From positions 126,019 through 190,018 of the IMG/VR virus record IMGVR_UViG_3300028603_000021: a DNA stretch of 64,000 bases; one strand, 5' to 3'. The stretch comes from a virus (lineage: Duplodnaviria; Caudoviricetes). The notes under the pieces are model-generated. The model was given only the letters and a program-made list of their open reading frames with translations. It was not told where the DNA came from and made no database searches. Made by a program: the position numbers and the translations under genes. Shown one piece after another: positions 1 to 64,000 of the stretch. Positions within the stretch are counted from its first letter, which is position 1. Each line of letters starts with the position of its first letter.

Positions 1-788
1 CGTGAGGTTACAAGCTCGCTTTCTCCGTATGCAGAGATGTAGCTCTGTGCATCGGCTCCCAGGAGGCCAGCAGCACGTTCAGTCTGGCTGGTACGTGCGA
101 TCTGGTAGAAGCTCTGCTGTAGGTTGATCTTGTCAACAGGTGACATGAAGACTACATCAGGACGAGCCATGCCTTGTGTCTGGTAGACTTTGTTCTCTGC
201 AACCCAGAGGGCAGCAAGAGAAAGAGGAGCACCCTTGAGGTCAAGGATATTCTGTGGCGCACCGCGCTTGACCATCGTAGGAACACCATCGAACTGAAGG
301 TTTCCGGGGGAGTCGAACTCGGTCGAGCCGAAGGCGCGGTTCCCGTGGAACATCATCCATTCGGTTTCTTCCATCACGGCTACCATCTTCTCGTTGCGTG
401 CAGTCTGCTCAGCAGTCTGGATACCTTCGCGGGTAGTAGCAACGGCAAGCTCTGTGATGGTGATGCGGTGACCGATCAGGCTCGGGCGGGTACGACGACG
501 AACTACGTCAGCGTCGATAGTACGGGGAATACCGCCGTCCTTGTACGCACCGTAGCCGATCTTGTCGTGACGTGAGGTCACGAGGCTGTACTCGTGCTCT
601 AGAGCAGTTGCCTGTACCTTAGTAAGGCGCTCGTAGAACGGAGTTTCCAAGATGTTAAGGCGGGCAAGCTCGCCTTCAAGATCCTGTCTTTCGAGGCCTT
701 GTGCAACCTGGCTGGTGCCGTCGATTGCCTTGAGGACATCTGGGTGCAGGTGCTCTAGGTATTTCATGTGTTCTGGGTAGTATGACAT
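1..788 (-). CDS. Major capsid protein, N-terminal part (runs off the window)
   Basis: Not in the ORF track. Manual translation: MSYYPEHMKYLEHLHPDVLKAIDGTSQVAQGLERQDLEGELARLNILETPFYERL...EWMMFHGN...LQFDGV. Resembles SPO1/Twort-type MCPs, lies directly downstream of the prohead protease, GGAGGA RBS at 802-807. Confidence 0.85.
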   Translation of the reverse strand, partial: MSYYPEHMKYLEHLHPDVLKAIDGTSQVAQGLERQDLEGELARLNILETPFYERLTKVQATALEHEYSLVTSRHDKIGYGAYKDGGIPRTIDADVVRRRTRPSLIGHRITITELAVATTREGIQTAEQTARNEKMVAVMEETEWMMFHGNRAFGSTEFDSPGNLQFDGVPTMVKRGAPQNILDLKGAPLSLAALWVAENKVYQTQGMARPDVVFMSPVDKINLQQSFYQIARTSQTERAAGLLGADAQSYISAYGESELVTS

Positions 789-820
789 ATCTTACTTATA
801 TCCTCCTGGGGAATATGATA

Positions 821-2464
821 TCAAAGGTTGTTGTTCTCGTACTTGTTAACGTACTGATAGAACTTTGGTTGACTGATGCCTAGTAAATTCTCTGCCTTGC
901 TGAGAACTCGTCCCCTCTTCTGTGAATGTGCTTGCGAGTATCCCTTGATTGCTACATACTCTGAGATAAACGACTTAAGTGTATCCAACTGTTCGGGGTT
1001 AAGTTCACCTTCTTTAGAGTTTACCACACTTTTTTGAACAATTTCTGAAGTAGTCTCTGTACTACTGTCAACAGCTACTCCAGGCTTGACAACACGTGGT
1101 TCTGGACTCTTATTAACAACTGACTTAACTACCGTAGTTTCGTTGGTCAGTTTGTTTATGATCTTAGCTACAACACGGTCTTCCCAGCCTTCTAGGATTC
1201 CCTTTATAGCCGCGCCAAACTTTTCAGTTGACTCGTCAGAAAGCTCAACGACTGAAGACTTGATAACAGGAGGAGTTTCAGAAACCTGAGATTCACCTGG
1301 TACTTCGTCAGTAAGTTCGTCTTCTGTGCCGAACACTTCTTGTCCACCACCCCCGTCAACGATAGTCTGTAGGGCGTCTAGGATGCTGTCAAGCTTGTCT
1401 AGGATCATAGACTGGGCTTCGTCTTCCTGTTGCTCTCCGCCAGAGTCGTCTCCAACCAGTGAGTCGAGAAGGTTATCGACTGCTTCGTCGCCTTCGTCGC
1501 CCATGGCGTCTTCCATGGGGTCGCCAAGACCTTCTACGTCTGAGTCCATGTCAGCAGCATCACCGGCAAGGTCGCCAGCGTCTGCGCCTAGCTCCGCTTC
1601 GTCTGACTGAAGCTCGCTTTCATCGGCTTGAAGCTCACCCTCATCCGCCCCAACGAGGGTGTCCTCGTCAAGCTCTGGGGTTGCTTTCAGCACTTTCTTT
1701 TTGTCTGCCATAAGATATTCTATATCCTCCTTGATGTTTATGTAGCTCTCGAACACGTGAACCTTTCCGGAATCTCCATGTACGGTTGACTTGACTACTA
1801 GCTGGTTTTTGTTGCTGTCGAACAGAACACTGTCTGGTACTATCGTGTGATACGCTGTTTCTTGGTCGTCTGCGCTCGTGTCGTTAAGCATGCTCTTCAT
1901 AGCGTATGCCCACGTGCGAGTCTTGGGGTTTACTGGTTCGGGGGTTACTGATACTTCGTAGAGAAGAAGCTCTGGAAGATAGGTTATGTACTTGCCACGT
2001 CCCATATCGTACTCTCTGCGTGGGGTACCTAAGTACTTAGCCCCTATAGAAAGACCCATGGTATCGGAAAAGTTCTGCTCCTTGTTCTGCATGAAGGAGT
2101 TCCATATCATGGGAGACAGCGGGTGAGATTTGTTGAGAGCTGCCTTGATGTACAGACCTTCATCTCTTATCTCTGCATCTAGCGGTCTTCCTATGGGAAG
2201 CTTGAGAGAAAGTATCTGTTCTTGAGTAAAGCCGTGGTCTTTCAGCCAGTCGGCGTTCTTCTGGGCGTACTCGTGGTTGAAGAAAATCTTGCCGTTAGTC
2301 TTGAAGAACTCGATAGAGTTGATAAAGCTATCTGGGTAGACTACCTCACCGTACAAGTCTTCGTCTGCTGTAGAAGCGATACCTTCGAAGATCCAGTCGC
2401 CATCTTCCCCGGCGACAGACTTTACTGCATCTAAGTGTACAAATAAGTTAAAGTTCTTATGCAT
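821..2464 (-). CDS. Prohead protease (HK97-type) with acidic scaffold-like C-terminus
   Basis: FEGIAST..DLYGEVV, IFFNH, GLSIG, LYEVSVTPEPVNP motifs; long D/E-rich tail; upstream of the MCP. Confidence 0.85.
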   Translation of the reverse strand: MHKNFNLFVHLDAVKSVAGEDGDWIFEGIASTADEDLYGEVVYPDSFINSIEFFKTNGKIFFNHEYAQKNADWLKDHGFTQEQILSLKLPIGRPLDAEIRDEGLYIKAALNKSHPLSPMIWNSFMQNKEQNFSDTMGLSIGAKYLGTPRREYDMGRGKYITYLPELLLYEVSVTPEPVNPKTRTWAYAMKSMLNDTSADDQETAYHTIVPDSVLFDSNKNQLVVKSTVHGDSGKVHVFESYINIKEDIEYLMADKKKVLKATPELDEDTLVGADEGELQADESELQSDEAELGADAGDLAGDAADMDSDVEGLGDPMEDAMGDEGDEAVDNLLDSLVGDDSGGEQQEDEAQSMILDKLDSILDALQTIVDGGGGQEVFGTEDELTDEVPGESQVSETPPVIKSSVVELSDESTEKFGAAIKGILEGWEDRVVAKIINKLTNETTVVKSVVNKSPEPRVVKPGVAVDSSTETTSEIVQKSVVNSKEGELNPEQLDTLKSFISEYVAIKGYSQAHSQKRGRVLSKAENLLGISQPKFYQYVNKYENNNL

Positions 2465-2566
2465 AGTAGCCTATGTCTTCTCCAGTAACGTTCTGCACCA
2501 TCATATCAAGTATGTTGGGAACATTGCAATCGAATAGTATGATTATACGGTATGGTTTGAGGATAA

Positions 2567-5500
2567 TCAAAGACCAGGTACATAGTTCCAGGCGCTTCTA
2601 GTAGTGTCTATGCGTACTGACTTCTTAGTTTTCTTGGCCTGGTTTTCTTTCATGTTATCCCACAGAGTACCAAACATCTCTGCTTTGGTTTCCGGGTCGA
2701 GCACCCCGTCGTCGTTGAAGCTGTACCTGTAGCCTTTAACTGGGTTACCGTCTGCATCGTACAGAACCATCATCGACTCGCCGTCAGGGTCTCCCTCGAC
2801 TAGGTTCTTCTTTCCTCCTAGCTCGTCAATCTGTGACCGATAGGTGCCAGCTGTAGTTCTGTACCCAGAAGAATGTTTGAAGCCTGGATTTTCTGGGTCG
2901 TCTGAGAGCGAAAAACCATAGGCATTTTCCTTCGTGTCGGTATCGTCTCCGTGTGTTACTTCTTCTTCTTCTTCTTCTGGTTCTCCTACACCAAGCTCTT
3001 CACCTATGTTCGCCTGGTCTACAAGCTCTGCCTCTTCGCGGAGGTCATCTATGTCGTCTTTTTCTTTCTTGCCTGTGGACTCTTTCCTCTTGACTACCTT
3101 CTCGTCAGATAAGGCACTTTCATCCTTCTCTTTCTCGCTGCGCAGCGCTGCTAAGTCTTCTTCTCTCTTCTTCTTGGCCGGAGACATCTTAGTCAACCCT
3201 TTTGCGCCAAACATAGCTCTCAGATCGTTAGATGTGAAACCTGTCTTCTTCTTAGCGTTGAACTTAGACTCCTCGCCAAGAGGTGTTATGGACAAGGCTC
3301 CATCCTTGCCAACTTTAACCCCAACCGAGTAGTCAGCGTCTCCTGGCTTCTGAAGAACCAAGTCGTAGCCCTCTACGTCTGGAGCCGGAACAGTCAAACC
3401 CTTAACCTCGTTAAGTGCAGATAGTGTCTTTCTACCCTCTGGGTTGAGTTTGTTAGCTGGTATCCTAGTGGCTATGGAGGCCTTACTTCTAGCTGGCGGT
3501 GCTATGTCTTCTTTAGGCTCTGGGGCGGGTTTAGTTGCAGCTGGTTTAGTCGCAGCTGGCTTAGGCGTAGCTGGCTTAGTGGGAGCAGCTGGTTTGGGTG
3601 TAGCTGGCTTTGGAGTTTTGGCTTTGGACTCCTTCTGCTCATCGTTCCAGAATTCCATGAATTCTTGCAAAGACTGTGCCGCTTGAGCGCCAGTACGTTC
3701 GCTCCTTACCGCCTCATCCCTAGACCTCTGCTCAGGAGGAATGTACGAAGGCATAGCCCACTCTGTGAGCTTTATATCTCCATCGTCGATAGACAGATCG
3801 AAGATATCTCCGTTATCTCGGTAGAAAGAGATAGTATCACCTGACACTCTGACATCCCCAAGGTCTTTGTACTTAGACATCTCTTTAACAACCTTGTCGT
3901 AACGAGTCTTAGCAGCCCCCTCTAAGGCGCTACCGGCCTTCCCGAACTCAGTATTACCGACTTCTTCCACTATCTTCTTCGGAGAAAGTTTCTTCTGTGG
4001 TGCTTCAGCGGGGGCTGGCTTAGCGGGGGCTGGCTTAGCGGGGGCTGGCTTCTCTGGCACAGTTGTAGATGTTGCTTCGCTGACCTCTGATGGCTGCTCT
4101 GCTGGTACGGTATCTCCAATCCCAGTGAATGGCTCTGCTTTCGGTGGCTCCCCTAGCAGTTTTGTAACCGCCTCTGGTGTTATGTTCTTTTCGTGCATGA
4201 CACGAAGAGTTTTACCGGATGGTATATCTGACACCTGTAGGCTAGTACCGCCGTTGCTGGTGTTAAGCCTTACCCTCTTGTCCCCTATGGTAGCCTCAAA
4301 CCCGTTAGGAAATGTTCTGGTGTCTTTGACTGGATACTGTCTCAAGGTGTCTACTGTGTTATTTACTGTCTCTCCGTACGGCTTCTTGCTCAGTGTCTTC
4401 ACCATACCAGCGGGGATAGCTACGTGTTCTAGCTTACCCTCTTTAGAACGTTTGTTTCTGTTGACCTTAGGCTGCTTGGTAGCAGCTCCGCCTGGTTCAC
4501 TAGGAGCTGGTTTCGGTGTCTCGGTTGGTTTCTTAACCTTACGCTCTTCTTCAGTCTGTATAGGTATAGATTCTCCGGTGTTAAGATCAAAGATTGCTAG
4601 CTGTCCGTTTTCCTTAGCAATCCTCTTGGCTTCATCCAGGTCTTGCACGTTCTGGGAGACATCCAGATAATAGTTACCGTCTTTGTCGTTGTACCACGCC
4701 CCAAGGTAATCAGTGGGTAGCGTAGAGGCGTCAACGTGAGACTTCATGTACTCCCTTAGCTTCTCTGGAGTAAGCTCTGCCTCTGGAACTGTGACCTCCT
4801 TTCCTGCGTGAGAAACCATGAACCCAGTCTTAGCAGACTCTTGACCAGCGAACATAGGGATAGATCCACCACGCTCTCCCTTCTCGTTGGGGGTGGTTAT
4901 GTCCTTGTAGGCAGACTCATAGCTAGAGTCATCCCACTCTGGGGCTTTCCCCTCTACGTATCCGGACTTAACGGGTGTTGGTGGTTCTTCTGGTGTCGGT
5001 GGTTCTTCTGGTTCCGGCTGGAACAACCCTTCCTGAACAGGGGTGTTAAGTTTAGTTAGAGCTTTATCTCTCTTCTTACGCCCGGTTTCCCCTGTTAGCC
5101 TTCCCCCTAACCCGGTAGTAGGTTCTGCCCTTACCGGAGCCTCCTCTGCGGTGGGTTCTTCCGCAGCAGTATCTTCCACGGGCTCAGCAGGTTCCTCTCC
5201 AGCTGGTTCTTCCTCTTCAGCGGGTTCTTCCACAGCTGGTTCTTCCTCGGTTGCTTCTCCCTCTTCAGAGGGTTCCTCTGCGTCAGGTATCTCGTCGTCG
5301 TCAGAGATAAGGTCTGCCTCGTTCTGGGTTTCCACACGCTCACGCACGGCGTCTTTTACTCTGTCAGAAACAGTCTCAGCTGGTTCGTACACAGCAGGAG
5401 AATTTTCGTTGGCACCGAGGGCTCTCAGGCTTTCAACTGCCTTATCTACTGCCTCGTCGCCCTCAAACCTGGTCTTGTTGACGCTGTAGATATCTGCACC

Positions 5501-7798
5501 CAAAGACACTTCGCTGACAGAGAAACGCCCATCATCAGCAGATATATAGAGTATGTCCTTACCGTCGTTGCTCGTTACAACTATAGAGTTCGAGTAAGTA
5601 ACCCCGTCGTTACCGTTCATAAACACGCTCACGTCGTCTGGTGTATCGTCGAACAGGGACTTAGCATACGCAGCTACCGTATCAAACCTTTCCTTGTCAC
5701 CCAAAGTAAGTTTCTTGAGAGCAGATCCCATGGTTTGACCTAAAACCTCAGAGAATGCAGAGTCTTGCGGGTCTGGGTTCTCATCTGCTTCCTTACGTTT
5801 TTCTTGTGCGGCCTTCATATCTCCCCACAAGAGAGCGTGCGCCTTGTTCAAGCTGTCTGGGTCATCTATGTTGTATGTAGCCGCGCTTATCGGCGTGCCG
5901 CTGCTGTCTCTGAGTATCTTTACCCGAGTGTCTTCGTCGTGGGGAACGACGTTATGGATAAGACCTTCATCTAACACGCTCAGAGCATCACCATACGTGT
6001 TAGACACTATATCGTAACCGGAAGCGTGCTGTCTAGCGTTTTCGTCCGTGATGGTAGAGAACCCGTAGTTGTTTTCTTCGTTATCTTGGAAGTCCCCCGC
6101 CGTTTCATCTACTTCAGGTGTAGCTATCGGCTCTCGTGTTTGTTCTCTAGCAGAATACAACCTAGGATCGTTTATCTGAAGCTCGCTGTTGGTGAACATC
6201 TTGTCGCTGACATCATCACCCTTAGCGGTGAGTATCATCATCTGCTGTAGTTGAGCAGATGTCGGGTCTGTCTGGGAGGTATATCTGTTATCATGTTGAC
6301 CAGAGGTAACGTCACCTTTAACCTCTAAAGCTCGGAGGCCGTCGATCTCACCTTGGTAAAACGCGATCTGCTTCATCGTTTCTGCTGCTTCGTGAGCAGA
6401 CAAGTCACTCTTCGACAAGGCTCGTTCCGCAACAGTCACCATTTGGTCATACAAGTCCCTTGTGCTTAACCACCGTCTATCTGGGCGGTTATACACAGCT
6501 TTCCAACCCTCTCGGTGTAAACTATCGAGGTTTTCTCTGCCAGAGAGTTTGTCTCCAGGGTCGTTGAACCTTTCCAACATCCCAAGACCCTCACTCATAA
6601 GCTCAGGGCTAGCAGTCATAACTCTGTTGAGGAGGTGCCTTGACGCCTTCTTGCTGTTGGAATCAAACTTGGGGGCGTATGCACCACTTTTGTCAAACAG
6701 CGTACTGCGGATCTTCTTTTCTTCCACCTTGCTGAACTTATCAGGTAACTCCGCAGGCGGCTCTCCACCAACTACAGCGTCTAGCGGTATCTCTTCCGGG
6801 GATTCCATCATAGACGGGGTTGTAGCAGGCTCACGCTCAGCAAAGCTCCTCTGCATAGCACCCTTTACGCGGTCGAAAAACTTGTTAAGCCTTTCAGCGT
6901 TTTCTCCACCGGCCTCTAGGTTAGCCTCTAGGCTGTCTATCGCGTGGTCTAACCCCATGTACAGTCCACTCAGACCGCCAGAGAAATCTTTACGGTACCT
7001 GTCTAAGTGGGTTCGGCGCGAAGCAGCATCTTTTTTCTCTTCACGCAGCGCATCCTCTAGAGTAACGCCGCTCAGGTCTTCGCCCTCTTTAGTTCTGTCT
7101 AGCATGCGCATGAGAACGATATCTAACCCCTTGAGCACAGGCCAGGTCTTCGAGTCCTTCGAAACCTTCTCGTCTGAGGTGATAGACGCAAGCATATCTC
7201 CCCAGCCCTTGTCCTCTTCCTGCTCTAGATCTTTAGGCTCAGGAAGCTCACCAGTCTCAGGGTCTCTCATAGCCTCTAGACGGGCTTGTTTCTTCTGGTG
7301 TTCTTCTTCTGGGGTTGTTCCTTCTCGCTCTGCAAGGCGTTCAAGAAGTTTCTGGTACACGGCTCTCTTGGCAGCATCGTGACGTGCTTGAAGTTCTTGT
7401 ATGTAAGCTTTCTGCTGCGCTACGTTCTCGTTAAACTGTTCTTGAGACGCTTGTGCCAGGTCTGGGCGACCATCTTGGATGTACCTCTGCCCACGTTCCA
7501 GCTCGTCCTGCACGCCCCACAGGTCATTCTGGTTAGCGGGGTCGATCGGTACGCCTTGGTTAACTAGGTATTCCGCTTGGTCTTCCGGGGTTGTCCTGAT
7601 AGGAACATCTTTGCCGTTTATATGTCTGAAGGTGATGAATTTCCCTTCCTCATCGAGATACATGTCATCCCCAGCCATAACAGCCTTACGCGCTTCACGC
7701 ATCGAAAGGATGTTATCCAGATCTACATCAGTAAAGGTTGACTTATGGCCAACCTCTACCAAGGAGGATGAATCAAGTATGAGGAAAGTATAGTCCAT
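2567..7798 (-). CDS. Very large multidomain putative internal head (polyvalent-type) protein
   Basis: 1743 aa; N-terminal FITFRHINGKDVPI; YYLDVSQ...AKENGQLAIFD domain; duplicated ENxYGFS...SGY domain; P/A/K and E-rich linkers; located in the head operon. Confidence 0.55.
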   Translation of the reverse strand: MDYTFLILDSSSLVEVGHKSTFTDVDLDNILSMREARKAVMAGDDMYLDEEGKFITFRHINGKDVPIRTTPEDQAEYLVNQGVPIDPANQNDLWGVQDELERGQRYIQDGRPDLAQASQEQFNENVAQQKAYIQELQARHDAAKRAVYQKLLERLAEREGTTPEEEHQKKQARLEAMRDPETGELPEPKDLEQEEDKGWGDMLASITSDEKVSKDSKTWPVLKGLDIVLMRMLDRTKEGEDLSGVTLEDALREEKKDAASRRTHLDRYRKDFSGGLSGLYMGLDHAIDSLEANLEAGGENAERLNKFFDRVKGAMQRSFAEREPATTPSMMESPEEIPLDAVVGGEPPAELPDKFSKVEEKKIRSTLFDKSGAYAPKFDSNSKKASRHLLNRVMTASPELMSEGLGMLERFNDPGDKLSGRENLDSLHREGWKAVYNRPDRRWLSTRDLYDQMVTVAERALSKSDLSAHEAAETMKQIAFYQGEIDGLRALEVKGDVTSGQHDNRYTSQTDPTSAQLQQMMILTAKGDDVSDKMFTNSELQINDPRLYSAREQTREPIATPEVDETAGDFQDNEENNYGFSTITDENARQHASGYDIVSNTYGDALSVLDEGLIHNVVPHDEDTRVKILRDSSGTPISAATYNIDDPDSLNKAHALLWGDMKAAQEKRKEADENPDPQDSAFSEVLGQTMGSALKKLTLGDKERFDTVAAYAKSLFDDTPDDVSVFMNGNDGVTYSNSIVVTSNDGKDILYISADDGRFSVSEVSLGADIYSVNKTRFEGDEAVDKAVESLRALGANENSPAVYEPAETVSDRVKDAVRERVETQNEADLISDDDEIPDAEEPSEEGEATEEEPAVEEPAEEEEPAGEEPAEPVEDTAAEEPTAEEAPVRAEPTTGLGGRLTGETGRKKRDKALTKLNTPVQEGLFQPEPEEPPTPEEPPTPVKSGYVEGKAPEWDDSSYESAYKDITTPNEKGERGGSIPMFAGQESAKTGFMVSHAGKEVTVPEAELTPEKLREYMKSHVDASTLPTDYLGAWYNDKDGNYYLDVSQNVQDLDEAKRIAKENGQLAIFDLNTGESIPIQTEEERKVKKPTETPKPAPSEPGGAATKQPKVNRNKRSKEGKLEHVAIPAGMVKTLSKKPYGETVNNTVDTLRQYPVKDTRTFPNGFEATIGDKRVRLNTSNGGTSLQVSDIPSGKTLRVMHEKNITPEAVTKLLGEPPKAEPFTGIGDTVPAEQPSEVSEATSTTVPEKPAPAKPAPAKPAPAEAPQKKLSPKKIVEEVGNTEFGKAGSALEGAAKTRYDKVVKEMSKYKDLGDVRVSGDTISFYRDNGDIFDLSIDDGDIKLTEWAMPSYIPPEQRSRDEAVRSERTGAQAAQSLQEFMEFWNDEQKESKAKTPKPATPKPAAPTKPATPKPAATKPAATKPAPEPKEDIAPPARSKASIATRIPANKLNPEGRKTLSALNEVKGLTVPAPDVEGYDLVLQKPGDADYSVGVKVGKDGALSITPLGEESKFNAKKKTGFTSNDLRAMFGAKGLTKMSPAKKKREEDLAALRSEKEKDESALSDEKVVKRKESTGKKEKDDIDDLREEAELVDQANIGEELGVGEPEEEEEEVTHGDDTDTKENAYGFSLSDDPENPGFKHSSGYRTTAGTYRSQIDELGGKKNLVEGDPDGESMMVLYDADGNPVKGYRYSFNDDGVLDPETKAEMFGTLWDNMKENQAKKTKKSVRIDTTRSAWNYVPGL

Positions 7799-8082
7799 CA
7801 GAGAAATACCATCAGTGCCTTCCTAAGCTGAAGTCCGTACTTTTCGGCGCGGTCAACAATCTCCGTCGCCCACTCCTTGAGAGAGTCATCTTCGATGAGC
7901 CTCCAGTTAGCTTGTATGTAGTAAAAGTCGCGCACTATCTCGAAGTAATCTCTGAACTGCTCGTCATCTGGGTCGTCTTCGGCTTTAGGCATGTGGAACA
8001 ACACTGGTTCAAGGTCTCTCGTGTCTACGAGCATAACCAGAGCACCCATGTTGTCTTCTCTTTCCGTGTTAGGAATTGCCAT
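7798..8082 (-). CDS. Small hypothetical protein
   Basis: Overlaps both neighbours in the operon. Confidence 0.55.
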   Translation of the reverse strand: MAIPNTEREDNMGALVMLVDTRDLEPVLFHMPKAEDDPDDEQFRDYFEIVRDFYYIQANWRLIEDDSLKEWATEIVDRAEKYGLQLRKALMVFL

Positions 8083-11000
8083 TTCTACGTCTCCATTCTT
8101 CGTACAAAGGATTTCTAGTCAAGGTTGGAACATCAAACAGCTTCTTATGAACAACGACTGATTTCTTAGCCCGAGTCTTTGGCTCTGTTTCTCGTGCAGC
8201 AACAGCAGCTGTAGGCTGCGGGGGGCTCTGTCTAACGGGCTTTTTCTTAGCCGCCCGTTTAGCTTGCTCGGCCAGCTGCTTTTCAAGCTTTTCTGCTGCG
8301 GCAATGATCCTGTCGCGCTCCTTGACCGGGCCGTATGCCTTCTCTTTCGCCTGACGCTGCCCCAGCTTAAACTCTTCTTTCTCTTGGGGTGTGAAGTCAG
8401 AGTGCTCTCTCTTAAGCTTATCTGTTTTCTTCGTTCTCAGATAGTCCATCAACCCGTCTACTTCTTCCATAGCCGCGTTTGGACTGATAAGCCCTTCTTC
8501 GCTGTCGTTATCCTTGCTCAGCTCAGCAAGCACTTCTGCTATATCAATCGGCTTACCGTCCTCAACAGCTTTCAAGAATTCTTGTGAACCTATCATGCGG
8601 CTGATGAGAGTCCTGCGTGCCTCTGCTTTTTCTTCAGAAGAGGACTTCATGTACTCTGACGCCCCAGAAGAGAGAACTTCGGTTGATATATGAAGCTGGA
8701 ACGGGTCTCTGTGGAAACGACCACTCATCTGCTCACCAGATGCTGGGTTCCACATCGGAGTCCTGTAGGAAACATCGGCTGGGAGAGAGAAACCGAACTT
8801 AGCCGCAGTAGTAACCAAGGTTATAACGTGCCTGTCTTTCTCTGCTTCGTGGGCTTTTTCTATTGCCCTAGCCTCTTTAGGGGTAGTATCCCCATTGATT
8901 ACCTGCACCAAAACATTGTTACCGTACTTTGCCTTAAGCTCGTCGTGTAGCTTGTCTATAGCAACACGAGAGAATCCCGCGACTCCGATCTTTTTGTTCT
9001 TACCGTTTGGTCTTACGCCGCCACCAAACTCTGATTCTATCGAGGTCTTTATGTAGTCTAGGGCAGGAACATGCCAAGAGCCAACAACATGGTTTAGGTC
9101 GCGCATCACGCGGCTTCCAAAGTGAGGTGTAGAGCTGTGCTTGTTAAGCTCCTCTATAAATATCTCGTCTCGGGTCTTGGTATCCATCCCCATCCTGGGA
9201 AGGCGTACTTCTGACGGGCTACCACCGACAACATGAACCATCTCAGTAGTCCGTCGTAGGTAATCTCCTATCCCCGCTTGGACTGCTTTGATCTCTTCCG
9301 CAGTGTATCCGTATTCTGGGCTGACTAGGCCAGAAATTAGCGAATCGTATCCTATGTCATAATCTAAAAGCCTAGGTGCACTCGTAGCACCGTAGCTCAT
9401 GTTCATGAGGATAGAGACAAACGCCAAGGCACGAGCTTTAACTGTGTCGTTAGCCCTACCGGTTGCTTCCTTGTTGAAGATGTTGAGAAGCTTGGACACA
9501 GCGATGTCGTGCAGTTCTCCCCATGTAGCGCCCATGGGCTGAACTACTGGGTCGGTGTATACCATACCATACTTATCACCAGCAACGTACTTAGAGTCTA
9601 TAGTTGTGATAGCAGACCCTATCCGCCTCACCAGCTTGGCAGGAGAAAAAGCATCTCTCCATACTCTAGGACTATTCCGTTTAGGCCTGATAGTAGGTCT
9701 CATAAGAACCGTGAGCGATTCTCTCAAGCCTTCTTGGTTCTGCCTCACACCTGCATCTATGAACGCTGCTTGTGAGATAGTGTCTGTTGCGCTGTTACCC
9801 ATAGCGTCACCTGTAAGAGTAAGGGTCAGAGCATTGCTCATATACAAGTCGTCAAGTATCTCGTTAAATACTTCACGCCTGTTAGTCCCTACGTTAACAT
9901 ACTGGCCGCTCTCGTCTATCACCATACCACCAACGTGTTTTCCTTCAACTTTGTTACCAGCGTAAGATCCCCCGCGTATCATAAGTTGCAGCATCTTGGC
10001 GTCGATAGCATACTCTCTGTCATCGCTGTTAACCTCCATCCTGTACAGAGAAGCTGGCAGTATAACAGCACCAGGCATTTCCCCCCTGTTAGCCATGTCT
10101 ATGAGCTGCTTCCACTTCTCCAGCCGAGACTGCCGGTCACCAGTTATAACCATCGCAGATTGCTTCGTAAACTTTTTATATTCATCAGCAAAAGAGTCTG
10201 TATTCATCTTCGGAGCAACTACAAACATAGCCTGCTTACCGGGATCTATGAGCATCTTCTTGTCGTCTCGTGGATTTTTCTTCGAAGACATGATTGCATA
10301 CCAAGCACACGACATCAACGTCTTACCTATACCGTAAGAGCCGTGCAAAAACGCACCGTGAACACCCCTAGGCCCGCCACCGATCTCGTATGCTTTCAGG
10401 TCGGTGATCTGCGACAAGACATACCTCTGGTATTCTCTGCCTTTGAAGCTAGCAAATATACGCATACCCGACGGAGGCATCTTGTCGCCTGGGGTGTACA
10501 AGCCCTCTACATGGATAGCAGCCGCTTTCTCTGGAGAGTAAGTTGGTCTCTGGGTTATAGGGGAGGTTACCGTGATGTTACGTAGAGCTTCTCCACGCCC
10601 CGCAGAGATCTCATCACGTTTTGCTTGTTCTTGTGCATCCAGAACAGCTGGGAACGGAGGAACTGGGTCTCTAGGGTTCAGAGAAACCACATCGCCCTTT
10701 TCAACCAAGTCGATAGGGAGTGTGTACCAGTCCTCTTCGTACTCGTCTGGAACTATGACTCTTACCAGACCTTCAGTAGTGCCTTGTATATAAACGGGAT
10801 TCGCTCTTTCGGAGTTAGTTGGGTTTTGCAGGGTTTTTTCTTCGTCAGTGAACGGCCTGCCCTTGGGGTTGGGTACTATGTGCCAATCAGCGTTGACAAA
10901 GTTAGGATAGGCTTTCTTAAGCTCAGCTACAGCCTCGTCGTAGATAGAAGTGTCAAACGCTAACCCGAGCCCTTTAGAAAAGATAACACCAGACATAGGT

Positions 11001-11866
11001 TCCCCGTCTTCTCCTACTGGGGCGGGGTTTATCTTCGCCTCACGCGGATCTTCGCCGCCCTTCAGTTCTTTTACCTTATCTTCAAGAGCATCTTTCAGCT
11101 TCTCTTTGACGCCCTTAAACAGCTCTGACAGCTTTGTATGAGCAAACGAAGTGCGGTAAGAGTACTTCCCACCCTTGTCTGGAGCCATCTGTTGGGTACT
11201 GTAGTCTGCGCCCTCTTCGAATCGCTCTGGTGCGTATGCTTCTTCGTCTAGGCCTGGTGACCAGCGTGCTTCTCCCACCTTGTACATGAGACGCCGGGCT
11301 GCCCTGTCTTTCGCAACCCTGTCAAGCTCTTCTTGGTCTTGAGACTGGGCTTCATACGGGTTCTCTTCGATCACCCAGACGGCATCTTCTTTGTCTATGT
11401 TTGCGTTAAGCCACTGACCACCTATGCGATACGCACCGGTTTCGGTATTCACGGCTGTATACCCGTGCGGCACACGAGAAACTATACGCTCACCCTTGTC
11501 GTTCAGCGTAACATAGTCGTCGAGCGAGCCGCCTCTCATGTCAGCCGCTTTCATAGTGTCTATCATAGATTTGTGCACCTCTTCATGTAGCTCGGTCTTA
11601 TATCCTCTCCAGGCTAGTATGTCAGGTATAGCCATGAAATAGTATACACTGTCTCTAGGGATATACGTAACTCCGTCAGAGGAGTAACCCTTTGTGTTCT
11701 CACCAGGGGCAAGCATAAAAACACCGTCACCTAGTATCAAGTCTAGGTGCCTCTTAAGCTTGACGTTGTTAGAGGACACGAAGAATGTCTGCTCGCTCTG
11801 CACCCATATGATGTCAGCGGCGCTGGTATCCTCAGAGTCGTTGATAAGTGTTACTCTGTAGTACAT
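8069..11866 (-). CDS. Large protein with SWI2/SNF2-like SF2 helicase module
   Basis: HGSYGIGKT (I), VVAPK (Ia), IDESG (II), LTGD (III), TTAAKFGFSL (V), WNP...QMSGRFHR (VI). Confidence 0.75.
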   Translation of the reverse strand: MYYRVTLINDSEDTSAADIIWVQSEQTFFVSSNNVKLKRHLDLILGDGVFMLAPGENTKGYSSDGVTYIPRDSVYYFMAIPDILAWRGYKTELHEEVHKSMIDTMKAADMRGGSLDDYVTLNDKGERIVSRVPHGYTAVNTETGAYRIGGQWLNANIDKEDAVWVIEENPYEAQSQDQEELDRVAKDRAARRLMYKVGEARWSPGLDEEAYAPERFEEGADYSTQQMAPDKGGKYSYRTSFAHTKLSELFKGVKEKLKDALEDKVKELKGGEDPREAKINPAPVGEDGEPMSGVIFSKGLGLAFDTSIYDEAVAELKKAYPNFVNADWHIVPNPKGRPFTDEEKTLQNPTNSERANPVYIQGTTEGLVRVIVPDEYEEDWYTLPIDLVEKGDVVSLNPRDPVPPFPAVLDAQEQAKRDEISAGRGEALRNITVTSPITQRPTYSPEKAAAIHVEGLYTPGDKMPPSGMRIFASFKGREYQRYVLSQITDLKAYEIGGGPRGVHGAFLHGSYGIGKTLMSCAWYAIMSSKKNPRDDKKMLIDPGKQAMFVVAPKMNTDSFADEYKKFTKQSAMVITGDRQSRLEKWKQLIDMANRGEMPGAVILPASLYRMEVNSDDREYAIDAKMLQLMIRGGSYAGNKVEGKHVGGMVIDESGQYVNVGTNRREVFNEILDDLYMSNALTLTLTGDAMGNSATDTISQAAFIDAGVRQNQEGLRESLTVLMRPTIRPKRNSPRVWRDAFSPAKLVRRIGSAITTIDSKYVAGDKYGMVYTDPVVQPMGATWGELHDIAVSKLLNIFNKEATGRANDTVKARALAFVSILMNMSYGATSAPRLLDYDIGYDSLISGLVSPEYGYTAEEIKAVQAGIGDYLRRTTEMVHVVGGSPSEVRLPRMGMDTKTRDEIFIEELNKHSSTPHFGSRVMRDLNHVVGSWHVPALDYIKTSIESEFGGGVRPNGKNKKIGVAGFSRVAIDKLHDELKAKYGNNVLVQVINGDTTPKEARAIEKAHEAEKDRHVITLVTTAAKFGFSLPADVSYRTPMWNPASGEQMSGRFHRDPFQLHISTEVLSSGASEYMKSSSEEKAEARRTLISRMIGSQEFLKAVEDGKPIDIAEVLAELSKDNDSEEGLISPNAAMEEVDGLMDYLRTKKTDKLKREHSDFTPQEKEEFKLGQRQAKEKAYGPVKERDRIIAAAEKLEKQLAEQAKRAAKKKPVRQSPPQPTAAVAARETEPKTRAKKSVVVHKKLFDVPTLTRNPLYEEWRRRNGNS

Positions 11867-11867
11867 C

Positions 11868-12779
11868 TTATATCCCCATGTTACTCATGATTATATTGGT
11901 CATAGCCCTGAACTTTTCTGGAAAAGCGGTTTCAAGGTAATCCGGGTTGTTAAACCGCAGAGCGAACGTCTCTGCGAAATCATCGCTGGGAGACGCTTTG
12001 GCTAGCTGGCTTACCGGCGTAGCGTGGTTAGCCCTCTTCCATGTCCTGGATGTTGGCGTTCCCAAGTAGCTAGCCCAACCTCCGCTGCCCTTCTTGCTCC
12101 AGACATCCTTGCCCAGGACATCACCCAGCTGAGAAACTTGCCCGTCAGCAGAGAGCTTAGCGAAGAGCAAGTGCCCAACTGCGTGGAACACAGAATAAGT
12201 AGCAACACTGATACCGCTAGCCTTTCCTTCTACCTTGGGAAGAAGTGGAGTATGTATGTAGCGGAAGAAATCTGGGTATACCTCAAGCTCGCCCCTGAAC
12301 TTACGCCCAGCAAACGAATACTTAGCTGCTATTATAGTATATCCGAACTTGTTGGTATCGTCTCTTGGAACGTTCCTTATGGCAGATAGTCCTGCGTTGA
12401 CAGGCAGCCTGCCCATGTTCTTCAGAGCAGAAAGCAGTATCGCGCTAGAGTACTTGGGTATGTTGTAGATTTCGTACCCAGCTACTGCCAGATCCATCTC
12501 GGGGTTCCACTCGTGGAGCTTTTCGTTAGAGATATCGCCTTTTTCATCGTAGATGGGCAGGTCGCTCGGCAGTACTCCGGCTTCCTTGGCTCCGTGTAAG
12601 CTGTCTTGCGTGAGGGCGTCTATGCTTGGCGCAAACTGTCCAGCCTTGTACGGAATGGCATTAGTGGGGTTAAGGTCTCCTGGCATGACGGGAGACTCTG
12701 GGTCACCAACGCGAACATGCTGAGCACCGTCGTTCCAGTTCTCGTCGCTTGTCATTGAATCCCAGTCACTCATGTCCAA
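11868..12779 (-). CDS. Zincin-like metallopeptidase-fold protein with degenerate motif
   Basis: HAVGH in place of HExxH, followed by SPSDDFAETF and NPDYL...PEKF. Confidence 0.5.
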   Translation of the reverse strand: MDMSDWDSMTSDENWNDGAQHVRVGDPESPVMPGDLNPTNAIPYKAGQFAPSIDALTQDSLHGAKEAGVLPSDLPIYDEKGDISNEKLHEWNPEMDLAVAGYEIYNIPKYSSAILLSALKNMGRLPVNAGLSAIRNVPRDDTNKFGYTIIAAKYSFAGRKFRGELEVYPDFFRYIHTPLLPKVEGKASGISVATYSVFHAVGHLLFAKLSADGQVSQLGDVLGKDVWSKKGSGGWASYLGTPTSRTWKRANHATPVSQLAKASPSDDFAETFALRFNNPDYLETAFPEKFRAMTNIIMSNMGI

Positions 12780-13101
12780 ACCCCGATACCACGTCGAATA
12801 TAACCTTCTCTTCGCGTGGTGTTATCTTTCCTATGTTGCGAAACTTATTACCTAGGTATGTAGCGAGCGAGTGGGCGTCGTCGTCGTCCCATGTTCTCAT
12901 CTTGTTGAACCCCAACACCGGAAACGACACGTTGTTAGAGTTACTCTCTACCAAGCTGACTAGATCAACCGGGTAAGGCTGTTCTGAAAACGCAGTCTCC
13001 GGCGACAGGGCGTATGTAACCTCACCGTCAGACACTAAGACAGACTTCAGACGGAAGACGTTATCCTCGTCATAGTACGAAAGGGTGTTAACCCAAAGCA
13101 T
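12766..13101 (-). CDS. Hypothetical protein
   Basis: Overlapping gene in the operon. Confidence 0.55.
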   Translation of the reverse strand: MLWVNTLSYYDEDNVFRLKSVLVSDGEVTYALSPETAFSEQPYPVDLVSLVESNSNNVSFPVLGFNKMRTWDDDDAHSLATYLGNKFRNIGKITPREEKVIFDVVSGFGHE

Positions 13102-14566
13102 GAAGCACCTCGTCTCTGGCTTTCAAGAACGCCACGTGTACACTTTCCATCTCAAGACCATAGTTAGAAGAATCTAGAGCAAGCCCTGACAACCTGTCTC
13201 TGTAGCCAGCGCTGGTAAACTTTGCCAGAGCGCCTAAGTTCTTCTCTACGAAGCTCCGAGAAAATCCGTTTTTCATACACAGCTCGAAAAATTCCGCCGA
13301 GTTCTCTGGTATAGCGTCAGATGTAACCCTGCCTTGCTCCGTGAAGACATCAGAAGATGCATACACAAAGAACTTACCGCCTACAGAATCAAACCCGAAC
13401 GAAGCCAAAGTAAGGTTCCTCCCTAGAAGCATAACCTCTGTCAGAAGTATCTCAGCGAAAGAAGACCTTGCACTCTCGTAGTACGATTTAGTCACAGAGC
13501 CGCTCCTGTAGGCAGAATCAACTCTCCTTAGTACATCGTAAAGCTCTGTGAAGCTCATTCTTACAGTGTCGGTAGTCCAGAACTCGGTAGCTAGCGCGAT
13601 AACGTAGCCAAGCTCCCCGACTTCTAGAACGACCTGCGGGATAACCTTACCCCTGTAGACCTTGGAGCGCAGGTCTGAAGCCATCACACCAAGCAGGCTA
13701 GAGTTCACTAAGTGGGTTTCGTTCAGGTCAGATGCAACTGGAGTGAGAAGCATAGACTCGTTCTTGCTCTCGATGACGACCTTACTCAAGGTTGGGTAGA
13801 ATATCTGGTTTCCAAGACGGAAGTCCTTGTCGTACAGGTCTTCTAGTGTCATACCAACGTCTAGAACCTTGTACTTACCAGATTTTTTGAGGAGAAACCT
13901 GAAGGCGTTGTAGTTAAGCAGGTACCCAGCAAGGTCACGGCTGCTTGTCTCTCCCAAGAGTAAGTCCAGCTGCCCCATGCTCGCAAGAGAATCAGCATCG
14001 AAGCCAGCCTTCTTAGCTAGGGCTGATACCTTAGACGCTACGCCGTCCGATAAGAATAGATGAGCAGTAGCTGGGGTGAACACCAAGGTGCTTGCTTCCT
14101 CAGAAATATCAGAGCTTCCTGTGACGTTCAGCAGCTTCTCAAAGGCATCGTTGAGGAGCCAGTACTCATCCCCCTCTTTGGCTACGTGCCAGCCGCGCAT
14201 GAGATAGTTCTCAGCAGCGGATACCATCTCCCTGTCGGAGTGGAACATATCCCCAGACTTAACCCGGAGGAACTGAAAGATACCTTGGTGCTCCTTGTTG
14301 CCGAAGATGGTATCAAAGATGTATTCCTTATATTTAGACGCCTCTGTCAGGGTCATATTGTTACGAACGACATAGACATGAAGGTACCTGTCTAGCCCGT
14401 CTCTGTATTTCTCCAGAAACTCATCGTTGACCTCTGTAGGGAGGTCAGCTAAACGTATCACGTCACCGAGAGCTAAGTTCTTCCCGGTTATTTTTTTCCT
14501 GCGGGGTTTCGGTGCAGGCGCTGGTTTCTTATCTCCCAGCAGTCTGTCAAAGTTTATGTTCAACAT
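13088..14566 (-). CDS. Hypothetical protein (possible degenerate HipA/PI3K-like fold at C-terminus)
   Basis: 492 aa ORF with TG-G-TATAAT 8 nt upstream of the ATG; kinase resemblance is weak. Confidence 0.5.
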   Translation of the reverse strand: MLNINFDRLLGDKKPAPAPKPRRKKITGKNLALGDVIRLADLPTEVNDEFLEKYRDGLDRYLHVYVVRNNMTLTEASKYKEYIFDTIFGNKEHQGIFQFLRVKSGDMFHSDREMVSAAENYLMRGWHVAKEGDEYWLLNDAFEKLLNVTGSSDISEEASTLVFTPATAHLFLSDGVASKVSALAKKAGFDADSLASMGQLDLLLGETSSRDLAGYLLNYNAFRFLLKKSGKYKVLDVGMTLEDLYDKDFRLGNQIFYPTLSKVVIESKNESMLLTPVASDLNETHLVNSSLLGVMASDLRSKVYRGKVIPQVVLEVGELGYVIALATEFWTTDTVRMSFTELYDVLRRVDSAYRSGSVTKSYYESARSSFAEILLTEVMLLGRNLTLASFGFDSVGGKFFVYASSDVFTEQGRVTSDAIPENSAEFFELCMKNGFSRSFVEKNLGALAKFTSAGYRDRLSGLALDSSNYGLEMESVHVAFLKARDEVLHALG

Positions 14567-14653
14567 GTTCCTGCATTATACCACACTCCAGAAAAAAGTG
14601 CTCAAAGAAAAACATCCGAACAGGCGTCCGGATGTAATATTATGTCTGACAAG

Positions 14654-15511
14654 TTACCTACGTAGCTTGTTTCCGAAAGCTCCAACTGGGTCACTCTTGA
14701 TCTTCTCGCGCACGATGTGCGTGTAACGCAGACCACGGTCTTTCTTCTCGTGGAATGTCATGGCATCTACATAGTATCTGCTTGGGTCGGGATTATCCCA
14801 GTTACGAGCCTCTCCGAGAGACTTGAAAACCTCGGGAAGATCTTCGTCGTCCTCTTCTTCGTCGTCTGTCTCTTCCTCGTCCTCTGTGGCTGCTTTCTTG
14901 GTCACAGTAGGGGATGATTCATCCCCCGCGACAACCTCAACCTTCTTGTCTTCAAGGTCTGCTTCCGGGGCGGATTCGTTCTGTTCTGCTGCCTCAGCCT
15001 CTTCGTCAGAGATAGCGACAGGGGTGCGCGGCTCTTCACCATGGGTGTTGTTCTCAGGCACGGATGGGATTCCAAGGGACTTCAGGATTCCGTTGAAAGA
15101 TGACAAGAAGCTGTCTAGCTCAGGTGGTGCTTTGACCTTAGAAGTAGACTTGAAGGTTTCAAGACCACGCTCAAAGGCTTCCTTCATGAAGTCGTTGACA
15201 CAGCTATGCCACTTATCGGTCAAGCAAAGCCCGTAGTTGTCAACCTCCACATACCCAGCCTTGATAAACTCAGAAACCAAGTCTCCAAACTCACCAGAAG
15301 AGATAGCCTCTATCACTGGAGTCAGGTCTTCTTGGATGACCACGTGGTTAGAAAAGCCCGTTGGGTCAACTGTATAGGCAACATCGGGGAATGTCTTGAG
15401 CACGTCAGTACCCATAACCTCTGCATCCGGGAACTGGTGCTTCATCGTTTTAAGCCAGTCGTTCGCTCCAGTCTTGGTGCGCAGGCTTTTAAGTACTGTT
15501 ACTCTTACCAT
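14654..15511 (-). CDS. Acidic putative head/scaffold-associated protein
   Basis: D/E-rich with repeated VLKS/ILKS/VFKS motifs; GGAG RBS. Confidence 0.5.
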   Translation of the reverse strand: MVRVTVLKSLRTKTGANDWLKTMKHQFPDAEVMGTDVLKTFPDVAYTVDPTGFSNHVVIQEDLTPVIEAISSGEFGDLVSEFIKAGYVEVDNYGLCLTDKWHSCVNDFMKEAFERGLETFKSTSKVKAPPELDSFLSSFNGILKSLGIPSVPENNTHGEEPRTPVAISDEEAEAAEQNESAPEADLEDKKVEVVAGDESSPTVTKKAATEDEEETDDEEEDDEDLPEVFKSLGEARNWDNPDPSRYYVDAMTFHEKKDRGLRYTHIVREKIKSDPVGAFGNKLRR

Positions 15512-15531
15512 TTTTTCTCTCCTTAGTTAGT

Positions 15532-16098
15532 TTATGATGGTGAGGTGAGTGGCCACAGTGTGTTATGGTCTATGAGAAAACCATCTATCAGAAACGTCCT
15601 AGCTTTAAGCGTTACAGTTGTGTTGCTTCCTGGTACCCCAGACAGTGTTACTGCAATCACATCTCCCGTTGTTTCGTTGTGAACTATCTCGACTGACACA
15701 ACCTCTACAGCGGCATCCCCTTGTGGGATATCCAAGGTCACCACTCTCTCCGGGAACTTTACCTTACCGTTGTCGTGGTTTACCTTATACCACGTTAACG
15801 GAAGGTTGGGGTCTTGCTGGGCATCTCCTGGAACGAAGAACGTGACTACTGTAGCCACATCGTTAGCGGTGCTGATCATATCCTCATACGGTACTTCCCA
15901 CTCAAGTACCTTAGCCCCAGACCCCGTTCTGAAGTAGTACTGCCCCGTTCTTCCATCCATTACGATAGCGTGGTCATAGCCCTCTGGCATAGTAGCCCAC
16001 GTTAACGGCACGTTAAAAACACCGGTGTCTTCGTTATAGAACAAAACTTGTTCGGTGGCAGAGTCAAAACCAGTAGTCTTGGGTTCTATCAGAAACAT
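15532..16098 (-). CDS. Hypothetical virion protein
   Basis: Beta-rich 188 aa ORF in the structural operon. Confidence 0.45.
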   Translation of the reverse strand: MFLIEPKTTGFDSATEQVLFYNEDTGVFNVPLTWATMPEGYDHAIVMDGRTGQYYFRTGSGAKVLEWEVPYEDMISTANDVATVVTFFVPGDAQQDPNLPLTWYKVNHDNGKVKFPERVVTLDIPQGDAAVEVVSVEIVHNETTGDVIAVTLSGVPGSNTTVTLKARTFLIDGFLIDHNTLWPLTSPS

Positions 16099-16100
16099 AC

Positions 16101-16820
16101 TTACTTCTCTCCCTGTAGGCGGTTATACGAGTTTCTGCCTACGGCGTATTCTCCGCCCCACTCGTAGCCGGTTTTAGGGCTCGCATGAGTAGTGGCGTAT
16201 TCTGTCTTAGAAGTATACCCAGCAGAGAACAGCCCTTGTGGGTCTGAGGCGATAGCGACCTCCCCGTTGATGTCCTGGGTTTTTTTAGAGTACCCGTTGC
16301 TCACAGCGCGAGCATGAAGCTCTCCATCGTAGAATTCATTAGGATGTAGGTATGCTACCTTCTCGCCGTCTTCTACAAAGGTCTGTACCGGTTTAGTCTT
16401 ACCGTCGCGGCTACCCCAGGAGTTTTTCTCCGCCCAGGCATCACCTACGACAGACCTAGCAAGGAAATCAGTATTATCGTCTGATTCCCCCATGGGGAAG
16501 GTAGATATCTCTTCCCCTACGTTGACATACTTCCAGAACTTTATGGCCTCTTGGAGTTTATACGCATTTTCTACAGAATATGCAGGCGCATTACCCGTAC
16601 CGTAGTACTCGTTCCATGCATCCTTGTAAGTCCCGTTAGTATAATTTGCGAGCAGGTCATAAGCTTCTTTGCTGTTGACATCGAATTCCGCAACAGGGGT
16701 GTACTGGTCACGGTAGGCATTCGTCGATGTGTCCTGGGTTATCTCAGTATCCGGCCTAGGGCTGGGTACGTCTTCGCCAGAATACCCGCTAGGGAATGGA
16801 TATTTCAGTGGATCTGCCAT
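16101..16820 (-). CDS. Hypothetical virion protein
   Basis: AGGAG RBS with TATAAT upstream; 239 aa. Confidence 0.5.
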   Translation of the reverse strand: MADPLKYPFPSGYSGEDVPSPRPDTEITQDTSTNAYRDQYTPVAEFDVNSKEAYDLLANYTNGTYKDAWNEYYGTGNAPAYSVENAYKLQEAIKFWKYVNVGEEISTFPMGESDDNTDFLARSVVGDAWAEKNSWGSRDGKTKPVQTFVEDGEKVAYLHPNEFYDGELHARAVSNGYSKKTQDINGEVAIASDPQGLFSAGYTSKTEYATTHASPKTGYEWGGEYAVGRNSYNRLQGEK

Positions 16821-16871
16821 GTTAGTTTACTCCTGTGTTTGATTATACAAGGAAATGTCTGAAGAATACCG

Positions 16872-19502
16872 TCACTCTATGTCCGGGAGTGGTGCTGCAT
16901 CTGTTCCAAGTCCCCTGTTAGGCACCCATATCTGGTTATGATTCCACCAACGCATGAGCAAGTTCAACGCTTCTTCACTAGCTCCAGGGTTGGTACCACC
17001 TGTTCCAGAACCGATAGCAGTGCTGCCCGGCAGTAGGCTGAAGTCGCCGCTAGAAGGGCTAGCAAACTTAACGCCGTTATATGTCAGTCCAAGCTGCCAC
17101 GAGTTGTTGCTCTGTACGTTCGGAGTCGCTTGTTGAGTGTCTCCCTCTCTGTTGTTCAGGGATATGTTGTTATACGCCTCTGCGGTGGCTTCCGTGAATC
17201 TGAAAGCAAATCCGATACGTGATAATACGGATGTGTTGTACCTAGTCACGGTGTTGGGGGCACCGTTGTAGTTTACACCATTGTTGAATGCGTGAACTGT
17301 TATCGAGCCAGCAAGTTCATTATAGCCCGGGGTTTCCCCACCAAGCTTGAAGCCGTTGCCGTCAGTACCTTGGTTTGATCCGTCATAGAAGTACCCGCTC
17401 GCAAGTGCGACACAATCTATTATGCGGCTGTTTCTAGCACGGTAGAAATCAATACCGTCGTCTACGCAGTTAGCGTTCATGCTCCTAACTATATCACAGT
17501 AAGTCGTTACCCTGCCAGTATTAGGTGCGGCAGTAACCACAATACCGTCTGGAGCATTAGTAGAGCCACCAACCCCAGGGGCTCCGAGCCACCAAGTAGC
17601 ACAATCCTGGATGAGTATGCGGTTACCTTCATAGATCATGAAGCCTGTACCGTACTCATTTGTTGCGCTGTGATGAATCCAGATGTCTTCTAGCTTCATG
17701 TCGTCACACCGGCTCAAGCGTAACCCATAGTCTGCTCCGTTGATTATCTCAAAGCCCTTTATGTGCAGATGAGCACTGTCTTCCATAAAAGCTGTTATAT
17801 TCGACCCGCCTCCGTTCAGCAGTGGGCGTTCGGTACCATAGCCAAAGAGCTTCACGTCTGATGTCCACTTCTTGGACAGGTAAAATGCCGGATATGTCCC
17901 AGCACGCACAAGTATTGTCTGTCCGTTCTGGGCTACTGATAGCGCTTTTGTTATGGTTCTGAAAGGAGCAGAGAACGAACCCGCAGCGCTGTCGCTACCG
18001 TTCGTGGCTACATACCAATTTCCAGTTGTCACAGCTCCGGTTTTGGGAAAATTAACCCTGCTTGTACTCGCACTACCCACACCAGCAATATATCTGGTTA
18101 CTGGCTGTGGGCTCTCTTCTGCCACAGCTACATTGGCGTTAAGGCTGTTCCTTCCGTTCGCCCACAGACCAACATTAGCTAAACGAACAGAGTATCTTAT
18201 GTCCGATGCGAGGCTTGGAGCAGCATCCGGCATGGAGAGGTGCATAGCATAACTTCCAGAAGCCATGTCAGATGGTATTGTTGCTGTATAGTTCAGCTCT
18301 CTGGTTTCTCCTCCGAGAGGTAGATCCTTGCGTGCGTCGGCAGTCAATCGGATAGTACGGGTACTTGATCCTATAAACACAATATCTATAGGTTGCTGCT
18401 TGTACATCTTACCAAAGCCGTCGTTACGTAAGTTCAGCTTGACAGAGAACGGTTGTCCTTTAGTCACAGAGTTTGGTAGGGTTGCATTGAGCAGAACAAA
18501 ACGATATCCAAGCCTGCGAGAGATTTCATTGAAATGACCGCTGTTCCTCCACCCCTGTACAACAGTAGCACTATACTCGTAGTTGAGCACATCCCAATGG
18601 AACTGTTCCATCTCCGCAACTGATAACGCGCCAGCTATGCGGTTACCCTCTGTCCAGCTAGAATCACACGTTTCACCGCTGGTTGCGCTGTAGGCACTTA
18701 CGTTCGCCCACCATGTTTTCTTAGCGTCGGCGTCTGTCCCGGCACCGTATGAGTAGTTAGGTGGCCAACGACTTTCGATATATGTTCCAGAATCCGTGGC
18801 ATTGGCAAGAAAACAGTCGTTAAGTATTCCAAGCCTTGCTGCTGCGGAACCACTGAAATAATCATTTGACCCAAGAACCAATCTGCTTCCCAAGTACTGC
18901 TCCATAAGCTCAGGGTAACGCAAAAGAACAGGCACACTTTCTGGCATGTTTGACAGCAAAGCGCTTATGATGTTATTCCTTGCAGTAGGATCAAGGTTAT
19001 CCACTAACCCGTTAGTGCCTCGGTTCCACTCTCCCCACGCTCCGACGAACCCTGCTTGTAACGCATCTATGACATCTGCGTTAGACTGCCAAACAGGAGC
19101 CAACTGCCCTATGTGTTGTATGATACGAGATTCGCTTGCATCTTGACCCGTTTCCGTGTAGTTGTACGCATAACGAAGCTGAAGTTTGATACCAGCAGAC
19201 CTAGCCGCTGAAAACAACTCACCGTGAGAGTTCAACCAGCTAGTTGAAATAGCAGAGTTACGGAACTCATCTATACGGACAAGTGCGCGTGTAAGTGTGG
19301 CCGGGGTGGATGCGACTCGTACCCCGTTAAAATCTCCCGAGTATGACTTGGCAGCGTGCCACCCCCTGCTAGGATTCAAAAAATCCGTCGTAGTGTCTGC
19401 GGTATATGCTACTGTTTGCACATCTCCAGAAGGTGGGGTGGGAACACTAGTCCCCACAAACTTAACGTGCCCTCTGCGCTTGTACGCTAGTAAGTTGCTC
19501 AT
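16872..19502 (-). CDS. Putative depolymerase: DUF4874/DUF4832-like glycosidase-type module plus right-handed beta-helix (pectate-lyase-like)
   Basis: LQAGFVGAWGEW, ILNDCFLA, GETC, RRLGYRFVL; then WYVATNGSD..GSFSAPFRTI and DDGIDF...DGNGFKLGG. Confidence 0.7.
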   Translation of the reverse strand: MSNLLAYKRRGHVKFVGTSVPTPPSGDVQTVAYTADTTTDFLNPSRGWHAAKSYSGDFNGVRVASTPATLTRALVRIDEFRNSAISTSWLNSHGELFSAARSAGIKLQLRYAYNYTETGQDASESRIIQHIGQLAPVWQSNADVIDALQAGFVGAWGEWNRGTNGLVDNLDPTARNNIISALLSNMPESVPVLLRYPELMEQYLGSRLVLGSNDYFSGSAAARLGILNDCFLANATDSGTYIESRWPPNYSYGAGTDADAKKTWWANVSAYSATSGETCDSSWTEGNRIAGALSVAEMEQFHWDVLNYEYSATVVQGWRNSGHFNEISRRLGYRFVLLNATLPNSVTKGQPFSVKLNLRNDGFGKMYKQQPIDIVFIGSSTRTIRLTADARKDLPLGGETRELNYTATIPSDMASGSYAMHLSMPDAAPSLASDIRYSVRLANVGLWANGRNSLNANVAVAEESPQPVTRYIAGVGSASTSRVNFPKTGAVTTGNWYVATNGSDSAAGSFSAPFRTITKALSVAQNGQTILVRAGTYPAFYLSKKWTSDVKLFGYGTERPLLNGGGSNITAFMEDSAHLHIKGFEIINGADYGLRLSRCDDMKLEDIWIHHSATNEYGTGFMIYEGNRILIQDCATWWLGAPGVGGSTNAPDGIVVTAAPNTGRVTTYCDIVRSMNANCVDDGIDFYRARNSRIIDCVALASGYFYDGSNQGTDGNGFKLGGETPGYNELAGSITVHAFNNGVNYNGAPNTVTRYNTSVLSRIGFAFRFTEATAEAYNNISLNNREGDTQQATPNVQSNNSWQLGLTYNGVKFASPSSGDFSLLPGSTAIGSGTGGTNPGASEEALNLLMRWWNHNQIWVPNRGLGTDAAPLPDIE

Positions 19503-20098
19503 GCTATGTAGGTCACCTCTAAGAGCGGGATGTACTCGGAGCCGATATTATCACCATAGCTGTGGTAGTCAAGGTCAAAGTTGAGCGTTGTGTTACCTTC
19601 AGTGCTAGACTCACAGAAGAACTGGATAGCATTACCGCTAGACCAACCGGGGCGAGACACAACTTCTTGTACGATAGTTTTAAGCTCTGGACTTTGCATA
19701 GCCTCACCGGAAACTGTATTGCTAGCTAGCCATTTTATCTCAGTATTCACATTGCTCTTACGGCTCTGGTGAGCAGAATAAGATGTTATCTGCGAGGAGT
19801 CGTCGGCTTGGTCTGTTCCTACCATCACATACACGTGAGAATCTACATCATATCGGTCACCACGCGAGTACACAGTAAGCTTAGCCGTCTGTATAGTAGC
19901 ACCCTGTGGAATAGTAAGGTTCGTAAACCTAAGGTTGGTATTCATTGCATTTCCTGCTTTACTGAACCAGTACAACGGCTCCGCGCCGCTGCGCCATGTT
20001 GAGAACACCACAGCCGAGGCAGCGTCGTTGTTAGCAGCAACGCGGATAGACAGGTCGATTGGCGTAGCAGCAGACCCTAATCCTAGTAAGACTGGCAT
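19499..20098 (-). CDS. Carbohydrate-binding/adhesin-type domain protein following the fiber gene
   Basis: LRFTNLTIPQGATIQTAKL and SPELKTIVQEVVSRPGWSSGNAI; start reassigned to the TAATG overlap at 20098. Confidence 0.55.
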   Translation of the reverse strand: MPVLLGLGSAATPIDLSIRVAANNDAASAVVFSTWRSGAEPLYWFSKAGNAMNTNLRFTNLTIPQGATIQTAKLTVYSRGDRYDVDSHVYVMVGTDQADDSSQITSYSAHQSRKSNVNTEIKWLASNTVSGEAMQSPELKTIVQEVVSRPGWSSGNAIQFFCESSTEGNTTLNFDLDYHSYGDNIGSEYIPLLEVTYIA

Positions 20099-21825
20099 TA
20101 TGCTGTCCTCGGGATAGTAAGAGCAAGCCATTCGCTGAACCCAGCAACAGTCACCCTGAGGACATCGTTCGCGTTAAAAGTCTGAGAACCAGTTACGTTG
20201 GCTCCGAATGCACCGTCTAGGTTGTTCATACGGGCATAAGTTAACGTAGGTGTGCCAGAAGCAACACGATACCACGCACTACTCAGATCCAGCGTAACAG
20301 AGTAAGGGAAGACGATGTAATAGTTACCGTTTCCACTTGGGTTCAGGTAGAAAGCTTCGTACTGGTTGGGTCTAGCATCAGCCACAGCTGCTACCCACGT
20401 AGACCCCCCGTTAGTTGTAACGAGAGTAACGATGCTTGTGCTGTTAGCTGTGGTGTTAACCGCTCCGGTGCCGCCGTTAAGGTGTGTGGTATTTCCTGGA
20501 TATGTCAGGCTGTAGCCACCAGTGCTGTTCTGCGTTAGTGACATAGTAACTATGACAAACCCAGTTGAGGGGACGTTAGTCATAGACAGAGTAGTATTTC
20601 CCGTCAGCGTACCATATGCATTTACTGATTTATTACTGGTTAGATCCACAACCTTTGTTCCGCTGGTGTTGCCTAGATTTATCTCGTAGATGCTGGCTCC
20701 ACCACCGCCACCGACCGGGAGATTATCTGTGTAGAATTTGCGGTTAACAAGGTCGGTATCGTCGCCGCTAGCTGGGGTGGGAGCACGCAGTGCGACTGGA
20801 GATACGATAGCAGAAGACGATTTTAATGCTAATGGAACTGCTGAGTCACCGATATCAATGGTGTTAGACGGATTCATGTTAACCGCAGCGCGACTAGTTC
20901 CACCGGTTTCCTTAACGTAGTAAGGGGCGTTGTTGACAATACTTATAGGCGCAGTAAAGTTTGCACCGTTAAGCCCAGCTTTATTACTAAGCTCACCGGC
21001 CAGTCCTGTGATAGCACTTATAGGGTGAACGTGGTTAGCGTCTGAAGGAAATGTGGCTGGTTTATTGGTGACGTTACCCCAGGTTACGCTGTCGGCTAAC
21101 GCAGCTCTGTCGATGATGCCATCACCGTCGCTGTCGTATGTGGCTTTGAACATGTCGCCACCACCAGGAGCGTTTCCTGGTTGCCACTTACCAAGGCTGT
21201 TGTTAAACATAAGTACTTGGCCGTTTGTGGGGGTGCCATACGTATCGGAGAGCTGAGCTAGGGTGTTAGGCGTAGCCGCCCACTTCTGGTCAGAAGTACG
21301 GAAGGTCAGGGAATACCCGTCAGCGACGCCAGCTGTGTCTACGTCGGAGTTAGCTCCCAACCTTTGCCCTTGGAGTTCGTTGACAAGTATTGCATCTGCT
21401 GTTGACGTAGCAACGAACACGACTCTAGTTACAGTCCCTGGTGTAGTTCCGAGACTACCGTCATCTTGCAGGTAGTAGGAGGCACCCGGTGTCAAGCCAC
21501 TGAGAGTTATGACACTTCCAGTATATGCCATAACAAACGAGTTGGGTGTAGGAACTTCAGTTACGATACCTAGTATGACTGAGCTCTCTGTGGTTTGCGC
21601 TGTAGATTTAACATAACTGATGCCGTTGTGTCTTACTACTGTGCCGGGGGTGAATCCGTGAGCATTCTGAACTACTGTATCTGTAGAGCCAGAACCCACA
21701 CCAAGGCTTTCGAGCCCGTTTACAAAGTTCCTTACAAACTCAAAGTTATCGTTTATCTTCACACGACCCGCATCTAACAGGTCGTTGACCTCTACAATTT
21801 TGATATCAGTTGGATTGATCGGCAT
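20098..21825 (-). CDS. Tail fiber protein
   Basis: DAGRVKINDNF N-terminus, GDMFKATYDSDGDG, HVHPISAITGL; G/T/S-rich. Confidence 0.75.
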   Translation of the reverse strand: MPINPTDIKIVEVNDLLDAGRVKINDNFEFVRNFVNGLESLGVGSGSTDTVVQNAHGFTPGTVVRHNGISYVKSTAQTTESSVILGIVTEVPTPNSFVMAYTGSVITLSGLTPGASYYLQDDGSLGTTPGTVTRVVFVATSTADAILVNELQGQRLGANSDVDTAGVADGYSLTFRTSDQKWAATPNTLAQLSDTYGTPTNGQVLMFNNSLGKWQPGNAPGGGDMFKATYDSDGDGIIDRAALADSVTWGNVTNKPATFPSDANHVHPISAITGLAGELSNKAGLNGANFTAPISIVNNAPYYVKETGGTSRAAVNMNPSNTIDIGDSAVPLALKSSSAIVSPVALRAPTPASGDDTDLVNRKFYTDNLPVGGGGGASIYEINLGNTSGTKVVDLTSNKSVNAYGTLTGNTTLSMTNVPSTGFVIVTMSLTQNSTGGYSLTYPGNTTHLNGGTGAVNTTANSTSIVTLVTTNGGSTWVAAVADARPNQYEAFYLNPSGNGNYYIVFPYSVTLDLSSAWYRVASGTPTLTYARMNNLDGAFGANVTGSQTFNANDVLRVTVAGFSEWLALTIPRTA

Positions 21826-21847
21826 TTTATTCTCCCATTAATTATTA

Positions 21848-22183
21848 TCAGTACCCGAACTCTATCGGAGTACCAAACCTAACCACATAGTCGCCCCATG
21901 TGACTGAACCTTCTTCTGGATTTGTAACATAAAACAACCTAGTGCTCTTATCTTTCTTAGAATAGAAGAACTGGTTGAACACATACGGATAGTATTCTGT
22001 GGGTTCGTAAACCATAGTGCCGCTAGGGTATGACGACAGGCCATCTGGTGAATGAAACACTTTATATTTGTTAGCATCAAAGTCTATCTCTACGAACTTA
22101 GGGAACATCCCGTTAGTAGCTACACTGAGTGTCAGCTCAACCTTACGCAACTTTATTCTTATGCCTTCGTTCTCTTTATCCAC
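21848..22183 (-). CDS. Hypothetical protein (leaderless)
   Basis: TG-G-TAGAAT 6 nt upstream of the GTG. Confidence 0.55.
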   Translation of the reverse strand: MDKENEGIRIKLRKVELTLSVATNGMFPKFVEIDFDANKYKVFHSPDGLSSYPSGTMVYEPTEYYPYVFNQFFYSKKDKSTRLFYVTNPEEGSVTWGDYVVRFGTPIEFGY

Positions 22184-22244
22184 AGACGTATTCTACCACA
22201 AACGTGAGGAAATAAAACCGAGCGATATATGGTAAACTAAGTGC

Positions 22245-22433
22245 ATGGTTGAGATCAAAACATTGTCATTCACAACACTACGCGCCTTAGACATCTGGAC
22301 TAGATCGAACTACCCGTTTGTCAAGGTCATGTCGATCTCTGCATACGGTGACCCGGTTGCTTACGACGAGGGGTGGGTACTGACCTTACCTAAGGTAACG
22401 GTGACTTACATAGAATTTCCGAGACCCGTTTAG
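22245..22433 (+). CDS. Small hypothetical protein (leaderless)
   Basis: TG-G-TAAACT 6 nt upstream of the ATG. Confidence 0.5.
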   Translation: MVEIKTLSFTTLRALDIWTRSNYPFVKVMSISAYGDPVAYDEGWVLTLPKVTVTYIEFPRPV

Positions 22434-22753
22434 TACTCTTCGCTTTCATACCTGGCTAGCTTTTCCCTCAGCCTAGCGACCTCTTCTTGTAGTGCATCTA
22501 TCCTAGCACGAAGCTCACGGTTATCACCAGCCAGCTGGTAGTTCAGATCCCTCAGGTCTGAGTTAGCCTGTCTCAGCTCGCTCAAGCTTCCACGGACTTC
22601 CGAGAGCTGTGAATCAAATCCTTCTCTTTCTACTATCTTAAGCTTTGTAGCATCAGAACTTTTAGATATAAACAAGGACACAATGTGCGCAACGAGCGCC
22701 ACACCACCCCCTATCAACGCCACCATAACTGCATCAGTTAAGAGTGTATCCAT
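22430..22753 (-). CDS. Single-TM coiled-coil protein (possible lysis accessory/holin-like)
   Basis: N-terminal hydrophobic helix, then heptad repeats; AAGGAG RBS. Confidence 0.45.
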   Translation of the reverse strand: MDTLLTDAVMVALIGGGVALVAHIVSLFISKSSDATKLKIVEREGFDSQLSEVRGSLSELRQANSDLRDLNYQLAGDNRELRARIDALQEEVARLREKLARYESEEY

Positions 22754-23158
22754 CTTTTACTTACTCCTTGGGTCGTTGCTGATCCCCAGCTGGGTTAAGA
22801 ATCATCGTTAACCAGCATATCTCCAGACACGTAAACCCCCGTGTATCCGTGCAACTTAAAATCCCACACGAGGGCTGCTATACTAACATAGACCTTGTTG
22901 TAGTCTATACCAAGGGCAGGGATATAGGGCTTGGCTATGAAGCCATACCGGGTTACCTGTATAGCAAGCTCAAAGCTCCTCACTGCTTACCGTGCTTGTA
23001 GAGTGCGTATAAGCTGCAACTGTCACGATTCATACAAACCACCCGATACAGAAAAGAGTCCTTAGGATATCAATCCTACCATCGTGTATTTTAGCACTAA
23101 CGGCTAGGAGGTATCAACCCTAGAGTGCTCTCATTTTCCTCACGTGAACTACCGCCCC

Positions 23159-24283
23159 CTAAAGCGGGGCAGCTTCTCGCTTCACTGAAAGGTGCGAGTT
23201 TTGGATGCCCGAAAGCACCCCGAACACGTCTGACCCCTTCTCCACGTCGGCCAGTTCCTGACCGAAGACAATCATATTACGTGCTGCGTGGGTATCTCTG
23301 TCCAAAGAATACCCACAGTCGCAGGTATACACCCGCGTTGCTAGAGAATGCTTGTTTAGGCACCCGCAATGTGGACATAGCTGGGTGGTCGGCAGGCTAC
23401 GGTTCAACATTAGGTTGGCGGAGTTGTGTTGCAACTTCGCCTTTACTCTCCCTAGTATTGACCCATGAACTTGTCTGCCAAACAACCCCTTCTGCCAGTT
23501 AGTAATCATCTCGTCTTGGAATATCACGCGAGTTCTGCTTAGTGCGCGAATAACCTTATTACTAGCGTCCTCTTTACGGTTTGCCATGCGCTCGTGTTCA
23601 CGCTCTAGTTGGTGCTTGGCCTTGTACCAGTTGCTGCTGCCCCGCTGCTTGCGGCTTAATGCCTTGTTGAGACGGCGAAGCTTGGTCTGGTCTTGGCTGA
23701 AATTAACCTTAGTGCCGTCCGAAAACGTCAATGCGTCGGAGATGCCCATGTCCATACCAACCACCCCGGTAATTTGAGCTTCCTCTTCCGGCAATCTTAC
23801 GCAGACGTGCAGGTAGAAACCACTAGGCTTCCACACCAAGTCTGCCTTGCGGATATCTGGGGAGTCGGGAAGTTGACTAAGACCCCTGACCTTTAAGGGC
23901 GCACGCAGCTTCTGTAAGCGTACTCTACCGCCCGAGATATTGAACGTCTGGTTAGATAGTGGAATACTACGAAGAAACCGCTTGAACTTGAGCCTGCCCA
24001 CCCGCCTGCCCCGCTTCTTACTTACGGACAATCCTTTGAGACTATCCCACAGCTGACGGTATAGCTGCTGCTTCATCTGCGAGGACAGCTTTTGCAACCT
24101 CACAGTTTCAAATTCCTCCCCGCGCTTAACCGTGATGTCATTTGATGTGGTGTCCACCACCCTAAAATCCTCGTGAGACAACAACCAATTGTAGTACCAT
24201 TTCGCTTCTATAAACAACTGGCGAAGATACTCGTTGTGACCTTTAAGTTTTAGTCTGAACACCTTGTGTCTCACAATTGACAC
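23159..24283 (-). CDS. tnpB: RNA-guided endonuclease TnpB
   Basis: VVGMDMG (RuvC-I), LSRKQRGSSNWYKA, TTQLCPHCG..CDCG zinc ribbon, DRDTHAARN. True start is probably the GTG at 24274. Confidence 0.9.
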   Translation of the reverse strand: MSIVRHKVFRLKLKGHNEYLRQLFIEAKWYYNWLLSHEDFRVVDTTSNDITVKRGEEFETVRLQKLSSQMKQQLYRQLWDSLKGLSVSKKRGRRVGRLKFKRFLRSIPLSNQTFNISGGRVRLQKLRAPLKVRGLSQLPDSPDIRKADLVWKPSGFYLHVCVRLPEEEAQITGVVGMDMGISDALTFSDGTKVNFSQDQTKLRRLNKALSRKQRGSSNWYKAKHQLEREHERMANRKEDASNKVIRALSRTRVIFQDEMITNWQKGLFGRQVHGSILGRVKAKLQHNSANLMLNRSLPTTQLCPHCGCLNKHSLATRVYTCDCGYSLDRDTHAARNMIVFGQELADVEKGSDVFGVLSGIQNSHLSVKREAAPL

Positions 24284-24311
24284 TATATCACCATCCGTGG
24301 TATTATGTCAA
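24277..24311. promoter_or_regulatory. Overlapping divergent sigma70-like promoters of tnpA and tnpB
   Basis: Plus strand: TTGACA 24277-82, 18 nt, TATTAT 24301-06. Minus strand: TTGACA 24311-06, 18 nt, TATAGT 24287-82. Each is followed 7 nt later by an in-frame GTG. Confidence 0.7.
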
Positions 24312-24709
24312 CTGTGACCAGACTCAAGAGAAAACCACATGTTGTATATAACCTTAGCTACCACCTGGTGTGGTGCCCTAAGTATAGACGCCCCGTTCTT
24401 GTGGATGAAATTGCTACGCGGCTTGAGGAAATTCTGCTGGAAAAGGCCGAAGAGCTGGGCGTTACCGTAGAAAGTCTGTCTATCCAACCAGACCACGTAC
24501 ACCTATTTACTAGGACAGAACCGCGACACGCCCCGCAGTTTGTAGTTAACCAGCTGAAAGGAATTTCCAGCCGACGACTAAGGGAAGAATTCCCGTCTCT
24601 GAAATCAAGGCTACCCACATTGTGGACACGTAGTTACTTCGTAGATTCTGTAGGAGTGTTAAACGAATTCACCGTCAGGAAGTACATCGAGAGTCAGAGG
24701 GGGAAATAG
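24305..24709 (+). CDS. tnpA: IS200-family Y1 (HUH) transposase TnpA
   Basis: YHLVWCPKYRR, PDHVHL, LKGISSR, LWTRSYF, KYIESQ. Confidence 0.95.
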   Translation: MSTVTRLKRKPHVVYNLSYHLVWCPKYRRPVLVDEIATRLEEILLEKAEELGVTVESLSIQPDHVHLFTRTEPRHAPQFVVNQLKGISSRRLREEFPSLKSRLPTLWTRSYFVDSVGVLNEFTVRKYIESQRGK

Positions 24710-24772
24710 ACGCTCTCATCCCCCGCATAAATACGGGGGCTTTCTCGCTAAGTGTCGTAAGGGCTCTTTCAG

Positions 24773-24861
24773 GGAAAAATATTTCCTTAGGTTTTGATGA
24801 GAATTGTTAAGGAATCTTCATCCACGGAAAAATTTTTCTCGCGCTCTGGAAAAATTTTTCC
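24773..24861. repeat. Three near-palindromic GGAAAAAT(A/T)TTTC(C/T) boxes
   Basis: Copies at 24773, 24826 and 24848 in non-coding DNA at the strand switch. Confidence 0.7.
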
Positions 24862-25043
24862 AAATTCCGGAAACGGGAAAGTGCAGAAAATTCCGGTTAA
24901 AGCGCAACGAACTCAGATCAGCCGGTTACAGAGAATAGATAAGGTTAGAATAGATATAAAGATACCCACCACCTAACCGAAAAGTCACCAAACTAAACGG
25001 TGGGGCAGTTGACACGCTGGCCTCAACCGGGGTATACTAGCCC

Positions 25044-25451
25044 ATGGCTAGGAACAACGTCTTACTGTACGGTGACCGGCACTTCAAGCCGACGAAGGAG
25101 ATGGCCGCAAGGGTCGCGCAGGTTCTCAACGGCTTGTCACCCTCTTGCGTCATAACCGACTTCTCGCCCGGCTGGAATCAGTTCGTTTTAGCCCTAGCCC
25201 TAGACAACGGAATCCCCGTCGTCGGTGCTGCCCCGTTTCCGCGAGATTTCCGCGACACGGTGAAGACCAGGCTTACATCGTCTATCTTGTTTAACCAGAC
25301 ACTAGACGACTTTCTGACTAACCCGCAGACTTACTACGACTGGCTGGCAGAGAACGTAGACTCGGTGCTAGCTCACTACTCACCCGACACTCACCGCCCG
25401 ATGCTAAAATTGCATCAGAGGGTTAAGCTGTACAACTTAGGAGGCCGATGA
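25044..25451 (+). CDS. Divergent SLOG/YspA (DUF1273)-like protein
   Basis: ITDFSPGWNQFVLALALDNGIPVVGAAPF aligns with ISGMALGFDQALAAAAMNNHIPFVAAVPF of the 59669 protein; leaderless behind TTGACA-18-TATACT. Confidence 0.5.
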   Translation: MARNNVLLYGDRHFKPTKEMAARVAQVLNGLSPSCVITDFSPGWNQFVLALALDNGIPVVGAAPFPRDFRDTVKTRLTSSILFNQTLDDFLTNPQTYYDWLAENVDSVLAHYSPDTHRPMLKLHQRVKLYNLGGR

Positions 25452-25792
25452 ACGCACTGGAGCACTTGAAGCAAGAGCTAGAATCTATCTCCGCCGACGA
25501 CATAGAAAACTTCGGCGTGACACTTGCTGTCGGAAGAGCATGGTATGTACGCTTCAGATGGCTGCCAAGGTATGAGAAACCTGACACACAGCCCATACAC
25601 GACATGCTAGACAACAAACCAGAGCTGCTGCTGAACCTTATAAAGTCCACATCGTTCATGGAGTTTATAACCCGCCTACGAAGTGTTGACGACTGGATGA
25701 GGCCGCGTGGCTACGGAGTCATGGTGAGCGGGGCTAACATGTGGACTAACCTGAGACTCAGGCTACACAGCTGGACAGGCGGATTTTCTTGA
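25448..25792 (+). CDS. Hypothetical protein
   Basis: GGAGG RBS; ATGA overlap. Confidence 0.55.
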   Translation: MNALEHLKQELESISADDIENFGVTLAVGRAWYVRFRWLPRYEKPDTQPIHDMLDNKPELLLNLIKSTSFMEFITRLRSVDDWMRPRGYGVMVSGANMWTNLRLRLHSWTGGFS

Positions 25793-27159
25793 TCGACGGC
25801 GAAAAACTTGTAGCACTAGACATAGAAACATCCAACAGCCGAGGTAGCGGAGCACTAGACCCCACTGCCGAAGGGTCTGTTGTTGCGTTGATACAGCTAG
25901 CCTACGACGACGGCAGGATAGAACTCCACAGACCGACCCACGAAACTATCAGCCTGATAAAATCCCTGATAGACGAGGGGTACAGGTTCGTCATACACAA
26001 CGCGGCCTTCGAGCTTGACTGGTTCTACACCAAGTATAACCTAGTCATCCCTAAGCTGTGGTGTGCTATGATAGGTTCTCAGATACTCAACGCAGGTAAA
26101 ACAAACCTAGACCCCGCAACACTCATGTCTGGTAAGGTTGCTTCGAAGAGCTTGGCTCACTTGGGACTCTGGGAAGTACTCATAGAAGAGGATGATGACT
26201 ATCTCTCTAGCAAAACTAGAGGGCAGTTTTCGCATAACCTTCAAGCCGTCGTGTATAGGTATGCAGACAGGGCAGTGATACAGAAAGACCAAGGCACGTC
26301 GGACTGGTTGCAAGAGCCCCTTACACCAGAGCAGGTAAGATACGCCAAAGATGACGTGAGATATCTGATACAGGTAGCCAGAAACCAGTGGAAATTCTTG
26401 CAGAAGTTCGGGATGGAAGCTGTAGCAGAGCTAGAGATGGACGCGCTGGTGCCGTTTGCACTGATGCACGCTCACGGGATAAAGGTAGATGAGGACGGAT
26501 GGAGAAAAGAAGCTTACGCGCATGGGGAGATAGCTAAGCAGCTAGAGGAAGAGCTGAACCCTAAGTTCGGAGAAGAGCTTGCTCGAAGAGAGGGGCAACC
26601 CTCGCTCTTCGGGTACTATGTGCCCAAATCTTTCAGCATTTCTTCCCCCAAACAGCTGGCCAACTTTTTCGGGCTAGAAAACGCAGACGAGCGTGTCCTG
26701 AGAGAAGTTAAGCACCCACTCATACCGCAGCTGCTGAAATTCAAAGAAAGCCAGAAGATATCGAATACCTACGGAGATAAGTACCTAGCTCATATCAAGA
26801 GCGACGGTAGGATACACTCAGACCTGAGACAAGCAGCCACTACGACCGGCAGGGTTTCGTCTTCGTCTCCGAACAACCAGAACCTCCCGCCTAACATGCT
26901 GAAAACTCATATGCGTGCTGAAGAAGGTATGCTAGTGGTCTACTTTGACTACTCTTCAGTAGAGTCACGTATCCTTGCGTATGCAGCTGACGATAAGAGC
27001 ATGATTCGAAGCGTTAACTCTAGTGACGTTCACTGGGAGAACGCTAAAAAGATCTTTAAGCTACCACCTGGGGCGACCAGAGAGGGGGTGTTCAGTGTTA
27101 GTGGGAAAAGCCTCAGTGGTAATGAACTGAGGCGAATGTCGAAAGGAGTATCTTTCGGT
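25789..27159 (+). CDS. polA: DNA polymerase family A, exon 1 (3'-5' exonuclease and polymerase motif A)
   Basis: ALDIETS, HNAAFE, YAKDDV, TTTGRVSSSSPNNQN, DYSSVESRILA; ends within motif B at RRMSKGVSFG. Confidence 0.92.
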
Positions 27160-27815
27160 TAGGTAAAAATAGCCGAAGTAAAACCCGCTCAATTGCTGGG
27201 AACCCCACGTGGGCAATCAGCAGCCAGAGTTAGCCGAAAGGCTTTCAAATGGTTCAACGACTCAATCTACCCTAAACCACAGGTATGGGAAAAGATGGAT
27301 GCGAAAGCATAACACGGCGGGTGTTGAAATAAAGAGTAACTTTTGCTATAATGTTCCAATGAAAAATAAAATATGTATAGACTGTGGAACAAGTTACTCG
27401 CCTGATGGCCCAGCACAGAAATATTGCAGACCGTGCGGAATAATACGCAGAAAAAACAGAAGGTTCGAGAGTTCTCGAAGGCAAAGAGAAAAGCGCGGGG
27501 CAAAGGTTGGTGTTGGCAGTGGCGGAAACCAAGGTCGAGGTAAAACCCATCACTCTTACAAAAATGGAACTGGTTTATACAAGCCTATAGGTAAGAGAAT
27601 GGCGATGGAACTAAAACACTGTGAGAGATGTAATCGTAAACTAGACTTAAATAACAGTTTTAAATGGGTTACACATCACAGAGACCATGACCGAACAAAC
27701 AACTCAGTAGAGAACTTGGAAATACTCTGCAAAAGTTGCCACCAGAAAGAACATCAGGTTTACAAAAATTTCAACAAAGGTATAGTCTAGCCCACTAGCA
27801 ATAGTGGAACAGCTG
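27160..27815 (+). mobile_element. Group I intron (subgroup IA-like) in polA
   Basis: P1 with U-G wobble (TTCGGT|T...AGCCGAA); core elements AATTGCTGGGAA, AATCAGCAG, GTTCAACGACT, AAGGTATAGTCT; P9 CCACTA-GCAA-TAGTGG; terminal G27815. Splicing restores KGVSFG|IPYG. Confidence 0.92.
27359..27790 (+). CDS. Intron-encoded HNH homing endonuclease
   Basis: CIDCG..KYCRPC zinc finger; CERC..THHRDHDRTNNSVENLEILCKSCHQKEH; own promoter TTGAAA-17-TATAAT with the ATG 6 nt downstream; AT-rich. Confidence 0.88.
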   Translation: MKNKICIDCGTSYSPDGPAQKYCRPCGIIRRKNRRFESSRRQREKRGAKVGVGSGGNQGRGKTHHSYKNGTGLYKPIGKRMAMELKHCERCNRKLDLNNSFKWVTHHRDHDRTNNSVENLEILCKSCHQKEHQVYKNFNKGIV

Positions 27816-28544
27816 ATTCCCTACGGAATTTCTAAAGTCGGCCTTGTAAACAGAGGTTTTGCTGAAGACGAAGAAATCGGGCAAGCCCTCATAGATGCTT
27901 TCCTGGGTGAGTACACTGAGGTAGACAAGTTTCTTAAGCAGTCCATAGCAGAAGCACTGACCCGAGGGTATACACAAGACGCCTTAGGTAGGATACGGTG
28001 GTATGATATCCCGGAAAGCGGAGACCCCGAGGTTATAAAGCAAGCAAGGTCGTTTGCGGCTAGGCAGGCTCAGAACCATAAAATCCAGGCTACATCAGCC
28101 GACATAACCAAGCGAGCTATAGTTGACACACATAACTACCTGGAGGAAACAGGCAGAGGCTACTTAGTCTTGACTGTTCACGACTCCATCATAGCCGAGG
28201 TAAAGCTACAGACAGCAGGAGATACCATCAAGCATATGCTAGAGATCATGGAGTCAGCCGGGCCTAAGGTTTTCCCCGGCATCGTCACCCCAGTAGACGC
28301 TGACGTGGGGTACAAGATCACCAAGACCTGTGAGCTGACTGGTCTAGCGTTCTCAGTTTTCTCACACAGCTACAGCGACGGTGTTGTTACAGAAAACACC
28401 GACAGATACGACCCAAGAGTAGCAAGCATTGTAAAGGGCGCAGCACCGGGAGAAGAACTTACCGTACTGCACGCATTTATCACTTCTCAGGGCGAGGATT
28501 GGAAACACGCTAACCAAGACCTGGTAGACGCAGCATGGAAGTAA
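27816..28544 (+). CDS. polA: DNA polymerase family A, exon 2
   Basis: IPYG, GYTQDALGRIR, RQAQNHKIQATSADI, LTVHDSI (motif C). Confidence 0.92.
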   Translation: MPYGISKVGLVNRGFAEDEEIGQALIDAFLGEYTEVDKFLKQSIAEALTRGYTQDALGRIRWYDIPESGDPEVIKQARSFAARQAQNHKIQATSADITKRAIVDTHNYLEETGRGYLVLTVHDSIIAEVKLQTAGDTIKHMLEIMESAGPKVFPGIVTPVDADVGYKITKTCELTGLAFSVFSHSYSDGVVTENTDRYDPRVASIVKGAAPGEELTVLHAFITSQGEDWKHANQDLVDAAWK

Positions 28545-28569
28545 CTTTTCATGATAAATATTACACCCT

Positions 28570-28590
28570 AGCGCCGTAAATGGCGCTTTT
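28570..28590 (+). terminator. Intrinsic terminator after polA
   Basis: AGCGCCG-TAAA-TGGCGCT followed by a T run. Confidence 0.6.
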
Positions 28591-28652
28591 ACTGTTCTTA
28601 CTGGACAAACCTTAGTCTATGTGCTAAACTGTTGGGAATCAATAGGAGAAAA

Positions 28653-30878
28653 ATGGCCAGAACACCCTCTATAAAGATAACTGCTAAACCTAAGACACCT
28701 GGGGTAAGCTTAGCAGGTATAAACGCTGGAGAAAGCGCCCGTGCTAACAACGAGGGCGTTTTTATCTCCACCGAGTTCTACCGTAACGACATAGTAGGTA
28801 AGCCTTATCCTGGGTTCATAAACTACCAAACCCAGAGATACTTAGCATACAACAGTACCGTAGTAAGGTCGATAATCAGCTTGCGTACTCAGCAAGTAGC
28901 TATGTTGCCATATAACATAGTTCCTAGCAACGACCAAGAACCCACAAGAAAAGTCAGCGTGTTCGACTACAACATGTACGAGCTTCTATACCACCCAGTG
29001 TTCGACCAGCCTGAGAAAGACTTCCTGAAGAAGATGTACCTCAGGATAGACCCAGATGCCTACAAGATAAACAAGCAGTCTCTGTACGAAGAGTCCAAAG
29101 ACCAGTTCAGTGCCGCAGAGATAGCTACTATAGATCACTTGCAAGAGAAACACGATTCTTTTTACAGAGATAGAGACGAAAGCATAGCCAAGATAAGGTC
29201 TATCCTCAACAACCCTGACCCGTGGTTCACAGGAACACAGTCGTGGAGCCAGATGATACAGGCTATCTTGTTCGACCTCATCGCCCTCGACAGGGGAGCA
29301 CTTCTCAAGCTCAGAGACGAGGAAGGTGGGATTCGAGGCCTCATGCCGATGGATGGGGCCTCGATCCGGCCACTTATCAATGAATTTGGTTTCTACGACG
29401 ACGATAAAGCTTTCGTTCAGGTCTCCGAGACAAGCGGAACGCCTAACGTCTACCTTAACCGTAGAGATGTCATCATAATGAGTATGCACCCAGTAACTGA
29501 TATGCGTTACTTCGGCTATGGCGTGTCTCCGATGGAAACCTTGTTTACAGCCGCGCTTACCGATATCTACATAGACAAAGGACAACTAGACTTCTACCGC
29601 AAAGGTGGGTCTATACCAGAGGGTGTACTTAACATCGAGCCACCGACCTCGCGTGACGGTATGGTGTCTCACATGAACCAGCAAACTCTAGAGTACATGC
29701 AGCGTAGCTTGCAGGCTATGATGGCTGGTGACTACACCCAGGTTCCGATCTTTTCTGGGGGGAAAGTCAGCTTCATCGACTTCAAAGGTAAAAGAAGGGA
29801 CGGGCAGTACAAGGAGCTTGCTGAGTACGTAGCTAGGAAAACATGTGCCGTTTTACAAGTCTCCCCGCAAGACGTTGGCATAACATCTGATGTAAACAGG
29901 TCTAGTGCCACCGTGCAGCAAGACCTCACTAAGAGCAAGGGACTTCTGCCGCTGATGAACACAGTAGCAGAGTATATCACTCGTGGAGTTGTAGACGAGC
30001 TACGCCCGGAAAGAGACCTCAAGCTTGCTTTCATCGACGACGACACAGAGAAGAACAAGAACGAGTGGACGATGAGCCAACAGCAGCTCGTCAGCGGAGT
30101 CATAACCGTGAACGAGTACCGCGTAGCACACGGTAAATCCCCAGTTCCCTGGGGTAACAGCCCCTTGCAGGGCTTGAGAAACTGGCGCTCGCCGGAAGAA
30201 GAACAAGAGCAACAAGGCGGTGGCTTGGGCGGTCTTGGTGGTGCACCCGGGGGGTTGCCTCCCATGCCAGCTAGCGTAGCCAACCCTGGCGGCCCTGTGG
30301 GTGGAGCAAACCCAGCCGCAGGACGCCCACCTGCTGGGGCACTGAAATCGTCAAGGTTCTTCTCACTCAACGCGAGAAGCGAAGACGAAGCAGAAGAGTT
30401 CATGGTAAAAGGTTTCTCGGAGATGTACGACGAGAACTCTAACTTCCACGAGATAGTTTCTTTGCATGATATCCATAACTACCCAGGAGGAGAGTGGATG
30501 AGGACGCCTGTGGCATCCTACGAGCACTTCGTAGACACCCACCCGGCACTTGGGATAAAGGTGCAGATACCAGAAGATACAGATACAAGGGATGTTCTGC
30601 TCCTCTCGATGTACACCGGAGACGAAATCATCGTAGAAAACGGAAATGTACCGCTTATAAAGGCTATGGCGACGGCTGCGTACAACAACCTCAACGACTC
30701 TACCCGGAACAAGGTAGACGAGATCACCTTCAACAACGGTGAGGAAGCCTTTGAGAAGTACATCTACAACCGACTAGATGCCCCTCTGCAAGACGCTCTG
30801 TACAAAGACTACTACAGGTTTAAAAGTTTTGCCGTGAGTGACGCGCAGCTAGAGGAAGTAGAGCAATGTATAAGCTGA
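28653..30878 (+). CDS. Portal protein with C-terminal extension
   Basis: LMPMDGASIRP, YFGYGVSPME, FYRKGGSIPEGVL, CAVLQVSPQDVG, ITVNEYR; G/P-rich linker then an extra domain; AGGAGA RBS before the ATG at 28653. Confidence 0.85.
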   Translation: MARTPSIKITAKPKTPGVSLAGINAGESARANNEGVFISTEFYRNDIVGKPYPGFINYQTQRYLAYNSTVVRSIISLRTQQVAMLPYNIVPSNDQEPTRKVSVFDYNMYELLYHPVFDQPEKDFLKKMYLRIDPDAYKINKQSLYEESKDQFSAAEIATIDHLQEKHDSFYRDRDESIAKIRSILNNPDPWFTGTQSWSQMIQAILFDLIALDRGALLKLRDEEGGIRGLMPMDGASIRPLINEFGFYDDDKAFVQVSETSGTPNVYLNRRDVIIMSMHPVTDMRYFGYGVSPMETLFTAALTDIYIDKGQLDFYRKGGSIPEGVLNIEPPTSRDGMVSHMNQQTLEYMQRSLQAMMAGDYTQVPIFSGGKVSFIDFKGKRRDGQYKELAEYVARKTCAVLQVSPQDVGITSDVNRSSATVQQDLTKSKGLLPLMNTVAEYITRGVVDELRPERDLKLAFIDDDTEKNKNEWTMSQQQLVSGVITVNEYRVAHGKSPVPWGNSPLQGLRNWRSPEEEQEQQGGGLGGLGGAPGGLPPMPASVANPGGPVGGANPAAGRPPAGALKSSRFFSLNARSEDEAEEFMVKGFSEMYDENSNFHEIVSLHDIHNYPGGEWMRTPVASYEHFVDTHPALGIKVQIPEDTDTRDVLLLSMYTGDEIIVENGNVPLIKAMATAAYNNLNDSTRNKVDEITFNNGEEAFEKYIYNRLDAPLQDALYKDYYRFKSFAVSDAQLEEVEQCIS

Positions 30879-33800
30879 CAACCTACAAGAGTCTGGTTGT
30901 CCCAGAGGGCTTCACAACAGGGCAGTTAGACTTCTACAAGGCGTTCTCATACCTGACTTCTCTAGGCATGAACAACGAAGCTATGGCTATGTTGTTTGCA
31001 CTCAAGGCCGTAGTAGTCCCTGAGGGTAGTGCTGTGATCTATACACCCGAGGGTAAAAACCCCAGCAAGATACCAGCGGGGAGTGGTGTGCCTATCTACC
31101 TAGGTAGGGACAACACCACGTGGGAAGGGTTTGCTCAGTACGTAGCTGAAAACCCGGAGAACACTACCTGGCAGATTGTGAACGAAGAAGACGCAGAGGA
31201 CATAGAGTTCGACCAAGAATACTATGTAGCGCTCATGAGTCGGTTCAGAGAGTCTATGATCCAGTCGCTTGATGCCGGGGATTACTACAACACCGTTACT
31301 CTGCTAGAATACCTTAACCGGCTAGCTGCACAACCAGAAAAATATCTCGAAGAGGCAAGAAAAGAAACCATAGTACAGGCAGGAGACAGCAAAGAGACCA
31401 GGGAAAAGAAGAAAGAGATGCGTGACGCAGCAGAGGAACGCTACAACAAAACTCGTCGTGTACAGGTAAGCGCCACTAGACTTGCAGAGCAGACGCACGC
31501 GGAGCTAGTCTATAGACATGTACTACAGAGTAAAAACATAACAGAGCTAGAGCGTCAGGTAGAGGAAGCATTTACCCCTAGGATGGAATACCTGGCCGAG
31601 AGGCTTAAGGATGTTGACGGGACATGGAAGCTAGAGTACAGGCAAGCGGATACCACGTATTTCACTGCTACTAGGAACAACAACGCTATCGAAGCAAAGC
31701 GGGGGTATGTTCCAGTGTTGGTGAGGTACGAGGGAGAGCGAGACCTGTCAGACTTGATGGCTGTGTTGGCGCTGAGCAACTACAACGGGTTTACCACCGA
31801 AGAGCTTACCCCCGGCAGCGACTCGTCTTTGTTAGACAAAAACGGTGTTATGCACCTAGAAGATGTCGGTGTAGCAGCAGAAACCTTGGTAGGTAAAGCG
31901 CCCATGGAAGTGTTGGACAAAGCAGTCGGACTGACATCAAGGCTGGCTACCCTTATAACACTCAGGGAGCTAGCCGGGCTAGAAAGACGAGAAAAGATAG
32001 CCAGCAGGCACGCGCTAGATGCCTTGGTTACAGACCCACGTAACCTTGAAAACACATATGTCAAGAAAGGTGACATAGACTCTCAAGAAGCTTTCTTCAA
32101 CGCCATGGTGTTCACGGCTAGGATAGACCAGACCTTCGAGCAAGGAGTTGCTGTAAGTCAAGGCGTAAGTGCAGTAGACGAGAACTGGTCAGAACCAGTG
32201 CGAGAGGGAGCACACCTTCTGGTAGCTCGTAGCAGAGAGAAAGCATCAGAGTTCTTGTTTGGTAAAGACGGATGGGAACCTCTTGAAGACGCGCTTGGTA
32301 TCAAGCTCAACGAAACACACAGAACGGGGTTATCCTCCGCGATCGAGAACATGAGTGCTGAGGAAATCAACAAGCTTATGAGTAAGAACAACGACGCCCT
32401 AGCTAAGGAAGTTATGTCAGCTATGGGGATAACACGCGGGAGAGTTTCTTCGTCGCAGGCCGAGCAGATATCTGACTCTGTAAGGAGCCTACAGAAGAGG
32501 ATTCTAGCAAGGAAAGAGCTAGAGTATGCGTCATGGTCTGCAAGGTTAGGTGGTATGTACACTACTGACGGGCATTATTTCAGACGGGGGGTGTCTTGGG
32601 TAGTGAACCACGCACTAGCTGGGGAATCGGTTTCGTTCGATGAGTACTCTCAGTCGTTCGTTGGAGATGAAAGCGGTAGGATAGTACCACTCGCATACCT
32701 AGACCTCATCGGTGGTCAAGCGATAGGGTTTAACACCGACACGAACGACATAGAACTTTCTCCTACACAAGAAGAGTATTTCAAGAGTCGATACAACATG
32801 ACCGATATAAGCGGAGATAACCTGCTTGACCTGCTCTACGCGGCGTCTAAGGACGGAGGATACGCCCCTTCAGCAGTGTACTCGCAGAATATTATCAGCA
32901 GTAACGCAGATATAAAAAATCAGCTAGCGGAGAACAACGGCGGGAAAGAGTTCTCTCCTGATATGGTGGAGATAGATACAAAAGAAAACCCACGGCTCCA
33001 GTCTACAGTGCAAGACTTTGCAGGCCAGATCTTCGGTAGGATAGTAGATAACGACAACGACTACGACAACTCTACTGTCGAGCTAACAGATGCTCTTCTA
33101 GAGGCGGAAACACGGGCAGAGGTTGCACGTCTCATACCTCAGGTAGCAGAAAGCATAGCAAACAACGTAGTCACTACCTATAAGGAAACCTTTGGTGCTG
33201 GAGTTGACTCTCAGTGGGTTAAAGACCTTGTAACAAAAGATGTCAACGACAAGCTCACATCGTCACTGGGCAACAAAAAAGAGGTAGCAACTGGTAAAAG
33301 TATCCTATCCGGATCATACGGTGTGTACTTTGAAGGCGTTCAGTCGATAGCTGCCATGGTAGGGCTCGTTGGTAGGTCTGGGGCATCGGGTGCCACTGAG
33401 ACCAAGCTTGGCTTCGAGTGGGAAGACCCCACCGGGGTAAGACACATATACTCTCGCAACCCGAAAAGCGGGGCGATAGATGCGATCTACACAACACTAG
33501 GAAAAGACGGAACACTCACTGTGGAACCGATAGAGTTTAAGCTCTCTGACACTCACGACGCGATAGCGCACCTTGGAACCACAACTGATTTCTACGAACC
33601 TAAACTGCAAGAGCTTGTCAGAGATACACGTGCTAAAAAACTAGTAGTGAGCAGCACTAACAACTTCTCGCAGATAGTCAGCACAAGCAGAAAGGGTGAC
33701 CAGAAGAAAAAGCCAGCTGAGTTCAGAAAAAGGCTGAAGGGAATCGTAACCAGCGTCTTGTCGTTTAAGGTGCCCTTCTTCCAGTACAACAGAACAAAAC

Positions 33801-33967
33801 CAGTCATAACTAACGAAGAGAAAGACCCAACACCAATCGGCCCAGCAGATAAGTCACGCGGAGCTAGTAACGTGTTCGCTAGCAGCCCGAACCTGATGGA
33901 CACAAGCCGTGGCGGTGTTCGCAGACGCCAGGATGTACATCCGCTACCAAAGAAGAAGGGAAAATAG
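30866..33967 (+). CDS. Large putative head-cargo protein with C-terminal PD-(D/E)xK-like motif
   Basis: 1033 aa directly after the portal; GAIDAIY...IEFKL near the C-terminus. Confidence 0.5.
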   Translation: MYKLTTYKSLVVPEGFTTGQLDFYKAFSYLTSLGMNNEAMAMLFALKAVVVPEGSAVIYTPEGKNPSKIPAGSGVPIYLGRDNTTWEGFAQYVAENPENTTWQIVNEEDAEDIEFDQEYYVALMSRFRESMIQSLDAGDYYNTVTLLEYLNRLAAQPEKYLEEARKETIVQAGDSKETREKKKEMRDAAEERYNKTRRVQVSATRLAEQTHAELVYRHVLQSKNITELERQVEEAFTPRMEYLAERLKDVDGTWKLEYRQADTTYFTATRNNNAIEAKRGYVPVLVRYEGERDLSDLMAVLALSNYNGFTTEELTPGSDSSLLDKNGVMHLEDVGVAAETLVGKAPMEVLDKAVGLTSRLATLITLRELAGLERREKIASRHALDALVTDPRNLENTYVKKGDIDSQEAFFNAMVFTARIDQTFEQGVAVSQGVSAVDENWSEPVREGAHLLVARSREKASEFLFGKDGWEPLEDALGIKLNETHRTGLSSAIENMSAEEINKLMSKNNDALAKEVMSAMGITRGRVSSSQAEQISDSVRSLQKRILARKELEYASWSARLGGMYTTDGHYFRRGVSWVVNHALAGESVSFDEYSQSFVGDESGRIVPLAYLDLIGGQAIGFNTDTNDIELSPTQEEYFKSRYNMTDISGDNLLDLLYAASKDGGYAPSAVYSQNIISSNADIKNQLAENNGGKEFSPDMVEIDTKENPRLQSTVQDFAGQIFGRIVDNDNDYDNSTVELTDALLEAETRAEVARLIPQVAESIANNVVTTYKETFGAGVDSQWVKDLVTKDVNDKLTSSLGNKKEVATGKSILSGSYGVYFEGVQSIAAMVGLVGRSGASGATETKLGFEWEDPTGVRHIYSRNPKSGAIDAIYTTLGKDGTLTVEPIEFKLSDTHDAIAHLGTTTDFYEPKLQELVRDTRAKKLVVSSTNNFSQIVSTSRKGDQKKKPAEFRKRLKGIVTSVLSFKVPFFQYNRTKPVITNEEKDPTPIGPADKSRGASNVFASSPNLMDTSRGGVRRRQDVHPLPKKKGK

Positions 33968-33970
33968 ACT

Positions 33971-34492
33971 ATGCTTATAAGCTTATACCCAAGAGTACTC
34001 CTTGCGCGTCGTGTCTCAGAGTATATAGGGGTTGACCGAGATGACCTGCTGGCATTCTTCTTCGGGTACGCAGACCATGTGCTGCGTGGGTCTCTTACGA
34101 TAAACGAAGCGCTGGAGAAGATATCTCTAGTTAACTCGTCTAGGTATCGTTTCGTCGATGCTCTGAGCGACTTTGAGCTTGACTTGTACCTGAACGAGAA
34201 CGTGAAGCACCCTGACTACGCTACGATAGACGAAAAGTCCGACTTCACAGAGGAAAGCGCAGCCTCACTCAGCACGCTAGCAAAAGAAGCCTGGGAAAGG
34301 CTCCAAGACGCTGACTACATAGAGGGGTTGTTCTGCTTTACACTGCTGATATCTATTTTCCTGAGCGGCTACAAGGAGCGTGTCATAGACACAGTAGATT
34401 TCGAATCGGTGTTACCAGCGTATGGGATGCTAGCCCGTGCTATCATAGGCAGGAAACTAGGAGATGACTATGCAAGAAAAAAGAGTACTTGA
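33971..34492 (+). CDS. Hypothetical protein
   Basis: 173 aa ORF in the operon. Confidence 0.55.
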   Translation: MLISLYPRVLLARRVSEYIGVDRDDLLAFFFGYADHVLRGSLTINEALEKISLVNSSRYRFVDALSDFELDLYLNENVKHPDYATIDEKSDFTEESAASLSTLAKEAWERLQDADYIEGLFCFTLLISIFLSGYKERVIDTVDFESVLPAYGMLARAIIGRKLGDDYARKKST

Positions 34493-34631
34493 CATAAGCA
34501 AGGCGATAGACGCTGCTAGCGGGTTTGCCCAAGGGATAGAAGCACAAGACCTGGAAGGAAAAACCGCCAAGACAAACACCCTAACCGAAGAGGAGGACGA
34601 AGATGAAGATGACGATGGACAGCCTGGATGA
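34470..34631 (+). CDS. 53-aa protein homologous to the capsid protein N-terminus, with acidic tail
   Basis: MQEKRVLDISKAIDAASGFAQGIEAQDLEGKTAKTNTLTEEEDEDEDDDGQPG; AGGAGA RBS; below the ORF-track length cutoff. Confidence 0.75.
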   Translation: MQEKRVLDISKAIDAASGFAQGIEAQDLEGKTAKTNTLTEEEDEDEDDDGQPG

Positions 34632-34764
34632 TGTCATGTGGGAGCTTCGTCTTAAGATAGAAGAGATAGATGACGAAGTAGACAAACTTTCATACGAAGA
34701 GCCGAAGAAAAGACAGTCACTTCTGAACATGTACACTGGATACGACTACCCCGATAACGACTGA
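34603..34764 (+). CDS. 53-aa acidic hypothetical protein
   Basis: GAGGAGG RBS; stop overlaps the next start (TGATG). Confidence 0.55.
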   Translation: MKMTMDSLDDVMWELRLKIEEIDDEVDKLSYEEPKKRQSLLNMYTGYDYPDND

Positions 34765-36674
34765 TGAACAAGATAGCCAACTTCACTCTCAAAGGATTCA
34801 CTGTCCCGGTGGGACATCAGCTGGTGATAACTACACACAGCGGTGAAACTATAGTGAAAGAGGCTGGACAGAACTCTGGCGGGCCGTACAAGCTATCTGA
34901 TGTCATGTCCGGTAAGATAGATGGGTGGGAGCTATCCGAAGTCGGCCAACCAGGAGAAGAGCAGACCTCTATGCGGGATTTTGTAGAGGCTCTGATAACC
35001 ACCCCATCCCAAGACTTTTCTGATATATCCTTCAAAGAAATCCTGGGGCTCGACGAAGACTTGACAGATGAGCAGAAAACAGAGCTTTCTGCCGAGCTGC
35101 TAGACGTGGTTACAAAGATTGCAGAAGGTGCTGAGGAGGAAGAAGAACTAGAGCCGATAGAGATGCTGCGTAAAACAAAGTCATACTCTAAGCGTTACAC
35201 CTCACCGGGGACTCTCGTAACGCTCAGAAACATGGCAGCTATAAACTCAGAAGAAGGGCATGCACTTCCAGGGAAAGAGTGGAAAAAGAAACTCCCTACA
35301 GTCACAGAAGTAGCATCTTTCTTCGAGCTTGCAGAGAGAACCCTCACCCACCTCCCCGATGCTAAATCCCCAAGCGAAGTGATAGGCCACACCAGCGTAT
35401 CAAAAGAGGCACTAGAGAGATACGGAATCACAGACGTTGACTCCCTTATCGACTTTTGCTTTAACAAACCTCTAGAGGGCAGAGTTATAAAGCTCACTCC
35501 TGACTCAGCAGAAGACCCTATCACAGATGAAGAAGCCGCTAGCTACTACGAAGCTATACAGAGCAAGGTGTGGTCTCCGCAGAGCGTGATGGAGGAGATG
35601 CTTGACAGAGCTAGGTCTCCGGAGAACATACAAAAGGTCAGCAGCATAGTAGGCAAAGCTATGATAGATTTTGCTAACAGCAGCGATCTAGAAGAAGCCG
35701 ATCCACCAGAGAAAGTCGTAGACGATCTGTACAGGATTGTTACTAGGATGCTGCCAGCCAAAGAACGCCGTGAGAGCCTAGAAGCGTTCAACGCATTCAT
35801 CAAAGACTCCTTCGGTGTAGAGGGTGATACCAGAACACTTCTGCAAACCATGAAAGACCCTTCACGCGGAAAGCTGTTCTTCTCGATGGTACTAAAAGGC
35901 ATAAACACAGACCCTAAATCTGCAAAACTTCTAGCTAACAAGCTGAACGAAGTAGCTCCGAGCTTGAACATCGGTAAAAGCCTTGACAAACGCGCAGAGA
36001 CATACAAGCGCTCGCTTGCATCTAGTAACCTACAGAAGTTTAAAGAAATGATGACCAAAAAAGTTCTGAGGTACACAAACAAAGATCTCATGAACCAGCT
36101 AGACGAGAACAACCCCGACATCGGGCTAACACTCAGCGAAGAACAGCAGACAGCGATAAACTTCGCACTCTCTCTGGCACATCCCAAGGTGGCTAGCCAT
36201 ATCATGAAAAAGCTTGACATACAGTTCACCCAGAGACCTAGGGCAAACTTCAGGCCGTTCGCAGATGTAGAGTCTATGGCCATAAGCGTAGCAAGCAACA
36301 CACTGCCGCGGGTATTTGCACACGAGGTAGGACATCTGGTAGAATACCATTCGTGGGAAGCCCTGAGAGCATCAGTTCTCCCCTTCCTGTATAAAAGAAC
36401 CTTTGGTGGTGGAGAACAGGTGTTTGAAGACGACGATGACGATGAACCAGAATACTACAGGGATGGTGGGGGATTTATAGACAGCTACTCAGCTAAGACA
36501 TACCCAGGAAGGAACGCAACAGAAGTGATAAGCATGGGCATGGAGATGTTATACAAGAACCCAGCGGTTTTTGCTTACCTAGACCCAGAACACTTCATCA
36601 CAACACTAGACATAAGCCAACCAGTAGCACTAAGGAAAGGAGCAAGGTATGAAGTACCAGATAAAGCTAGCTGA
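34764..36674 (+). CDS. Putative head-cargo protein with C-terminal zincin metallopeptidase domain
   Basis: FAHEVGHLVE...YSAKTY...TEVISMGME...DPEH. Confidence 0.65.
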   Translation: MNKIANFTLKGFTVPVGHQLVITTHSGETIVKEAGQNSGGPYKLSDVMSGKIDGWELSEVGQPGEEQTSMRDFVEALITTPSQDFSDISFKEILGLDEDLTDEQKTELSAELLDVVTKIAEGAEEEEELEPIEMLRKTKSYSKRYTSPGTLVTLRNMAAINSEEGHALPGKEWKKKLPTVTEVASFFELAERTLTHLPDAKSPSEVIGHTSVSKEALERYGITDVDSLIDFCFNKPLEGRVIKLTPDSAEDPITDEEAASYYEAIQSKVWSPQSVMEEMLDRARSPENIQKVSSIVGKAMIDFANSSDLEEADPPEKVVDDLYRIVTRMLPAKERRESLEAFNAFIKDSFGVEGDTRTLLQTMKDPSRGKLFFSMVLKGINTDPKSAKLLANKLNEVAPSLNIGKSLDKRAETYKRSLASSNLQKFKEMMTKKVLRYTNKDLMNQLDENNPDIGLTLSEEQQTAINFALSLAHPKVASHIMKKLDIQFTQRPRANFRPFADVESMAISVASNTLPRVFAHEVGHLVEYHSWEALRASVLPFLYKRTFGGGEQVFEDDDDDEPEYYRDGGGFIDSYSAKTYPGRNATEVISMGMEMLYKNPAVFAYLDPEHFITTLDISQPVALRKGARYEVPDKAS

Positions 36675-36894
36675 CGGCACTGTACTTTCGTACGACGGAG
36701 CTACATGGGTTACTCCGTCGTCTAAGCTCACAACTTTTCTCAATAACTACATGAAAGATGATATAATGGATCTTTCGTACCAACCTCACCCAGACTACGA
36801 CAAGGTTAAAAACGTTGCGTCTGTGCTTGGAGGGGAGCTTATCTTCCCGGAGGGTGGGGCACCAGAAAAAAGTGTAACGGGGAGAATCTACTGA
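36649..36894 (+). CDS. Small protein following the peptidase (immunity/partner-like)
   Basis: YQPHPDY...LGGELI...GRIY; coupled to the upstream gene. Confidence 0.45.
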   Translation: MKYQIKLADGTVLSYDGATWVTPSSKLTTFLNNYMKDDIMDLSYQPHPDYDKVKNVASVLGGELIFPEGGAPEKSVTGRIY

Positions 36895-36895
36895 T

Positions 36896-38620
36896 ATGGC
36901 GTTCAGAGTACCCTTCGGCTATGATCTAATCGTAGACGGGCTGCCATCTAAGAGAGCCGGTGAGATGTCCGGCGGCCAGTACGGTCTGAGAGAGGTCTTA
37001 GACGGTACAGTGGAAGGCTGGCAGCTTATACCTACCGGAGAGTACAGAGAGGTGCCTGCGTTTTCCCCGCCGGGTGAAGTGCTGGATATCTGTGATGCTA
37101 TATCTGCCTCGGGTGGAGACACTATCTTCGCTGGCGGAGTAGTAAGGGATAGCCTTGCTGGTGTAGAGAATAAGGACATAGACGTAGAGGTCTACGGCAT
37201 GAAGCCGGATAAGCTGGAAAGTGTCCTATCTAAGTTCGGTAGAGTTGACACTGTTGGGTCAAGCTTCGGAATCATAAAACTTACAACGGAGACAAACGAC
37301 TACGACTTCAGCTTGCCGCGCCGGGAAAACAAAGCAGGCAAAGGGCACCGTGGTTTCGTGGTAGAACCTGATGAAAACATGACCTACGAAGAGGCAGGGG
37401 CACGCAGGGATTTCACCATAAACGCTATGAGCATGACTACAGGTGGAAGGCTTATAGATTATTTCAGAGGCCTTACAGATCTTCGTGACAGGATACTCAG
37501 GCACACGTCTAACCACTTCTCGGAAGATCCTTTACGTGTTCTCAGGGGATTTCAGTTTGCTAGCAGGTTCGGTATGTCTATGGACAAGAAGACCGCCGAC
37601 TTATCTCGCTCTCTGAGGAACGAATACTCAGAACTACCGAAGGAAAGAGTCTGGACTGAGTGGGAGAAGTGGGGGTCTAAGGGGCGTTTCCCTAGTGCCG
37701 GGATACAGGTTCTCAAGGACACAGACTGGCTAGAGCTGTACCCAGAGCTTGCCCAGATGGATGGTGTGAAGCAAGACCCCGAATACCACCCTGAAGGGGA
37801 TGTCCTTGTCCATACTATGCATGTAGTGGACGAAGCTGCTAAGATAGCTGAGAGAGAAAACCTAGACAGCAGAGAAAAGCTTATCCTGATGTTTGCAGCC
37901 CTGTGCCACGACCTAGGAAAACCAGAGACTACGGTTCTGAAGAACAGCAGGTGGGCATCGCCTGGGCACGCACAAGCTGGAGAAAAGCTGACTGTCTCGT
38001 TCCTTTCTTCCATCGGTGCTCCGTCTTGGCTTATAGAGAGCGTAGCACCTCTAGTCGTAGAACACATGGCGCACGTCGGCGTAGAGATGACACCTAGGGT
38101 TGTAAACAGGATAGCAGCCAGAGTATCTCCGTCTAACATAAGGATGCTTTCATACGTGATAGAAGCAGACCACTCCGGCAGGCCGCCGCTAGAAAAAGGG
38201 CTCCCAGAAGAAGCTGAGAAGATGGTAGAGATGTCAGAGAGGCTGTCGATAGCTTCGAACAAGCCCAAGGCTCTTCTAGGAGGAAAGGACTTGTTTGACC
38301 TAGCAGATACCGGAGCACTGCCAGAAGCCTACATGCGTCCGGGTAAGCACTTCGGAGTCTTGTTAAACTACCTCTACGAAGCTCAGCTAGACGGTGAGTT
38401 CGATACGCCAGAAGAAGGGCGTAAGTTTGTTGCGTTCATGTTTGACGAAGAAAAAAAGTCTAGCATAGAAGAGGCGATAGACTACATAGAATCACTCAAC
38501 CGCAGGCGCTTACTGAGGCTGATCGACGAAGCTAACAGACAGGGGCTGTCTGAAGAGGAGCTTCTTCAGCTACCGAGAGAAGAGATAGCAAGAATGTCCC
38601 AGCTTGCCGTATCTAAGTAA
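36896..38620 (+). CDS. cca: tRNA nucleotidyltransferase (class II CCA-adding/poly(A) polymerase family) with HD domain and an extra N-terminal module
   Basis: GGVVRD, DIDVEV, RRDFTINAM, EDPLRVLR; HD domain YHPEGDVLVHT...LCHDLGKP...GHA. Confidence 0.88.
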   Translation: MAFRVPFGYDLIVDGLPSKRAGEMSGGQYGLREVLDGTVEGWQLIPTGEYREVPAFSPPGEVLDICDAISASGGDTIFAGGVVRDSLAGVENKDIDVEVYGMKPDKLESVLSKFGRVDTVGSSFGIIKLTTETNDYDFSLPRRENKAGKGHRGFVVEPDENMTYEEAGARRDFTINAMSMTTGGRLIDYFRGLTDLRDRILRHTSNHFSEDPLRVLRGFQFASRFGMSMDKKTADLSRSLRNEYSELPKERVWTEWEKWGSKGRFPSAGIQVLKDTDWLELYPELAQMDGVKQDPEYHPEGDVLVHTMHVVDEAAKIAERENLDSREKLILMFAALCHDLGKPETTVLKNSRWASPGHAQAGEKLTVSFLSSIGAPSWLIESVAPLVVEHMAHVGVEMTPRVVNRIAARVSPSNIRMLSYVIEADHSGRPPLEKGLPEEAEKMVEMSERLSIASNKPKALLGGKDLFDLADTGALPEAYMRPGKHFGVLLNYLYEAQLDGEFDTPEEGRKFVAFMFDEEKKSSIEEAIDYIESLNRRRLLRLIDEANRQGLSEEELLQLPREEIARMSQLAVSK

Positions 38621-38639
38621 AAAGAGGTATAATACAACG

Positions 38640-39251
38640 ATGCTACCAAGATACTCACACAAACTAGGCGAAAGATTTCGCGTTGTCAGGGAAACTCCCA
38701 GCAAACTGAGGGTTCGCAAGGTAGGTGCTCCCAACAACGACGGGAACTACCTGTATCTCAACTTCGGGACATCACAGCTGGATGCTGTGCCTACACCGAC
38801 TGCCGAGCACGAAAAGGTGCTTACAGCACTGATGGACACTAACCTCCTTGAGTACGACTTCCAGAACACCTTTCCTCGTACAGCAGGTGAGTATCTGTTC
38901 GAGTACGAGATCACGAGCGACAGCTCGCTGGAGTATGAGATACATACTGTAGGGGATATGGCGTCTACACCATCTTGCCGCATCTACGGATACCTGAGAG
39001 ATGTCTCTGGCGCACCGATGTCTGGCCAGGTTGTAGAGGCCATGCTCAACCGTGGATACTTCCCTCACAAGTCCGGAACCGCTAACACAAGACTCTCTAC
39101 GATAACCGACGAATCTGGCTACTTTGAGTTAGCTCTCATGCCGGGGCTAGATGTGACTATAAGCATACCAGCTATCGGCTATGTACAGCGTGGAGTAGTT
39201 CCCAACACCGGCTCTGTGGAGTTTAACTCTGACACCCTTCTGAGGAACTGA
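38640..39251 (+). CDS. Virion structural protein (Ig/carboxypeptidase-regulatory-like domain)
   Basis: CRIYGYLRDVSGAP...TDESGYFELAL; leaderless start 6 nt after TATAAT. Confidence 0.5.
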   Translation: MLPRYSHKLGERFRVVRETPSKLRVRKVGAPNNDGNYLYLNFGTSQLDAVPTPTAEHEKVLTALMDTNLLEYDFQNTFPRTAGEYLFEYEITSDSSLEYEIHTVGDMASTPSCRIYGYLRDVSGAPMSGQVVEAMLNRGYFPHKSGTANTRLSTITDESGYFELALMPGLDVTISIPAIGYVQRGVVPNTGSVEFNSDTLLRN

Positions 39252-39252
39252 T

Positions 39253-39843
39253 ATGTACGATAAGGTTACCAGGGTCATAGGCACGGTACGTGACTCTAAC
39301 GGGGTTCTGTCTAAGGGTGCTGTCATAGAGGCTCAGCTGATGGGGCAGATGATATACTCTCCAGGAGTAGTCGGTAACAAGATGTACCAGACCGAGAGCA
39401 ACGCCTTCGGTAAGTTCCTCTTAGACTTGGCTCCATGCACACTAGACGGTACTAAGCCTAACAACTACTATTCATTTAAGATAATCGACAGCACTACTAA
39501 CTACTACTCTAAGATAGTTCCTGAAACTGTAGGTAAAATCCCAGTGGAGTTCGATGATCTACAGGACTATGTGCCAGAAAACCTAAGAACACCGTTCTTC
39601 GGTGGAGGGTCAACTGTACTACTTCCACCAGAAGGAGACTACACAGGGCTCTTTTCTTATGCGCCGCTGCAAGGTGACGGCACCACAGACACATTCACCG
39701 TGCCTGGGAAAGTACACATGGTAGTGCTGAACGGTATAGTACAAAACCCAGCCGCAGATTATACAAACGTAACTACGAACAGTGTCAGATTCTTACAAAC
39801 ACCACTCGCTGGTGACGTGATACTGATACAGTACAAGATATAG
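39253..39843 (+). CDS. Virion structural protein
   Basis: VIGTVRDSNG...; GDGTTDTF...VVLNGIVQ...DY...GDVILIQY. Confidence 0.55.
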   Translation: MYDKVTRVIGTVRDSNGVLSKGAVIEAQLMGQMIYSPGVVGNKMYQTESNAFGKFLLDLAPCTLDGTKPNNYYSFKIIDSTTNYYSKIVPETVGKIPVEFDDLQDYVPENLRTPFFGGGSTVLLPPEGDYTGLFSYAPLQGDGTTDTFTVPGKVHMVVLNGIVQNPAADYTNVTTNSVRFLQTPLAGDVILIQYKI

Positions 39844-39860
39844 GAAGGAGGTGTAGCCTG

Positions 39861-40052
39861 ATGGATATAACCCCCATACTCCAAGCAAACAACGAAAACC
39901 TCAAGTCTGTCGAGATATCTTTGCTAGGACAGATAGAGAAATTCAAAGAAGAGCTGGTGAAAACCAGAGCAAAGATAGCTCATAACACAGAACTACTGGA
40001 GATACTGTCACGTGCTGAAGACACTAACGAGACAACAACAGATACAGAATAG
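39861..40052 (+). CDS. Small coiled-coil protein
   Basis: AAGGAGG RBS. Confidence 0.55.
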   Translation: MDITPILQANNENLKSVEISLLGQIEKFKEELVKTRAKIAHNTELLEILSRAEDTNETTTDTE

Positions 40053-40503
40053 CTCAGCTGTATCTGACAATCTTCCTCTGGGGTATGATAACATTGAAAC
40101 CCTAGAGGAAGACCTTAACTATCTCAGAAGCGTTATAAAGGATATAAAAGGTACCTCTGACTACGACAGCCCTCTGACTAAAAAGCTAGAGGAGCTAGCT
40201 GACGAACTAGGTGAGTACACAGCGGAAACACCCCCTACCGGGGACTACTCCGAGCGTATAGCAACCACTAGGTGGGTTCATGATGCAATGGTCTTGTCTG
40301 GAGGAGATGCTAGGTACGTGCATACACAGAACTCAACCGCTTCGATCTGGTACGTGCAGCATAACCTAGGAAAATTCCCGAGCGTAACGGTAACCCTCCC
40401 GGACAACATCACAGTGGCAGAAGGGAACGTGGTATACATTGATGCGAACAAACTAGAGATACACTTATCGAGCGCTACCTCCGGTACTGCTTATATAAAC
40501 TAG
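40012..40503 (+). CDS. Fiber-associated protein
   Basis: TPPTGDYSERIATT; YVHTQ..WYVQHNLGKFPSVTV...SGTAYIN. Confidence 0.6.
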   Translation: MLKTLTRQQQIQNSSAVSDNLPLGYDNIETLEEDLNYLRSVIKDIKGTSDYDSPLTKKLEELADELGEYTAETPPTGDYSERIATTRWVHDAMVLSGGDARYVHTQNSTASIWYVQHNLGKFPSVTVTLPDNITVAEGNVVYIDANKLEIHLSSATSGTAYIN

Positions 40504-40516
40504 GAGTTAATATAAC

Positions 40517-42886
40517 ATGGCAAAGAAGTTCTTAGTACCAATTGACCTTACCAAGCTAGAACTGCTCAACGCAGCTGTGCACAACGCAGCATCCGCACCG
40601 GCGAGCCCTTCTGTCGGGCAGGTGTACTACAACACCACCAGCAAGAAGCTTAATATCTATGATGGTGCACAGTGGAACCAGCTGGAGGACAGCGGTGGTC
40701 TCTCTGGTGTGCAGTCAGTTACTGGTTCAGCTCCTCTATCGGTAGACCAGACAACCGGCGCTGTCACTGTATCTATATCCGCAGCTACCACAAGCGCGGC
40801 TGGCTCTATGTCCAGCACGGATAAAACCAAGCTAGACAACGCCACAGCATCTAACACCAACAGCACACTGGTACTGAGAGATGGAAGTGGGAATTTCTCT
40901 GCTGGAACGATAACAGCAGCCCTGACAGGCAGCGCGACACTGCTCGGTGGGCAAGCCGGGTCTTACTATCTCGACAGAACGAAACATAGCGGAACCCAAA
41001 ACGCTAGCACGATAAGTGACCTAGCAAGCACTGTAAAAGGATACAGACTTGACGAGTTCGCCAAGCCGACTGCTAACATCGACCTCAACTCCAACAGGAT
41101 AGTTGGCCTTGCAGCACCTGTAGCAGACGGTGATGCGGTCAACAAGTCGTATGTCGATGCAGCTCGCATGGGTCTCGATGCTAAAGAGTCTGTTCGTGCA
41201 GCCACAACAGGGAATATCACCCTTTCTGGTACGCAGACCGTAGACGGCGTAGTTCTGGTTGCTGGGGACAGAGTTCTTGTAAAAGACCAGACAGATAAGA
41301 AGACTAACGGTATCTACGATGTAGTAGGTGGAGCTGGGGCATGGACAAGATCACCAGACGCCGTTGCAGGGAAGCTCAACTCTGGTGCTTACGTCTTCGT
41401 AGAGGAAGGCACAGCTAACGACAACAGCGGTTGGGTGCTGTCAACCCCAGAACCCATCACAGTCGGGACTACTAACATAGACTTTGTTCAGTTCTCTGGT
41501 ACGGGACAGATAATCGCCGGAAACGGTATCGACAAAACTGGCAACACAATCTCCGCTAAAGGCACTGCCAACAGGATAAGCGTAAGTGCGTCTGGAATTG
41601 ATATAGCATCTAACTACGTTGGCCAGAGCACCATAACCACACTTGGAACAATCACAACCGGCACCTGGAACGGCACAACGATAGCTGTAGACAAGGGTGG
41701 TACGGGGATCACCTCGTACACAGCGAACAACTACATCCGCGCTTCAGGAGCCACTACACTAGAACAGCGTACTCCTGCTAACGTACTAAGCGACATCGGT
41801 GCAGTAGCGGCGAACGATGCTATCACCGGAGCTACTAAAACAAAAATAACCTACGATTCAAAGGGATTGGTAACAGCTGGGGCAAGCCTTATCGCCTCTG
41901 ATATACCAGAGCTAGACGCAGCTAAAATTACAACAGGCACATTTCTTATAGGGCGGATCCCCACAGGAACAACATCAACTACCGTATCCCTTGGTAACCA
42001 CAACCACACACTAGACAGCCTAACGTCCGTGACCATCAGCAGCAAGGCGTCTAACGATGTGTTGCAGTGGAACGGCACCGCCTGGGTCAACAAGACCTTG
42101 GCCGGGGCTGGTATCTCTGCTACTGGGCATACCCACTCTGGTGCTGATATCACGAGCGGCACTGTTGATTTTGCTCGCTTACCAACAGGCACGGGCGCAA
42201 ACGAAGTAGCTGTAGGGAACCACAACCACACCTTTGACAGCCTGAGTAATGTAACTATCAGTGCGAAGTCTACATCTGATGTAGTTCAGTGGAACGGCAC
42301 CGCCTGGGTCAACAAGACCTTAGCTGGAGCAGGTATCGCTGCTGCTAGCCACACACACGACGCCGGTGACATAACAACCGGAACGCTGCCAGTTGGACGC
42401 GGGGGTACTGGACTCAGCAGCATAACCTCCAACTCATTCCTCAAGGGTAACGGCACTGGTGCTCTCGTACAGAGAACATACGCAGAGGTTAAGACTGACC
42501 TCAGCCTCGACAACGTAGAAAACACGAAGCTCTCAACATGGGCTGGAACATCGAGCATAACCACCCTCGGTACGATAGGTACAGGAACATGGAGCGCTAC
42601 CACAATCGCTGTAGCGAAGGGTGGTACTGGAGCCACAACAGCTGCTGCCGCTAGAAGCAACCTCGGTGCTCCAGGAAAATACGTTGGAAACGCAGGCAAC
42701 AGCACCAGCAACATAATAACTCACAACCTTGGTACGAGAGACGTAACTGTAACTGTGTACGAAAGTGCTTCGCCTTACAACGTAGTAGAGTGCGATGTAC
42801 AGCTCACAAGCACCACGACACTTACACTTAACTTCGCAGTCGCGCCAGCAGCAAGCGATACCTACAAGGTTGTTGTAGTAGGGTAA
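40517..42886 (+). CDS. Tail fiber protein
   Basis: KESVRAATTGNITLSGTQTVDGV...GDRVLVKDQ...NGIY; HxH repeats; GGTG repeats. Confidence 0.8.
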   Translation: MAKKFLVPIDLTKLELLNAAVHNAASAPASPSVGQVYYNTTSKKLNIYDGAQWNQLEDSGGLSGVQSVTGSAPLSVDQTTGAVTVSISAATTSAAGSMSSTDKTKLDNATASNTNSTLVLRDGSGNFSAGTITAALTGSATLLGGQAGSYYLDRTKHSGTQNASTISDLASTVKGYRLDEFAKPTANIDLNSNRIVGLAAPVADGDAVNKSYVDAARMGLDAKESVRAATTGNITLSGTQTVDGVVLVAGDRVLVKDQTDKKTNGIYDVVGGAGAWTRSPDAVAGKLNSGAYVFVEEGTANDNSGWVLSTPEPITVGTTNIDFVQFSGTGQIIAGNGIDKTGNTISAKGTANRISVSASGIDIASNYVGQSTITTLGTITTGTWNGTTIAVDKGGTGITSYTANNYIRASGATTLEQRTPANVLSDIGAVAANDAITGATKTKITYDSKGLVTAGASLIASDIPELDAAKITTGTFLIGRIPTGTTSTTVSLGNHNHTLDSLTSVTISSKASNDVLQWNGTAWVNKTLAGAGISATGHTHSGADITSGTVDFARLPTGTGANEVAVGNHNHTFDSLSNVTISAKSTSDVVQWNGTAWVNKTLAGAGIAAASHTHDAGDITTGTLPVGRGGTGLSSITSNSFLKGNGTGALVQRTYAEVKTDLSLDNVENTKLSTWAGTSSITTLGTIGTGTWSATTIAVAKGGTGATTAAAARSNLGAPGKYVGNAGNSTSNIITHNLGTRDVTVTVYESASPYNVVECDVQLTSTTTLTLNFAVAPAASDTYKVVVVG

Positions 42887-42891
42887 CCTGA

Positions 42892-44898
42892 ATGCCTAAA
42901 TTTCTGACCCAGCTGGAGATACCGTCATCCAGCATAAGCAACGCTACCGGTGATATACTTACTATCACTGGTGGCGGTATTGTGTCCAAGAGAACTGCTG
43001 CCCAGATCCTCTCAGATACTGGGGCAGCAGCGGATAACTCTGTAGTAAAACTCACGGGTAACCAAACTGTAGCTGGGGTAAAAACATTTAGCTCTATACC
43101 GATACTTCCAGCAAGCAACCCAACAACTGACAACGAGGCGTCTAGAAAGAAGTACGTAGACGACGGGTTGGCTACCAAAGCAGCCACATCACATGTTCAT
43201 AGCGCCGCTGATATAACCTCGGGAACTTTGGATGTTGCTCGTGGTGGCACGGGGGCGGCTACCCTTACCTCTGGTAGCTACCTTGTGGGAGCTGGAACTA
43301 GTGCAGTTACATTTAAGACACCTGGACAGGTTTTAACAGATATCGGCGCTGCCGCAGCATCTCATGTTCACGCAGCTGGTGATGTTACGTCCGGTACCTT
43401 TGACATAGCGCGCATCCCCACAGGCACTACAAGCTCTACAGTTGCTTTAGGTAATCACAACCACACCTTTGACTCGCTCTCTAACGTAACTATAACCTCT
43501 GTAGGTACCGGGCATCTTCTCAGGTGGAACGGTACTGCCTGGGTAAACGGAACTATCGCAGCTACTGGTGTGGCGGCGGCTTCGCATACGCACAATGCAA
43601 GCGACATAAACGCTGGAACACTGGGAGTAGCACGAGGTGGAACTGGCGCAGCCACACTAACATCTGGTAGTTACCTCATAGGGGCGGGAACTGGTGCTGT
43701 TACCTTTAAAACCCCAGGACAAGTGCTAACAGATATAGGGGCAGCAGCCTCATCACACACCCACAACGCTTCGGATATAAATGCTGGCACACTAGCGGTA
43801 GCTCGCGGTGGCACAGGAATAGCCAGCTACACGGCAAACAACTACATCAGAGCTTCTGGTGCTACTACTTTAGAACAAAGAACACCTGCTAATGTCCTGT
43901 CTGATATCGGGGCGGCTGCTGACAGCGACGTTGTGAAGCTCAGCGGAGACCAGACGATAGCAGGGGTCAAGACATTCTCTAGCTCTCCCATTGTTCCAAC
44001 ACCTACCACAGACACCCAAGCAGCTACTAAGAAGTACGTAGACGACAACGCTGGCGGAAGCGCCCCCGACCCATCCATGAAAACCTTCTCTGTCAGCCCA
44101 AACGAGAACGGTAACTACTACCTGACATTCGCTACAGGTGTAACACTAGACCTTGGAAGCGTAACTAAACGCGGCACAGGAACTGTTGTATATGCTAAGT
44201 CTACTGACGGTTCGTCGTTCGCTACCGTAACAGGAAGTCAGAGTTTTGCAACCTCGGATGTACTGAGAGTAGGGGTGACCTCTTTTGATACGTACCTCGC
44301 GCTGTCTATCCCGGTAACGTCAGACGCATACGCTCCTCTCGTAGATTACTACGTAAACCCACAAGCCAACGGCGACACATACGTGACGTTTTCTACACAG
44401 ACTATCCTAGACCTCGGGAACGTTACGAAACGCGGAACGGGAACCCTTGCTTACGAAAGAAGCACAGACGGTACCAACTTCTCCTCCGTAACGGGTGCAA
44501 CCACGTTCAACGCTAACGACGTGCTGAAGATCACAGTTACATCGTACTCTGGCTACCTTACTCTGACTATACCTAACTTAGGTACAGGAACCAGCAGGCA
44601 GGCTCCAGTTTCTGGTGTAGCTACAGGAACTCTGAGTCTAGACGACACACACAACGGCGGTGTGGTTGAAGTATCGTCTACAGCAACCGGAGTAACGTTC
44701 GACGGAAGCTACTCTGCTGGGTATAACGTTATGCTAGTCAATGCAAAATCCTCTTCTATGACTATCACTAGAGATACTGGAAAAACCCTGAGGAACGGAA
44801 CTGGAACAGCTGCTACGTACACACTAGCCGCAGGCGAGTCTGTGACCTGCGTTGCAACAACCAGCGATGACATAAGGATTGTCGGCACAGTAACGTGA
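42892..44898 (+). CDS. Tail fiber protein
   Basis: GNQTVAGVKTFSS; repeated SHTHNASDINAGTL.ARGGTG. Confidence 0.8.
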   Translation: MPKFLTQLEIPSSSISNATGDILTITGGGIVSKRTAAQILSDTGAAADNSVVKLTGNQTVAGVKTFSSIPILPASNPTTDNEASRKKYVDDGLATKAATSHVHSAADITSGTLDVARGGTGAATLTSGSYLVGAGTSAVTFKTPGQVLTDIGAAAASHVHAAGDVTSGTFDIARIPTGTTSSTVALGNHNHTFDSLSNVTITSVGTGHLLRWNGTAWVNGTIAATGVAAASHTHNASDINAGTLGVARGGTGAATLTSGSYLIGAGTGAVTFKTPGQVLTDIGAAASSHTHNASDINAGTLAVARGGTGIASYTANNYIRASGATTLEQRTPANVLSDIGAAADSDVVKLSGDQTIAGVKTFSSSPIVPTPTTDTQAATKKYVDDNAGGSAPDPSMKTFSVSPNENGNYYLTFATGVTLDLGSVTKRGTGTVVYAKSTDGSSFATVTGSQSFATSDVLRVGVTSFDTYLALSIPVTSDAYAPLVDYYVNPQANGDTYVTFSTQTILDLGNVTKRGTGTLAYERSTDGTNFSSVTGATTFNANDVLKITVTSYSGYLTLTIPNLGTGTSRQAPVSGVATGTLSLDDTHNGGVVEVSSTATGVTFDGSYSAGYNVMLVNAKSSSMTITRDTGKTLRNGTGTAATYTLAAGESVTCVATTSDDIRIVGTVT

Positions 44899-45524
44899 AT
44901 CACGTACTAAACAACACATTTAACTTCTTTACTGGGGGAGTACTTGCCCCGCCGGGGATAAAATTTATCTCGTCAGGCACAGGAACTAACTCTATCGGAA
45001 CGATGCCAGCACACCAAGCTGGTGATCTTCTGGTTGTGTTCGCATACCGCGACGGCAATACAACCGCTCCTTCCCTAGTTTCAGGGTGGACTAGCCTACA
45101 CTCAGCTGGAGCCAACAGCAACAGCGCTAGAGTTGCGTACAGAGTAGCAACTAGTAGCTCTATGACATCTGGCACTTGGACGAACGCTAGCAGTGTTATC
45201 TGCCTTGTATACCGTAATGCAACTCCCGGGGCTGTTGATGTTGGAGGGGCTGTAAGCACTACGGTTACGTACCCGGCGTTGACACTCGGAGTATCTGATG
45301 GGAGCAGCTGGGTTGCGTGTTTTGCTGGCCACCGTTCGGTGAACACCGCACTAGAGACTCCACCAACAGGAACTACTTTAAGGGCGACGGTCGTGGATGC
45401 TACCGACGAAGCCGCTGCCTTCGATACTGGTGGGGGAGTAACATCGTGGACATCCAAAGCCGTCTCAGTTGGAGGGACTTCTTCTGGGTGGCGTGCATAC
45501 TCGCTGGAGATCAAATTGGCATGA
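44895..45524 (+). CDS. Fiber tip/receptor-binding-type beta protein
   Basis: PAHQAGDLLVVFAY..PS..SGWT; overlaps the fiber stop codon. Confidence 0.55.
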   Translation: MNHVLNNTFNFFTGGVLAPPGIKFISSGTGTNSIGTMPAHQAGDLLVVFAYRDGNTTAPSLVSGWTSLHSAGANSNSARVAYRVATSSSMTSGTWTNASSVICLVYRNATPGAVDVGGAVSTTVTYPALTLGVSDGSSWVACFAGHRSVNTALETPPTGTTLRATVVDATDEAAAFDTGGGVTSWTSKAVSVGGTSSGWRAYSLEIKLA

Positions 45525-46009
45525 AGCGTGAGCTAAACATCTCATGGAAAAGCGTGTTTGAGTTTGCTAGACCGTGCGTAGTGGTTATCCCCGTAGACGC
45601 TCCAGAGCTGCTTCTGCACGGTGGTGAGTCTGATCTTCACATCACACTTCTCACAGTAAAAGACGTGAATATTGATGCACTACACCGTGTATGTTCTCGG
45701 GTAGCAAAAGAGGCGTCAGTGTTCTCTGTGAAACTTAACGAGATAGACAGCTTCCAGGTAGACAACGAGACAAAAACTCTGCATATACCAGTATCTAGCC
45801 CGTACCTGCACGAGCTTCGCTCTAAGCTGATAGATGAGATAACAGAGGCAGGTATGGGGTACAGCAAGAAACACGACTTCAAGCCCCACATAACACTTGC
45901 ATATATAAGCACGGGTGCTCCGATTCCCGCCGTAAAGGAACAACCTGCCGTAGACGCAACTTCAATAGAGGTGTGGAACAACGGAGTCAGATTTCCTTAC
46001 TCGTTCTAA
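45521..46009 (+). CDS. 2H phosphoesterase (LigT/Acb1-like)
   Basis: Two HxT motifs, LHITL and FKPHITLAY; start at the ATGA overlap. Confidence 0.85.
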   Translation: MKRELNISWKSVFEFARPCVVVIPVDAPELLLHGGESDLHITLLTVKDVNIDALHRVCSRVAKEASVFSVKLNEIDSFQVDNETKTLHIPVSSPYLHELRSKLIDEITEAGMGYSKKHDFKPHITLAYISTGAPIPAVKEQPAVDATSIEVWNNGVRFPYSF

Positions 46010-46014
46010 TCTTT

Positions 46015-46037
46015 CTCATGTAAATCTACAGTAGAAT
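46015..46037 (+). promoter_or_regulatory. CTCA-N13-TAnnnT promoter (other copies at 46588, 47350, 48654, 52974)
   Basis: Five copies at gene starts with an identical 13-nt spacer and no TTGACA. Confidence 0.65.
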
Positions 46038-46042
46038 AAGCG

Positions 46043-46537
46043 ATGGAGGATTTGATGGATACTACAGGTTTGATGGATACTACAGGTTTGATAAATACTA
46101 CACTTACTGACTACTGCAATAACTTCGAAGAAACTATTACAACTACCTGGCCGACTGGATGGTCAGATGGAACACTAACTTGGTCACCGAATCACAGGTA
46201 TGGGTGGCCACACTACTACTACTACAGAGTGTGTGACCCGTGGCCGCATACTCTCTGGCCAAGCTACTACAACATCTTCGTTGCACCGCCGTCTGTACCA
46301 CCACGCATACGCGACGGTGTGTGGGAGCTAGAAATCCCCGGAGCCACAGACGTAACAGTCACATACCTTGGTAGTGTGGTTACTGTTTCTTACCGCGACA
46401 GAAAGGGCGAAGAAAAAACTGTGTTTGAAACACTGGAGAACACATACGACATCAGCACAGGAAAAGCCAGCTATAAAGATGGAATCCTCACTGTCTCGTT
46501 CCAGAAAGCAAAACCTACACAGATAGAGCTTTCCTAG
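46043..46537 (+). CDS. Hsp20/alpha-crystallin-like protein
   Basis: LEIPG...KASYKDGILTVSFQK...IEL; N-terminal 18-nt tandem repeat (LMDTTG). Confidence 0.55.
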   Translation: MEDLMDTTGLMDTTGLINTTLTDYCNNFEETITTTWPTGWSDGTLTWSPNHRYGWPHYYYYRVCDPWPHTLWPSYYNIFVAPPSVPPRIRDGVWELEIPGATDVTVTYLGSVVTVSYRDRKGEEKTVFETLENTYDISTGKASYKDGILTVSFQKAKPTQIELS

Positions 46538-46546
46538 TAAGACATG

Positions 46547-46576
46547 CCCCCGCTCTCTGTACAGCGGGGGATTTTT
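46547..46576 (+). terminator. Intrinsic terminator
   Basis: CCCCCGCT...AGCGGGGG followed by ATTTTT. Confidence 0.7.
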
Positions 46577-46631
46577 GTCTCATGAAACTCATGCATGTCA
46601 GAAGTAGAGTATAAGCTGAAGGGAGGCACGA

Positions 46632-46973
46632 GTGCTTGTTTTAGCAGTAATCGGCGTTGTCTCTGTAGTGCTTATCTCTCTCACAGCCGTCTGGGTTTGG
46701 TGGTCGATAGCCACGGACAGCACGTTCACAGCGAGCGTTGCGAACACTATAGCTAGAAATCCGAAAGAAAAAGCGCTGCACGCGGAGCTTAAGCAGATAG
46801 AGAACTACATCAAACTATCAGCGAAAGACGGGAATTTTTCCTGTCTCTACAGCACCTTCTACCACGACAGACGCGAGATAGCAGACGCCCTGCGTGGCAA
46901 AGGATTTTCTGTAGACACCGTAGACAACACAAAACTTCTGAAAATCTCTTGGGAGAAGCCATGGACAACATAA
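46632..46973 (+). CDS. Membrane-anchored hypothetical protein
   Basis: N-terminal TM helix; GGGAGG RBS. Confidence 0.55.
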   Translation: MLVLAVIGVVSVVLISLTAVWVWWSIATDSTFTASVANTIARNPKEKALHAELKQIENYIKLSAKDGNFSCLYSTFYHDRREIADALRGKGFSVDTVDNTKLLKISWEKPWTT

Positions 46974-47362
46974 AAGCAGTACACGTCCTATACGACGAGG
47001 CTGTAGAAGAAGCTATAGACTTGTTTGCACAGATAGTAAGAGGAAGTACTGACGAGGTTTTCGCCGGGGATTATAACTACGTTGTCGAGGATGCTGTAGA
47101 GGGTAACGTTCTAGTAGACTTTTCTGGCAGCCGCGTCGTGTTCTACTACCCTATGACGTATGAATACGAGATCCCCGAGGAAGTAGTCAGCGGAAAGCTT
47201 ACTGTGGACGAGTTCGTAACTCGTGCTAACGAAGAAAGCCGCCTAGAAAAGATAAAGAGAACTAGACAACGTGTGGCCGACTACAAGAAACGCATAGAAG
47301 AGCTTCAAGAAGGGATAGACATGATGGAAATTGAGTTGCTCTCATCACTCTCATATCCCTGA
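46961..47362 (+). CDS. Hypothetical protein
   Basis: GGAG RBS before the ATG at 46961; C-terminal coiled coil. Confidence 0.55.
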   Translation: MDNIKAVHVLYDEAVEEAIDLFAQIVRGSTDEVFAGDYNYVVEDAVEGNVLVDFSGSRVVFYYPMTYEYEIPEEVVSGKLTVDEFVTRANEESRLEKIKRTRQRVADYKKRIEELQEGIDMMEIELLSSLSYP

Positions 47363-47409
47363 GAGGTATCCTCCTAGACAAACGGCAAGAGCCGGGAAAG
47401 GAAGTATGA

Positions 47410-47604
47410 GTGAGTAAAGACGACAAGGTTATCCTGATCGAGTGGGAGAACTACGCTAACTCGATCCCCCTGAGGGTCACGATGACCACGAAGAGGGACG
47501 CGGATCTCAGAGCGAACAAGTTCCGCGCAAGCAGAAGCCGCAGAGCAGATGTGCTCCCCCTGACCAAGGAGAACAAAGCCCTCTACCTCTGGTCACTTCG
47601 GTGA
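47410..47604 (+). CDS. Small hypothetical protein
   Basis: GTGA overlap with the macrodomain gene. Confidence 0.5.
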   Translation: MSKDDKVILIEWENYANSIPLRVTMTTKRDADLRANKFRASRSRRADVLPLTKENKALYLWSLR

Positions 47605-48056
47605 CCTCGAAGCGCCCCTCCTACCAGAGGGGCACTTCTATTTTTGATAGCGGTTGCGAAGCCCTGGTCAACCCAGTTAACTGCTACGGAGTCATGGGGG
47701 CAGGACTAGCCAGGGAATTCAAGAAAAAATACCCAGCTATGTTCTCTGTCTACCTGCATGACTGTACCCACGGGTTAGTAACCCCAGGCAGGGTTCACAT
47801 CGTGCTGGTTCCGAATTCCCCGCTGATCATAAACCTCCCCACCAAAAACCATTTTTCAGAGAAAAGCAGACTATCTTACATCGAAGACGGCCTGGAAGAT
47901 ATGGTAGAGAGGCTGAACGACAGTGATGTGAAATCCGTGGCGATACCTGCCCTAGGTGGAAGGCTGATGTGGAGAGACGTTGAACCTCTCATCCTGGAAG
48001 CTGCCGAAAAGATGAAGGCAGATGTAGTCATTTTCCCGCCACAAGGTTTGAGATAA
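47601..48056 (+). CDS. Macrodomain protein (DarG/TARG1-like)
   Basis: ALVNPVNCYGVMGAGLAREFKKKYP, IINLPTKNH, SVAIPALG. Confidence 0.85.
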   Translation: MTSKRPSYQRGTSIFDSGCEALVNPVNCYGVMGAGLAREFKKKYPAMFSVYLHDCTHGLVTPGRVHIVLVPNSPLIINLPTKNHFSEKSRLSYIEDGLEDMVERLNDSDVKSVAIPALGGRLMWRDVEPLILEAAEKMKADVVIFPPQGLR

Positions 48057-48090
48057 TCTAGAGCGACATCCTATACTTGGGTATAGGAGT

Positions 48091-48651
48091 GTGCTTATGA
48101 GCAAACCAGACAGAGATCTCAGCAAGCTTCATCCAGAGTTCAGGCGCAGGCTTATGCTAGCATTCGACCGCTACAGAAGACTTTACGGTACAGACGATCC
48201 CCCCTTCGTAACAGAGGGGTACAGAAGCCCCGAAAGACAGACAGAGCTTTACGCCATAGGCCGTACAAAACCGGGAAGGAAGGTTACAAACGCTAGGGCG
48301 GGAGAAAGCATACATCAGTACGGGCTTGCCGCAGATATCGCGTTCACATATTCTCTGTACAGCGACCTAGAGAAGTTCATCAACTTCGGCAGGATAGCTG
48401 AGGGAGTAGGGCTGATATCTGGAGCGTTCTGGACGGGAGGATTTACAGATAACCCCCATATACAGGCAGACATAACCGCGCATGACGCTAAGGAAGGAAA
48501 AGAACCCCGCTGGGGAAAGATAAAGATCTTCGACCAGACCAACCAGCACATAGACAGGGTTTTTGTTATACACGACGGGGAGCAAGAAGAGCTAGACGTA
48601 GACGTGATAAACAAGGTTGGAAACAAGCTCTACATAAAGCTCTTATCATAG
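48091..48651 (+). CDS. Peptidase M15-family endolysin (L-Ala-D-Glu peptidase-like)
   Basis: EGYRSPERQTELYAIGRT, VTNARAGESIHQYGLAADI, DNPHIQ. Confidence 0.85.
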   Translation: MLMSKPDRDLSKLHPEFRRRLMLAFDRYRRLYGTDDPPFVTEGYRSPERQTELYAIGRTKPGRKVTNARAGESIHQYGLAADIAFTYSLYSDLEKFINFGRIAEGVGLISGAFWTGGFTDNPHIQADITAHDAKEGKEPRWGKIKIFDQTNQHIDRVFVIHDGEQEELDVDVINKVGNKLYIKLLS

Positions 48652-48682
48652 TTCTCATGTAGCTTCTGGTTATCATACGTTT

Positions 48683-48928
48683 ATGAGAAAGGTTTATCTT
48701 TTAGACGACAGCGACCAGATAGAGGCAACGGACTACGCACGTCCGTTAGTACTCTTCTACCTCCACGACGGGCGCGTGCCTGAGCACTCCCAGTACTCTG
48801 GCAGGAAGATAAACCACCTCAGCTGGCTTCCAGTGGCAGAAATCGCCCAGCAGTGGATAGGGGCTACCGTGGAGGAATTCAACAACATAGGTATACCCTA
48901 TGAGTTTGTGAGGGGATATGAGGGATAA
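48683..48928 (+). CDS. Hypothetical protein (leaderless)
   Basis: TATCAT 6 nt upstream of the ATG. Confidence 0.55.
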   Translation: MRKVYLLDDSDQIEATDYARPLVLFYLHDGRVPEHSQYSGRKINHLSWLPVAEIAQQWIGATVEEFNNIGIPYEFVRGYEG

Positions 48929-49076
48929 AGTTGCACACTTCCTAGCTAACCTAGCCTTGCGGATAGCAACACCGTGGTACCGCCAGAGGATAGCGGGATT
49001 CATAGAGTACGGCATGAGGGCAAACATGCGAGACGCCAACGAAGGAAATCCGCCCCCTCCAGACTGGAGAAAATGA
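48918..49076 (+). CDS. 52-aa hypothetical protein
   Basis: Manual translation MRDKVAHFLANLALRIATPWYRQRIAGFIEYG...; GAGGGG RBS; ATGA coupling to the next gene. Confidence 0.45.
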   Translation: MRDKVAHFLANLALRIATPWYRQRIAGFIEYGMRANMRDANEGNPPPPDWRK

Positions 49077-49582
49077 TGCAGGTGTTGTCAGGTTTTATGA
49101 CCTATGAGTTACTTTTGGCATTGGAACTCGCCGGAGAGTCCACCCGCAGGGCGGAGATGCTATGGAAAGCTTCCGTGGAGAAACGTCTCGGTGAGCTGGG
49201 GTTCTACGTTCAGCACCACAAAGGAGACGCCTCCGGTGTTTATGATGCGCGTGACACTCCCGTGGTGGCGTATTCGGGAGGAGAGGAGCGCGAAAGGTAT
49301 CGTTACTTCGAAGAGCTATTCCTTAATGGTGTGGCCGAGTACACGGCGCATGCCACCAGCGGAGTCACCTCTGATGGCTCCCTATTTGAGGGAGTGGTGC
49401 TTAGACCGGACGGGTGGATGCCTTATGACCCACTAAAGCACGCCCTGTCAGAGAAGAATGTTGAGCATTGCCATCTTGAGGCCGGGGAACGCTATGTTAC
49501 CCGTTATGTTGAACGCGGCGGGAAGAAGCGTCTTGTGGTAAGCAGGTATGAACAGCCTGTGCGTATGTGGGAGCATAAATGA
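49073..49582 (+). CDS. Hypothetical protein
   Basis: Start reassigned to the ATGA overlap with GGAG RBS. Confidence 0.5.
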   Translation: MMQVLSGFMTYELLLALELAGESTRRAEMLWKASVEKRLGELGFYVQHHKGDASGVYDARDTPVVAYSGGEERERYRYFEELFLNGVAEYTAHATSGVTSDGSLFEGVVLRPDGWMPYDPLKHALSEKNVEHCHLEAGERYVTRYVERGGKKRLVVSRYEQPVRMWEHK

Positions 49583-49953
49583 GCCGGTATTTTTTTGACC
49601 CGGGGCTTCCCGGTAGGACTGGTTTCTGGTTTCCGGAGGATAAGGACATGGACAACTGGCCAAGCGCCATGGGTTACCAGGTTGACGACCCATTTCACTA
49701 TATTCGTGAGGAGGTTAGGTTGACCTTCGTAGAAACGTACGTACACCTGCGGGATGAGGCTCGGGAAATACTTACCAAGATATCCGGGGAGCTAAAGGAT
49801 ATCAGCCCCATGTATAATGAATTGGCATGGCAGCTTGAGAATGCGAAGGATATTCTTTATGACCCGGAAAATGACACCCTGAGGCTTATTGGAGATGGAT
49901 TCTCAAGCGCCTGGGATATTCCTATTGATATCCCAGAGGACTTCATAGCGTAG
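49579..49953 (+). CDS. Hypothetical protein
   Basis: Coupled start; GGAG RBS. Confidence 0.55.
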   Translation: MSRYFFDPGLPGRTGFWFPEDKDMDNWPSAMGYQVDDPFHYIREEVRLTFVETYVHLRDEAREILTKISGELKDISPMYNELAWQLENAKDILYDPENDTLRLIGDGFSSAWDIPIDIPEDFIA

Positions 49954-49971
49954 CAAAAGGAGCTTTACCCC

Positions 49972-52443
49972 CTAGCCTATAACTAAGGCCTCCTTCACAC
50001 CGCTGTTAACGAACCCTGGAGAGCTGATAGGATATATCACCCTTCCGCCGTTGCCAGCGTAACATACACCTGACAGCCCGATTTCACTGTGTTTGGTGAC
50101 AGGGATCGACTCAAAAACCCCGGTGTCCAGGTTAAACCTCACAAATCCTGTCTGCTGTGGTGCGTAAGCATAGTTTCCGATTGTGACAGCTGTTTCCCCG
50201 ACAAAGTTCTGTGGGGGAGTCTCATCCATATAGACTGTCACCCATGAATCAGACGCTGGAAGATAGTTTAGTATCACGTAGTTCTCTATTAGCCTGCCCT
50301 CGGTAGCATCCCATCTCATGTGTGTACCAAACACAACCAGTTTATCCGCCGTGTGCGCAAAGCTTAACGACAGAGACATAGTAGAGTTAAGAGGATCTTG
50401 GAGAGGAAACGAGAAAGTCGCCCCTGGGGTGGAAGAAACCCCGTCCTGAGAATATCTCTGTATAAAGATGTATGGGTACAAGCCGCTACGCCTTGTAGCT
50501 ATGATAAAATCCCCGTTTGGAGCTTCCATACCAGCAGCTGATGGTATAGTTCCTGAACCAGTAAGCAGGGGCAGGTTTGTGCTTGTCAGGGTATCAACAT
50601 CTAACGTAACTGGCTGTGACGTTCCGTTGAGGATACCAACAAACTTTGAACTAGTCTGCCATTTACCTAACGCATACCCTAATGTCTTTGTGAGTGGGAT
50701 ATCTCCTACATATGCATGGTTCCCGTCTGTCAGGGTTGATACGGAGTAAGACTTAGGGGAGTAGTTGTAGGTCAGGGCATACACCGGGTTTTGCGGTGTC
50801 GGAACTTCGTTCTGAGGGACAACCAGCTCTGGTGTCAGCTCTGCACTCATGGGCATAGACCATGTGCTGTCCCACGGCGGATAGAATCCTGGCTCTATGC
50901 TGGTAGGAAGTTCCCTGGTGATTCCGAACTCTAGCCACTCGCTCCCGGCTTCTCCATCAGTCACTTTCAGTATGCCTGCTCCTATGTCGGAATACATCAG
51001 TATCCCAGCAGTATCAGCAGCTAGAACGGCGAACTCGTCTGGGCTCTGACCGCTACCAGCCGTTAAACGCTTGACTGACTTATCTGTGAAGTTTATCTCT
51101 GCTAGTATCCCTGTATCTCCAGGGAAATAAGCCCTGTCACCGACAACAAGAGGCAGAGCCATGTAGTTTATATAAGGGTGGACTGCGCTGTTGTAAGGTA
51201 TCTCTGTGATATTCCAGGTTTCTAGGTCTATGAAGGCCATGTTGTTAGTGTTGTCGTCTTGGATGAAAAGAACCCCGGAAGGAGACATAGCAAATTTATC
51301 CATGTCATAAACTATCTCAAGGTCAGCTTGATGGGTTTTAACTCCGGTTTCGTGGTCTATCTCGATCACCGTAGTTCCTTCTGGGTATGCGATAGAAGGA
51401 TTACCCTCGGTGATGATATTTCCGTTGAGCGGATTTACCGAAAAGGTTTCGCTGCCCTTGTAGGTAGCATCGTAGTCGTAAGACCATGCAAGTGACCCGT
51501 CAAGGACGTTGTATGCATATATCTTCTCGTAGTCGGACAGAAACACCTTAGTGCCGTCCAGAGAGTGCTTGACGTTGCAGAGGACATTCATACCCCAGTC
51601 AACACTCATACCTGCGCCGTAGGTCGAGTCTACTTGTATCGCCTGTCCGTCCCACCACAGGCGGAACACGGGGCTGCCGGGAGAGTTGTAAGGCACAACG
51701 ACCATCGACCCGTCTGGCAACGCTATCATGTTAGAGTAGTCACTGGTGCTCAGGGACGTAGCAGCAAGCGTTCCTTGCCTTATATCTGTTATCAGGTATA
51801 CGTCAGCACCGTTGAGCATCCATATCTTATCTTTGTCTACCAACACGTCCTCAGCGTCGAGTGTTCCCTCCCCAGTGCCGAACCAGTCGGCTTTATAGAC
51901 AAGAACCTCACCGCTGGTTTTATCTATCACTGTCAACGGGCTGTATAGAACATAGGTGTCGCCTGTGTCAACCACACCGGTATAGTAGGTGTTTGGGTTC
52001 ACTCTTTCGGCTATGATGTTCTTGATAGACTTATGGGTGTATACCCTAGGTGTGCTGATGGCAGGAAAATCCCCGCCGAAAATGAAAGAATAATCTAGCT
52101 CAGACCCAGTAGTAGTGTTGTACAGAACCGGACTCCCGTCCTCTCGGAAGATTATAAGGTATGCTCCGTATATGCTTGACACAACAAAACCAGAGGTAAC
52201 AGCGTCTGTTGGTTCTAGTATGTAGTCGTAGACACCCTCCTCTGGCGGCGTGTCTAGTCTGGCATACCCGTTGCGCGTAATCCCTATCTTAGGAAATATG
52301 TTGTTCAGTTCCGATGTTGATGCTACTAAGCGACCCTTAACCAAGGTTGAGTTCCTCCTAGACCGTATGATACCACGTGGTGGGTGGATATATCTGATGT
52401 TTCTCACAGCTAGACAGGGTAACATCAGACGTGTGTAAACCAC
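49972..52443 (-). CDS. Large beta-rich (beta-propeller-like) protein; start uncertain
   Basis: SLDGTKVFL, YNVLDGSLAWSY, MSPSGVLFI blade-like motifs; solitary minus-strand gene. Confidence 0.55.
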   Translation of the reverse strand: MVYTRLMLPCLAVRNIRYIHPPRGIIRSRRNSTLVKGRLVASTSELNNIFPKIGITRNGYARLDTPPEEGVYDYILEPTDAVTSGFVVSSIYGAYLIIFREDGSPVLYNTTTGSELDYSFIFGGDFPAISTPRVYTHKSIKNIIAERVNPNTYYTGVVDTGDTYVLYSPLTVIDKTSGEVLVYKADWFGTGEGTLDAEDVLVDKDKIWMLNGADVYLITDIRQGTLAATSLSTSDYSNMIALPDGSMVVVPYNSPGSPVFRLWWDGQAIQVDSTYGAGMSVDWGMNVLCNVKHSLDGTKVFLSDYEKIYAYNVLDGSLAWSYDYDATYKGSETFSVNPLNGNIITEGNPSIAYPEGTTVIEIDHETGVKTHQADLEIVYDMDKFAMSPSGVLFIQDDNTNNMAFIDLETWNITEIPYNSAVHPYINYMALPLVVGDRAYFPGDTGILAEINFTDKSVKRLTAGSGQSPDEFAVLAADTAGILMYSDIGAGILKVTDGEAGSEWLEFGITRELPTSIEPGFYPPWDSTWSMPMSAELTPELVVPQNEVPTPQNPVYALTYNYSPKSYSVSTLTDGNHAYVGDIPLTKTLGYALGKWQTSSKFVGILNGTSQPVTLDVDTLTSTNLPLLTGSGTIPSAAGMEAPNGDFIIATRRSGLYPYIFIQRYSQDGVSSTPGATFSFPLQDPLNSTMSLSLSFAHTADKLVVFGTHMRWDATEGRLIENYVILNYLPASDSWVTVYMDETPPQNFVGETAVTIGNYAYAPQQTGFVRFNLDTGVFESIPVTKHSEIGLSGVCYAGNGGRVIYPISSPGFVNSGVKEALVIG

Positions 52444-52618
52444 TGAAGATGCTGAAAGGATAAGCTAGGAGAGGAAACAAAGATAGAAAGGAGAGGGCGG
52501 ATTGCTGAGATGTTCGCAGATAAGTTTCCTACGTTCTCGCAAGAAAACATACCTGAGTGGGAGGCTCACTTGGATGGTATGTTGTATGACTTGCTGAAAG
52601 AGAAGCTTAGGTGGTAGT

Positions 52619-52960
52619 TCTGAGAAGTTGTCTGAGAAAGCATCTGTAGAGTCTGAGAAAATATCTACAATTTTTTCTGAGAGAACAAGAAGAGGGTAGA
52701 AAGGAATTCTGTAGGAAACCCCAGGGGTGGGAGACAGATAGGCAGCTTTGGTCCGTTTTTTTCTTTTGGGACTCCTGCTTTGGAAAGAAACCCCAGGGGT
52801 TTTCTCGGCTCCCGAGCGAGCGCCACGGCGCGGCAGGCCTCGTGCGCCACGGCGAGTTTTAACCCACCCGACCGATCGACCGACTGGCGTGCCCCCCCCC
52901 CACCGAGCACCTGCGGAGCCTGCGTGCCACCGAGCACCCGCACCCCCACCGAGCACCTGC
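52619..52960. repeat. Non-coding repeat cluster: TCTGAGA x4, GAAACCCCAGGGGT x2, CCACCGAGCACC x3, poly-C
   Basis: Read directly from the sequence; coincides with a rise in GC content. Confidence 0.7.
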
Positions 52961-53016
52961 GCCGCACATCTTTCTCACGAGACCTTGAGATAAACTATCA
53001 CCATAAAGGAGGCTAC

Positions 53017-53361
53017 ATGGATTGCGAAGCACTGACAGCTGAAAACGAGCGCCTGCGAGAGGTTCTGCGTGCCCTTGGCTGGGACGACACACAACCCGCC
53101 GAGGCGTGGGACAACGAAGACGGCGATCAGCTGGTAATCTACGGTACACACGACCCCGAGGAAGCGAGCGCCGCTGTCAACAGGTACCTCAAAGAGACTG
53201 GTACCTTCCTGGAAAATAATGCTATGCCCGACTGGGAGAACGACGCAGACCTGTTCTGGATACATCCCGCCTCTACCCTCTTGGAGGATTACGTCCCAGA
53301 GGAGCTAGTCAGCGACCAGTTCGTAGAGGGCTGGGTGCCGGGGATGATAGTGAACCTGTGA
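53017..53361 (+). CDS. Hypothetical protein
   Basis: AAGGAGG RBS; MDCEALTAENERLREVL. Confidence 0.65.
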   Translation: MDCEALTAENERLREVLRALGWDDTQPAEAWDNEDGDQLVIYGTHDPEEASAAVNRYLKETGTFLENNAMPDWENDADLFWIHPASTLLEDYVPEELVSDQFVEGWVPGMIVNL

Positions 53362-53543
53362 TTCTGGTAGCCTTAGGCTCTTTCTTCGCGGGTGCGTTAC
53401 TCATGTATCTCTTCATGCGTTCTGTCGCTTACCGTATGTACGAAGCAGCTGTGAACGCCGCCGAGTACGGGGGAGCCGACCCAGTGATGTTCATCGAGGG
53501 GCTTGAGAAACAGGGCATCCTCAGAAACCCGTCTAGGCCATGA
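53358..53543 (+). CDS. Small membrane protein
   Basis: N-terminal TM helix; GTGA/ATGA overlaps. Confidence 0.55.
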   Translation: MILVALGSFFAGALLMYLFMRSVAYRMYEAAVNAAEYGGADPVMFIEGLEKQGILRNPSRP

Positions 53544-53992
53544 AGAAGTTCCGCAAGAAGCCCGTCGCGGTCGAAGCGATGCAGTGGACAGGCAACAATA
53601 CCGGAGCCGTCATGGAGTGGGCGGGAGAGCGTCGGAACCCCGACACCGGCGAGCTAGAGCTCACGTTCGTGCCCCTCGCCTACCTGCGCCCGAAGCTCTG
53701 GGTGGCGGCGAACAGCGCCTGGGTGGAGGTCGAGCCGGACGAGTGGTTCATCCGCGATGCCCGAGGCGTGTACCCCTGCAAGCCCGACATCTTCGAGGCC
53801 ACCTACGAGCCTGCTGACACGCCTGCGCGTGACGAGGCGGCAGAACTAAGGGCGGCACTAGAAGCCGTTTGGTCGTGGCTGCGCAGCGAGTTCCCCGCTG
53901 CGCCGGATAGCGGCAACTCTGTGGAAAAGTTTGCCGAGCAGATATGGCGCACTGTCTGTACCGCTCTCGCCACGTCTGAGGGGCAGTCGTGA
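53540..53992 (+). CDS. Cassette gene 1: conserved phage domain (KFRKKPV...YPCKPDIFEATYE) + repeat A + variable tail + repeat B
   Basis: Contains RDEAAELRA and ends ALATSEGQS. Confidence 0.75.
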   Translation: MKKFRKKPVAVEAMQWTGNNTGAVMEWAGERRNPDTGELELTFVPLAYLRPKLWVAANSAWVEVEPDEWFIRDARGVYPCKPDIFEATYEPADTPARDEAAELRAALEAVWSWLRSEFPAAPDSGNSVEKFAEQIWRTVCTALATSEGQS

Positions 53993-54435
53993 GTGGCGAG
54001 CCGGAAGCCCTCGCGCTCACCGCCGATGAGTTCGAGGCGACCGCCAGGCGCATCACGCATCAATGGATGCGCCACCTGGGTTACAAGCAGCACGCCATCG
54101 ACGGGGCCGAGCAACTGGCGGAGGATGACACCCCCATCGACATCGACGACCCCGCTGCCGACGCCATACGCGACCTGTTGGACTCTGGCGAGCTGGTGAT
54201 GTTCGTGATGGAGCGCCTTGCGGGTTTGTCAGAGGTGGGCGTGCCTGTCGCGGCGCGTGACGAGGCGGCAGAACTAAGGGCCGAGAACGCCGAACTCAGA
54301 GCGGCTGCGGAGGAAGCTCTTGAGGCTATCAAGCATCAACAACGCGACCCCGCATACCACTTCGCGTTTCTGCTCTTGCAAAGAGCCGCCAGGAGACTCC
54401 GCGCCGCCCTAAGCGCGTCCGAGGGGCAGTCGTGA
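53989..54435 (+). CDS. Cassette gene 2
   Basis: MSGEPE...RDEAAELRA...ALSASEGQS. Confidence 0.7.
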   Translation: MSGEPEALALTADEFEATARRITHQWMRHLGYKQHAIDGAEQLAEDDTPIDIDDPAADAIRDLLDSGELVMFVMERLAGLSEVGVPVAARDEAAELRAENAELRAAAEEALEAIKHQQRDPAYHFAFLLLQRAARRLRAALSASEGQS

Positions 54436-54872
54436 GCGGCGAGCCGGAAAGCCTCACGCCGCCGTGGGCGTACTACCGCCGCACCGGACTGAGCGAGATG
54501 CGGCCCTACGTACCGAAGGAACCTCTGGCCACCATCAGTGTGAGTGCACCGGACATGGACACCATCACCAGGGCGCTCACAGAGGGTCGTGACCCTGGTG
54601 GGTACGTTGCCAGGAACCCCAAGAACCATGCTGACCAGTGGTACGTGGCGCAGGCGTACTTCAACGAGAACCTGGAGCCTGCCGATACTCCGGCGCGTGA
54701 TGACGCCGCCGAACTGAGGGCGGCGCTACGGGAGTGGTCGGAGGCAAACAGGGCGTGCTCCCAGTGGGTTGCAGGCACAGGCGGCAACGACCAAGACGAG
54801 CTTCCACTTGCGCGGCTGAGCCGCGCAGAGAGGCACCTGCACGCCCTCGCCGCGTCCGAGGGGCAGCCGTGA
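54432..54872 (+). CDS. Cassette gene 3
   Basis: MSGEPE...ARNPKNHADQWYV...EPADTPARDDAAELRA...ALAASEGQP. Confidence 0.7.
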   Translation: MSGEPESLTPPWAYYRRTGLSEMRPYVPKEPLATISVSAPDMDTITRALTEGRDPGGYVARNPKNHADQWYVAQAYFNENLEPADTPARDDAAELRAALREWSEANRACSQWVAGTGGNDQDELPLARLSRAERHLHALAASEGQP

Positions 54873-55144
54873 AGCGCAAGGGATTCAGGAGAGCCGACCT
54901 GCATGCGAAGATCAAGAGTGACCCCGAGTTCGCTATCCACCTCGTGGAAGCGCAGAGTACGGACTACGGTGAGTTGCTGCGAGAGTACAACTCCCTCAGG
55001 GCCACTAACGAGCGGTTGGAGAAGGCACTGCGCGAGATAGCAGAGTCGCGCTCCTGGTGCGGCACCGACCACGATACAGACATCTACTGGCGCTTCGCTG
55101 ACATGGCCGAGCGCGCTCTCGCCGCGTCCGAGGGGCAGCCGTGA
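54869..55144 (+). CDS. Cassette gene 4
   Basis: GTG start inside repeat B; ends ALAASEGQP. Confidence 0.7.
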   Translation: MKRKGFRRADLHAKIKSDPEFAIHLVEAQSTDYGELLREYNSLRATNERLEKALREIAESRSWCGTDHDTDIYWRFADMAERALAASEGQP

Positions 55145-55497
55145 GCGAGCTTCGGCCAGGAGCAGTGTTTACCACGCCCTACCCATTCGTGCGAGACACC
55201 TACCACAGCGTGAATGGCCCGATTCCGACGTGGAGGCCGGGCGTGCGGGTCGAGTTGTTATCGCATGGATGGGAGGAGGTGGCTGACGCCGTGGGGGAGA
55301 TGCATTTGCGTGTCATCTCAACCCACAAGCCGGGGCATTATCCGGAGCGCGTGTTTTACACCCGCCGATGGCGCGACCCGGAAAGGCATATGTTTGGAGC
55401 TTCTTCCCTCAAGGTCGCCACGACCTACAAGTTCAGGAGTCTTATGGCAGGTTACTCGTCACAATACCGACTTCAGGACGGAAAGGAGCAACCATGA
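55141..55497 (+). CDS. Cassette gene 5
   Basis: GTG start inside repeat B; ends GKEQP with an ATGA overlap. Confidence 0.65.
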   Translation: MSELRPGAVFTTPYPFVRDTYHSVNGPIPTWRPGVRVELLSHGWEEVADAVGEMHLRVISTHKPGHYPERVFYTRRWRDPERHMFGASSLKVATTYKFRSLMAGYSSQYRLQDGKEQP

Positions 55498-55596
55498 AAT
55501 CTAGAAGCATCTATCAAATGACGCCACGCGAGGCATGGGAAGCAGTCTGGGAGCAGGCTATCGGTACCTGCCGCTACGTGTATGAGGAGGAAGAAC

Positions 55597-56430
55597 GTGC
55601 CTAACAACCAGACGCTCGCTGAGGAGATTCAAGCACTCATTGATGACGAGATGGAGGCTTACTCCGATTTTGAAGCCTACGCGCAGAGCCGTTATGCGAG
55701 GGGGAGTTTGGAGCGTTTCGCTGAGTCTGTGCTAGAAGCAGCCATGCGGCACAACGATACTGACCTTCTCGCCGAGCACGAACGTCTACAGGCCAGATAC
55801 GCGGAGCTACTCGAACAGGCGCTGACCGCAGACCTTGAAGCCAACACGTGGCAGGACAGGGCGGCAACGCGAGCAGGCACCGAGGTCAAGCTCCGGGAAG
55901 AAATCTCCCGCCTACGCGCCGTCATCCGAGAATGGTATGAGTCAAACCAGGCGTTAGATGCGTTTACTGACCCCCCGAGAGGTACCGCTCACACCCGCAG
56001 CTACCGCGACTGGCGCGATACGGAACGCCGAGCACTGGACGCAGAAGACGCCATTTCCCGTGTTGCACTAGAGAAAGAATATAATATGTTTCATAAAGAA
56101 AGCACCGTCACAACCCGCAAGACATATCAGTGCGAAGGGTGCGACGAGGACATTGAGTCCGGTGCCCCTGGAGAGGCTTTCGCTGGAGGGTCGCAGCGTG
56201 CTTTCGCGTGGGAAACTCAGCAAGAGGAGTTCAACAGGTTTCTGCTACGCGACAACACGGCGATGCGTAAAGCAGGAGGGAAACTAGCCACAGCCGCGCT
56301 GCACGTAGTGCACGAGTATGATGGTCTGCACCGTCTCATGCTCGCTGTCTCTGAGTGGTCACAGGTGGTTACTGGCGAAGGAGGCCGCGCTACTGAAAAA
56401 ACAGAGGCGGCGGTCAAGGCTTGGGGGTAG
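55597..56430 (+). CDS. Mosaic coiled-coil hypothetical protein
   Basis: GAGGAGG RBS; coiled coil, CxxC, HEYDGLHRL module. Confidence 0.55.
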   Translation: MPNNQTLAEEIQALIDDEMEAYSDFEAYAQSRYARGSLERFAESVLEAAMRHNDTDLLAEHERLQARYAELLEQALTADLEANTWQDRAATRAGTEVKLREEISRLRAVIREWYESNQALDAFTDPPRGTAHTRSYRDWRDTERRALDAEDAISRVALEKEYNMFHKESTVTTRKTYQCEGCDEDIESGAPGEAFAGGSQRAFAWETQQEEFNRFLLRDNTAMRKAGGKLATAALHVVHEYDGLHRLMLAVSEWSQVVTGEGGRATEKTEAAVKAWG

Positions 56431-56509
56431 ACTCCTCCGGGCACCGAGGAGTATAATGAGGGACATTCTGCCCCCTGTCATGAGGGGGTATTTTCATCTA
56501 GGAGGATGC

Positions 56510-59257
56510 ATGAAGGATTTCGTCAAGTTCCCCGACCAGATCATCGAGGACAGCATATTTTCAACGACTCTGGCAAGACAGAACTGGCAGAGCAAGTATC
56601 AGTACGACAACGAAACCCCGCTAGAGACATTCAAAAGGGTAGCGAAGGCACTAGCAAGCGTAGAAAAGGACTCTGACCTCTGGTACGGTAAGTTCCTAGA
56701 TATGATGGTCAAGACAGAGGAGATAGAGCCTGGTAAGTACAGAGCAGTAGGTCTGAAGAACACCTTTGGCGGCAGGATAACGGCGAACGCCGGTACTGAG
56801 TACAACGGTACTACACTCATGAACTGCTTCATAATGTTGCCTCCTCGTAACGCGACGGTTTCGTATACACACAGGTTCGAAGACGGAAGTAGCTACGATG
56901 TTTCTTATGATACTCAAGGAACACCAGACAACCTCAAGAACATCATGCTCACACTCCTAGAGCAAGCTGAGACACTGAAATCTGAGGGTGGTTACGGTAT
57001 CAACTTCGGTTTCATCCGTCCTAGGGGGTCTGTAGTGAACAGCCTTGGTATCAAGCACCCAGGAGTAGTCAGCTACATGGATATCTGGGACAAGGTAGCT
57101 GAGGTCATCGTCAAGGGAGACTCTGACGGCTACCAGGACATTCTTGAGAACTTCCTTGGTACTTCTAGCCAGGACGTAGCTCAGAAGATGAAGAAGCAGG
57201 CTAGGAAGGGCGCACAGATGGCCGTTCTACCTGTATGGCATCCTGACATAGAAGAGTTCGTCAAAGCTAAGCAAGAACCTGGTAGGCTTACCAAGTTCAA
57301 CCTCTCTGTCCTGATGGACGATTCCTTCCTAGAAGCAGTAGAGAACGATGAGATGTACGAGCTGTGGTTCCCGGTAGCAACCCCCTACACCTTCGATTTC
57401 CAGAGCAACACAGGCTTCGTAGACGTTGTAGACGGGAAGATGGCTTCAGGAACGGCGTATTCCATAGACAACCTCAGTGAGGCACATGCTTCGAAGGCAG
57501 ACTACTTCGTAGATCCCTATAACAGCGTGTGGGTGAAACGTATCTACAAGCTCGTCAAGGCACGCGACCTGTATGATCTGATCATGACGTCTACCTACAA
57601 CAGAGCAGAGCCTGGTGTGCTGTTCTATGACAGTATGCAGAAGAACAACCCGATATCATACATAAGTGAAGTTACAGGAACAAATCCTTGTGGTGAGGTG
57701 CCTGGTTTCCTAACAGTATGCTTGTTAGGTAATATCAACCTTACTCAGTATGTGAAACTAGACAGAACATTCGACTGGGAAGAGTACGTATCTGATGTGC
57801 ACACATTCGCACGCGCCCTAGACAACGTGAACGACATCACCAAGAACAGCTTGCCTCAGTATGATTGGGCTACAGAGAACATCCGACAGTACGGGTTGGG
57901 CATCAACGGTCTCGGATCAGCACTGATAATGATGGGTATGCCCTTTGGTTCTGAAGAAGCCAAGGCCTTCACAGAGAGAGTCACATGGTTGAAGGAAGAC
58001 ATCACTTGGAAAGCCTCAGCTCTCTTGGCAGAAGAGAAGGGAGCCTTCCCAGGCTTCAGCGAGAAGTTCTTCGACACCTACTGGTTCAGAGAGTTCACCA
58101 ACATCTCGGATGAAACGAAAGCCCTCCTGAGGAAGCACGGAGCACGCAACGGCAAGACTACTACAAACGCCCCCAACGGAAATACAAGCATCATCTGTGA
58201 CGTTACCTCTAACGGCATCGAACCCGTCTTTATGCTGGAGTACAACCGTACTTACATCGCAGACAAGTGGCCTGAAGGAATGACCAAGGACAACATCACC
58301 GAGCTTCTAGAAGAGAGCAGCGCTGGGGGAGCGGTTGTCTACGAAGGAGAGTACGCAGGGCAGCACTACTACTACGAGCCCCACAACAGGGGTCTGTGCA
58401 TCGTTGAGAAGGTCAGAGATTACGGCTACAGCTGGGTGCTTGCCAACTACCCAGAAGACGTTTCTGGAAATTACCTGAGCACCACAGAGACGCTCAGCGT
58501 GCAAGACCATGTAGACTCTCAAGCTATCGTACAGAGGAACACGAACCAGTCGGTTTCCAAGACAGCCAACCTTCCTGCTGGCTACGATTTCGAAGACTTC
58601 AAGCAGCTCTACCTAGACGCTTGGAAGAAGGGCTTGAACGGCCTGACTACCTATGTAGCGGGTTCCATGGAATCTGTGCTCTCCAAGGTCGAAGACACCA
58701 AGGAAGAGGTAAGCCTAGACAACGTGCTGAAGGACGGTGTGGTACTGCCTGAGACCTTTGTCAACGGAGACACAACGGTTATCAAGCGTGAGGACTCTAA
58801 GTTCTACATCCACTTCAGCTACCACCCAGAAGACGTGTCTCACACTATGCCTGTGGCTATGTGGATCTCCAGCAACAACACAACTCCACTGAGGCAGGTG
58901 AACGGCGCTGTGAAAGAGGTAATCACCCTGCTAGAGAAGGCAGGCATCAACCCAGACCTGATACAGACGACTCTAGAGAAGATCAAGAACGACAAGGACA
59001 ACGACAGGCTTGCTAGGGCTATATCTATGGCTCTGAGGCATAACGTGCCTATCCCTTACATCGTAGACGCCCTTAACCGTGTTGATGATGTCTATGTATC
59101 TGACTTGCTCTTTGCAGCCCGGAAATTCCTCTCTTCTCATGTGGAAGATGGCACAGCTGTCTTAGGGGAGACGTGCTCAGAGTGTGGCAGCGACCAGATA
59201 ATCTTCGAATCAGGCTGCACCAAATGTCTCTCGTGTGGAGCCAGTAACTGTTCGTAA
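56510..59257 (+). CDS. nrdJ: Ribonucleotide reductase class II (adenosylcobalamin-dependent)
   Basis: TLMNCF, EGGYGINF, AEPGVLF, TNPCGE, VCLLGNINL, C-terminal CSECG...GCTKCLSCG; no nrdB nearby; AGGAGG RBS before the ATG at 56510. Confidence 0.85.
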   Translation: MKDFVKFPDQIIEDSIFSTTLARQNWQSKYQYDNETPLETFKRVAKALASVEKDSDLWYGKFLDMMVKTEEIEPGKYRAVGLKNTFGGRITANAGTEYNGTTLMNCFIMLPPRNATVSYTHRFEDGSSYDVSYDTQGTPDNLKNIMLTLLEQAETLKSEGGYGINFGFIRPRGSVVNSLGIKHPGVVSYMDIWDKVAEVIVKGDSDGYQDILENFLGTSSQDVAQKMKKQARKGAQMAVLPVWHPDIEEFVKAKQEPGRLTKFNLSVLMDDSFLEAVENDEMYELWFPVATPYTFDFQSNTGFVDVVDGKMASGTAYSIDNLSEAHASKADYFVDPYNSVWVKRIYKLVKARDLYDLIMTSTYNRAEPGVLFYDSMQKNNPISYISEVTGTNPCGEVPGFLTVCLLGNINLTQYVKLDRTFDWEEYVSDVHTFARALDNVNDITKNSLPQYDWATENIRQYGLGINGLGSALIMMGMPFGSEEAKAFTERVTWLKEDITWKASALLAEEKGAFPGFSEKFFDTYWFREFTNISDETKALLRKHGARNGKTTTNAPNGNTSIICDVTSNGIEPVFMLEYNRTYIADKWPEGMTKDNITELLEESSAGGAVVYEGEYAGQHYYYEPHNRGLCIVEKVRDYGYSWVLANYPEDVSGNYLSTTETLSVQDHVDSQAIVQRNTNQSVSKTANLPAGYDFEDFKQLYLDAWKKGLNGLTTYVAGSMESVLSKVEDTKEEVSLDNVLKDGVVLPETFVNGDTTVIKREDSKFYIHFSYHPEDVSHTMPVAMWISSNNTTPLRQVNGAVKEVITLLEKAGINPDLIQTTLEKIKNDKDNDRLARAISMALRHNVPIPYIVDALNRVDDVYVSDLLFAARKFLSSHVEDGTAVLGETCSECGSDQIIFESGCTKCLSCGASNCS

Positions 59258-59280
59258 TACTGTTACGAAAGGAGTAATAC

Positions 59281-59481
59281 ATGTATACTTTAGTACTATC
59301 ACTTATCATATCCTATGCCATAACAGCTGTAGTCGTGTTCTTTGACTCGCACCGTAAGCTAGTCAGAGAGTCTGTCCACGAGGAGACGTTATCGCCCCCT
59401 ATGATAACAACAGCAGCGAAAGTCATAGCATCAGTGATAGGGGCTGTTGTATGGCCTCTGCTCCTATGGAGGAGTAGATGA
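59281..59481 (+). CDS. Small two-TM membrane protein
   Basis: Hydrophobic, VVWP motif; AAGGAG RBS. Confidence 0.55.
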   Translation: MYTLVLSLIISYAITAVVVFFDSHRKLVRESVHEETLSPPMITTAAKVIASVIGAVVWPLLLWRSR

Positions 59482-59672
59482 TCACCATCTTGGCGGTTAT
59501 CTATGCAGCCATTGCTATCTACCTGTACGTGTACCTGGTAACTGTAACCTCAGACTTGGTAGGTGACAGCATGCTAGAGATCATACGTGCTCATGCTACC
59601 TACATCGCCTACTCTGTTGTATGGCCTGTCTATATGCTGGTGTCGGCAGCAGAAAAACACGGAGAAGAATGA
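59478..59672 (+). CDS. Small two-TM membrane protein (paralog-like of the previous gene)
   Basis: VVWP motif; ATGA overlaps. Confidence 0.55.
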   Translation: MITILAVIYAAIAIYLYVYLVTVTSDLVGDSMLEIIRAHATYIAYSVVWPVYMLVSAAEKHGEE

Positions 59673-60139
59673 TAGTAGCTGGCACAGGACACAGACCTGA
59701 CAGGCTGACAGCCTTCGGTGAGCCGTATACCACAGACCAGCACAACGCTCTGAAGTGGTACATAGGCGCTTGGCTCGTAGAAAACGAAGCCACACAGGTT
59801 ATCAGCGGCATGGCTCTTGGTTTCGATCAGGCTCTAGCTGCTGCTGCTATGAACAACCACATACCCTTTGTAGCTGCTGTGCCCTTCAAGGGGCAAGAAG
59901 AGAGGTGGAACCTGCAAGCTAAGGACTACTACAGCAGGCTCTTGGATGCAGCAGAAGAAGTTGTCTATGTAAGCCCTCCTGGGTATGCAGCCTGGAAGAT
60001 GCACGCTAGGAACAAGTGGATGGTAGACAAATGCGATCTGGTGCTTGCTCTCTACGACGGAAGCAGCAGGGGAGGAACCTATGACTGTGTTAGGTATGCA
60101 AACAACAAAGGAAAGCAGGTAATCAACATCTGGAAGTAG
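59669..60139 (+). CDS. SLOG superfamily YspA/DUF1273 protein
   Basis: GTGHRP, ISGMALGFDQ, RNKWMVD, YDGSSRGGTYDCVRYA. Confidence 0.85.
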   Translation: MIVAGTGHRPDRLTAFGEPYTTDQHNALKWYIGAWLVENEATQVISGMALGFDQALAAAAMNNHIPFVAAVPFKGQEERWNLQAKDYYSRLLDAAEEVVYVSPPGYAAWKMHARNKWMVDKCDLVLALYDGSSRGGTYDCVRYANNKGKQVINIWK

Positions 60140-60156
60140 TTTTAGGCAACAAAACA

Positions 60157-60203
60157 CGAGAAACCCCGTCCTAGACGGGGTTTTTAGCATAGTTTTTCGC
60201 GGC
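60157..60203 (-). ncRNA. Putative small RNA core, copy 1
   Basis: Conserved 47-nt core directly downstream of TTGACA(60245)-17-TATGAT; no ORF. Confidence 0.55.
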
Positions 60204-60320
60204 AAGCCGCTACCTTATCATACCATGCTGTAATCACCTTGTCAAGCCCTTGCGGGTACCCTCAGAGCCGCCTTTCAGTTCTAGCAGTAAACCCTAGGGG
60301 TGTTTTCAGCTCACAAAACA

Positions 60321-60367
60321 CGAGAAACACCGTCTAGGACGGTGTTCCTGATCAAGCTTTTCGCGGC
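60321..60367 (-). ncRNA. Putative small RNA core, copy 2
   Basis: Same core downstream of TTGACA(60410)-17-TATAAT; compensatory stem change relative to copy 1. Confidence 0.55.
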
Positions 60368-60466
60368 CCGCTCTTTGGTCCATTATACCATATCAGAAAC
60401 CTGTTGTCAAGGGCTTAGGGGACTCTCCTGCAACCTAACTGGTATGCAGAAGAATCCCTAGGGGTA

Positions 60467-60655
60467 CTACCTTAGTTGGTGAACTAGTAGTTCCTTACCT
60501 GACGCAGTTACCATAAGTACGTCAGCCTCGGTTATGGTAACTCTAACGTGTGGAAGGAGCCCTGCCACCTTCAGAACCTGGTAGTACAGGCTCTTTCCGA
60601 TAGCCTTGCGCATCGTTTCCCCGGAAACCGGGGTGTTGTGTATGTAGTAGTTCAC
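60467..60655 (-). CDS. Small early hypothetical protein
   Basis: GGAGG RBS before the GTG at 60655. Confidence 0.5.
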   Translation of the reverse strand: MNYYIHNTPVSGETMRKAIGKSLYYQVLKVAGLLPHVRVTITEADVLMVTASGKELLVHQLR

Positions 60656-60814
60656 TCTTCCTCCTAGTCCTGGTAGATGGCGATAGGGTGCGAGAGGGTT
60701 TCGGTGTCTTTGAGAGTCATGAGCCATACCATGTGAGCCTCTTTCTAGGGATCGCACTTCCTCTGTTACCAGCTTATCATGAGACTGTCTAGACTGTCAA
60801 ACGCGCCCCTCCCC

Positions 60815-61021
60815 CTAGGGCACTACCTCGCTTATCGTAGAGAGGGCAAACGCGAAGCTTTCCAGGGCACGCCGTTCGGTCGTGTGCTCGGATGTTGTGA
60901 CCTCGGAGGGTGTCTCTGTCACAACGCGATACGCCTGCATCTGGGAGAAATCTTGGAGGAGCGTGATTGTCGTGTGCCTCTCCTCCTCCAGGTAAAAAAC
61001 GACTCGTCTGAGTTCCAGCAT
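60815..61021 (-). CDS. Small early hypothetical protein
   Basis: ORF between a promoter and a hairpin. Confidence 0.5.
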   Translation of the reverse strand: MLELRRVVFYLEEERHTTITLLQDFSQMQAYRVVTETPSEVTTSEHTTERRALESFAFALSTISEVVP

Positions 61022-61155
61022 GATGATACCCTGCCTTTCTTTTTGGGATAGATTGCCTGATACCAGCTTACGCTCCGAGCAGCCGTTTCGTCAACCGATC
61101 CTGGAACTGCCTGTGCGACACAAAAGCGCCCCTCCCCCAAAGGGCACACATGATT

Positions 61156-61356
61156 CTAGTACCGGATTGCCTCCCGGATTGCCTTTGCCTGCTCCCGAGA
61201 GACCCGGAGCGTGGTAGCCCCGTACAGGTCTAGCTCTAGAGCGCGAAGGTCTAGGAGTCGGATAAGCTGTGAGGCACGCATTGTGCCTCTCAGCAAAGGG
61301 CGTGTGACCGTAAATGTATCGGTCGCACGCAGGTACCGGAACGTGAAACGCATCAC
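61156..61356 (-). CDS. Small early hypothetical protein
   Basis: AGGAGG RBS. Confidence 0.55.
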   Translation of the reverse strand: MMRFTFRYLRATDTFTVTRPLLRGTMRASQLIRLLDLRALELDLYGATTLRVSREQAKAIREAIRY

Positions 61357-61436
61357 TTACCTCCTACTCCCCCTGGTACCATCGTATCGTACTTCCTAGC
61401 TAAGTGCAAGGAAGGGGCGGTTTCCCGCCCCCGTCC

Positions 61437-61799
61437 TCACCCTCGGAAGTACCGGCTCCGGTTTAGACTCCTGTGCGTGTCGTTCGCACGGTTTGCCCAA
61501 ACCGTCTTCACGAGGTTCCGCCCTGGTATGACTACCAGAACAAGGTGGTACCGGCTATCTTGCCGGTACTCCGTGCGGAGAACGACCTTTGACAGCTTAC
61601 CGCTATCATCGGTTTCGGCTTCGACCACTTCGCAGTCTGAGACTTTGATGTAGTCAGGAAGGACAATGTTCCTAAGAACACGGTCACTCACGGACGCTTC
61701 CAGCGCGTGCCGAGAGTACGTCAGCCGCAAGACGCGGCCTATCGCTGCTACTGCGCCGGTAAGAGTTTCCGGCCAGTAGACTTCCGGATGGTAGAGCAT
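61437..61799 (-). CDS. Conserved phage protein (YSRHA...VKTVWAN..DTH)
   Basis: Own promoter and downstream hairpin; function not assigned. Confidence 0.6.
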   Translation of the reverse strand: MLYHPEVYWPETLTGAVAAIGRVLRLTYSRHALEASVSDRVLRNIVLPDYIKVSDCEVVEAETDDSGKLSKVVLRTEYRQDSRYHLVLVVIPGRNLVKTVWANRANDTHRSLNRSRYFRG

Positions 61800-61938
61800 G
61801 TTCTGCCCTTTCTAGGGGTAGCCTCCCCTGCTACCATGTTACCAGGTGGCCTGTCCAGCTGTCAAACCGGGCAGGCCGTTCCTGCTAGAGCGTTGGGGGG
61901 GGGGCGGCTCCCATAGTGGGCGGTTCAACGAAGGGCGC

Positions 61939-62265
61939 TCACGGCTGCCCCCCCCCGGACGCGGCGAGGGCATGCAGGTGCCTCTCTGCGCGGCTAAGTC
62001 GCGCAAGTGCCTCCGACCGCTCCCCGATTGCCGCTCTCAGTTCTGCCGCCTCGTCACGCGGGGCAACTCGGCGCTTCGGCATCGCGTCGTTAGCTGCCTC
62101 CCACGGCGTGCTGCCCGTGCCGCAGCGGGCGGGGGAGTCCTCATCCATGGGCATGACGACGTACATACCGGCATACATGCCGGAGAGGTCGTAGCCAAGC
62201 CAGTACTCGTACTCCCCTAGACGCCGGACGAGTTCTGTCAGCGTTAGGGGTTCGGGGGCGGTCAC
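61939..62265 (-). CDS. Displaced cassette gene carrying repeats A and B
   Basis: RDEAAELRAA...LARLSRAERHLHALAASGGGQP. Confidence 0.7.
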   Translation of the reverse strand: MTAPEPLTLTELVRRLGEYEYWLGYDLSGMYAGMYVVMPMDEDSPARCGTGSTPWEAANDAMPKRRVAPRDEAAELRAAIGERSEALARLSRAERHLHALAASGGGQP

Positions 62266-62339
62266 GGCTGCCCCTCGGACGCGGCGAGGCGGCGCACGTT
62301 CTCACGTGCAGAGATGAATCGCGTGATACGTTCCAGCAT
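62262..62339 (-). CDS. 25-aa ORF ending in repeat B
   Basis: MLERITRFISARENVRRLAASEGQP; AGGAGG RBS. Confidence 0.55.
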   Translation of the reverse strand: MLERITRFISARENVRRLAASEGQP

Positions 62340-62408
62340 GTGCTTCCTCCTAAGATAAGTGTTGCACAGGTAGCCCCGGGCTGTCAAACCTCCCGGGGCT
62401 GTGAGCGG

Positions 62409-62570
62409 TTAGTAGAAATCTAGGAGTTCCTCCTCAGCAGCGGCGTTCTCTATCAACGCATCGGTGTGGCAGACAACGCACAGCACATCCGCCGGGTTAA
62501 CCTCATACCGGACGTCCCCCTCCCAAAACAGGGCTCCGCAGTCTACACATTCATGTAGTGTGTCGTTCAT
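62409..62570 (-). CDS. 53-aa zinc-finger protein
   Basis: Manual translation with CVDC...CVVC; AGGAGG RBS. Confidence 0.55.
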   Translation of the reverse strand: MNDTLHECVDCGALFWEGDVRYEVNPADVLCVVCHTDALIENAAAEEELLDFY

Positions 62571-62606
62571 GCCTTACCTCCTGATTCTATCGTCGCACAG
62601 AAACGC

Positions 62607-62834
62607 TTACCTGTCAAACATCCTGATAAGGTTACTCTCACAAGCCGCAAGGTGCAGCTCTGCATCTGTATGGTCTGTCCCGTAAGCATTACTCAGGTCT
62701 AAGTCAAAACCCTCCAAGGCAGTCATAGCGTCTGCCCAATCACGAAGCGCTACTAGCGCCTTGTTGTCTTTCCCTAGTAGCAGTGTAAGTGCAGTTATTG
62801 CCTCATGTAGCTGCATATTTATCCTTTCATCCAA
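62607..62834 (-). CDS. Small early hypothetical protein
   Basis: ORF in the early cluster; start may be at MQLHE. Confidence 0.5.
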   Translation of the reverse strand: MDERINMQLHEAITALTLLLGKDNKALVALRDWADAMTALEGFDLDLSNAYGTDHTDAELHLAACESNLIRMFDR

Positions 62835-62956
62835 ACGTCAAAGACTCCGCCGTGTACCCTCCGGAGCACCCTGCATGTAGCCCAAGCCTGTGACTCGTTA
62901 GCGAAGACACCCCATGTAACTACCCTACCGGGTAAAACCCTTACTACTCGGAACAT
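62819..62956 (-). CDS. 45-aa early hypothetical protein
   Basis: AGGAGG RBS and its own promoter place the start at 62956, not 63106. Confidence 0.55.
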   Translation of the reverse strand: MFRVVRVLPGRVVTWGVFANESQAWATCRVLRRVHGGVFDVWMKG

Positions 62957-63017
62957 CGTTACCTCCTGGTACCAGTCTATCACGTACCGATCGTCTGTCA
63001 AACTTCGGAACGAAGAG

Positions 63018-63064
63018 CGAGAAACATCGTCCAGGACGGGGTTTCTAGCAAACGGTTTCGCGGC
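63018..63064 (-). ncRNA. Putative small RNA core, copy 3
   Basis: Same 47-nt core downstream of TTGACA(63106)-17-TATGAT. Confidence 0.5.
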
Positions 63065-63162
63065 CCACTCCCCCTTTATCATACCATACCGGGCTCTAGC
63101 TGTCAAGTGGGTGTAGGATTCCGCCCCGTGCCGTATCGGTACAGGGCGGAAACCCTAGGGGT

Positions 63163-63462
63163 TTAGTCTATGTGCGTCCAAACATACCCGCCGAAGTCAG
63201 GTACTTGCTTCGCAACCTCCTTTACGTATTCGTTGCACAGTGCGGCTTTATAGTCCATGGACTGCGACAGAACAGGGAACCGGAGCCGCATACCAGTACC
63301 GCTGTATACCTTGGTGATGATACCGGCTCTTGCAAGTGCCCGGGCGTACTTAGTGTTGCCGGGCATTCTAACCTCAGCAAAACCGCAGGGGTACCAGCCG
63401 AACTCACTCGGATGTACCGTGTCTAAAGCGTGTCGGACGGCGGCCTCATGTATCTTACGCAT
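63163..63462 (-). CDS. Conserved phage hypothetical protein (PCGFA...QSMDYK)
   Basis: Recognisable phage motif; own upstream promoter. Confidence 0.6.
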   Translation of the reverse strand: MRKIHEAAVRHALDTVHPSEFGWYPCGFAEVRMPGNTKYARALARAGIITKVYSGTGMRLRFPVLSQSMDYKAALCNEYVKEVAKQVPDFGGYVWTHID

Positions 63463-63613
63463 CTTGTCCTACCCTTCTGGTAGCCCGGTTATCGCCCTGT
63501 ACCGGCGTCAGCAGCAGCGTGAGGGTTACACACCGGGCTCCTACCTACATGTTACCGGGGATCGTCCCGGCTGTCAAACTGGCGTGCCACCTAGAGCAAG
63601 GTGGCACATCCGG

Positions 63614-63889
63614 TCAGATGCCGTGCTTGCGGCAATACTCTTGCACGCGCAGGCTCTCGTCGCGAAGGTATGCACGGTGACGGCACTCACGTTCCCAAGC
63701 CGGGAACGTTTCGTCCCAACGCACGCGGTCTACGGCGGCGTCGTGCTGCGCCTCCGCCTGGTAGCGGTGGTAGCAGAACGCTACGACTTCGCTGTCGTAG
63801 TCGCGCATGACGGCGGTTTCGTACCCGCCGGTCGTGAGTTGCACGGTGCTCACCCGTGCGAACTCGGTTTCGGTGCTCAGGCGAAACAT
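63614..63889 (-). CDS. Early hypothetical protein
   Basis: AAGGAGG RBS before MFRLSTE; RVSTV...YETAV motif. Confidence 0.5.
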   Translation of the reverse strand: MFRLSTETEFARVSTVQLTTGGYETAVMRDYDSEVVAFCYHRYQAEAQHDAAVDRVRWDETFPAWERECRHRAYLRDESLRVQEYCRKHGI

Positions 63890-64000
63890 ACTGCCTCCTT
63901 GGTGCCCCCGTCCGGGGCGGCCTGTAACAATCATGACATGGATTCGATCGGATTGCAAGGGGGGGGGGGGAACCGCCCCCCCCCCCCCCGCCCCGATGTA

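Follow-up and report, generated by a model that had tools for sequence, protein, structure and literature searches.

Background

How minor and internal proteins are counted into the heads of tailed phages is known for a few model phages only. In T4, internal proteins are loaded into heads by short transferable signals; the targeting signal, a leader of about 10 residues at the N-terminus, is unrelated to gp23 and is removed by the prohead protease at an L/I-x-E site. T4 also encodes two small acidic products, gp67 and gp68, directly 3' of its portal gene, and both are located in the prohead core and are trimmed by the prohead protease. Prohead proteases of the T4 and phiKZ types use sites with Glu at P1. 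Phage scaffolding proteins are elongated and helical, bind the coat protein through a C-terminal helix-turn-helix and leave the head at maturation. In P22, genetics indicates that Asp14 of the coat N-arm interacts with the scaffold helix-turn-helix. Encapsulin cargo-loading peptides, which are short, modular and C-terminal, dock to the inner face of an HK97-fold shell after a flexible linker. In the procapsid structure of phage 80alpha, the C-terminal helix of the scaffold grips the capsid protein at its N-arm helix, and CpmB of SaPI1 enters the 80alpha procapsid by copying the scaffold partner of this N-arm/scaffold pair (PMC5644958).

We analyzed the last 64 kb (hereafter the window) of a 190,018-bp viral record rated complete. 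The portal operon in the window encodes a 53-aa peptide with a motif that, on well-supported evidence, is a copy, by homology, of the helix that forms the N-terminal arm in the major capsid protein (MCP) of the same phage. In most homologs the same motif lies near the C-terminus of a 240-300-aa protein, for which the family name p265 (alignment A5) is coined here. By analogy, the nearest known principle would be the mimicry within the N-arm/scaffold pair seen in SaPI1 CpmB, with the roles reversed. As in 80alpha and P22, the capsid N-arm helix would be a dedicated protein-binding handle in the procapsid. In the 80alpha/SaPI1 system, however, the copied element is the scaffold C-terminal helix and it is encoded by a parasite island, whereas in the window phage the capsid arm has been copied by the phage itself onto a portal-operon protein.

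The other described systems are more distant. T4 gp67 and gp68 are similar to the peptide in gene position and acidity, with no sequence similarity. Unlike the T4 targeting leader, the p265 module is C-terminal or a separate gene and is a homolog of the MCP arm; p265 as a T4-type capsid targeting sequence was considered and rejected, since family members carry the module at the C-terminus and it spans 25-35 residues. The encapsulin system is alike in having a short modular C-terminal docking peptide on otherwise unrelated cargo, but its cargo peptides are unrelated to the shell protein sequence and belong to bacterial nanocompartments, not to tailed phages. The acidic tail of the peptide is reminiscent of phage scaffolding proteins, with no family match in Pfam or PHROGs. 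With the phiYS40-type capsid proteins (PF17236, SU10_MCP; phrog_752) the peptide has about 30 homologous N-arm residues in common; it differs from them in lacking any HK97 fold and in its length (53 aa vs 464 aa).

Capsid genes of the window phage

The MCP gene is located on the minus strand at the edge of the window, with its start at position 788. The window contains its 5' part (3..788), the gene continues beyond the edge, and the full-length protein in the genome has 464 aa. The protein was identified by Pfam SU10_MCP (E-value 5.9e-12) and phrog_752 (E-value 1.3e-33) and is 53% identical to the head protein of Thermus phage phiYS40/TMA. MCP residues 17-47, the N-arm segment to which the peptide corresponds, are encoded at 648..740 (minus strand). 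In the predicted model, residues 16-39 are helical with low confidence, which is to be expected when an N-arm is modelled in a monomer, and the N-arm is nearly invariant across the clade (about 90 MCPs compared). When the MCP N-terminus was compared with PDB sequences, chance matches only were obtained, and the searchable literature did not yield the position at which phiYS40-, SPO1- or 812-type MCPs are cleaved during maturation.

Directly upstream of the MCP gene, a fusion gene (821..2464, minus strand) encodes a prohead protease continued by a scaffold-like acidic region and, at the C-terminus, a basic helical domain (phrog_32465, E-value 4.8e-21; alignment with phiYS40 and relatives). According to the alignment and the sequence, the C-terminus of this protein is helical and Lys/Arg-rich; the arm-like motif is acidic. 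The protease-scaffold protein can be considered a candidate binding partner of the arm motif.

The 53-aa peptide gene and its match to the capsid arm

The peptide gene (34470..34631, plus strand) is preceded by an AGGAG ribosome-binding site at 34459..34463, 6 nt before the ATG at 34470; an alternative ATG is present at 34464. A preliminary description of this DNA had reported an ORF with its own ribosome-binding site and a gapless match to the capsid arm, and both proved to be real. Between peptide residues 8-38 (34491..34583, plus strand; core ..KAIDAASGFAQGIEAQDLEG..) and MCP residues 17-47, the recount gave 18 identities in 31 ungapped positions, which is well above chance in three kinds of search. 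A tblastn search of the peptide against its own 190-kb genome returned only the peptide itself and the MCP N-terminus (E-value 2.6e-6). When phmmer was applied to the 3,296 stop-to-stop frames of the same genome, the MCP was found with an E-value of 1.4e-5 and the runner-up had an E-value of 6. The comparison of 33 family C-modules with about 85 MCP N-termini using hhalign gave a probability of 98.6% and an E-value of 1.3e-15 over 35 columns; an MCP and a p265 protein were confirmed as coming from one genome for the window's own pair only. At the level of profiles, the peptide is thus truly homologous to the MCP N-arm, as the preliminary description had supposed.

The similarity is limited to MCP residues 14-48. 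It stops at ..DLEG, ahead of the ..RLNILETP.. segment leading the MCP arm into the fold, and the HK97 fold (E-loop, P-domain spine helix and A-domain) is absent from the peptide, which has 53 aa and no Pfam match. The motif is followed by an acidic tail (34587..34628, plus strand) with a post-motif net charge of -8. An R-to-A/T change in the ..LE(R)QDLE.. of the peptide has no counterpart in the phage's own MCP. The 53-aa product was already a called protein in the protein collection searched, and a homolog with 74% identity (P0005) was found in a syntenic relative. The tail DNA is rich in GAA, GAG and GAC, and a spike in 31-mer depth was observed over 34582-34643 (40-210 vs 3-19 nearby); it is a low-complexity artefact from unrelated metagenome 31-mers and no copy-number signal.

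The portal operon

The location of the peptide gene in the portal operon, with the MCP gene (start 788) on the opposite strand, was likewise correct in the preliminary description. The portal gene (28632..30878, plus strand; 748 aa; Pfam Phage_portal, E-value 4.8e-29) is the first of a conserved block. Two elements directly precede the portal start: a hairpin resembling a terminator (28570-28587) and, after it, a promoter-like site with a TG extension (TGGACA-17-TAAACT, 28602-28630). The stretch 28570-28630 is likely the start of the portal operon. After the portal gene, no terminator-like site was found on the plus strand until about 38.3 kb.

The next gene in the block encodes a 1033-aa protein (30866..33967, plus strand) without a family match, a neighbour that is kept between portal and p265 in all relatives. 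It is followed by a 173-aa gene (33971..34492, plus strand), which overlaps the peptide gene in a different frame. Among its final codons, the 173-aa gene contains an in-frame -1 slippery heptamer of the dnaX type, A_AAA_AAG (34477-34483); a -1 frameshift at this site was rejected because translation in the -1 frame would meet a stop codon after four codons. The 3' end of the peptide gene is overlapped by a second 53-aa gene (34603..34764, plus strand). An ORF of 39-55 aa is present at the same spot in six relatives (L004, L018, L027, L033 and L034 among them); its position is constant, and sequence similarity of the second 53-aa gene is shown only to the L004 copy (29% identical).

The p265 family

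A single locus from the IMG/VR portal-profile scan (contig L018; portal 52% identical) has one 263-aa ORF (15428..16219) replacing the 173-aa and 53-aa genes. The N-part of its product aligns with the 173-aa protein, and its C-part contains ..KIDIARAISAAGGFAQALERQDLEGK... The 173-aa protein aligns with the N-part of the fused homologs in general, and a profile built from it and its homologs retrieved further proteins of 266-272 aa with the same build (P0100-P0104). The 173-aa protein, the N-terminal all-alpha half, matches family HMM positions 2-162 (E-value 2.4e-25), the peptide matches positions 201-243 (E-value 8.3e-14), and positions 163-200 (linker and beta-hairpin) are absent from the two ORFs of the window, in which the family thus occurs in split form. 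Both window genes therefore belong to a single split gene, and it is well supported by these sequence matches that they are the two halves of one ancestral gene. The preliminary description had presented the peptide as a stand-alone N-arm. It is indeed a separate gene under selection, but it did not originate on its own: what it encodes is the C-terminal module of a conserved protein of 240-300 aa, split off from the rest. In annotation, the supposed "53-aa orphan" should be joined with the 173-aa gene next to it as a single split gene.

The family members have an all-alpha N-domain of about 165 residues with a ..LFxFxxLxxxFLGG.. helix, which in the window is carried by the 173-aa gene. Near the C-terminus they have the motif ..D(I/V)xxAITA(A/S)GGxAQxLE(R/K)QDLE(G/P).. 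followed by a charged tail; in the window, ..AITA(A/S)GGxAQxLE(R/K)QDLE(G/P).. and the tail are found on the peptide. In the AF2 model of the fused member P0100 (family alignment; mean pLDDT 83.8), residues 1-166 are predicted as the all-alpha N-domain (pLDDT >90), residues 204-213 as a beta-hairpin, residues 214-223 and 226-237 as the motif helices and residues 241-269 as a disordered tail. The N-domains have diverged to about 20% identity, and A.GG.AQ.LE..DLE is at least 90% conserved; P0127, from a distant subfamily, has ..LEREDLE.. in this stretch. The putative K|A maturation site pointed out in the preliminary description holds for the MCPs, in which the Lys is invariant, but not family-wide, since p265 members have K, R, N, L or M at this position.

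When a profile of 36 motif positions was searched against 1.84 billion representatives, 31 matches were obtained at E<=1e-3. In about 22 of them, proteins of 184-297 aa, the motif lies 20-40 residues before the C-terminus; the others are fragments or small forms that stand alone. No MCP was among the matches at this threshold, and the arm copy is therefore old and forms its own family.

The gene order portal, 900-1100-aa protein, p265 and 39-55-aa ORF was found in every context recovered (L004, L018, L022, L026, L027, L033 and L034), and the window has this order in comparison with L004, L018, L026, L033 and L034. The closest relative (Logan contigs L004-L013; portal 70.5% identical) has the same arrangement as the window, with the portal gene followed by genes for 1006, 175, 57 and 53 aa. 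The clade with p265 consists of uncultured phages of ~190 kb related to phiYS40. Phage phiYS40 itself has no p265, and the family profile matches only its MCP arm (E-value 2.2e-7). Its portal gene (L021:4573-7410; 945 aa) is followed by a gene for an 881-aa protein and then by a tail fibre gene, with neither p265 nor small ORFs, so that the block next to the portal is not the same in the cultured Thermus phages as in the window clade.

Pfam and PHROGs returned nothing for the peptide, the 173-aa half and ten members of the p265 family. The AF2 model of P0100 gave nothing above noise in Foldseek (PDB, BFVD) and in a wide VIA-align search (best Z 4.5), and sub-threshold leads only in the ESM Atlas. 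Among 50,697 GenBank phage records, searched as DNA and protein, no match was found for the 33.9-36.7 kb region, the peptide, the 636-aa neighbour and two p265 members. IMG/VR pattern scans with the peptide and with the 636-aa protein retrieved no relatives, and no RNA datasets carrying the region were listed among public runs. In the databases searched, p265 thus appears as an undescribed family without a Pfam, PHROG, PDB or cultured-phage match; it is a strongly conserved head-operon family in widespread environmental phages of ~190 kb (landfill, sludge, soil).

Gene splitting, selection and tail charge

A comparison of the window with L004 shows saturation at synonymous sites (pS about 0.8). 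The pN value of the peptide core (0.145; 72-74% identical) is lower than that of the portal (0.196; 71% identical), and the values for the 173-aa half, the 1033-aa protein and the second small ORF are 0.42, 0.51 and 0.50, respectively. The peptide is thus conserved in a relative with the same gene arrangement, and L004 also retains GGAG and ATG for its peptide at the same place. In contigs from four metagenome studies (landfill, activated sludge and soil), the region contains no indels, and the changes within the peptide across these strains are confined to Gly18 (synonymous) and, outside the core, T39I.

A second split form was found in L022. Here, linker and hairpin have stayed in a 212-aa protein, and the motif and an acidic tail follow a new N-part in a protein of 96 aa; the genes overlap by ATGA. 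In the portal tree, the window and L004 (100/100) are sister to the fused L018 (80/88), and L022 is placed outside. L022 is separated from the lineage of the window by a fused lineage, which indicates that the p265 gene was split independently, at least twice, at the same module boundary. That the linker was deleted in the lineage of the window, and that motif and tail are made there from their own ribosome-binding site and ATG as a 53-aa peptide, is well supported by the sequences compared. Because the gene was split twice at one boundary and selection acts on the split form, motif and tail together constitute an autonomous module.

The tail after ..DLE(G/P) has a net charge of -5 to -10 in all six stand-alone forms (P0002, P0005, P0105, P0106, P0109 and P0117), which belong to two split types. 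In fused forms, the tail has a net charge of -3 to +12, and one subfamily ends in poly-Lys. The D/E tail noted in the preliminary description is therefore present in the peptide but lineage-specific, as most fused members have basic, often poly-Lys tails. Tail charge tracks gene architecture (acidic in split forms, mixed or basic in fused forms), a correlation that is suggestive, as it is based on only two independent split events.

A possible role in docking to the prohead

The module is homologous to the MCP arm, is under very strong constraint, has a fixed position in the portal operon and is modular in its motif and tail. Judged from these features, it is most likely a docking helix that would exploit what the MCP arm itself binds, whether this is the C-terminus of the scaffold or an adjacent MCP. 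Docking into the head, whether at the capsid wall, at the portal vertex or as a cargo tether, is in keeping with the anatomy of the family.

We tentatively prefer, with a confidence somewhat short of even, the explanation that p265 is docked into the prohead via the scaffold partner of the MCP arm. The arm copy would let p265 be gripped by the same partner as the MCP arm, which here would be the basic helical domain at the C-terminus of the protease-scaffold protein, and p265 would be built into the prohead interior beside the portal, together with the large proteins encoded around it. The separate peptide would enter with the 173-aa half by a non-covalent association, which is assumed, or would fill arm-binding sites alone, and its acidic tail would stand where the fused forms have a basic tail. 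Scaffold-mediated docking is favoured since the N-arm is a scaffold handle in other phages and since, in the window phage, the scaffold C-terminus is basic and the motif is acidic. Against a scaffold receptor, the scaffold C-terminus is much less conserved than the motif in the sequences aligned; for a near-invariant motif a near-invariant surface would be expected, and the MCP body, the protease active site or the portal would fit better than the scaffold C-terminus. It also speaks against the docking model that the split forms have no linker and hairpin, that the flip in tail charge between the forms is left without explanation and that no cultured phage was found to carry the family.

A different use of the arm copy, possible but unlikely in our judgement, would be as an N-arm acting in trans, which inserts into the arm sockets of neighbouring MCPs and anchors p265 or the peptide to the inner capsid wall, most plausibly at vacant sockets around the portal vertex. 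This use stood first among those put forward in the preliminary description. In its favour, p265 is invariably the second gene beyond the portal gene. Its motif varies as little as the MCP arm does, and a receptor on the highly conserved body of the MCP would suit this. From the offset to the MCP chains of Staphylococcus phage 812 (463 vs 439 residues), the maturation cut may precede the motif, and the arm might then perhaps stay in the mature shell. On the other hand, few copies are expected at one vertex, yet the module is under very strong constraint, and it encodes no full replacement of the arm because the similarity stops at ..DLEG before ..RLNILETP... In its extended version, this explanation has the MCP arm encoded twice, the second time as a portable module that plugs in trans into arm sockets (most plausibly those empty around the portal), tethers the portal-proximal complex and helps to resolve the 5-fold/12-fold mismatch, with the free 53-aa acidic plug acting alone in some lineages; we regard this, too, as rather improbable. 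The motif could also be a maturation signal shared with the MCP, in which a recognition and cleavage module of the prohead protease is cut after (S/G/A)-L-E or at K|A and the charged tail is released as an internal head peptide, much like the acidic internal peptides that T4 derives from its prohead core proteins; p265 would then undergo processing as the MCP does. Such a role is doubtful. The residue before L-E is S, G, A or T in both MCPs and p265, and L-E resembles the Glu-P1 sites of T4- and phiKZ-type proteases; the tails vary freely in charge and length, as released or discarded peptides would, and small acidic products just 3' of the portal gene recall T4 gp67 and gp68. However, the Lys of K|A is variable in p265, two MCPs have L-Q instead of L-E, and the conservation of about 25 residues goes far beyond the needs of a protease site.

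The remaining explanations concern the split form. Slippage by +1 in translation or transcription, on the A-run at 34477-34482, might fuse the 173-aa frame to the peptide frame, as the overlap contains AGA AAA AAG and a +1 slip of tRNA-Lys on A6 would enter the peptide frame before ..RVLDISKAID... This rejoining of the halves is quite improbable: L004 has the same split but no comparable A-run, the ribosome-binding site and ATG of the peptide are retained in both lineages, and the second split lineage (L022) has a plain ATGA overlap. No conserved slippery site for a programmed frameshift is common to the window and L004. The stand-alone acidic forms arose twice, which suggests that the module can act alone, and the free peptide might then be a soluble competitor that ties up what the MCP arm binds and so times assembly, or a decoy that distracts a capsid-sensing host defence, as the preliminary description had also considered. 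We find this very unlikely, since the module is ancestrally, and still most often, attached to the C-terminus of a folded head-operon protein, the gene appears to be co-transcribed late with structural genes and no defence-related neighbours were found; a defence decoy in particular fits the anatomy of p265 poorly. Finally, the gene is split relative to most homologs and could be taken for a non-functional remnant of a broken gene, which is scarcely credible. A neutrally decayed fragment, named in the preliminary description as the finding that would overturn it, is excluded because synonymous sites are saturated and the peptide has fewer non-synonymous changes than the portal. In addition, the ORF is intact in strains from four studies, ribosome-binding site and ATG are kept in two lineages that are 30% apart in portal sequence, and the independent second split keeps the same module.

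If the preferred docking of p265 through the arm copy is true, a loading or docking signal derived from a duplicated MCP N-arm would be a new and simple solution to the loading of head proteins. The arm module is short, modular and autonomous (a separate gene twice) and could therefore be tested as a tag for loading foreign proteins into HK97-fold shells.

Other features of the neighbouring genes

A 636-aa zincin-like protein and a 574-aa CCA-adding/HD enzyme have a homologous N-terminal module of about 55 residues with the pattern ..F(T/R)VP.G... Residues 9-60 of the 636-aa protein are 41.5% identical to residues 5-57 of the CCA enzyme of a relative. The module also heads a 621-aa protein in L022, and a weaker version starts the 1033-aa protein; the sites in the window are 30866-30950, 34764-34960 and 36896-37060. 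From its sequence, the shared module is a candidate tag for head loading or cleavage, and its presence on large proteins fits the picture of a cargo-rich portal operon.

Elements of the IS200/IS605 type (Y1 transposase and TnpB/OrfB) were observed in related phages at L026:12774-14319 and L005:1-46. They are located in or beside structural operons, near the portal-p265 block.

Follow-up and report, generated by a model that had tools for sequence, protein, structure and literature searches.

Three promoter-hairpin modules of an uncultivated phage as putative sibling small RNAs with a host-type repeat hairpin

Sibling small RNAs such as OmrA and OmrB are encoded in tandem and have identical 5′ and 3′ ends around a divergent centre (PMC4211561). 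In viral genomes, Racrs consist of a solitary host repeat hairpin placed directly 3′ of a strong promoter with no open reading frame (ORF) (PMC10651486), and the PeSLs of T4-like phages are repeated composites of a stem-loop and a sigma70-like early promoter (PMC4122927; PMC2839356). Here we analyze a 64,000-nt stretch (the window) of the 190,018-bp genome of an uncultivated phage, an IMG/VR record. The minus strand of the window carries three ungapped modules, each composed of an upstream box, a promoter and a 47-nt core. The reading we favor, with a rough probability of 0.45 and thus slightly short of even odds, is that the modules are three paralogous, self-contained genes for putative small RNAs of ~58–63 nt that end in a host-type terminator hairpin.

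Like the sibling small RNAs (OmrA/OmrB of E. coli, PrrF1/2 and AbcR1/2), the modules are small and tandem, with orphan promoters and intrinsic terminators. No ORF lies between orphan promoter and terminator in copies 1 and 2, while copy 3 is without a good terminator. As in OmrA/OmrB, the modules are paralogues with conserved ends and a divergent centre, and the conserved 5′ segment is a candidate seed, as it is in sibling small RNAs. They differ from OmrA/OmrB in being phage-encoded, in their predicted length of ~60 nt as against 82–88 nt, and in having a terminator hairpin that appears to be a copy of a host genomic repeat. With Racrs the modules share a promoter directly upstream and the lack of an ORF. 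However, the host repeat that the modules match is not a CRISPR repeat and is spread across more than 100 contigs, and the extra conserved 5′ motif of the modules has no Racr counterpart. PeSLs and modules alike lie among small ORFan genes, in an early region that is plastic and in which close strains differ by cassette indels, and an upstream stem-loop is found in module 3 (8-bp stem) and module 2 (CTGCA...TGCAG), less clearly in module 1. Unlike in PeSLs, the module promoters lead to a non-coding core and hairpin, not to a Shine-Dalgarno (SD) sequence and start codon, and there are only three copies.

Anatomy and conservation of the modules

In each module, a ACCCCTAGGG box is followed by a TTGACA-17-TGnTAT(G/A)AT promoter and then by the core (Table 1), which is laid out as GCCGCGAAA, a short variable stretch, a hairpin and CTCG. 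The sequences and minus-strand positions of the three cores are exactly those of the original prediction, which was also correct on the promoters, on the 164-nt tandem period of modules 1 and 2, on a C-G to A-U change in the stem and on two mismatches in copy 3. The promoters agree with the consensus at 11–12 of 12 positions and are the three best promoter matches within 59000–64000. All have a TG extended −10, with −10 elements TATGAT, TATAAT and TATGAT in modules 1 to 3, and the core starts 13, 14 and 13 nt beyond them. The box precedes the −35 by 46, 45 and 46 nt; its presence in each module had been recognized, with the distance given as 46–47 nt. The lack of a ribosome binding site or ORF held as well: a Shine-Dalgarno sequence is absent from all three modules, and the cores have no reading frame in common, the copy 2 frame having stops where copies 1 and 3 are open.

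Full copies of the module are confined to these three in the whole 190,018-bp genome. A 30-nt degenerate core pattern gave three matches genome-wide and none in the reversed control, and the three cores scored E-values of 1e-19 to 3e-20 against the covariance model.

Table 1. Positions of the module features and of related elements in the window.
Feature	Position	Strand	Remarks
Module 1 box, ACCCCTAGGGTTT	60289..60301	-	invariant in all three modules
Module 1 promoter, TTGACA, 17 nt, TG-n-TATGAT	60217..60245	-	11/12 consensus, TG present
Module 1 47-nt core	60157..60203	-	covariance model 87 bits
Module 1 hairpin, 10-bp stem, UAG loop, U-rich tail	60150..60183	-	terminator-like, z = -3.15
Module 2 box, ACCCCTAGGGATT	60453..60465	-	
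Module 2 promoter, TTGACA, 17 nt, TG-n-TATAAT	60382..60410	-	12/12 consensus
Module 2 47-nt core	60321..60367	-	covariance model 85 bits
Module 2 hairpin, 12-bp stem AGGAACACCGTC/GACGGTGTTTCT, U-rich tail	60314..60349	-	
Module 3 box	63150..63162	-	adjoins stop codon of 99-aa gene 63163-63462
Hairpin between module 3 box and -35, CCGCCCYG...CGGGGCGG	63111..63149	-	
Module 3 promoter, TTGACA, 17 nt, TG-n-TATGAT	63078..63106	-	
Module 3 47-nt core	63018..63064	-	hairpin mismatched
Separate promoter directly after module 3	62974..63001	-	next small gene, AGGAGG + ATG 62965
Fourth CCCTAGGG of the window, without core	60813..60820	not assigned	
Decayed half hairpin copy, GAAGAAACCCCGTCCTG	50432..50448	+	

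The core had been described as having invariant ends and a variable middle of about 13 nt. The ends are indeed conserved, but the 3′ edge of the middle (AGAAAC, AGGAAC or AAAAAC) pairs with GTTTCT of the 3′ end of the core, and the hairpin therefore extends to a stem of 10–13 bp, leaving a truly variable stretch of only ~7–9 nt. Of this one hairpin, the ‘invariant 3′ end’ supplies one arm and part of the ‘variable middle’ the other. In copies 1 and 2 this hairpin resembles an intrinsic terminator, located 45–50 nt past the promoter. The folding z-score was −3.15 for copy 1 and −0.06 for copy 3, whose hairpin (63020–63046) has one or two mismatches in every strain seen and is without a good U-tract. 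Some strains also have a CTCG to CTTG change in copy 3, which looks partly decayed.

Identity between the modules is concentrated in islands. The box is identical at 12–13 of 13 positions, the −35 at 7 of 7, the extended −10 at 9–10 of 10, the 5′ motif GCCGCGAAA at 8–9 of 9 and the tail at 6 of 6, and the hairpin belongs to the same near-100% identical islands. In the spacers between them, 13 of 41, 4 of 13 and 3 of 12 positions are identical (about 30–40%). Because the islands are separated by spacers at random-level identity, selection is favored over recent duplication; either recent duplication or gene conversion would leave contiguous tracts of identity. At the level of sequence, this pattern argues against the modules being duplicated promoter-terminator junk, an outcome that the original prediction had allowed for.

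The box is palindromic. CCCTAGGG occurs four times in the window, where 0.95 occurrences are expected, and six times in the genome, and the 10-mer ACCCCTAGGG is confined genome-wide to the three modules. The fourth CCCTAGGG of the window shares bases with the stop codon of a 68-aa gene, and another early promoter follows 14 nt on. In the phage, no sites complementary to the 9-nt motif (TTTCGCGGC) were found beyond the antisense strand of the modules themselves. Neither the box nor the 5′ motif is explained by promoter or terminator function.

A hairpin shared with a dispersed Deinococcales repeat

One Deinococcales metagenome-assembled genome (MAG) contains ~210 copies of a dispersed palindromic repeat that the phage hairpin matches, CTCG tail included. 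Counts of the same repeat were 0–5 in 60 other genomes of the order and 0–1 in reversed controls. Within the MAG the repeat is a nested palindrome whose units stand alone or as inverted pairs on more than 100 contigs, do not form spacer-containing arrays and, in the examples inspected, lie just past stop codons. A profile built from the host units matched the phage genome only at these hairpins (E = 9e-8 to 5e-3), with the copy 2 hairpin closest to the MAG repeat (nhmmer E = 8.7e-8). Three hairpin-only, decayed copies lie at genome positions 24190, 125400 and 176452, the last being the half copy of Table 1. Going by the repeat alone, the MAG represents the probable host lineage of the phage.

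The profile alignment ends at the hairpin, short of the 5′ motif. Neither the 5′ motif nor the box was found in the MAG, so that both are phage-specific, and the combination of 5′ motif and hairpin was not found there. The 5′ part of copy 2, and of that copy only, is weakly like the GGACGCGAAA segment of the host unit (P about 0.02).

The short palindrome of the host is species-specific and highly amplified, as are REP/BIME palindromes and terminator-doubling uptake-sequence pairs, and the phage hairpins that match it are likewise placed at the ends of genes. In contrast, a dedicated strong promoter is not normally found ahead of REPs, and no Y1 transposase/RAYT (PF01797) was detected in the MAG (G005), for which the controls were positive, although the incompleteness of the MAG makes this a weak negative. 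A TnpB homologue was likewise not found in it.

The original prediction had proposed a constant scaffold. Its hairpin is conserved, but judged by the match to the MAG repeat this scaffold largely reproduces a palindromic repeat of the host genome, one that is also terminator-like, and is not a phage invention. The C-G to A-U change had been offered as compensatory; both stem variants of copies 1 and 2 are already present among the host repeats, so that the change only weakly supports selection for an RNA structure in the phage. An unrelated IMG/VR contig uses the identical hairpin as an ordinary terminator. The hairpin is explicable as a host-type repeat or terminator and needs no RNA-level function. 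The search of Rfam that had been proposed, here a covariance search with Rfam 15, gave no match over the whole window; the best of the weak scores, all below gathering, were rnk_pseudo (20 bits vs 55) and RsmY (17 vs 57).

Genomic setting, strains and relatives

Modules 1 and 2 are located where a 54-kb leftward early block meets a convergent nrdJ operon (nrdJ/YpsA-like), and the turning point of the cumulative GC skew coincides with this convergence point. There are no genes downstream of either module; both face the convergent operon, and the module 1 hairpin lies 22 nt beyond the stop codon of its plus-strand YpsA-like gene (59621–60139). Module 3 alone has downstream genes, which have their own promoter. 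We rejected a nut-type antitermination site (boxA, spacer, boxB), given that modules 1 and 2 are without downstream genes and their hairpins are terminator-like.

The early block contains ~50 other TTGACA promoters, most of them with AGGAGG and a start codon within ~10 nt; several of the remainder drive tRNAs or non-coding stretches. Its single-gene units consist of a hairpin, a TTGACA promoter, an SD and a small gene. The phage genome encodes 28 tRNAs, and one relative of the phage carries a GOLLD RNA and a TROVE (Ro60-like) gene. By its portal protein, the phage is a distant relative of the Thermus phages YS40 and TMA; it is not T4-like.

Relatives with 52–76% portal identity yielded no copy of the modules. 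Module homologues were found neither in four IMG/VR records with 43–54% portal identity, searched whole, nor in ~71 kb of Logan relatives with 67–71% RNR identity, and pattern scans of IMG/VR and JGI metagenomes gave no module copies. With no homologue in the relatives searched, the modules are without cross-species conservation or covariation. Such a lack had been named in the original prediction as counting against it, and to that extent the prediction was in part borne down.

Near-identical strains of several studies, with runs from landfill, activated sludge, soil and digesters, retain the modules. X2 and X3 have zero differences across modules 1 and 2, and another three contigs show no change in the 5′ half of module 3. 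Entire cassettes vary between strains: 60750–61121 is missing from one X3 contig, and the strain assemblies have many joints and loose ends at 61900–62300. The loop of the hairpin between the module 3 box and −35 is inverted in contig L106 relative to the window, L105 and L107. In L107 the module 3 hairpin combines a copy-2-like and a copy-1-like arm, suggesting that module copies have exchanged sequence.

Possible functions of the modules

As small RNA genes, the modules would be transcribed by the sigma70-type RNA polymerase of the host from a start ~7 nt past the near-consensus extended −10. The first ~30 nt of the transcript would be largely unstructured and would include the invariant GCCGCGAAA, a candidate seed or protein-binding site. 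The transcript would end in the 10–13-bp hairpin, a copy of the repeat amplified in the probable host lineage, and a U-rich tail. Copies 1 and 2 are expected to terminate at the hairpin and to be abundant early in infection, and they may also close the 54-kb early block against the convergent nrdJ/YpsA-like operon; in copy 3, the weakened hairpin makes read-through probable. We infer from this arrangement that an RNA is produced, that it ends at the hairpin and that its 5′ motif acts in trans.

The strongest competing explanation, which we consider possible but on balance unlikely, is that the modules are cis-acting regulatory cassettes with the RNA as a by-product, ‘empty’ terminator-promoter-terminator units akin to PeSLs. 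They could serve as tandem, partly bidirectional terminators that end the early block at the nrdJ convergence, as recombination points for cassette shuffling, or to hold RNA polymerase, with the box and GCCGCGAAA as DNA sites for a phage or host regulator. This would fit an early block made throughout of single-gene hairpin/promoter/SD units, the PeSL-like stem-loop just ahead of the promoter in modules 2 and 3 (PMC4122927), the whole-cassette differences and mosaic L107 hairpin arms among strains, the position of modules 1 and 2 exactly at the convergence point and GC-skew turning point, and a palindromic box of the kind expected for a dimeric DNA-binding protein. However, PeSLs end in an SD and start codon whereas the modules end in a terminator with no gene, and a near-perfect promoter that feeds only a terminator 50 nt on has no obvious purpose in cis. 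Furthermore, the invariant 9-nt motif falls within the predicted transcript, at a fixed distance from both start site and hairpin.

The decoy idea of the original prediction survives in a sharpened form, as candidate mimicry of the host repeat hairpin. By analogy with RNA anti-CRISPRs, of which these would be a non-CRISPR counterpart, the hairpin may titrate a host factor that recognises it, for example a protein of RNA processing, termination, the nucleoid or defence, and the phage-specific GCCGCGAAA may add a second binding or pairing surface. The abundance of the repeat in the MAG relative to the 60 other genomes of its order is consistent with this, as are the restriction of host-profile matches to these phage hairpins and the placement of full-length hairpins directly behind the strongest promoters of the region, much as Racrs are solitary host-repeat units right after a promoter (PMC10651486). 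We nevertheless regard it as improbable: the hairpin can be read as an ordinary terminator, as in the unrelated contig, the conserved 5′ motif and box are left unexplained, and the host is assigned from the repeat alone, with no TnpB homologue in common.

Least probable is that the modules are functionless relics of mobile elements, either REP/MITE-like invaders, as the dispersed nested palindrome of the host, the three decayed phage copies and the copy 2 likeness to GGACGCGAAA might suggest, or derivatives of IS200/IS605 ends, a proposal of the original prediction based only on the CGAGAAA and C run that the cores share with the left-end hairpin of the phage’s own IS605-type element with TnpB, where stems and loops differ. 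Against such relics, the incomplete MAG yielded no Y1 transposase or TnpB homologue, the host alignment stops short of the 5′ motif whose combination with the hairpin the host lacks, and one would not expect the islands of relics to stay identical and evenly placed downstream of three near-consensus promoters as the sequence between them drifts to randomness.

Were the modules to act only in cis, the PeSL concept of mobile promoter/stem-loop cassettes would come to include a phage group unrelated to T4. If the small RNAs that we favor are real, they would form a family of early phage RNAs that is new and has no Rfam match, in a lineage already rich in non-coding RNA. The likeness between hairpin and repeat offers a sequence-based host prediction for an uncultivated 190-kb phage, and a concrete instance in which the copying of a host repeat by a phage, downstream of a strong promoter, can be tested.

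Architecture and genomic position of the modules

When the cores, promoters and boxes of the three minus-strand modules were re-read, every sequence statement of the original prediction proved correct; the observation stands, with two refinements, and its interpretation stands in part. A 30-nt degenerate pattern matches only the three cores in the genome (reversed control, 0), and R1, a covariance model built from the cores, scores 81–87 bits on each, the next-best matches (26 bits at most) covering the hairpin alone. One refinement is that decayed copies of just the hairpin are present at three further genome positions. The module promoters are the top three consensus matches within 59000–64000 (12/12, 11/12 and 11/12), and each has a TG extended -10. 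The sequence CCCTAGGG is found four times in the window, where 0.95 would be expected, and the 10-mer ACCCCTAGGG is present only in the modules. The other refinement concerns the invariant 3′ end and variable middle: GTTTCT of the 3′ end actually forms a stem with the AGAAAC, AGGAAC or AAAAAC that lies shortly before it, so that the hairpin is 10–13 bp long and the truly variable unpaired stretch only ~7–9 nt.

Pairwise identity, taken from an alignment of the 180-nt modules, lies at random level in the spacers between conserved islands (see table). After a recent duplication or gene conversion, identity would run on in unbroken stretches; islands whose spacing is fixed point to an ancient duplication in which each island has been under selection. 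Roles are obvious for the promoter hexamers and the hairpin but not for the box and the 5′ motif, which are the features that truly call for explanation.

Positions of the modules and associated features, with identity between module copies (window coordinates unless marked)
Feature	Position	Identity between copies
Core, copy 1	60203–60157	
Core, copy 2	60367–60321	
Core, copy 3	63064–63018	
Predicted transcription start, copy 1	A60211/G60210	
Predicted transcription start, copy 2	A60376/A60375	
Predicted transcription start, copy 3	about 63071	
Predicted 3′ end, copy 1	near 60150	
Predicted 3′ end, copy 2	near 60314	
Box		12–13/13
Spacer, box to -35		13–18 of 41–42
-35		7/7
Promoter spacer		4–5/13
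Extended -10		9–10/10
Initial transcribed segment		3–5/12
5′ motif GCCGCGAAA		8–9/9
Hairpin		14–16/20
Tail		6/6
Module-3 upstream hairpin	63111–63149; L106:546–590	
Segment skipped in a strain contig	60750–61121	
5′ UTR motifs of two early genes (minus strand)	60745–60765; 61812–61832	
IS605-type element	23159–24283; about 24330–24715	
Record-end junction	genome 1–45; genome 189960–190018 (window 63942–64000)	
Decayed hairpin-only copies	genome 24190; 125400; 176452	
tRNA genes (minus strand)	genome 15143–36704 (outside window)	
Repeat examples in G005 contigs	L109:7019–7042; L114:1434–1457; L119:6180–6203	
GOLLD RNA in relative	L060:6816–7197	
TROVE protein in relative	L060:11289–12785	
TTGACA promoter in relative	L060:10510	

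Neither a Shine-Dalgarno sequence nor a common reading frame was found in the three modules. A short peptide was considered and rejected: copies 1 and 3 share a frame from ATG or TTG, but copy 2 carries TGA and TAG there, and none of the copies has a Shine-Dalgarno sequence. Behind most of the other early promoters, AGGAGG and a start codon come within ~10 nt, and several of the exceptions drive tRNAs or non-coding stretches, so an ORF-less promoter is not the default state in this genome. Separately, two early genes have in common the 5′ UTR motif CCCTAGAAAG(A/G)GG, which sits 6–7 nt before the ATG in place of the usual AGGAGG and forms a half-box resembling CCCTAGGG.

The portal protein is 41–43% identical to those of Thermus phages YS40 and TMA and 52–76% identical to metagenomic relatives, which places the phage in an uncultivated group only distantly akin to YS40/TMA. 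A nucleotide search against 50,697 phage records gave no match, and no isolated phage is similar over the region; near-identical DNA occurs in runs from landfill, activated sludge, soil and digester in about a dozen studies. None of the runs that contain the region is confirmed as RNA; run X19 carries the label of a metatranscriptome from the X3 sample. The window forms the final 64 kb of a 190,018-bp IMG/VR virus record, and the genome has a GC content of 50%. Both ends of the record carry a G-run/AACCGC/C-run junction with run lengths of 9–20, where the record is either closed to a circle or terminally redundant; the assembly probably broke at this homopolymer pair, with the genome closing there.

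Some 50 TTGACA-N16-18-TAnnnT promoters occupy the minus strand at genome 1–50 kb and 186–190 kb, and once the circle is closed this promoter-rich stretch forms a single leftward block of small genes of ~54 kb. All 28 tRNA genes lie within this early block, several directly after TTGACA promoters. Modules 2 and 1 are the last elements at its downstream end, facing a convergent plus-strand operon for a class II ribonucleotide reductase and, up to 60139, a YpsA-like SLOG protein; the copy 1 hairpin lies 22 nt past the stop of this operon, and a T-rich run accompanies it on the plus strand. The minimum of the cumulative GC skew is at 151.5 kb; the curve turns at 186–190 kb, with the modules at the maximum. 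The module site is therefore a convergence or terminus point, and a replication origin there is ruled out. Near the skew minimum and a divergent strand switch at ~25.5 kb of the window lies an IS605-type element. It encodes TnpB (OrfB_IS605 and a Cas12f-like TNB domain) and, on the other strand, probably a small Y1 transposase.

The core hairpin and a Deinococcales repeat

A scan for CNCCGTCNNNGACGGNGTTTCTCG in one genome per prokaryotic species returned 25 loci, 12 of which lie on different contigs of a single metagenome-assembled genome, the uncultured Deinococcales bacterium CAXTKV01 (G005). With one mismatch allowed, the relaxed pattern CCGTCNNNGACGGNGTTTCT matches G005 108 times forward and 102 times in reverse, where the reversed control gives 0 and 1; 60 other genomes of the same order hold 0–5 matches each, compared with ~210 in G005. 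The repeat unit, (A)GAAACACCGTCC-N-GGACGGTGTTTCTCGAG, is a nested palindrome that occurs dispersed, either alone or in inverted pairs, and is often followed ~20 nt downstream by a GCGTCC-N-GGACGGTGTTCT half-site.

Phage copy 2 (GGAACACCGTCCTAGACGGTGTTTCTCG) almost equals the G005 consensus, and copy 1 has a CCCCGTC/GACGGGG variant that is found in G005 too. Within the phage, a profile of the G005 units hits the three modules, two of the hairpin-only copies and nothing else (E = 9e-8 to 5e-3), and the nhmmer alignment covers the hairpin and its CGAG flank and ends there. The resemblance of the 5′ motif to the repeat unit was marginal in a local-alignment test (P = 0.02 for copy 2; copies 1 and 3 not significant), and the 5′ motif joined to the hairpin is absent from G005. 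The box was rejected as a host motif, being not enriched in G005 (5 matches versus 2 in the control).

This match makes Deinococcales the probable host lineage, which fits the distant kinship with Thermus phages. It also revises two elements of the original prediction. The hairpin of the constant scaffold is a G005-type repeat, so the scaffold is borrowed from the probable host. The change from C-G to A-U that separates copies 1 and 2, offered as compensatory, mirrors variants already present among the host repeats and so cannot count as phage-evolved covariation.

The G005 repeat may belong with REP, MITE or terminator families. No Rfam family covers it, neither a Y1 transposase nor a homologue of the phage TnpB (a host link via a shared IS) was found in G005, and a stop-to-stop ORF test of extragenic position was uninformative in this 61% GC genome. 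One unrelated AT-rich viral contig uses an identical hairpin as an ordinary terminator, so a plain terminator role is possible for the repeat.

Distribution among relatives and strains

The modules had been put forward as a candidate phage sRNA family, and a search of Rfam at gathering and permissive thresholds found no family for them. Model R1 likewise gave no hit when run on four related IMG/VR records in full and on five Logan loci of closer relatives, which span ~71 kb surrounding the reductase gene. In L059, a Logan contig from a relative that shares the nrdJ-YpsA-convergence layout, no module is present in the AT-rich convergence region. Pattern scans gave 54 matches in IMG/VR and 22 in JGI metagenomes, all of them chance matches inside coding-like sequence and without the hairpin. 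As far as these searches reach, the family is thus restricted to this phage species. No tRNA or tmRNA was found in the window.

A Y RNA was also considered and rejected: TROVE, which is encoded in a relative, has no gene in this genome, and the cores have no closing long stem. The Logan contig of a relative (L060, 71% identity in the reductase) carries a GOLLD RNA (191 bits; gathering score, 150) within a gene-free gap of 1.6 kb with tRNA genes on either side, and encodes a TROVE (Ro60/Rsr-like) protein. A TTGACA promoter on this contig drives non-coding sequence in which distant segments are complementary (GGGGAACAG...CUGUUCUGGUUCCCC), possibly a Y-RNA-like partner of the TROVE protein.

Contigs of near-identical strains from two sequencing runs (X2 and X3) are identical over modules 1 and 2, the X3 flanks differing by 1–2% in places; the strains have diverged too little for constraint on the modules to be tested statistically. 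Three further contigs over module 3 leave the box, promoter and 5′ half unchanged and differ in the upstream-hairpin loop, the core-hairpin arms and the tail, where CTCG becomes CTTG. In strain contig L106, the hairpin between the module-3 box and promoter keeps its 8-bp stem and has its loop reverse-complemented, a polymorphism we attribute to hairpin-mediated inversion. The mosaic module-3 hairpin of a second contig (L107) looks like an exchange with copies 1 and 2.

Around the modules, the X3 activated-sludge contig skips a 68-aa gene and has 40 other bases in its place. Window 61900–62300 shows many joints, indels and loose ends across strains, with depth inflated ~10-fold, as expected of a repeat common to other loci. 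Strain differences by whole cassettes have been described for the PeSL-rich regions of T4-like phages (PMC4122927), and differences near these modules are likewise cassette-wise.

Readings of the modules

We consider three paralogous genes for non-coding RNAs of ~60 nt the most economical reading, at a probability of roughly 0.45. Each predicted RNA would begin with an unstructured half that carries the invariant 5′ motif and would end in the host-type terminator hairpin; the hairpins of copies 1 and 2 would also close the early block. Base-pairing sRNAs classically combine an unstructured 5′ half with a terminator hairpin in this way. The tandem pair, whose ends are identical and whose center diverges, also parallels the sibling sRNAs OmrA and OmrB (PMC4211561).

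The main rival, somewhat unlikely in our estimation, holds that the units act only in cis, as empty terminator-promoter-terminator cassettes in an early region prone to shuffling; the box and 5′ motif would then be DNA sites for a putative regulator. Less probable again is that the RNAs are decoys displaying the host repeat hairpin. As in Racrs (PMC10651486), a host repeat hairpin stands alone behind a strong promoter; however, the repeat here is not a CRISPR repeat and has no known binding partner. That the modules are purely relics of mobile elements is very improbable, since this would fit the decayed hairpin copies but not the island conservation behind three near-consensus promoters.

Judged from sequence, the modules are a lineage-specific, Rfam-unmatched trio of orphan promoter/short-RNA/terminator units whose RNAs are predicted. 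Their most interesting property, not visible to the original prediction, is that the hairpin copies a repeat amplified ~200-fold in the genome of the probable host, and the interest of the modules would be high if this mimicry is functional.
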